Positions 1 to 24,949 of a DNA stretch of 24,949 nt are shown here, piece after piece. How positions within the stretch are numbered: position 1 is the stretch's first letter; every line of letters starts with the position of its first letter. Below the pieces are notes generated by a model. The model ran no database searches. It was not told where the DNA came from and saw only the letters and a program-made list of their open reading frames with translations. Origin of the DNA: a virus (lineage: Duplodnaviria; Caudoviricetes); the IMG/VR virus record IMGVR_UViG_3300046103_003027, positions 1 to 24,949 of that record, one strand, 5' to 3'. Position numbers and translations under genes: made by a program.

Positions 1-68
1 TATATAGGCTCGAAATGAAACTTTCTTTCACAAAAAAACTACTAAAATCCATTCAATGCGTTAAACCC

Positions 69-235
69 TGTTCCGTTAGCTCAACACCATCTTTGTAAGT
101 GGAACACTTAATGGAACACTCCAAACCCTTATGTACCAACGGTTACAGCAGTTCTGTTCCACTGTTCCACCTGTTCCACCTATATTTAAAACTTTTTTTA
201 AAAACTTCTCACGCGTACGCGCGGTAACTGGAACC
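69..235. repeat. Iteron-like TGTTCC(AC)/(GT)GGAACA repeat cluster; candidate replication origin or packaging/terminus region
   Basis: TGGAACAC at 100-107 and 112-119; opposite-orientation CTGTTCCAC at 154-162, 162-170 and 171-179; TGTTCC at 69-74; AT-rich tract at 181-205; palindrome CGCGTACGCG at 212-221. No credible ORF here. Confidence 0.6.
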
Positions 236-349
236 AGCCCCCGATCCGCGGTCCGCGCCCCGTCCTCTCCGCCCCCCGAAACACTCCCCTCCGCCCTCCG
301 CCGCGCCCTCTCACCCTCTTTAAACGCCCCTAGAGGCCCCCCTACGCGC

Positions 350-401
350 CTTCCGCCCCTTTTTGGTATACCCGTAGCCGCCGGGTATACTTCCGCCCCT
401 T
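350..401. repeat. 12-bp direct repeats flanking a 9-bp inverted repeat
   Basis: CTTCCGCCCCTT at 350-361 and 390-401; GTATACCCG (366-374) pairs with CGGGTATAC (382-390). Confidence 0.7.
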
Positions 402-559
402 GCACGCGCTTAACCGGTCCTTTGTCCTTTTCCATATTTTCCCTCATTTTCGGCCCTTTTCCCCGATCCGTTCCTGTTCCGTTGTTCCATTGCCTTGTCG
501 CGCCGCGGGCCGTGGTTCGTGTTTTGGGGTGATTTGCCGTTAAACGTGCCGCACCCGAT

Positions 560-850
560 TTATTTCGCATATCTTGGTTTGCAACGTGGATGGAATACCT
601 TGGAGAGCGGCAGAGGTTTGATGTTTCGTTTTCTTCGGAGGGGCGGCTCCCAACGTAGGGCGTCGGATATTTTCCCATTTGCGCCTGACGCGCTTTCGTA
701 GACCGCCTCGAACCCGACCGAGTTGTCCCGTTGGATGGCGGCTATTAGCCGCTGGTCGTCGTCGAACACGTCCGAAGCGTCGTTGCGCGTCCGGGACGAC
801 AGGTTACGCGCGAATTTGGCGTAGGGACTATTGTTTCGGTAAACAAGCAT
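560..850 (-). CDS. Hypothetical protein (96 aa)
   Basis: ATG 17 nt after the HTH gene stop, purine-rich GGAAAGAG upstream, same strand as the operon; no recognisable motif. Confidence 0.55.
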   Translation of the reverse strand: MLVYRNNSPYAKFARNLSSRTRNDASDVFDDDQRLIAAIQRDNSVGFEAVYESASGANGKISDALRWEPPLRRKRNIKPLPLSKVFHPRCKPRYAK

Positions 851-866
851 CTCTTTCCGGGGCGTT

Positions 867-1085
867 TTAAGCTTTTGGTTCGCTTATCTTCAGGATTTCG
901 AGTTCGTAGCCTAGTTCGTGTAGCCACTTTTCGACAGTCTTTAGGGCGGGGCTGTTTTTTCCGTTTTCGAAACTGTAGATGGTATTTCCATGTCCTGTCC
1001 CCGTTCGCGCGGCGAGGGTCTTGGCTGAAATTCCCGCCTCTGTTCGGATCAGTTTAAACTCGGTCCTGAGCCAGTCCTTTTTCAT
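867..1085 (-). CDS. XRE/Cro-CI family helix-turn-helix DNA-binding protein (72 aa)
   Basis: Pattern KLIRTEAGISAKTLAARTG..NTIYSFENGKNSPALKTVEKWLHELGYEL is typical of HTH_3; TAATG coupling to the upstream gene. Confidence 0.9.
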   Translation of the reverse strand: MKKDWLRTEFKLIRTEAGISAKTLAARTGTGHGNTIYSFENGKNSPALKTVEKWLHELGYELEILKISEPKA

Positions 1086-1288
1086 TAGGCCGCCCCTTCA
1101 AGCTTCGAGCAGTTTTGTTCGAGTTCCGCGGCCCGCGAGCGGAGACGCGCTGCTTCTGTTTCGTCCCCGCCGACCCATTCTTCGTCTGCCGCCCTCCTCC
1201 GGAGTTTGCGGGCGAGGTATTGGTTGGTGACGAGTTCGAGGCCGAGTGTTTCTTCGACGGTTTCGCGGATAGTGGCAAATGTTTTCAT
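1085..1288 (-). CDS. Hypothetical protein (67 aa)
   Basis: Strong RBS GAGGAG upstream of ATG; stop overlaps the HTH start (TAATG). Confidence 0.8.
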   Translation of the reverse strand: MKTFATIRETVEETLGLELVTNQYLARKLRRRAADEEWVGGDETEAARLRSRAAELEQNCSKLEGAA

Positions 1289-1307
1289 AGGATCTCCTCT
1301 TCGTGTC

Positions 1308-1430
1308 CTAGAACCCTGCGAGCCACAAAATAAAGGCGACGCCCGCGGCTACAGCGGCTCCGGCCAGTACCACGCCCCAGATCAGATTGACCACCGTTTG
1401 AGGCCGGTTTGGTGTACGCCAGTAAGGCAT
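1308..1430 (-). CDS. Small single-pass membrane protein (40 aa, MPYWRTPNRPQTVVNLIWGVVLAGAAVAAGVAFILWLAGF)
   Basis: Translated by hand (not in the ORF track). ATG overlaps the upstream stop (TAATG), it fills the gap between neighbours, and it has a ~25-residue uncharged hydrophobic C-terminus. Confidence 0.75.
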   Translation of the reverse strand: MPYWRTPNRPQTVVNLIWGVVLAGAAVAAGVAFILWLAGF

Positions 1431-1759
1431 TATTTGACCCTCCGCATAAGCCATTTATTTTTGGGGGTAGAGGTGTTGCAGGAAAGGCACAGCAGCGCGG
1501 TCCACGCGAAGCTGTGTACCGTGTGGCTATGGCCGCAATGGGGGCAGAAGATGGCCTTCCCCCTCCTTGAGCCCTGCGTGAATTTTGGCACGGGGATAAA
1601 TTCGTCGGAGCTTTCTACCGAAAACTTACCTTCAGCCCTGCGGTAGAGGTCCTCCAGAAGCATATCGACCTTCTGGTCAAGGGCCGCGATCCATTCTGTT
1701 TGATCCGCGGCCCGCGGTTTCTTTTTCGGGAAGAGGGCCTTGATGATAGTGTCGAACAT
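1430..1759 (-). CDS. Zn-ribbon phage protein (109 aa)
   Basis: CPHC..CLSC pair; RBS AAGGA; first gene after a promoter-like region. Confidence 0.85.
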   Translation of the reverse strand: MFDTIIKALFPKKKPRAADQTEWIAALDQKVDMLLEDLYRRAEGKFSVESSDEFIPVPKFTQGSRRGKAIFCPHCGHSHTVHSFAWTALLCLSCNTSTPKNKWLMRRVK

Positions 1760-1821
1760 CGGAGTTTTCCTTCGGTTGGAGGTTGCGTGCAGGATTTCCT
1801 TTTCCTTTGTATGCGCTATTA

Positions 1822-1851
1822 TCTATACATAAAAGCCTTTATGTGCGTCAA
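1822..1851 (-). promoter_or_regulatory. Putative sigma70-type promoter with an internal inverted repeat
   Basis: TTGACG-N18-TATAGA; the spacer contains ACATAAA-N4-TTTATGT (1827-1844). Confidence 0.55.
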
Positions 1852-1883
1852 CCCCTTTTTTGCACGGGGTCAACGGTAAGAGT

Positions 1884-1913
1884 TTGACTGACCCCTAAAC
1901 GGTGGCGTATCGT
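1884..1913 (+). promoter_or_regulatory. Putative promoter of the plus-strand cassette
   Basis: TTGACT-N18-TATCGT, overlapped by inverted repeats GGGGTCA/TGACCCC (1866-1895) and CCCCTAAACG/CGTCTAGGGG (1892-1920). Confidence 0.5.
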
Positions 1914-1942
1914 CTAGGGGGCATACTTATGGGGGTTTTTCT

Positions 1943-2518
1943 ATGTGGAGATCTGTTTTGGTACTGGCTGCGTGTTTGGCGTCTTTTGGTGCGCGGGCGG
2001 AGCCCCAGCTTACGATGTGTAAGGGGGACTTTGCGTTGTGCGCGGCGGCGACCTGTACGCCGACGGGGCGCACGATGGTTATCAAAGGCACGTCGTACCC
2101 TGAGACGGTGTGTAACTGTCCTGTTTTGGAGGGGGAAGCGCTGGCTGACCTGAACGGGGGAAACATGCAGGGCTCCTGTGCGCGGCCCTCGCCGGACGGT
2201 GTGTGGAGCTTGTTTTCGTACCGCGCCTTTGTCCCGCAGGAGGTAAACGGGTGGAGTAGTTCTCCGCGCAAGGCCAAGACCCGGGTGCAGGAGTGTAGTT
2301 CGGAGTTGAAGCTGGCAGCGAAGAGTGTTAACTGCTTTTCTATGTCGTGCAGCAACATCACGAAGATAAACGGTCAGAAGGTTGCGGTCTGCACATGCCC
2401 TGCGGGCGAGTCGGTTTCGGGTGGTCGCATTGCACCCGCGACGAGCTTTTTGATTCAGTCCGGGCAGGGTGCCCCTGAGTATTGTGGTAAGAACCCTGTT
2501 GCGGTTACCGCGAAGTAG
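1943..2518 (+). CDS. Secreted cysteine-rich protein (191 aa)
   Basis: Signal peptide MWRSVLVLAACLASFGARA|EP (A-x-A cleavage site); 12 Cys in the mature part, arranged as two similar C..C-x4-C..VCxCP halves; GGGGG RBS-like sequence upstream. Confidence 0.85.
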   Translation: MWRSVLVLAACLASFGARAEPQLTMCKGDFALCAAATCTPTGRTMVIKGTSYPETVCNCPVLEGEALADLNGGNMQGSCARPSPDGVWSLFSYRAFVPQEVNGWSSSPRKAKTRVQECSSELKLAAKSVNCFSMSCSNITKINGQKVAVCTCPAGESVSGGRIAPATSFLIQSGQGAPEYCGKNPVAVTAK

Positions 2519-2529
2519 GAGGAACGGAT

Positions 2530-2955
2530 ATGTTACTAGGTAAACTAAAAGCGATTCTGCGCGACGCCCTGATACAGGCTTTTCACGCGGGCGCGGTTGT
2601 TGTCTTCGGCAAGGTTGTCGGCGGCGACAGTGAAGACCGCTGGGTTCCGCTGGGGGACGACGGCTCTTGGAAGTACGAAGTACGCAAGGGCACGGGCGGC
2701 AAGAAGGTTCACTTCTACGTTACGGTGACCGAAACGGATCACCCTGAAACCGCTGCTAGCATGTGGCGTATGGAACTTGATTGCTCCTGCAATAATCAGC
2801 ATAAGACCGCGGACGTCCCGACGGGCGAGAAGCATGAGTTCAGTGTGGATACGAACTTTTGCTCAGACACGACGTTCGATTTCCACCTGACCAGTATCAA
2901 TGGCGCGGGTGACAAGGACGTCTTGGTTCACTTGGTGACGAACTCAACCAGCTAA
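2530..2955 (+). CDS. Hypothetical beta-rich protein (141 aa)
   Basis: Perfect AGGAGG RBS; starts 11 nt after the previous stop; alternating-hydrophobic strand patterns (VHFYVTV, HEFSV, FDFHL, VLVHLV). Confidence 0.85.
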   Translation: MLLGKLKAILRDALIQAFHAGAVVVFGKVVGGDSEDRWVPLGDDGSWKYEVRKGTGGKKVHFYVTVTETDHPETAASMWRMELDCSCNNQHKTADVPTGEKHEFSVDTNFCSDTTFDFHLTSINGAGDKDVLVHLVTNSTS

Positions 2956-2961
2956 TTAAGT

Positions 2962-3052
2962 GGACGGGGCGGCGAGCAACTTTACGCCCGGAGAAGCTCC
3001 GGCGGGGCGTAGTCGGTACCCGCCAGCGCCGGGACATCATTGCCGCCGCCCC
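2962..3052 (-). ncRNA. Candidate structured RNA (three-way junction), unclassified
   Basis: GGGGCGGCG/CGCCGCCCC closing stem (2966-2974 / 3044-3052) extended by GCAAT/GTTGC; inner stems TACGCCC/GGGCGTA and GT-CCCG/CGGG-AC. Lies between convergent genes; a G-U pair favours the minus strand. Confidence 0.4.
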
Positions 3053-3054
3053 TG

Positions 3055-3086
3055 TTGATAGACCAACCGGGGTTTTGGTCTATCAA
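3055..3086. repeat. Perfect 12-bp inverted repeat with an 8-bp spacer
   Basis: TTGATAGACCAA-CCGGGGTT-TTGGTCTATCAA; no U-tract on either side. Confidence 0.8.
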
Positions 3087-3093
3087 TAAAAGC

Positions 3094-3366
3094 TTACCAT
3101 TTAACCTTGTTTGCCCAGTACGCGCCTGACATGTTTCCCCGGTCGATATTCGCCTTGTGGCGAGCCTTAAACGACTTGCGCCGGGCTTTCCCTGCCGCGG
3201 TATCGGGGCTTTTTCCGGCACCGGATACTCCCTGCTGGCCGAAACGGATCAGCTTTATGGTGTCCCCCTTCTTTGCCAAGACCGCGTGGGACTTTGTCTT
3301 GTGACCGGGCGTGCGCTTTGGTTTGTTGTAGCCGGAGAATTCTTCTCCTGCGCGGGTTACGGGCAT
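3094..3366 (-). CDS. Small basic conserved phage protein (90 aa; DUF6321/DUF5754-like)
   Basis: KLIRFGQQG..ARRKSFKARH..SGAYWANKVKW pattern, common in viral genomes; start set at ATG 3366 with GGGAG RBS. Family label is from memory. Confidence 0.85.
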   Translation of the reverse strand: MPVTRAGEEFSGYNKPKRTPGHKTKSHAVLAKKGDTIKLIRFGQQGVSGAGKSPDTAAGKARRKSFKARHKANIDRGNMSGAYWANKVKW

Positions 3367-3388
3367 CTCAGCTCCCAAACGTTATCTC

Positions 3389-3437
3389 AAAAAAAACCAA
3401 GAACCCGCCCGCAAATACCAGCCCCGCAGCGGTTCCT
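3389..3437 (-). terminator. Putative intrinsic terminator/attenuator
   Basis: Imperfect GC stem GAACCGC..GCGGGTTC followed by GG and a T8 run on the minus strand. Confidence 0.45.
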
Positions 3438-3573
3438 TCAGTATCCCTTGTGTTAGTCTTTTTTGCTAGGAAATAAAGCTCCCCACCACGTTGCTGGCGG
3501 GAACATGTAAAACACGCGCCATATTTCGTCCCAAGCGTGAAACTGCGAGCGCCGCCTCCTGCTAACGAGGTCG

Positions 3574-3879
3574 TTACCCTTGGAAATCAATTCGCAACCC
3601 CCGGAGCTGGTTCAACCGCATCTCAATCATCCGCCGCGCTTTAATCAGGTCTTCTATCTCGGATTCTTCCGCGGTTGAGCCGGGCTTTACCTTGAAGCCC
3701 GCGCGACTGACATATTTTATCGTGTTTCCGCGCCACCAATCCATATCATTCTGCATGATGTATTCAGCAGGCTGAATGGCTTGCTGCGCGTAGTGTTCCG
3801 GATTTTCGAGGTCCGCCGTGGGCGACTTACCGCCGCGGACGTTTTCACCACCGACAGGTATGGTCACCGGGATCTTCAT
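3574..3879 (-). CDS. DUF3310 (SaV-like / T7 gp1.7-related) protein
   Basis: NPEHY..IQPAEYI..GNTIKYVSRAG.K..EDLIKA signature. Confidence 0.9.
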   Translation of the reverse strand: MKIPVTIPVGGENVRGGKSPTADLENPEHYAQQAIQPAEYIMQNDMDWWRGNTIKYVSRAGFKVKPGSTAEESEIEDLIKARRMIEMRLNQLRGLRIDFQG

Positions 3880-4081
3880 CTATCTTCTCCACGGAAATAG
3901 CGCCGGGGTAGTCCTGACGCGCGTCGTCTTCTGTTTCGTAAAAGGGCTCGCAGAACCGGACCTGTCGCTCACCGAAGCACTCCGGGCACGGTACCTCTCT
4001 CGGCGCGTCGCGGCCCGCGTGTCTCTCGACGACGCCGTACCCGTTACATAGCGGGCACGGTAACCGGATATGAAAAATCAT
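3845..4081 (-). CDS. DnaJ-type Zn-finger (CxxCxGxG) small protein (78 aa)
   Basis: CPLCNGYG and CPECFGE motifs; GGGGGA RBS. Confidence 0.8.
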   Translation of the reverse strand: MIFHIRLPCPLCNGYGVVERHAGRDAPREVPCPECFGERQVRFCEPFYETEDDARQDYPGAISVEKIDEDPGDHTCRW

Positions 4082-4096
4082 GGCTTCCCCCGCGCT

Positions 4097-4423
4097 TCAA
4101 AGGACATCTTTACGTTGCACACCGGGCCGCGTATGTTTTTCCTCGGGGTTAGTGTCCAGCTCCCTGTCGAGATAGTCAGTTTTCGCCAGCGCGGCTTTCT
4201 GCGTGATAATCTCTCGCATCAATCTTGAGATCTTCGGATCGTTTGCGCTGTTGCCCCATACCCATTCATCTGCATCGAAGAGATCGGATGACAACGCCGC
4301 CCGCAGTTTGTTCCGCACGGATGACAACGCCGCCCGCAGTTTGTTCCGCTCGGCCTCCGCTGCTTTAAGTGCGACCGCCAAAAACAAGGCGTCATCCTCA
4401 ACCATGGCTCGGGTCTTCCTCAT
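4097..4423 (-). CDS. Hypothetical coiled-coil protein (108 aa)
   Basis: GGAGA RBS; helical composition; contains an in-frame 11-aa duplication. Confidence 0.7.
   Translation of the reverse strand: MRKTRAMVEDDALFLAVALKAAEAERNKLRAALSSVRNKLRAALSSDLFDADEWVWGNSANDPKISRLMREIITQKAALAKTDYLDRELDTNPEEKHTRPGVQRKDVL
4285..4350. repeat. 33-bp tandem duplication (in frame)
   Basis: CGGATGACAACGCCGCCCGCAGTTTGTTCCGC(A/T) x2, encoding RNKLRAALSS twice. Confidence 0.95.
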
Positions 4424-4441
4424 CTTGATTTCTCCCGTTCG

Positions 4442-4648
4442 TCAGTCATTCCTGTTTCTCCTCGGGTTTCGCCCGCAGACCGGTGATACAGTACCTTCCC
4501 CCAACTGGACCAGTTTCGCGGCCATACGGGTGTGGTCGAGGATAAGGTTCCGGACGAGCTTTCGGGAGAGGGCCACGGTCCGCGAGCGGCCCTCCTCGGA
4601 ATCCTCACAGATTTTGCGGTACTCTTCTTCTGTTGTGTAGAGTTTCAT
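4442..4648 (-). CDS. Hypothetical protein (68 aa, MKLYTTEEEY...)
   Basis: ATGA overlap with the upstream stop at 4645-4648 supports this start over the GTG at 4669. Confidence 0.75.
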   Translation of the reverse strand: MKLYTTEEEYRKICEDSEEGRSRTVALSRKLVRNLILDHTRMAAKLVQLGEGTVSPVCGRNPRRNRND

Positions 4649-4851
4649 CCGCACAACACGCGCTTCCACGATGCCCGCAGGGTTTCTGCCTTGAGAAACA
4701 GGCCCTGCGAGGACTCGGGGCTTTCGTGTCCGGCGTCCATCAGCCGTCCGGACTCCACGTCTATCGCAAGGGATACGCAGCGCACGGCCTCTTGCCAGTC
4801 CGGAACAAGGGGTTCTTCGAGGGCGGCGTGTCGCGTGATTTGTTTAGTCAT
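4645..4851 (-). CDS. Hypothetical protein (68 aa)
   Basis: RBS AAAGGAG; first gene after a promoter; coupled to the next gene. Confidence 0.75.
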   Translation of the reverse strand: MTKQITRHAALEEPLVPDWQEAVRCVSLAIDVESGRLMDAGHESPESSQGLFLKAETLRASWKRVLCG

Positions 4852-4882
4852 AGCGGTTCATCTCCTTTGGTTAGGCAGACAG

Positions 4883-4910
4883 CCTATATTATCGCATATA
4901 ACCGCGTCAA
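4883..4910 (-). promoter_or_regulatory. Putative promoter
   Basis: TTGACG-N16-TATAGG directly after a terminator; carries phased TATGCGAT/TATAGGCT boxes. Confidence 0.55.
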
Positions 4911-4911
4911 C

Positions 4912-4959
4912 AAAAAAAGACCCCCTAACCTCGGCAAAGCGAAAATTAGAGGGTCTTTT
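4912..4959 (-). terminator. Intrinsic terminator
   Basis: GACCCTCTAA..TTAGGGGGTC stem (G-U pairs work on the minus strand) followed by T7. Confidence 0.8.
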
Positions 4960-5001
4960 CCACCAAAGGAAAACTGTCGCGACTCACCACTGAAGCGACA
5001 G
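4912..5001 (-). ncRNA. Candidate ~90-nt small RNA with an anti-Shine-Dalgarno-like seed
   Basis: Own TTGACA-N17-TAGTTT promoter, 5' hairpin (CUGUCGC/GCGACAG), middle hairpin UUUUCC-UUUGGU-GGAAAA, terminator; no ORF. Confidence 0.6.
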
Positions 5002-5006
5002 GCTTA

Positions 5007-5035
5007 AAACTACTTCGTTGCCGGGCACGTGTCAA
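5007..5035 (-). promoter_or_regulatory. Near-consensus sigma70 promoter
   Basis: TTGACA (5035-5030)-N17-TAGTTT (5012-5007). Confidence 0.75.
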
Positions 5036-5041
5036 GCGACC

Positions 5042-5200
5042 TCACCCGAAAACGCTTCCAAAAATGCCGCCTTCCTTGCATCCTTTACAGATGTACAAGG
5101 GCTTTTCCAGAAGCTTTGTCTTCTGACACTTCAAACACTTTCTGTATCGGAAGTTACCTTTTGGTGGCGGGCCTTTTTCGCATTCGGGCGCTTTAGTCAT
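5042..5200 (-). CDS. Small Zn-finger protein (52 aa)
   Basis: CLKC..CKGC; ATG at 5200 overlaps the hydrolase stop by 8 nt. Confidence 0.7.
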   Translation of the reverse strand: MTKAPECEKGPPPKGNFRYRKCLKCQKTKLLEKPLYICKGCKEGGIFGSVFG

Positions 5201-5624
5201 TGTCCCACCTGTAAAAAATGTGGTTATCAATATGCACGCTCCGCGTCCTTTTAGACGCCCAGTATGGCTGAACATAAGTGGCGTGGTAGAAGGTTGCCCC
5301 CTCCGTCACGTCCGAGCCCAGCCCGGAAAGCATCAAGCGGGCGACTGCTACCGATTCTTTAGCAGACTTGAGGCCCATGTTTAGCTCATCGCTTTTACCG
5401 TCGCAATAGAAGCTAAACTGGCATTTGTTTCTTACGGGTATGCCGGGACGGTGTGTATACACAGGGCCCTGCCGTACCACGGCACAGACGTCGTTCGGGA
5501 AGCGCGGGTCGAGTGTTCTGTTTATTACGACAGATGCGACCGCAACTTTACCAATAAAGGGCTCTCCCCGTGCCTCGAAAAAGATCGCTTGGGCAAGGCA
5601 CATGAGTGCGGCGGACAGAATCAC
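5193..5624 (-). CDS. SleB/CwlJ-like cell wall hydrolase (Hydrolase_2 family)
   Basis: CLAQAIFFEARGE (catalytic Glu), AVASVVINR, CQFSFYCDG, GATFYHA..V.PYW, IDNHIFY; GTG start. Confidence 0.95.
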   Translation of the reverse strand: MILSAALMCLAQAIFFEARGEPFIGKVAVASVVINRTLDPRFPNDVCAVVRQGPVYTHRPGIPVRNKCQFSFYCDGKSDELNMGLKSAKESVAVARLMLSGLGSDVTEGATFYHATYVQPYWASKRTRSVHIDNHIFYRWDND

Positions 5625-5788
5625 TTACCCTGCCCGAGATAACGCTTCGCGGTTGGAAAATTACTTCTTGCCGCGGTCTTAGCTAATGCTAAAGCTACGG
5701 CCAAGGAACGCTTTTTCGGCTTGTCCACGGGCAGCGAACGAACGCCCGGGCCATCTGATCCGACAGTTGCCTTAGCTTTCTTAGCCAT
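5621..5788 (-). CDS. Small basic hypothetical protein (55 aa, MAKKAKATVGSDGPG...RYLGQGK)
   Basis: Translated by hand (not in the track). Overlaps the upstream stop (ATGGCTAA) and the downstream start (GTGA), filling the gap exactly. Confidence 0.7.
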   Translation of the reverse strand: MAKKAKATVGSDGPGVRSLPVDKPKKRSLAVALALAKTAARSNFPTAKRYLGQGK

Positions 5789-5972
5789 TGCTGAAGGCTT
5801 CAGAAACTACCGCACCCGCAACTTCGGGGTAACTGCCGCGCAGCCTTTCGGATTCCGCATATATCAACCGCAGTTCGCTGCTGATGGTGCGGCCTTCGCG
5901 CTTAGACCGTTCTCGGATCTCCCGATAAACCTCTATCGGCACCAGAACGGATTTCCATTTAGTCTGATCCAC
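5781..5972 (-). CDS. Ribbon-helix-helix-like DNA-binding protein (63 aa)
   Basis: WKSVLVPIEVYREIRERSKREGRTISSELRLI fits the strand-helix-GRT-helix RHH pattern; GAGGAG RBS, GTG start. Confidence 0.8.
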   Translation of the reverse strand: MDQTKWKSVLVPIEVYREIRERSKREGRTISSELRLIYAESERLRGSYPEVAGAVVSEAFSNG

Positions 5973-6006
5973 TTTTAGCTCCTCTTAGTGACTATGACTA
6001 TACGCG

Positions 6007-6035
6007 AACATATAGGACTAAAGGCAGACCTGCAA
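6007..6035 (-). promoter_or_regulatory. Putative promoter of the RHH operon
   Basis: TTGCAG-N17-TATGTT immediately after the polymerase terminator. Confidence 0.6.
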
Positions 6036-6036
6036 G

Positions 6037-6063
6037 AAAAAAGCCCCGCCACAAGGGCGGGGC
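6037..6063 (-). terminator. Intrinsic terminator after the DNA polymerase gene
   Basis: GCCCCGCC-N5-GGCGGGGC followed by T6, starting 3 nt after the stop. Confidence 0.9.
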
Positions 6064-6066
6064 AGT

Positions 6067-7995
6067 TTAACGGGCGGTGCAGGGAGAGGAAAGCTTCACC
6101 GCCGTTCCCCAGCTTGCGCCAATTTCGATGTCGCAAAAGCTGGGTACCTCGATGGGCACGGCAGCTTGCATAATAGCAGCTATTGCTTCCGCCTCCTCTT
6201 TGTTTTTTACAGAGACGGCCAATTCGTCGTGTATCTGGATGAGCGGCACTTTCCCGGTCGCGTACACATCAACCATCGCTTGTTTGGTCATGTCGGCGGC
6301 AGACGCTTGGATAAGTCGATTTAAGGCTTTGTATGTGTACGCCCTTTTCAAGCGAGCGGTGGCCCCGTACTCCAATACCGCTTCTTGATACGGCAGGGCC
6401 TTTGTCATCTTAAACGTGTCGGGCTCCCACAAGTCGAAACGGCACTTGCGCCCCTTCAAAGATCGTATCGCACCTCCACTGGCCCTGTCGTTGAGCCGGT
6501 CTGTCACCCCGCGCATGAGCATTTTTACGAACGGAACCCTTTCGTGATACTGGGAAATCAGGTCTTTTGCGTCATCGAGCGGGATGTCGAGTTGCTCTGA
6601 CAACTTGTTAACACCCATGCCGTACATCATGCCGAGGTTAATGGTTTTTGCCTGCTTCCGGTCAATCCCAGCCATTTCAGCGACCATGGTGTGGAAGTCC
6701 ATATCCGGGTCGTTTCGATACCCGTCTACAAACTCTTCGACTCCCCGTAGCGGGAGGTCGCGGGATTTCCCAAAGATGTAAGCATAGTGGACCAAGATGC
6801 GCGGCTCTTGCTGCGAGAAATCAATAGACGCCCACTGGTCGCCCTCTTCCGGCAAGAACAGCGACCGGATCAGGGGTCCGAGTTCCGGGTCGCGGGCCGG
6901 TATCTGTTGCAAATTAGGGTTGGACATTGAAATACGCCCAGAGACCGTCCCGCCTTCGCCGTCTCGTATCTGGTTGATATTCCCGTGTATGCGACCATCA
7001 GGGCCAACGTGCTTCAAAATAGACGCAATGAAGGTGCCTTGGATTTTGTTCAAGGTCCGCGCTTCGACCACGAGCTTAGGGAGCTCGTGTGTCTGCTCGG
7101 CAAGGAAACCTTTTGTGAACGAGGGCGCACCGAGCTCGGTCCGCGGATATGGGACAGAGAGTTTGTCGAAAGCTGCGGAGAGGCTTGTTGCCGCCCAAAT
7201 TTCAACAGGGGAACCCACCAGTTCCTTGATGCGTTTTTTGACTTGGTTCTCGCGGTTCATCAGACCGACCTTTGCTCGCTCGGCGGCGTCGAGGTCTACA
7301 CGAACCCCGCGCCATGTCATCTCGACCAGACAGGGTATTAGCTTCAGTTCTAGGTCAACGATGTCCTGCAAGCCTTCTTGGCCGACTTTGACCCGGAAGA
7401 AGTTCCACAGCTCCAAGGTCAGTTCGGCGTCAACCTGTGCGTACGGCCCTACGAACATTGCGGGCATTTTCCACATCTCGGCCTTCGGGTCGAGGCCGAA
7501 CTCTCGCGCAGCTTCAACAAGGCCCTTCTCAGACTTAACCTTGTCGAGATAGGCGTACGCTATTGCGTTGAGCGAATACGACCGACGGTTTTCGTCCAGT
7601 AGGTTTGCGACGACCATTGTATCAATGATTCGACCGTTCACTTCTATCCCGTGCGCTTTGAGCCACCCAACGTCGTATTGCGCGTTATGAAAAACCTTAT
7701 CGGCAGGGGTGGCGCAGACTTTTCTCATCCAGCGCTCGACAAGGCGCTTGTCTAGGTTACCGCCGCCAAAGTGGTTAATGGGAAGGTAACCCGCCCAGCC
7801 GTCCACGGCGACGGCGTAGCCAACAATCTCGCCGTCTTTACGCGACCAGCCGGGGCCGCGTGTCAAAAGGTTTGGGTCACGGGTCTCGACATCTATGGCA
7901 ATAGTCTTCGCGTCGAAGATGTCCGGCAGCTCGGCGGGGGGCACCCACTCTGTTTTTAAGTCAGAAGCGAACAACGCCATTTGTAGAACAGTCAT
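6067..7995 (-). CDS. polA: Phage family A DNA polymerase with 3'-5' exonuclease domain (642 aa)
   Basis: ExoI IAIDVET, ExoII FHNAQYD, ExoIII YAQVD; TVSGRISMSNPNLQQIP; motif A DFSQQEPR, motif B RKQAKTINLGMMYG, motif C QIHDEL. No 5'-3' exonuclease domain. Confidence 0.98.
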   Translation of the reverse strand: MTVLQMALFASDLKTEWVPPAELPDIFDAKTIAIDVETRDPNLLTRGPGWSRKDGEIVGYAVAVDGWAGYLPINHFGGGNLDKRLVERWMRKVCATPADKVFHNAQYDVGWLKAHGIEVNGRIIDTMVVANLLDENRRSYSLNAIAYAYLDKVKSEKGLVEAAREFGLDPKAEMWKMPAMFVGPYAQVDAELTLELWNFFRVKVGQEGLQDIVDLELKLIPCLVEMTWRGVRVDLDAAERAKVGLMNRENQVKKRIKELVGSPVEIWAATSLSAAFDKLSVPYPRTELGAPSFTKGFLAEQTHELPKLVVEARTLNKIQGTFIASILKHVGPDGRIHGNINQIRDGEGGTVSGRISMSNPNLQQIPARDPELGPLIRSLFLPEEGDQWASIDFSQQEPRILVHYAYIFGKSRDLPLRGVEEFVDGYRNDPDMDFHTMVAEMAGIDRKQAKTINLGMMYGMGVNKLSEQLDIPLDDAKDLISQYHERVPFVKMLMRGVTDRLNDRASGGAIRSLKGRKCRFDLWEPDTFKMTKALPYQEAVLEYGATARLKRAYTYKALNRLIQASAADMTKQAMVDVYATGKVPLIQIHDELAVSVKNKEEAEAIAAIMQAAVPIEVPSFCDIEIGASWGTAVKLSSPCTAR

Positions 7996-8162
7996 TCTTT
8001 ATCCCTCAGTTTTAAAGGTCCCCGCTGCCCTTACGGAGCCAACGGATGCCCGACAGTAAGTCTTGAGCTAGACGTATCGCGCTTTTCAGTGCGCTAAGAA
8101 CCATGAAATCGATACCTTTGCGTCGGCCCTAGCCCCGGACCTTGCGTGGCTCATGCTCCCCC

Positions 8163-9755
8163 TCATCCGTAACGGTAATCAAGGTCAAGGCGAAAGGATT
8201 CCTTTTCTGAACGAGGGAGGACAAGGAACAAGCGGTCCTTTGTCCGCGTGATGCCAACATAGAACGTCCGGTGGAGGTCGTCGGAGCCCTCTTGGCTGGC
8301 GAAGGTCTCTCGGGTCGAGGCGTAGGAGAGGTCAGTATACAGAATCACGTTCTGCGCCTCACCGCCTTTCGCCCCGTGTATGGTAGAAAGCGTGACGCGG
8401 GGCTTACCCTCGAAAGTCTGGCCCCTGTTTTCAATAGCGCTCAGGTACACCCGGTGAGCCTCGGGCAATTTAGAAAGAGCCGCGGACCACGGTTGGTCTA
8501 TCGGGACCAGTAGGCCTATGTCTCGGCAGAGGTCGTCGTACGCCACCAAATCGTCGTCGTCTAACCCTACCGCCGTTTTGAAACCCCGGCGTACGTCTGG
8601 GCCGCTGCGGAGGAAACCATATAAAGCTCTCACCTCCTTGCCGTTTACCTCTTTGTTTTCCTGTAGCTTCTGCCACGCGAACACCGCTAAAAGCACTTTC
8701 TCGGGGATGCTCTTGCGGTTCTTCATCTCGTAGAAAACGCCCGCGGCCCGCAATACCTCTTCTGCGTTATCCAGCATGTAAGCGCACTGGGCTAAGATGA
8801 GCCAAGTACCCTCTGTCTGTATTTCCTCAAGCAGGTCGGCAACGCCGGAAACCCATTCAATTGCACCCTCTTCCTCTCGCGGGAGGTATTTCTTAGGGTA
8901 CCTGTCGGATATGTTACGGACAACGGACTCCGCAAGACGATGGACGGTTGCTGGTACCCGCCAACTTTGCGTCAGTGTTTCGGAGGTTCCGTCCAGTTCC
9001 AAGAAGGTGTTAACGTCCGCGCCCGCCCACCGGAAGATAGCTTGGTCGTCGTCGCCTGCGATAATGATGCGGTCAGCCTTATCTGCGATTGCGCGAACCA
9101 CGCTCCACTGGAGCCGGGACAAGTCCTGCGCTTCGTCCACAAATACAGTGTCAAACGTGGGGCACATTTGTTCGGCGTTCTCCAAGAACTCGATCAGCAT
9201 ATCTGTAAAGTCGAAGACCTGTTGCCTCTTCCGATAACTCTCGTACGCCTTGAACAGGTATAGTACCTGCGGCCACGGGTGTTCATACGCACCGTTCCAA
9301 GAGTCGTACGCTTGGCGCAGAGTGATTTGCTGGATGCGGGATGTGTTTATCAGGCCAAGTACCGTCTTCTTGTCGGGCAACGCGGTTGACAGGTCCTCGA
9401 CCATTTCGGGGTCTTTTTGGTCCCAACCGAAATCAAAAGACGTTTGCTCGGACAGCTCTCTCCAGTTTTCCGCGCTAAGAAGCTGGTCGAAACGAATACC
9501 CGAGTACCGGAAACAGAAACTATGCAGCGTACGGAAATGGATCAGGTCTTCCGGCTCCAAAGCGAAACGGGTCAGAGCCCGCCCTTTTGCTTCGTTCGCA
9601 GCTTTCTTGGTAAAAGCAAAAAACCCAATTCGGTCGGGGCGAACACCCTTCACGATCAGGTCGTCAATCTCGTTTAGTAGTCTAGTGGTTTTCCCGGTGC
9701 CGGGAGGTCCGAAGATGCGAAACCACTTAGAAGGGGACGTCGTTGTTGCGTCCAT
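8163..9755 (-). CDS. UvrD/Rep-like superfamily 1 helicase (530 aa)
   Basis: GPPGTGKT, FTKKAA, TLHS, VDEAQD, GDDDQAIF, QSWR, STIHGAKGGE, YVGITR. Confidence 0.96.
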   Translation of the reverse strand: MDATTTSPSKWFRIFGPPGTGKTTRLLNEIDDLIVKGVRPDRIGFFAFTKKAANEAKGRALTRFALEPEDLIHFRTLHSFCFRYSGIRFDQLLSAENWRELSEQTSFDFGWDQKDPEMVEDLSTALPDKKTVLGLINTSRIQQITLRQAYDSWNGAYEHPWPQVLYLFKAYESYRKRQQVFDFTDMLIEFLENAEQMCPTFDTVFVDEAQDLSRLQWSVVRAIADKADRIIIAGDDDQAIFRWAGADVNTFLELDGTSETLTQSWRVPATVHRLAESVVRNISDRYPKKYLPREEEGAIEWVSGVADLLEEIQTEGTWLILAQCAYMLDNAEEVLRAAGVFYEMKNRKSIPEKVLLAVFAWQKLQENKEVNGKEVRALYGFLRSGPDVRRGFKTAVGLDDDDLVAYDDLCRDIGLLVPIDQPWSAALSKLPEAHRVYLSAIENRGQTFEGKPRVTLSTIHGAKGGEAQNVILYTDLSYASTRETFASQEGSDDLHRTFYVGITRTKDRLFLVLPRSEKESFRLDLDYRYG

Positions 9756-11256
9756 CGAACGGGCTCCTTATTTTTACGCGGTCTTCTTGAAAGCACGGGA
9801 TTTTGTAGACGTTCACCGTACTGTCCTGCACGCGGATCTTACTGTGTTCGCCCCCTATTTCACGAAGACGCTGCGCCAATCTGTTACGCTTGTACTCGAA
9901 AAACTTATTACGTTGCAGGTAACTTTCGAGGTCCCTTAGACGAAAATAGGTGACGCCTTCGTCGTCGTCGGTCCACGGCTTCCCCAGTAGAATTTCTTCC
10001 CGGTTCTGCGCTTGTTGGAAGTGGATGCAAAAGTCTCGGAGGTACTCGTAGAAGATACCCCGGGTGGACTCTTCTTCAGCCACGGGAATGATCGCCGCGC
10101 TGTTGTTTCTAAGTTCCCCCAGCAGGGCCGCGATCCGCGTCTCCCAGACAGGTTTCGCGGACGTTGGCGGCAGGAAGTTAACCTGCTCCATACAGGCCTT
10201 CTGAAAAGAGGGTTGCGACATCAGGCCCTCGGTATCCAGTTCGATGGGGGTTCCGTTGACATCCAGAAACCAAACCGGGGGCAAAGAGTCGTACTTTCGG
10301 AGGTTTGCCATGGTGGCGTTAGCGGCCCCGCCAACCCCGAATTTTCGTGTCAGGCATGTGGGCCTGTCGCAGTACGCGTTGATCGGGGAATCGTTACACT
10401 TGTATGTGTAGTCTTTTTTCTTCAACTGGTTCACCACCACACCCATCTCGGACAGGCTTAATGGCGGGGTGAAATACTGCATGTTCCATTGCATAAGCTC
10501 CGTTTCCCATGAATCCGGGAAGGCTTTTTGCAGGTAAACACCGACACTAAACAGCCCGTTATTGCGGCCACCCTCGCTTATCTTCTTGGGCAAGAGCGCT
10601 TGGAGACAGGGCGGGCCGTCCTTGAGAAACTCTTTTTTCTCAATGGGAGACAGGGCGGCGATTTGTTCCGGGGTCTGGACGTTCTTCTCGTACAGCTCGA
10701 AGAACTCTTCGAGGGTGGCGGCGCTACCATCCTCGTTAAATGCGTGTCTCAGACTGTCTTCGTGCCCAAAATACGGCAGATTTATGGCGGACCCCACGTC
10801 TCCGCGGACTACATCAATGACGTCCTGCTTTGGAAATATCTCAGCATCCCCGAGGCCCATGCCTGCGGCGATCTTACGTAGCGCGGTCCGCATCTCAGCG
10901 GCGGGCATCCATTCTTTACTGAACAAGTAGCAGTGTGCGCCCCCTGATTTTGACCGATCCACCACTATCGGCAGCTTCTTTTCCAAGAAGAAGTCTATAA
11001 TTTTCTTATGATCTAGCGGGTACTGGTCGATATCGATGCACCCGAACTTAACTAAGGAGTCGGGGTTTAAGAGGAAAATCCCCAGACTACCGACCCCGTC
11101 AAGGTGCCTCCTGTATGTTTCGAGTGTAAGCGGGCTCCGTTTGGTGTCGTAGGCCGCTTCGTTTTTTCCCGCGCCGTTTTGTCCCTTTTGAACCATCATC
11201 AAGTACGCAGACGACAATCCTTCAAAGGCCGACGCAAACTTTTTTACGTGGTCCAT
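9727..11256 (-). CDS. Putative primase (AEP-like N-terminus plus PriCT-like domain; 509 aa)
   Basis: GCIDID (DxD), RSKSGGAH, INLPY; GPPCL..EGGRNNGLFSVG PriCT-like segment; Cys cluster; sits in the replication module. Confidence 0.8.
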   Translation of the reverse strand: MDHVKKFASAFEGLSSAYLMMVQKGQNGAGKNEAAYDTKRSPLTLETYRRHLDGVGSLGIFLLNPDSLVKFGCIDIDQYPLDHKKIIDFFLEKKLPIVVDRSKSGGAHCYLFSKEWMPAAEMRTALRKIAAGMGLGDAEIFPKQDVIDVVRGDVGSAINLPYFGHEDSLRHAFNEDGSAATLEEFFELYEKNVQTPEQIAALSPIEKKEFLKDGPPCLQALLPKKISEGGRNNGLFSVGVYLQKAFPDSWETELMQWNMQYFTPPLSLSEMGVVVNQLKKKDYTYKCNDSPINAYCDRPTCLTRKFGVGGAANATMANLRKYDSLPPVWFLDVNGTPIELDTEGLMSQPSFQKACMEQVNFLPPTSAKPVWETRIAALLGELRNNSAAIIPVAEEESTRGIFYEYLRDFCIHFQQAQNREEILLGKPWTDDDEGVTYFRLRDLESYLQRNKFFEYKRNRLAQRLREIGGEHSKIRVQDSTVNVYKIPCFQEDRVKIRSPFDGRNNDVPF

Positions 11257-11270
11257 GTCATTCCTTTGGC

Positions 11271-11297
11271 AGAAAGAGGGGCGGCAACCGCCGCCCC
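11271..11297 (-). terminator. Probable leaky terminator between the SSB and primase genes
   Basis: GGGGCGGC-N4-GCCGCCCC followed by an imperfect TCTTTCT tail. Confidence 0.65.
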
Positions 11298-11304
11298 AAA
11301 GGTA

Positions 11305-12120
11305 TCAAAACGGGATGTTGTCGTCCAACCGGCCCATGCCAGCGCCAGCGCCAGCGCCCACGCCAGCGCCTTCACCCTCGTGCTTTACGACAATGTCTCC
11401 GGCCATGATGGTGTCATGGAAGTCCTTAGCCCGCCGGAAAAGCTCTTCCGAGGCCACCATCTCTTCGCGAGAAACGTCCCAACCGTGCCAAGAACCCTTG
11501 GAGTTTTCTTCGGAATGTGTCTTCAACAGGTAGACGTGGGAGAAGCGAGGAGGAGTGAAAACATTCCCATTAGGGCCCCGCAACTGAACAGCGGCAACCA
11601 TGGAGTTCCACTTCCGGGACTTCTTTAACTGGGTCGATTTCATCGCAATCAACGCCGGTTCCGCTCCACCTTCTTCGGTCAGGAGAACAACGAAATGCTG
11701 GTGCGTCTCCTCGATGTAGTCACCTTCTCCGCCGACCACGTATTCCTTGTTGTCTTCCGAGGAGCGTTCCGTCTTCGGCATCACGTCCGAGGTAGAGTAC
11801 ACGTTCAGGGGTGCGCCGCTTCCGGAGCCGCGAGGAGCCCACTGAATAAACTTCTTCTGATAGGCGCACGGGATTACGCGTACGCCATCTTTACCTTTGT
11901 AAATCTGACCCGTGACGGTGTTGTAAATGTCGCCCTTGCGGGCATCTTCCCTGTCGTCCAAAATCGGGTCAAGCCCCGACAGGATTTTCAGGAACGGCAG
12001 GGCAAGATCGTCCTGCGTCAGGTTCTCAAGCCCCTCCGAAGAGGCTGCTTCAAACATTGAAAGAAGCGCGTCTACCGGGGCAACCTCGTTCTTCTTCTTT
12101 TCTGCAACTGCGTTAGCCAT
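11305..12120 (-). CDS. Putative phage single-stranded DNA-binding protein (271 aa)
   Basis: C-terminal DDNIPF tail after a Gly/Ala linker; DLALPFLKIL and NSKGSWHGW segments typical of phage SSB-like proteins; next to the primase. Confidence 0.75.
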   Translation of the reverse strand: MANAVAEKKKNEVAPVDALLSMFEAASSEGLENLTQDDLALPFLKILSGLDPILDDREDARKGDIYNTVTGQIYKGKDGVRVIPCAYQKKFIQWAPRGSGSGAPLNVYSTSDVMPKTERSSEDNKEYVVGGEGDYIEETHQHFVVLLTEEGGAEPALIAMKSTQLKKSRKWNSMVAAVQLRGPNGNVFTPPRFSHVYLLKTHSEENSKGSWHGWDVSREEMVASEELFRRAKDFHDTIMAGDIVVKHEGEGAGVGAGAGAGMGRLDDNIPF

Positions 12121-12122
12121 AA

Positions 12123-12716
12123 TTATTTAACTCCTTTGGGTTTTGAAATGGTGGCTCGTTGTCCGACCCATGCGCCAAAAAGCTCCATAGGAAAGTCGTC
12201 GCCAGCTTCGACGCGTTCTTTCACGAACGCGCGGAGGGTTGACGGGTGGACCTCTGTTTTCGCCTCGGCGCAGTAGCCGCTGCTTTCTGCTAGCTCGTAA
12301 AACTCACGAGCATCTTCGTCTTCGTCGCGCCCGAACGTACAGGAAACAGTGTTCTTGATGAGATCCCCGTAGCCGTGGTCGCGTAGCCATTGGTGAACTT
12401 GCGGTCGGTTTGCGACCAGCGGCGTTGCTGAGTACGTCTCCCGGACCATTAGCTCGCTACCGTCTTCCATCTTAAACGACTGCAAGCCCAGCTCCGAAAA
12501 CAGCGTAGGCATGACGTCATCCGTCAACCGGCGCATTTCTGTTTCGGCCTGTTTGAGAGCTTCTTTTGCCATTCCGACTTCCTGCTCTTGGAGCCGAATC
12601 TGGCGGGCGGTGTCCGCTACACTCGAAAGTGCGTTCTGGCCTATGCCTTCGACACCGCTTGCTGCGGTCTTTTCATGTTCATCTTCGAGAACGCGTAACA
12701 TATTAAAATCGTTCAT
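12123..12716 (-). CDS. Conserved phage replication-module protein (coiled coil plus globular domain)
   Basis: WLRDHGYGDLIK..VHPSTLRAFVKE pattern, often found upstream of phage SSB genes. ATG 12716 has an AGGAAG RBS (the track uses TTG 12722). Confidence 0.85.
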   Translation of the reverse strand: MNDFNMLRVLEDEHEKTAASGVEGIGQNALSSVADTARQIRLQEQEVGMAKEALKQAETEMRRLTDDVMPTLFSELGLQSFKMEDGSELMVRETYSATPLVANRPQVHQWLRDHGYGDLIKNTVSCTFGRDEDEDAREFYELAESSGYCAEAKTEVHPSTLRAFVKERVEAGDDFPMELFGAWVGQRATISKPKGVK

Positions 12717-12757
12717 TATCAACTTCCTTAGTCCGTGGTTATGGCCTCTGTCGAGGC

Positions 12758-12797
12758 TTGACTGAACCTATATACTCAGATAAGTTTGCATAGTCAA
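12758..12797. promoter_or_regulatory. Overlapping divergent sigma70-type promoters
   Basis: Plus: TTGACT (12758-63)-N17-TAAGTT (12781-86). Minus: TTGACT (12797-92)-N17-TATATA (12774-69). Confidence 0.75.
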
Positions 12798-12812
12798 CAG
12801 GGAAATTAAGCC

Positions 12813-14261
12813 ATGGAAAATTACGCCTTCAAAACGGAGCCCTTCGACCACCAGTGCGTAGCGCTAGACGCCTCATGGTCGAAGCCGTACCACGCGCTGT
12901 TTATGGAAATGGGCACGGGTAAGTCAAAAGTCATTGTCGATACGATAGGCAAGCTGTTTGAGTCTGGAGAAATCAACGCGGCACTCGTGGTAGCCCCGAA
13001 AGGCGTTTACGACAACTGGTTGCGGAAAGAGATTCCGCAGCATCTGCCCGACCGCATACAGCGGAAGATGGTTCGCTGGGTTCCGGACAAGACAAAGAAG
13101 TTCGAGGAGGAGCTTTACGACTTGGTGATGAACCCTTACGAAGGCCTCAAGCTTTTTGTTGTGAACATAGAAGCCTTCAGCTCGGGCCGTGGGGCGCAGG
13201 CCGCGTACGCCTTTTTAGAGCAGAACCCGGACAATATGATGGTGGTCGATGAGTCCACTACTATTAAAAACCGGAAGGCGATGCGTACAAAGAATGTTGT
13301 TCAGGCTCGGGACATTGCGAAGTACCGCCGTATCTTGACGGGTACCCCCATCACGAAAAGCCCAATGGACCTTTTTTCGCAGTGTAATTTCCTGAGCCCA
13401 AAGGCCTTGGGCGGTGACAGCTTTTTTGCTTTCAAGAACCGGTACGCGATAATCCAGCGGCGATCCATGGGTCACCGCTCGTTTCAGGAGATTGTCGGAT
13501 ACCGGCGCTTAGAAGAACTTACAGAAAAACTGGAGGATTTTTCGAGCCGTGTTTTGAAGGTCGATTGCCTTGACCTCCCAGAGAAGCTCTTTATCCGCCG
13601 GGATGTCGCGCTGACGACGGAACAGGAGGGTGTATACAATCAAATGAAGAAACTCGCTCTGGCCGTTTTAGAGAACGGGAACAAGGCGACGACACAGAGT
13701 GTCTTAACACAGCTTATGCGTCTGCAACAGATCTGTTGCGGGTTTTTCCAACCCGACGAGAAGCCTTTGGAGGAGATCAAAAGCAACCGCCTTACAGAGC
13801 TTATGGAGGTTTTGGAAGATGTTCGCGGCAAGGCCATCGTCTGGGCGACCTTTACACATAGCCTGAAACAGATTGAGCGCGAAATAACCGCGGTCTACGG
13901 TCCGCGTTCCGTGGCGTCCTACTTTGGGGAAACCAGACAGGAAGATCGTCAGGACATTGTTACGCGGTTCCAAGACCCGGACGATCCCCTGCGGTTTTTC
14001 GTCGGCCAGCCGCGGACCGGGGGCTACGGGATCACTCTGACGGAGGCGACGACAGTGGTGTACTTCTCCAACAGCTACGATCTGGAGATTCGACTGCAAT
14101 CCGAGGACCGCGCACATCGGATTGGGCAGAAGAAGGCCGTGACCTATGTTGATCTTGTGTCAAAGGGCACTATTGACGAGAAGATACTAAATGCCCTTTA
14201 CGACAAAAACGTGCTGGCTGGGAAGGTTCTTGGCGAAGAGGTGAGGAACTGGCTAGCGTAA
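12813..14261 (+). CDS. SNF2-family (SF2) helicase/ATPase (482 aa)
   Basis: MEMGTGKS, VVAPK, VVDEST, LTGTP, LMRLQQI, GGYGITLT, QSEDRAHRIGQ. Confidence 0.96.
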   Translation: MENYAFKTEPFDHQCVALDASWSKPYHALFMEMGTGKSKVIVDTIGKLFESGEINAALVVAPKGVYDNWLRKEIPQHLPDRIQRKMVRWVPDKTKKFEEELYDLVMNPYEGLKLFVVNIEAFSSGRGAQAAYAFLEQNPDNMMVVDESTTIKNRKAMRTKNVVQARDIAKYRRILTGTPITKSPMDLFSQCNFLSPKALGGDSFFAFKNRYAIIQRRSMGHRSFQEIVGYRRLEELTEKLEDFSSRVLKVDCLDLPEKLFIRRDVALTTEQEGVYNQMKKLALAVLENGNKATTQSVLTQLMRLQQICCGFFQPDEKPLEEIKSNRLTELMEVLEDVRGKAIVWATFTHSLKQIEREITAVYGPRSVASYFGETRQEDRQDIVTRFQDPDDPLRFFVGQPRTGGYGITLTEATTVVYFSNSYDLEIRLQSEDRAHRIGQKKAVTYVDLVSKGTIDEKILNALYDKNVLAGKVLGEEVRNWLA

Positions 14262-14708
14262 AAGGCCTTTTTGGTACCCGTCAGACTTGTTGTAAGTCAG
14301 GACCTCGTTCCGCTGCGCGGCCATACTCGTTGCGATACTGCAATGCACCCAGCCGGACTTCGGTTGCCCCGGGGTGTAGCATTCCAAAATGAGTTGGTCG
14401 AAGTCGAGGTTGTCCTTGATCCAAGCGGCAAGCTCGTAGTTATCGACTCCGGGTACTTCGAAGTCGGCGGCTTGCCCTTTAGCATGTTGTGATTTGGCGC
14501 TACTACCGATTGCTTCACAAAGTTCCACGGACCGATATCCGGAAGACGGGGAGAACGGAATACCGTACCACGCGCGGACAGGCTCCAGTATCTCTTCACA
14601 GAGCCTCTCAAGGTAAGCTTCTGCGAAGGAGTCCGGAGTGTTGTCAATCCCCAACCGTTCGGCGGTTTGGCTCTTTGTCAGTTCCCGGAGGGAAAAGTGT
14701 TTAGACAT
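14253..14708 (-). CDS. Peptidase M15A-family Zn peptidase, probable endolysin (151 aa)
   Basis: SKHFSLREL, SSGYRS, SQHAKGQAADF (H-x6-D), DQLILE, WVHCS. Confidence 0.93.
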   Translation of the reverse strand: MSKHFSLRELTKSQTAERLGIDNTPDSFAEAYLERLCEEILEPVRAWYGIPFSPSSGYRSVELCEAIGSSAKSQHAKGQAADFEVPGVDNYELAAWIKDNLDFDQLILECYTPGQPKSGWVHCSIATSMAAQRNEVLTYNKSDGYQKGLLR

Positions 14709-15717
14709 TCCGCAAACTTCCGATCCCGCTATACTGTTGGAAATTTGCGGGGCTCCACAAAGGGGTCACGTCATTGAGGTTTGTTTCGTCCGCCATCCCG
14801 CTATACGGCTGGAAGCCTACGGGGCTCCACGAGGGGGCCACGCCGTTGGGGTTTGTTGTGTCCGCCATCCCGCTATACTGCTGGAAGTTTACGGGGCTCC
14901 ACGAGGGGTCCACGCCGTTGGGGTTTGTTGTGTCCGCCATCGCTGGACCCGTGCCGGGCGCGAAGGACGACAGATCCATGGGTGCTCCACTAAGGCTCGC
15001 TATTCCGGGGCCGTCTGCATACCCGGTACTTCCTAAGTTGCCTGCATAAGACCCGGTACTTCCTAAGTTGCTTGCAGACCCGGTAGTGCCGATTGCGGGC
15101 TGCGCCGGATCACCTACTCCTAAACTCGCTATACCCTTTTGGAAGGAGTCGATAGCCTCCGTTACAGCGTCTTTTGCAGTATCGAAGCCAAGGTCGGTAG
15201 AGATACCGCTTAAAGCCGCCGTTATGCCAAGATCTGCCGCGGCCTTTTTTGCATAATCTTCCGCGATGCCCATAAGGCCCGTGCTATCGGGCGTTAATCC
15301 CGCCATATGGGCGATAGAGGGTACATCGACTCCAAGGGCACCCAGTCCTTTGGAGAAAGCATACGCGGCCCAGCCGGGAGCTCCAAGCGCAAGAGAAGCG
15401 ATCCCAACGGGATCGGTAATTGTGTTCCACGCCGCGTCAAAAAGGCTGCCAAAAAAACCGCGTTCTTCTCCCGGGTCGTCGAGTCCGGGATCTTCGCCGA
15501 AGCCTGCTACATCCTCTGCATCGTCTCTATCTGACATACTAGAGAAGCTATCTGAATCACTATTAGATGTACCTTGTCCATCCTCTCCAGACCCTCCTAC
15601 ATCACCCGCATCCTCAGAATCTTCACCATCACTATAATAGCAGACACCACGAAGCTTCATCAGAAGATGTTGATCTTCATCAAAGTTATTACATTGAAAA
15701 TCAAATCTATGTAACAT
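14701..15717 (-). CDS. Low-complexity acidic protein with C-terminal 24-aa repeats; putative virion-associated (338 aa)
   Basis: TAATG coupling upstream and overlap with the endolysin start; D/S/G-rich N-terminus, hydrophobic Gly/Ala centre, repeats at the C-terminus. Confidence 0.8.
   Translation of the reverse strand: MLHRFDFQCNNFDEDQHLLMKLRGVCYYSDGEDSEDAGDVGGSGEDGQGTSNSDSDSFSSMSDRDDAEDVAGFGEDPGLDDPGEERGFFGSLFDAAWNTITDPVGIASLALGAPGWAAYAFSKGLGALGVDVPSIAHMAGLTPDSTGLMGIAEDYAKKAAADLGITAALSGISTDLGFDTAKDAVTEAIDSFQKGIASLGVGDPAQPAIGTTGSASNLGSTGSYAGNLGSTGYADGPGIASLSGAPMDLSSFAPGTGPAMADTTNPNGVDPSWSPVNFQQYSGMADTTNPNGVAPSWSPVGFQPYSGMADETNLNDVTPLWSPANFQQYSGIGSLRNV
14723..14941. repeat. 72-bp tandem repeat x3 (coding, MADTTNPNGVxPSWSPVxFQxYSG)
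   Basis: Units start at 14723, 14795 and 14867 (ATCCCGCTATAC... for the first three; the array ends at ATC 14939-14941); the copies are diverged. Confidence 0.95.
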
Positions 15718-15902
15718 TAACCTTTACCTTTTCGCATCATAGCAGCACGGTCTTCTATTGGTATTCTATTAGATGCTTCCTCTGATACCTTTCTTTGGGC
15801 ACGAGGAAATTTCTTATTATCTTCCAAGAGACGGCGGCGATGGAGCTCCGACTGACAAAACAGGCCGGTAGCGTCGTAGAGCTCTTTTCGCTGTGTGTAC
15901 AT
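15717..15902 (-). CDS. Hypothetical protein (61 aa), possibly chimeric or a remnant
   Basis: Fills the gap; stop coupled to the next gene (TAATG); start lies in an 11-bp duplication; GC content shifts within the ORF. Confidence 0.45.
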   Translation of the reverse strand: MYTQRKELYDATGLFCQSELHRRRLLEDNKKFPRAQRKVSEEASNRIPIEDRAAMMRKGKG

Positions 15903-15912
15903 CGTGTGTACA

Positions 15913-18900
15913 TCAGCCCGTCATAGAGGCAATGCCCCCCTCGGGAAAGAGCGCCGCCATTTTCTTAACAGTCTCCGGGTTCACACGGCCCGCGGGCCGC
16001 GGAGCGTTGGCCGGGGCTTGTGCGGGTTGTGCCGCTTGAGCTATCTGCGCCAAGAACGGTTCGGGCTGCTGCTGCGGGGCCTGCGCCACCTGTTGGTTTG
16101 GCTGGCGCGAGAACCGCGAACCGTAGAGGGAGGATTGCTTGCCGGGGGTCTCTTGCCGCGGAGCGGGGGTCGCTTCTGTGGGTGTTGTACCTGCGTCGTC
16201 GGCTGCGGGTATGACCCGTCGCGACGGGTTAATAATACCGGCACGGATAAGGTAGCCCTTAACGACTTGTGCAATACTGGTGGCTTCTTGTTGGCTGCGG
16301 GGCTTTCTGAGCATCTGAGCCAATAGTGCGGGGTTCTCCAACATTTCCTGCATGGCCTGCAAGGCGGAAACTTGAGGCATCTCATCAAAAAGAGTACGCA
16401 CAAGCTTAGAACCGGCACCTGCCGCAATAAGGGATGCGCCAGAATTGGAACCCAGAGGCATTGCTTTTTGGGCACTCGTTCCTAATGCAGAACCCGCCAT
16501 GCGAAGATAGAAGTCCAGCATAGGACCGGCACCTTCGGTGAGTGCGCTATCCAATTTCCCGGCCTTGTCGAGAGTTTCGTACCGAACGAGTTCTCGCATC
16601 AAACGCTCTAAACGAGTTGCTTCCAGTTCGGAGATGACATTCTCTTTCTGGAGGAGTTCCATAAGAGAGATACGCTGCCCCCCTACAAGATCTCCCCCGG
16701 AGGCACCTTTTTCAAAGGTGCGGGGGTTCCTCATAGAGGGCCGGTACGCTCCCGCTCTCGGAATGGGACTGAAAAGCTTCTTGTACGCGGAGATCGCGCT
16801 AAACTGGGCCCCTTGCAAACCGGCTTCAACGCCAATGACGTGTTCAAACAGGCCCGAAAGAAAACCGGCCTTTGCTCTTTCTTGGAGCTCGGGAGCCACG
16901 TTTTTGTTAGTCAGAGGCTCGGTTAGGTGCCTCAACTGAAGAATAGGCCGGTCTCCGGATAAAGCCTTGCTTATTACTCGGGACACGCTTTCGACACCCA
17001 CATTGATGCCGCGCATTCTTGCGTAAAGGTTCTCGTCCGCAAAGCGTTTTTCGTAACCGCCTAAGCGGTCCCTTGTTTGTGTAAACAGTTGATCTGCAAT
17101 TTTAAGGTCCGAAAGGTCGGCTTGTAGCTTTGGGAAGAAGCTCAGAGGTCGGCCTTCACCGCTAAAGTCCGCTACAAACTTCTGTAGCTTTTTCGGGTCG
17201 AGTTCCCCCGCTTCGTTGCGTGACCGGTCTACCATAACTTTTAGGATGTTTCGGATAGTTCCGGAAACACCGGTAAAAACTTCTTCTCCTGCCGCGTACC
17301 GCGTCGGTCCTTCTCGACCCTTGCCAAGAGCCGCCTCGGCAGACTCTACGGTTTCCCGTAGGAAGCCGCTTTCCCTCATAAAGTCATCAATGGCGAGCAC
17401 TTGGTCGTAGCGGGCCGAACTGAGGTCTGCTTGCTGTTTGAATCCGCTAATTAGAACCTCTGGTTCAGTCCGAAGGGCCCCGGTTCTGGTCTTAGTAAGG
17501 GCTTCTGCGCCAAAACCGCGGGTGAAGACATCATTTAGTGCGCGAGAGTAGCTGTTGGCCCCCGTCCATGCTGCTATTGCGGCGTCGGCTACGGCGTCAC
17601 CGGCAAACTCCATGAAGTTATCGATGTCGTTTTTAGCTTCCTGCGCTATCCTCGAAGCCAGTCCGGCAAATCCATCGTTACCCGTTACGGCTCCGTATTC
17701 CCGGGCATATGCAAGCGCTCGACCCCGCAGCTTCACAAGTTGCTGCAAGGTAATCGGCTCGATGGGTGGAGAGCCCGGCAGATTACCCGACTGTGTCAGG
17801 CTTGCGACAAGGTCATCCTTTTGTGCGGCTAGAAGGTCTTGGGTCTCTTTCCAAGATGTTGCGCCGGAGCGTCTAGTGGGATACGCGGCTCGCTCAGAAA
17901 TAATAGACCCGAGGGCGGCGATATTTTCCTGTGTAGGAAGAATAGACCCGTCGTCCCCGCGTTGCAGAAGCGGAGTGCCTGTTCGGGTATCGCGGCCCGT
18001 AATCGCCTCCCCCGAAAGAATATCGTCAAACCGCTGAACAGAATCCTGTCCCGCTAACCTTTTTCTTAATGTATCCAGTCTTTTTGCTTGCGGGGACATG
18101 CCCGTAACGGGGGTCGGCCCAAAGCCCAACTGAATCCGCATCTCGTCCATAATTTTAGTTATGGTGCCCAGTTTCGACCGGTCCTCCATCGATAGCGCTT
18201 CCCAAGCTGCGTTATCCATTTTATCATCAAAAAACTTGAGAACCCCGGGCATATTGGTAGGGTCCGCGCTTAAAACGACAGATCGACCTTGGTCATCCAC
18301 ACCACGTGTGACGTTGAAGAAACTCGTGATCGGCACATCGTCAATGCTTCCCCAAAGTTTATCCTCTTGCCCTCTCGCAAGCTTCAGGTCAGCCTCAACG
18401 ATCTCAAATAGTTTGCGGCCCAGCATCGTTATATTTGTATCGCCGCCTCGGGAAAACCTTTCCCAAGCTTCCTGCCATTTGGCAAAATTGCCCGCCAACC
18501 GGTTAGTTAGCCCCGCTTCAAAAGCCCCGTAAGAAATTTCCCCAGCCTGACGCAACGCCTCACGGTCACCTGTTGAAATTAAATTGTCCAGCACCCCCAC
18601 AAGGGCCACTTTTGCTTTCTCAGCTTCTTTCTTCTGTTTGGAGGATAAACCCCCAAGGCTTTGTGCTATAGAGGCTTCAACCGCCAGTAGCATTGGATCA
18701 CCGGTCTGCTGACCCGCCGTCAAATTTAATCTAACGCCCCCAAGAGACTCGTCCCCGGAGAGATCCTCCAGTTGGTCTGCCAAACGAAGCATGTCTGCGT
18801 CCGTGTACCCGCCTTCTTTTTCCAAGAGCCCGCGGATTACTTCAAACCCCTTTTGTCTCCTGTTTTTGCCAAAAGAATCCAAAGCGGCCTTACCTGTTCC

Positions 18901-20238
18901 AGCGACTTTACCAAAGAACGACGGTGTTTTTTGGCCCGCCTCAACCCACGCATCCCGCCCCCGGCGGTAAGCGGCTTGCAGAGCAGGCAAATACTGGATT
19001 CCAAGTATTCTTGGGAGGACCGCGGAGCCGCCTAAACCGCCCACAAGTTCTACCCCCAGCTTCTCCAGTTCCGTGGTTGGCTCCGCCCAGAACACCGCTC
19101 CCGCTGCGCCGGTCACGGCTCCGAGCTCTCGCGCCCCCACTGCGATGGGGGAATCTTTTGCCTCCTGCGCGGTTTTTCCTAGTGCCTGCTCAACAAGGTT
19201 CCCAAGTCTAATCCGAAGCGGGGCCTTGACGTATTTAAGCATTCCCTTTTTAGGCCCTTCTTGGATACGCTCCATTCCTGCCGCGTACCGGGTAGGTCCC
19301 TCTCGACCCTTGCCGAGTCTTTGGTAGAAAGCTTCTAAGTTTTTTGCAGCACCAAAACTAACATCCGGTTTTATGGCCCACGGCATTAAGGCCCACGGAA
19401 ACCAAACACCGGCTGTTTTCAAAGCTTCATATTTCGTTGCGGTCCCGGGGATACGGTCCGCCTCTTTTCCGAACAAGAAATCTTGCTCTAACAGGCGGTC
19501 AATGGCCACTTGGCCCATGGTCATGGCCCCAACGCCGCCGACAAAGCCGCCGACAAGGGGACGGCCTATCAACGAACCTGCTTGGGCACCGTATTTTGCG
19601 CCTTGGAGGCCTGCCACCATTCCCGCCGCAGACGGGATAAACCCCCGGAGGAAACCTTCTGTTCCCGGCAGGTCTTTTCCACTGCGAAGGTTACTGAAGG
19701 CCTCAACAATTTCTGTCGGCGTAAAGACCTTTCCGGCATATTCTTCGAAACCGGGAACGTCACCAAGCCCATGATTACCCGTTGTGAACGCTTCGAAAGA
19801 AAAGTCCGGGGTGTACGTATCTTCTTCTGAGTCCCCTATTGGAGACGGGATCGGGGGGGCCAGCTTAGAGAGTTCCGGAGATACGCCGCTAAGTATGTAC
19901 TCCGCCGCGTTTTTCGCATACTCCGAGCCCGTACCCCAGATGTCCGTAAGCTTGGTCCGGTCTTCGGGAGTTATACGAACTTGAGGGAGCTCGACCCCGG
20001 TGCTTTCCGCCTCTACCGGTGCAGCTACCGGTGCAGCTACCGGTGCGGCTACCGGTGCAGCTACCGGTGCAGCTACTTCGGGAAGACCGTCTTCTTCCTC
20101 GGGGAAGAAGTCTTCTTCCTCGGGGAAGAAGTCTTCTTCCTTCGTCTCTGTAAGAGGGTTTATTGGCCCTACCCGGCGGCCTTGGGAATCTATGGGGGAG
20201 CCGTCCTCAAGCAGCCCCGATACATCTTGTTCAGCCAT
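15913..20238 (-). CDS. Large putative internal virion / DNA ejection protein (1441 aa)
   Basis: Long helical Ala/Gly/Leu-rich ORF with glycine-zipper-like segments (GGFVGGVGA, VGGLGG); last and largest of a size-ascending 355/1108/1441-aa series typical of podovirus ejection proteins. Function is inferred. Confidence 0.8.
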   Translation of the reverse strand: MAEQDVSGLLEDGSPIDSQGRRVGPINPLTETKEEDFFPEEEDFFPEEEDGLPEVAAPVAAPVAAPVAAPVAAPVEAESTGVELPQVRITPEDRTKLTDIWGTGSEYAKNAAEYILSGVSPELSKLAPPIPSPIGDSEEDTYTPDFSFEAFTTGNHGLGDVPGFEEYAGKVFTPTEIVEAFSNLRSGKDLPGTEGFLRGFIPSAAGMVAGLQGAKYGAQAGSLIGRPLVGGFVGGVGAMTMGQVAIDRLLEQDFLFGKEADRIPGTATKYEALKTAGVWFPWALMPWAIKPDVSFGAAKNLEAFYQRLGKGREGPTRYAAGMERIQEGPKKGMLKYVKAPLRIRLGNLVEQALGKTAQEAKDSPIAVGARELGAVTGAAGAVFWAEPTTELEKLGVELVGGLGGSAVLPRILGIQYLPALQAAYRRGRDAWVEAGQKTPSFFGKVAGTGKAALDSFGKNRRQKGFEVIRGLLEKEGGYTDADMLRLADQLEDLSGDESLGGVRLNLTAGQQTGDPMLLAVEASIAQSLGGLSSKQKKEAEKAKVALVGVLDNLISTGDREALRQAGEISYGAFEAGLTNRLAGNFAKWQEAWERFSRGGDTNITMLGRKLFEIVEADLKLARGQEDKLWGSIDDVPITSFFNVTRGVDDQGRSVVLSADPTNMPGVLKFFDDKMDNAAWEALSMEDRSKLGTITKIMDEMRIQLGFGPTPVTGMSPQAKRLDTLRKRLAGQDSVQRFDDILSGEAITGRDTRTGTPLLQRGDDGSILPTQENIAALGSIISERAAYPTRRSGATSWKETQDLLAAQKDDLVASLTQSGNLPGSPPIEPITLQQLVKLRGRALAYAREYGAVTGNDGFAGLASRIAQEAKNDIDNFMEFAGDAVADAAIAAWTGANSYSRALNDVFTRGFGAEALTKTRTGALRTEPEVLISGFKQQADLSSARYDQVLAIDDFMRESGFLRETVESAEAALGKGREGPTRYAAGEEVFTGVSGTIRNILKVMVDRSRNEAGELDPKKLQKFVADFSGEGRPLSFFPKLQADLSDLKIADQLFTQTRDRLGGYEKRFADENLYARMRGINVGVESVSRVISKALSGDRPILQLRHLTEPLTNKNVAPELQERAKAGFLSGLFEHVIGVEAGLQGAQFSAISAYKKLFSPIPRAGAYRPSMRNPRTFEKGASGGDLVGGQRISLMELLQKENVISELEATRLERLMRELVRYETLDKAGKLDSALTEGAGPMLDFYLRMAGSALGTSAQKAMPLGSNSGASLIAAGAGSKLVRTLFDEMPQVSALQAMQEMLENPALLAQMLRKPRSQQEATSIAQVVKGYLIRAGIINPSRRVIPAADDAGTTPTEATPAPRQETPGKQSSLYGSRFSRQPNQQVAQAPQQQPEPFLAQIAQAAQPAQAPANAPRPAGRVNPETVKKMAALFPEGGIASMTG
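20013..20076. repeat. 12-bp tandem repeat x5 (VAAP)
   Basis: CTACCGGTGC(A/G)G x5. Confidence 0.95.
20089..20141. repeat. 21-bp tandem repeat x2.5 (EEEDFFP)
   Basis: GTCTTCTTCCTCGGGGAAGAA repeated; each unit is self-complementary (CTTCTTCC-TCGG-GGAAGAAG). Confidence 0.95.
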
Positions 20239-23200
20239 TATTGCGCTACCTTTTCACCGCCAAGAAGCCTCGGAGCCCCAATTAGGTCCGTAGCTTGTTG
20301 GACTTTCGAAGCCGGAGCATCCAAACCGGCCATCATGCTTAGAACGCGGGAAACCTTGAACATGTTCATACGGGCCTCCGCCTTTAACTCGGGCGGGAAG
20401 TTACCTTGCAGGGTTTGCTTGTTTCTTTGCTGTGCGTCCCGCAAGGTTTGCCGTAAATCATAAAGCTTGTCTTTTTCGTTCTCTTTGTTACGCCACAGGT
20501 TTTCGGGATCAGGATAAATTGTCGCGACGCGTTCTAGCTCCGCTACCGGCATTCTAGGGTTGTTTACAAAAGCGTCTCGGGTAAGGACGATCAGTCTCCG
20601 CATGGTGTTTCGGCCTTTGGCCGTAGTAGAATTTCGCCCCCAACCCGCAGGAGAAAGGATATAGGACACTCTTTCACGGATTCCACTGCCGAAGCCTAAC
20701 CCCGCATCTGCCGCTTCCGCCATTGAGAGTTGATAGTACTTGCTTGCCGTGGCCGGAACCCGTTCCACTACGGTTTTACCGTCCGCGTTTTTCTGCAAGC
20801 GGAAGTCGGATAGTTCCATGACATCGGGCGAAGCGGTGTTGTGACTGTCTCCTTCAATATCCTCGGCATCAAGTCGAATGACACCATCAGCCCCGATACC
20901 GCGGATGAGTTCTTTGTCGCGGCTAGCTACTTTGTACTTCTCCCTGATTTGAGCGATAGTAGTGTCACTGGGCAAGGAGGCCCCAGCCAGCGCCTGTGAC
21001 GGAAGTGGGACACGTTCCTGCCTCTTTTGACCATCTTCCCCAGTAACTTCTTTTGTAATGAAGAGGTTTCCGGCTTCATCCTGCGTAACAAGCGCGTTTA
21101 ACTCCCCTTGACCAAACGTGTTGGCAAGCTCTTGAGAGCCAAAGACGAAGTTCTTTACCTTCATCTTTCCCGGGACACTGTAATCAGCAAGGACCGTAAA
21201 TTCTTCGGGTTTCGAAGGGTCCTTTATGCTCACAAGCCTGTCTCCAACGACCTTGATAACAGGGTCGCCCGGCGCTGTTACAATAGCTGTAAGCTTCTTT
21301 GTGTCCGGGTTGTACGCGTAGCGAGATTCGCCCACAGTAAACAACTGGTCTTCCGCGGCCCCTTTAAAGACCTCTTTCGCCCTAAATCCCGTGCCGTCTT
21401 GGTTCAATGTAAACTGTACGAAGCTGCGACCGTACTGCTTAATCTGCGGGGTGGGTCGGTCACTTGTGCCAAGAATCATTTTGTCTTCAGGATGGTGCTT
21501 GTTGTAGGCAACGTTAACTTTTGTGCCTCCGGGGCCGGGCTCTTCCTTAAACACGTATTCCGACGCATCTACATTAGGTGCTTCGATAAGACCGTTCGGC
21601 CCTACGGTATACGCTTTTCCGGCAATGATTTCTGTTTTCGGGGCTGCTGTAATAACAGCTTTTCCTTTTATTTTTAAAGGTACGAATTTCCCCGCGCGCA
21701 GCACCGCAATGCTTTCTCTGCCGTCTTCCAACAAGAATTTTTGTGTTTGCAGGTTTTCTGGAATTGATTTTATCACAAAGCTACCGTCGTCCTTTTTGAA
21801 CGGTTCAACGAAGGCTTTAATATCTCCGTTTTTGCTTTCCTTAAAATACCTTCTTGCTGAATACGTGATACCGGTTTTCGGGTCCACGTCGTCTACAATT
21901 TTGTCCTCTTTCGCTATGTCAAAAGAAAGCTGTCGTCCTGCCTTTGCTGCATCCGATTTAGCCTTTACCAAAGCGGTTTCTTTAGCCGCCTCCGCTTTAC
22001 TAGTCGCGGTCATATCCGCCTCAGATGAGGTCAACGCCGCGAGGTTAAGCTGACGGTCCGCGGCTTTGCGGGCCGCTCTCTGCTGCGCCATCAGCGTCAG
22101 CGTGTTCTGACCAAGGCCTACTTCGTTAGCAACGCGCCCGGCTTGCGCCAAGCTGAACTTTGACCCGGCTTCTTCGGGTTTGGGGGCTTGCATCAAGCCA
22201 AACCCAAACTTAGCGAGGTCTGTGTAGAACTGAGCCTGCGCCAAATCCTTGTCGCCCGCGGCATCGCCGCCGCCAACAATACCCCTGTACACTTCGGCGC
22301 GTTCTTTTGCCAAAGTCGCCAAATCTTTAGAAGCCGCTGCGGGAGCGCTTGGTGACGGGAGAGCACCTGCGGCAAGGGAGTTTAAGGTACGGGGGTCGAG
22401 GTCAAACTCACCCAAGCGGAGGGGAACCCCCGGAACAACACCAGCCTCACTAAAGCGGAGGACTACCCCGCCTTGGTTAAAATTTACGGGGGGCACTCCC
22501 CCTTCCGGTTCGGGAGGCGGACCGCCCGTCATAGACATAATTCCGCCCGCCATGTCCCCAGTGACAGGGATGTTCATCGCTTCCTGCGCCATCGGGCCAA
22601 TTCCGCCCGTGTCCGTGTCCATCGAAGCCATCATTAGAACCGGCTGCACAAGCGTCAGAACCGATTCCGGGGTCTGCGCCGCGTCTTCCGGGCCAACCAT
22701 CTCGCCAAGCTCTGCACGGCGCTCTTCTATCGTGGCCTGATCTCCGCGGACCATATTCATCATCTGTTCAGCGTTTTCCGCAGTCTCCGGATCACCAAAG
22801 TCCTGCGCCACACCCTGAATAATCTGAGCAATCTGCGGATCAATCTGTGACGCAATACCCTCCGTAACAACCGGTCCAAGGTCCGCGGGCGGCGGAGCGC
22901 CCATCGCGGCCATCGGATCGCCACCCATCATCGGATCGCCACCCATCATTCCAGCCATCGGGTCAGCGCCCATCTGACCCATGGCCGCGGCTATCGGCTC
23001 GCCGCCCAACGCCATCGGGATGCCGGGTAGCGCGGCAGGGGGCGGGGGCGGAGGAGGACGCATACCAAAGCTTTCCTCTTCCTGACTTTCACGATCTGCG
23101 TTACGCTGCATACGACGAAGCGTGTTAAAATCTTCCGGACTCAGCGGAGCGTTGTTTTGTGCGCCGTATGCCGGGTCAACACCGTCCGGTCCGGGCGGGA

Positions 23201-23564
23201 TAAACTCCCGCGTAACCCCGCCCTGCGGCGGGTCCACAGGTGTCATCATCTGATCCAAGCTGCGGGGGGGCATAGGCGCACCAGCGTTTTGCGCGAGCAG
23301 GGCTGCACCAGCCTCCGCACCCGCACCCGTAGAGGACTGCGGGCCTAAGCGCTGCGAAAGGGCCTGCGCAATAGCTTTATCAAACTGCGGGAACATCTGA
23401 GCGATGTCCGAGAGGTCTCGGCGGTTTTCTTGCACGTACCGAAGTACATCTGCGTTTGAACCGCGCATCGCAGCGATAAGGCCGTCTACAATGGCCTGAA
23501 CGTCCGAGGGAACCACGCCGCCGGTGGCAAACATCTGCCGGGCCATAAGGTCTCTGTTCATCAT
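20238..23564 (-). CDS. Putative internal virion protein (1108 aa)
   Basis: Pro/Met/Gly-rich N-terminal third, helical middle, beta-rich repetitive C-terminal half; coupled at both ends (ATGA, TAATG). Confidence 0.8.
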   Translation of the reverse strand: MMNRDLMARQMFATGGVVPSDVQAIVDGLIAAMRGSNADVLRYVQENRRDLSDIAQMFPQFDKAIAQALSQRLGPQSSTGAGAEAGAALLAQNAGAPMPPRSLDQMMTPVDPPQGGVTREFIPPGPDGVDPAYGAQNNAPLSPEDFNTLRRMQRNADRESQEEESFGMRPPPPPPPAALPGIPMALGGEPIAAAMGQMGADPMAGMMGGDPMMGGDPMAAMGAPPPADLGPVVTEGIASQIDPQIAQIIQGVAQDFGDPETAENAEQMMNMVRGDQATIEERRAELGEMVGPEDAAQTPESVLTLVQPVLMMASMDTDTGGIGPMAQEAMNIPVTGDMAGGIMSMTGGPPPEPEGGVPPVNFNQGGVVLRFSEAGVVPGVPLRLGEFDLDPRTLNSLAAGALPSPSAPAAASKDLATLAKERAEVYRGIVGGGDAAGDKDLAQAQFYTDLAKFGFGLMQAPKPEEAGSKFSLAQAGRVANEVGLGQNTLTLMAQQRAARKAADRQLNLAALTSSEADMTATSKAEAAKETALVKAKSDAAKAGRQLSFDIAKEDKIVDDVDPKTGITYSARRYFKESKNGDIKAFVEPFKKDDGSFVIKSIPENLQTQKFLLEDGRESIAVLRAGKFVPLKIKGKAVITAAPKTEIIAGKAYTVGPNGLIEAPNVDASEYVFKEEPGPGGTKVNVAYNKHHPEDKMILGTSDRPTPQIKQYGRSFVQFTLNQDGTGFRAKEVFKGAAEDQLFTVGESRYAYNPDTKKLTAIVTAPGDPVIKVVGDRLVSIKDPSKPEEFTVLADYSVPGKMKVKNFVFGSQELANTFGQGELNALVTQDEAGNLFITKEVTGEDGQKRQERVPLPSQALAGASLPSDTTIAQIREKYKVASRDKELIRGIGADGVIRLDAEDIEGDSHNTASPDVMELSDFRLQKNADGKTVVERVPATASKYYQLSMAEAADAGLGFGSGIRERVSYILSPAGWGRNSTTAKGRNTMRRLIVLTRDAFVNNPRMPVAELERVATIYPDPENLWRNKENEKDKLYDLRQTLRDAQQRNKQTLQGNFPPELKAEARMNMFKVSRVLSMMAGLDAPASKVQQATDLIGAPRLLGGEKVAQ
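22911..22949. repeat. 18-bp tandem repeat x2 (MMGGDP)
   Basis: CATCGGATCGCCACCCAT x2. Confidence 0.9.
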
Positions 23565-24628
23565 CCGAATAATCCTGCTTTATTGGCCGCCGCTGCGGTA
23601 GAGCCGACAGCCGTCAAGCCGCCGACAAGTTGCTGGAAGGGTGACGCCGTCGGGGTAGAAGCCCCCGTCAGGCTCATCTGCGTAGTGGGCGCACCTTTGT
23701 ATATGTCACTCAGGAAGCCAAGACGCTGGTACGGCTCGTACGCTTCTTCGATCTGACTGCGGCGTTCCGCGTCGAGAGTCATCTGGTTCAGCATACGGTC
23801 ACGCTCGCCAAGATCAAAGCCAAACTGCGTTTCCCCCTGATTAAGCTTCTGCTGCGTTTCGCCAAGGGCCGCCTGACGGATACCGAGATTACTGAGAGCC
23901 TCGCCCTGTGCGATACCAAGCTGACCAAGCGTCTGGCCCCCCTGTACACCGAGCTGACCAAGTGCCTGACCACCTTGTACACCGAGGGAACCTATGCCTT
24001 GGCCCGCGGCTATCTGGCGCTGGCGCTCTGCCGCTGCCTGCTGGGAAGCCTGACCAAAGTTAGCCGCCTGCGCCTGTGCAAGAGCCGTGGCGCGATTGCG
24101 GTTAATCTCCTGTAGGGCAACCGCGCCCCGTGATCCGCCAAAAGCGCCCTGATCGGTAGCCTGACCGGCAGTGTTATTTAAAGATATGTCGTAAGAGCGG
24201 TTAATTTCATCCGAGATCGATTGCTGAAACGGATTCATAAAACCAGCAAGCTGTTCCGCGGTAAAGCCCTGTGCGCCTTGGCCCATCAAGGCCTGACCGC
24301 TGCCAACGCCTTGGCTCATCAAGGCCTGACCACTACCAACGCCCCCTGTTATGTAGGGGCTTGCCGTCTGATACGCACCCTGAACCGGCAGCGCCGCCTG
24401 CCCCATTAGCTGGGAGCCTTCCGCTAGGTAAGGTTCAAAACCTCCAATACCTGCTTCGCCCCGGCGCTGCGATACCCTCTGAAGGTCCGTAAGCCCCGCG
24501 ACCTGATAGTCTGCAAGGTCAACAGGTCTAGCCGAGAGTTCTTGCGCGTCCCGGAGGAGCGCAATTTTAATGGCTTCAATATCCGGGGCTTCGCGGACGA
24601 CCTGTTCTGTGATTGTGGGTTCAGCCAT
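23561..24628 (-). CDS. Putative DNA pilot/ejection protein (355 aa, Gln/Gly/Ala-rich)
   Basis: FMNPFQQ..GAFGGSR motif, 11-aa GxQGGQxLGQL repeats, hydrophobic Gly/Ala C-terminus, as seen in podovirus DNA-transfer proteins. Confidence 0.8.
   Translation of the reverse strand: MAEPTITEQVVREAPDIEAIKIALLRDAQELSARPVDLADYQVAGLTDLQRVSQRRGEAGIGGFEPYLAEGSQLMGQAALPVQGAYQTASPYITGGVGSGQALMSQGVGSGQALMGQGAQGFTAEQLAGFMNPFQQSISDEINRSYDISLNNTAGQATDQGAFGGSRGAVALQEINRNRATALAQAQAANFGQASQQAAAERQRQIAAGQGIGSLGVQGGQALGQLGVQGGQTLGQLGIAQGEALSNLGIRQAALGETQQKLNQGETQFGFDLGERDRMLNQMTLDAERRSQIEEAYEPYQRLGFLSDIYKGAPTTQMSLTGASTPTASPFQQLVGGLTAVGSTAAAANKAGLFG
24274..24343. repeat. 33-bp tandem duplication (GVGSGQALMxQ)
   Basis: CGCCTTGGCYCATCAAGGCCTGACCRCTRCCAA x2. 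Confidence 0.9.
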
Positions 24629-24948
24629 TAGGCCATCCTTCTTCCGCGAGCCTCAAGGTTTCGCATAACCGAATACATATTGTTTATTCCCCCTCTAAGA
24701 CTTCCGTCGGGGCTCGCTCCGCGGACCGCGTTTGTCGTAAAGATGAACTCGCCCGGCATAACGCGGGCATTGACACTGTCTTCCCCGGGTATTCCCTCGT
24801 TGGGCATTATACCCCCCGTGCGGCGCGGAAACACCCCTCCGCCTGCCTCGGCGAACATTTCCGGGAACCGTCGGCGGAGGTCTTCATTAATTGCAGGGTT
24901 GACGCGTGTTTGCCTGTTGGCAAACGTAAGGGGCTTCAACGCGTCGGG
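24628..24948 (-). CDS. C-terminal part of a virion-associated protein (5' end outside the window)
   Basis: Frame is open to the window edge. EGIPGEDSVNARVMPGEFIFTTNAVR resembles the G.G...SDS..A.LS.GEFV motif of phage tail/tape-measure-like proteins. Confidence 0.85.
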   Translation of the reverse strand, partial: PDALKPLTFANRQTRVNPAINEDLRRRFPEMFAEAGGGVFPRRTGGIMPNEGIPGEDSVNARVMPGEFIFTTNAVRGASPDGSLRGGINNMYSVMRNLEARGRRMA

Positions 24949-24949
24949 G

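Follow-up and report, generated by a model that had tools for sequence, protein, structure and literature searches.

The stretch of DNA analysed here (the window) is a 24,949-base IMG/VR virus record (IMGVR_UViG_3300046103_003027) with an estimated completeness of 43%, in which nearly all of the genes are carried on the minus strand. These minus-strand genes include those for Pam3 gp33-like and gp34-like proteins, an AEP-type primase, a UvrD-type helicase and a family A DNA polymerase, and after these come small ORFs, a gene for a cell-wall hydrolase (5193-5624) and further small genes. The unit described below occupies positions 4912-5035. It lies 3′ of an ORF for a 52-amino-acid Zn-ribbon protein (5042-5200, minus strand, with its TGA at 5044-5042), for which ATG 5200 was chosen as the start because it is preceded by AGGTGG, and 5′ of a gene for a 68-amino-acid protein (4645-4851, minus strand). 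Among named phages, DSL-LC04, 023Pt_psg01 and the pelagiphages HTVC023P and HTVC027P come closest by DNA polymerase (48-56% identity), and the public runs that contain the stretch are seawater and sea-ice metagenomes. Carriers of the unit are relatives of the HTVC023P-type phages. Phages of this type have been called widespread (PMC9599517), and the main text of that genome paper does not mention the terms promoter, terminator, sRNA, small RNA or intergenic.

Read along the minus strand, the unit begins with a predicted promoter, P1, made up of the -35 hexamer TTGACA (5030-5035) and, after 17 nt, the -10 hexamer TAGTTT (5007-5012), which agrees with the consensus at three of its six positions. 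From P1 a small RNA of about 85-89 nt would be produced (4912-5000, minus strand), running to the end of the U-run from a start that is inferred from the P1 -10 box. The predicted RNA is composed of a 5′ hairpin, H1 (4975-5000, 10 pairs in the MFE fold), an 18-nt linker with the anti-SD seed GUUUUCCUUUGGUGGAAA (4957-4974) and, at 4912-4956, an intrinsic terminator, that is, a hairpin (stem 4956-4918) followed by a U-run (U7, 4918-4912), so that the linker stands between two hairpins. The segment AGUUUUCCUUUGGU (4975-4962), which the earlier note had picked out as complementary to start regions, is assigned to this linker. A second promoter, P2, adjoins the U-run and would serve the downstream unit (4883-4910, minus strand); its TTGACG (4910-4905) begins one base past T7 and is followed by a 16-nt spacer carrying TATGCGA and by TATAGG (4888-4883). 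Between P2 and ATG 4851 there is a short leader that contains ACCAAAGGAGA. Every coordinate that the earlier note had given proved to be correct. No terminator is present between the upstream ORF and the cassette, and since nothing stops transcription there, the upstream mRNA would likewise carry the cassette sequence at its 3′ end. The motif in the P2 spacer is single in the window except for one match with one mismatch; it was rejected as a marker of the family, being common in many unrelated AT-rich marine viral contigs. A coding frame conserved over the RNA was also rejected, as the longest open frames were of 30 and 37 codons (L024) and of 40-46 codons (L046) and none was common to all copies.

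Eighty related viral loci, fetched via the neighbouring hydrolase gene, were searched with a profile of the region. The cassette was found at full length in 22 of them and in a partial or diverged form in 7 more. In a further set of 29 loci, fetched via the ~60-aa gene that accompanies the cassette (68 aa in the window), it stood directly upstream of that gene in 13, and a partial match was seen 0.5-1.1 kb upstream in 6. The other 10 loci gave no match to the cassette profile, and the cassette is therefore accessory and dispensable; in the nine of these that were inspected the ~60-aa gene comes directly after the hydrolase gene. Related uncultured marine phages have conserved the promoter-to-terminator unit as a cassette, and in every copy a second conserved promoter stands after the terminator. 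A blastn search with 4400-5500 against 50,697 phage records gave no match. The cassette was not found by the nhmmer profile in loci of ~11.8 kb each from DSL-LC04, 023Pt_psg01 and HTVC023P, whose DNA polymerases are 51-56% identical to that of the window, and none was seen in the largest intergenic gaps of DSL-LC04 and 023Pt_psg01 when these were inspected by eye.

The positions most needed by a sigma70-type promoter are the TTGAC of the -35 box, the spacing, and A2 and T6 of the -10 box. In P1 all of these (TTGAC, a spacer of exactly 17 nt, and A2 and T6) are invariant in 16/16 aligned copies, over a spacer whose sequence has diverged to a mean identity of 0.32 (8 lineage representatives). 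In all copies the 5′ hairpin starts ~6-7 nt past the -10 box, which is where a transcript would be expected to begin. The earlier note had described P1 as the best sigma70 promoter in the window; the promoter sequence is indeed there, but the superlative could not be upheld, as the bare -35/N17/-10 skeleton has 4 matches in the window compared with 2.37 expected. As the bare skeleton is not rare, it is the conservation of P1 and not its rarity that speaks for it. A simple promoter/terminator scan called neither P1 nor the terminator, because the -10 box has only three of six consensus positions and the hairpin loop is above the limit of the scan. Taken with the terminator signal, the conserved P1 argues for a separate predicted transcript.

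Folding of the 93-nt minus-strand RNA gave a predicted energy of -39.1 kcal/mol (z -4.57), which none of 200 shuffles equalled. The corresponding plus-strand value was -32.2 kcal/mol, in agreement with the earlier claim that the G-U pairs favour the minus strand. The MFE folds of 18/18 family transcripts contained both a 5′ hairpin and a terminator hairpin, the latter with 12-19 pairs in every member, and in 17 of the 18 the seed was located between the two, in a linker that across the family is unpaired and 10-23 nt long. In the window this linker is partly closed by a weak 5-bp hairpin which is not conserved. The three-hairpin fold of the earlier note is predicted for the window but does not hold as a feature of the family, in which only 6/18 members form three domains. 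The sequence of the 5′ hairpin differs in each lineage (mean pairwise identity 0.43). Compared with shuffles, the 5′ hairpins had a mean z of -3.2 and in 11 of the 13 tested no more than 3% of shuffles were as good, although this test is biased because the segments were picked from the MFE itself. RNAalifold (alignment A3) kept only 7 pairs, all of them in the terminator and 4 with compensatory changes, and in the MAFFT transcript alignments (A3 and A4) the 5′ hairpins were not in register. The Infernal search against Rfam that the earlier note had suggested assigned the RNA to no family: with Rfam 15 the whole window had 0 matches at the gathering score, C4 antisense RNA included, and when 4600-5400 was searched with E up to 10 the only matches on the unit were Srn266 (18.6 bits vs 63) and ncS025 (14.4 bits vs 46).

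All five of the minus-strand sites that had been proposed as complementary to the seed (4863-4871, 11261-11269, 12132-12139, 1763-1772 and 1800-1809) were recovered, and two of them turned out to be longer than the earlier note had counted. For the gene of the AEP-type primase (ATG 11256) the complementarity at the start region covers 15 bp including two G-U pairs (11275-11261; E -21.1, rank 1/24), and for the gene of a 109-amino-acid Zn-ribbon protein (ATG 1759) it covers 13+4 bp with position 1776 bulged (1780-1763). The leader of gene 1759 has a second seed-complementary site, CAAAGGAAAA (1800-1809). The start-region site of the 68-aa gene (4861-4871, minus strand) would form 11 bp with one G-U pair (E -16.6, rank 3/24). 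Finally, the gene with ATG 12120 has CCAAAGGA in its start region (12132-12139; E -13.6, rank 5/24); this gene had been taken for an SSB but is by Pfam Pam3 gp34-like and not a recognised SSB. When all 26-mers of the minus strand were paired with the linker (mean -8.6, sd 2.7 kcal/mol), the best two were the start regions of gene 1759 (-24.4 kcal/mol) and of the primase (-22.8 kcal/mol), which lie 3.2 kb downstream and 6.3 kb upstream of the cassette; in this whole-strand scan the site of the 68-aa gene ranked about 24th. In a shuffled-seed control of the kind that the earlier note had proposed, the best, top-3 and mean energies found for the 24 SD-bearing start regions of the window were matched by 0 of 300 linker shuffles that kept the TCC core.

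The linkers were compared with all SD-bearing start regions in the whole contigs of 15 family members. The start regions were taken from our own crude gene caller, which favours SD-bearing starts, and the co-variation figures are therefore indicative and not exact. In the nearest relative (50 kb, scanned in coarser steps) the top three sites fell at the starts of the genes for the primase and the DNA polymerase and of the neighbouring gene. Scored against TCC-core shuffles, the top-3 sites had p values of 0-0.01 in six out of six large contigs and of <=0.04 in seven of another nine, where the two that failed (G012 and G013) have the fewest start regions, 7 and 15; all seeds share the anti-SD core, and part of this shuffle signal represents a longer SD complement and not private flanks. 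Control for the shared core is provided solely by the cross-lineage permutation tests described below.

Each lineage has several genes marked by an SD extension of its own, which mirrors its own linker. The tag is CCAAAGGA(A) in the lineage of the window, AACCA(C/T)GGAGA in a second lineage, TTAACAATGGAGAA in a third, where one of the matches is perfect over 15 bp, CCTCAACAACC..TGGAGA in a fourth (E -28.4) and CTA(C/T)GGGAAG in a fifth. Linker and neighbouring SD shift by lineage in the same way: UUUCCUUUGGU/ACCAAAGGAGA in the window, and UCUCCgUGGUUG/UAACCAaGGAGA, GUUCUCCUUG/CAAGGAGAAC and UUCCCGU/ACGGGAG in others. Natural lineage pairs, such as CCAAAGGA/UCCUUUGG versus CCACGGAG/CUCCGUGG, can be read as natural compensatory mutants. 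Same-strand copies of the tag were at start regions in 4/5 cases in the window, 4/7 in G001, 3/5 in G002, 6/8 in G003, 5/5 in G004 and 3/3 in G005, compared with 1-4 copies on the opposite strand, where it should be borne in mind that the tag patterns are short and were chosen after the matches had been seen. What is found, then, resembles a start-associated sequence (SAS): a private sequence embedding the SD, shortly before several start codons and in one orientation.

With seven lineages, each given one representative, the fit of the lineages to their own seeds was reached by just 1 of 5040 permutations, a result in line with the co-conservation of seed and targets that the earlier note had wished to see examined. 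When the neighbouring start region was left out, the numbers were 1, 5 and 27 of 5040 for three representative sets; because the lineages are related, these and the other p-values overstate independence. Set against the remaining SD-like sites in its locus, the neighbouring start region was favoured overall (Fisher p 3.4e-4, 11 lineage representatives), but not in the representatives L007 (p 0.86), L012 (p 0.60) and L017 (p 0.54). In a gapless-helix test, significance was reached by the window, L016 and L006 only, and an RNAduplex cross-matrix restricted to the linker and the neighbouring start region was noisy, with no clear diagonal. On these sequence comparisons, the complementarity of the linker to its predicted targets goes beyond chance and has been kept in evolution.

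Proteins were clustered across the contigs and orthologues that ranked high in several lineages were sought. The clearest recurrent target was the ~60-aa gene beside the cassette, which was in the top 5 of its own genome in five of six lineages. The DNA polymerase was in the top 5 in three of six, and several small or unknown genes also recurred. The primase was ranked first only in the lineage of the window, and its start-region site is also present in the nearest relative. The replication genes, which the earlier note had put forward among the targets, are not the conserved ones: the recurrent target is the small gene directly downstream, and the primase is a strong one in the window's lineage only. 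The product of the 68-aa gene, the most conserved predicted target, is predicted to be a helical hairpin; the model of this ~60-aa protein (pLDDT 80.9) consists of two helices in a hairpin, and a fold search with so simple a shape would mean little. The 68-aa protein had no family in Pfam or PHROGs and no usable match in the ESM Atlas, and for most of the predicted targets Pfam and PHROGs gave no function. The core target would thus be the ~60-aa gene directly downstream, which is itself served by P2, and each lineage would have added further targets, in the case of the window the primase, the 1759 Zn-ribbon gene and the gp34-like gene.

Five public RNA runs share words with the stretch and four of these were compared, in the form of assembled contigs with a depth of 2-4.5. 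Contigs of these four metatranscriptomes matched 5028-5235, 5100-5246, 4551-4701, 4712-4862 and 4472-4763, that is, only the flanks, with 4863-5027 uncovered; because these are only contigs at a depth of 2-4.5, the gap is uninformative on an RNA of less than 100 nt.

We consider it probable, at roughly 60%, that the cassette makes the predicted 85-89-nt RNA and that this is a trans-acting anti-SD small RNA, likely lowering the translation of the phage's own mRNAs. The self-contained unit, and an exposed seed directed against the phage's own RBSs, are the parts of the earlier proposal of a trans-acting anti-SD RNA that the comparative evidence upholds. From the features of the cassette we infer transcription from P1, pairing in the cell, repression, and a purpose in the level or timing of expression. 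The host polymerase would transcribe the RNA from P1 and the U-run would end the transcript, and its unpaired middle would pair in trans with the SD and flanks of the tagged mRNAs. This pairing would occlude the 30S binding site, perhaps with decay of the mRNA thereafter, and the resulting repression would set the level or timing of the tagged genes. The timing switch or the carrier-state control that the earlier note had proposed would be possible roles of such repression. An effect in cis on read-through transcripts may exist in addition to the effect in trans.

Control might also be exerted in cis only. In transcripts from P1 or from the upstream genes that read through the terminator, the linker would then pair back to the SD of the 68-aa gene and keep that gene silent, whereas P2 transcripts, being without the linker, would be translated and a free small RNA would be unnecessary. 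It would fit such a scheme that in most lineages the linker matches the start region of the gene that follows it (Fisher p 3.4e-4), that this gene is the most conserved predicted target, and that the cassette is not separated from the upstream ORF by a terminator. However, in every copy a strong U7 terminator and a full promoter separate the linker from the SD, and distant start regions (3.2 kb downstream and 6.3 kb upstream) match equally well or better; cis control cannot account for these distant sites, which co-vary with the seed even without the neighbour. We therefore think an element working in cis alone unlikely. That the RNA is real and has some other job, for example on host mRNAs, in the titration of an RNA-binding protein or of the ribosome, or in the activation or protection of tagged mRNAs, we would call rather unlikely. 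The conservation in the family shows that the RNA matters and does not show its role, and repression is the presumed sign of the effect. On the other hand, the seed tracks phage-private SD extensions, which points to phage mRNAs as the partners, and it is general knowledge that small RNAs covering the SD usually block translation initiation.

The locus might also be just an operon junction, in which the hairpin and U-run end the upstream genes and P2 starts the next ones, with no regulatory RNA; P1 and the seed match would be by-products of an SD-like, pyrimidine-rich 3′ UTR. Several observations are in keeping with this: the P1 -10 box is weak and not called by the scan, and its skeleton is not rare; P2-type promoters with the same spacer motif are present in many unrelated marine viral contigs; relatives without the cassette exist; and the metatranscriptome contigs (depth 2-4.5) have no coverage of 4863-5027. 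Yet the -35 box, the exact spacing and the two main -10 positions do not vary although the spacer has diverged, a hairpin is found at the predicted start in all lineages, and the own-lineage fit of the seed is reached in just 1 of 5040 permutations, whereas a plain terminator needs neither a 5′ hairpin nor a conserved unpaired linker. A simple junction is thus distinctly unlikely in our view, and the trans-acting anti-SD RNA is the reading that we carry forward.

If that reading is true, one RNA governs a set of the phage's own genes via a private ribosome-binding tag. A wider version of it is that of private translation codes, in which each lineage has SD-extension tags and one co-evolving small RNA as their reader, serving as a master switch and possibly as a c4-like weapon. 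We put this forward tentatively, as a possible but doubtful extension. Were it true, a resident RNA would silence a superinfecting relative with the same tag, and this would drive divergence of the seeds; the same logic would explain orphan start-associated sequences, for example the SAS of mycobacteriophages. In the openly accessible literature covered, supplements excepted, no phage small RNA was found that has a private RBS tag on several genes.

Several known systems share features with the cassette. T4 RegA is a protein repressor that shuts down the translation of many phage mRNAs at their initiation regions. RegA reads start regions as a protein, whereas here the reader would be a base-pairing RNA, and in function the cassette would be the RNA counterpart of RegA. 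The lambda 6S RNA and StxS are short terminated leader RNAs after lambdoid late promoters; there too a constitutive promoter gives a short transcript, which ends at a strong terminator before the next gene block. In those systems antitermination extends the same transcript into the downstream genes; in the cassette, by contrast, every copy has a second conserved promoter past the terminator. The c4-type immunity RNA has two seed segments that match two sites in the downstream operon; c4 is excised from the operon transcript, rather than being made from a promoter and terminator of its own, and is not known to act beyond its own operon. Here, distant genes are tagged too, and the cassette has its own promoter and terminator signals.

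According to a review (PMC12197685), most of the phage small RNAs known so far are either antisense RNAs of temperate phages that have a single target or regulators directed at the host. VpdS of vibriophage VP882, which alters the levels of phage and host mRNAs, and PreS of lambda resemble the predicted RNA in being phage-encoded base-pairing small RNAs, but they are Hfq-bound, belong to temperate phages and have host-directed roles, and no private RBS tag shared by many phage genes is described in the sections covered (PMC12197685). The cassette RNA has no sequence or Rfam relation to either, and of the features of an Hfq-dependent small RNA it is predicted to have the terminator and the U-tail. 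The same source describes the c4 antisense RNA of the P1/P7 immI operon as a phage RNA of about 80 nt that masks a downstream RBS; like the cassette RNA it lies upstream of its target on the same strand and pairs around the RBS, and its specificity differs among related phages (PMC12197685).

The SAS and ESAS of Cluster K mycobacteriophages, as presented by Pope et al. (2011), are phage-private SD extensions a few bases ahead of the start codons of some non-structural genes. They almost always point the same way and are conserved between subclusters, with a single reverse-strand copy in four genomes (PMC3203893). There the SAS is a near-invariant tag of 13 bp with no named partner (PMC3203893), whereas the tags described here are looser and of 8-12 nt. 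The phages and hosts are unrelated, and here complementarity and co-variation provide a candidate partner RNA. Whether the SAS is read by an RNA or by a protein was left open in that work, so that the predicted RNA offers a candidate type of partner for sequences whose reader has been open since 2011 (PMC3203893). With their respective differences, the P1/P7 c4 RNA and the mycobacteriophage start-associated sequences are the closest analogues of the cassette and its predicted targets.

The gene that follows the predicted small-RNA cassette (4912-5035 in the window, minus strand) and P2, the promoter abutting its terminal U-run (4910-4883, minus), is normally one for about 60 amino acids, but not in every member. 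In one lineage (L008:3627, L010:3630 and L012:3653) the first frame after P2 is a conserved micro-ORF of 20-21 codons, MMGDLLVQIFIEGFLRGVLGV-like, which stands in place of the ~60-aa gene. In the diverged member L021 (from 2546) the promoter and SD of the cassette are followed by an ORF of a different kind, encoding 333 amino acids. L021 shares its SD region with its sister contigs L043 and L046, in which a 49-aa gene occurs instead of the 333-aa ORF. The piece comprising promoter, leader and SD therefore moves with the cassette and not with the gene.

The P2 spacer motif, defined as TTGAC, 6-8 nt, TATGSGA, 3 nt and TATA, was also found ahead of genes in many unrelated, cassette-free, AT-rich marine viral contigs (loci L083-L204), and the stored stretches carrying it number an estimated 230 or so. 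The motif looks like a host-type promoter feature and not a mark of the cassette family.

The window itself has a second P2-type promoter on the minus strand at 1822-1851 (TTGACG at 1851-1846, an 18-nt spacer and TATAGA at 1827-1822), directly 5' of gene 1759, the Zn-ribbon gene. Both seed-complementary sites (1809-1800 and 1780-1763, minus) lie within the leader predicted from this promoter. Two hairpin-forming inverted repeats are present ahead of it, at about 1894-1851.

Metatranscriptome contigs from seawater and aquatic samples matched the window at 4472-4862, the region of the 68-aa gene, and at 5028-5246, the Zn-ribbon/hydrolase region, with at least 99% identity. Sequence of this phage is present in RNA libraries from nature, with DNA carry-over a possible source. 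At the genome level, the sole clear plus-strand gene of the window encodes an SNF2-type helicase (12813-14261) and sits between the lysis/structural and replication blocks. The 58,115-base contig of L020 (G003; CheckV 100% complete) has an identical 28-mer with its flank near both ends (oriented positions 691 and 58018), which suggests that the contig is terminally repeated or was assembled from circularly permuted sequence.

In nine relatives (L241-L245, L247, L248, L252 and L253) the start of the ~60-aa gene is no more than a few bases away from the hydrolase gene's end, and the cassette is absent between the two. These loci are natural cassette-free controls for the question of whether private start-region tags occur without the RNA.
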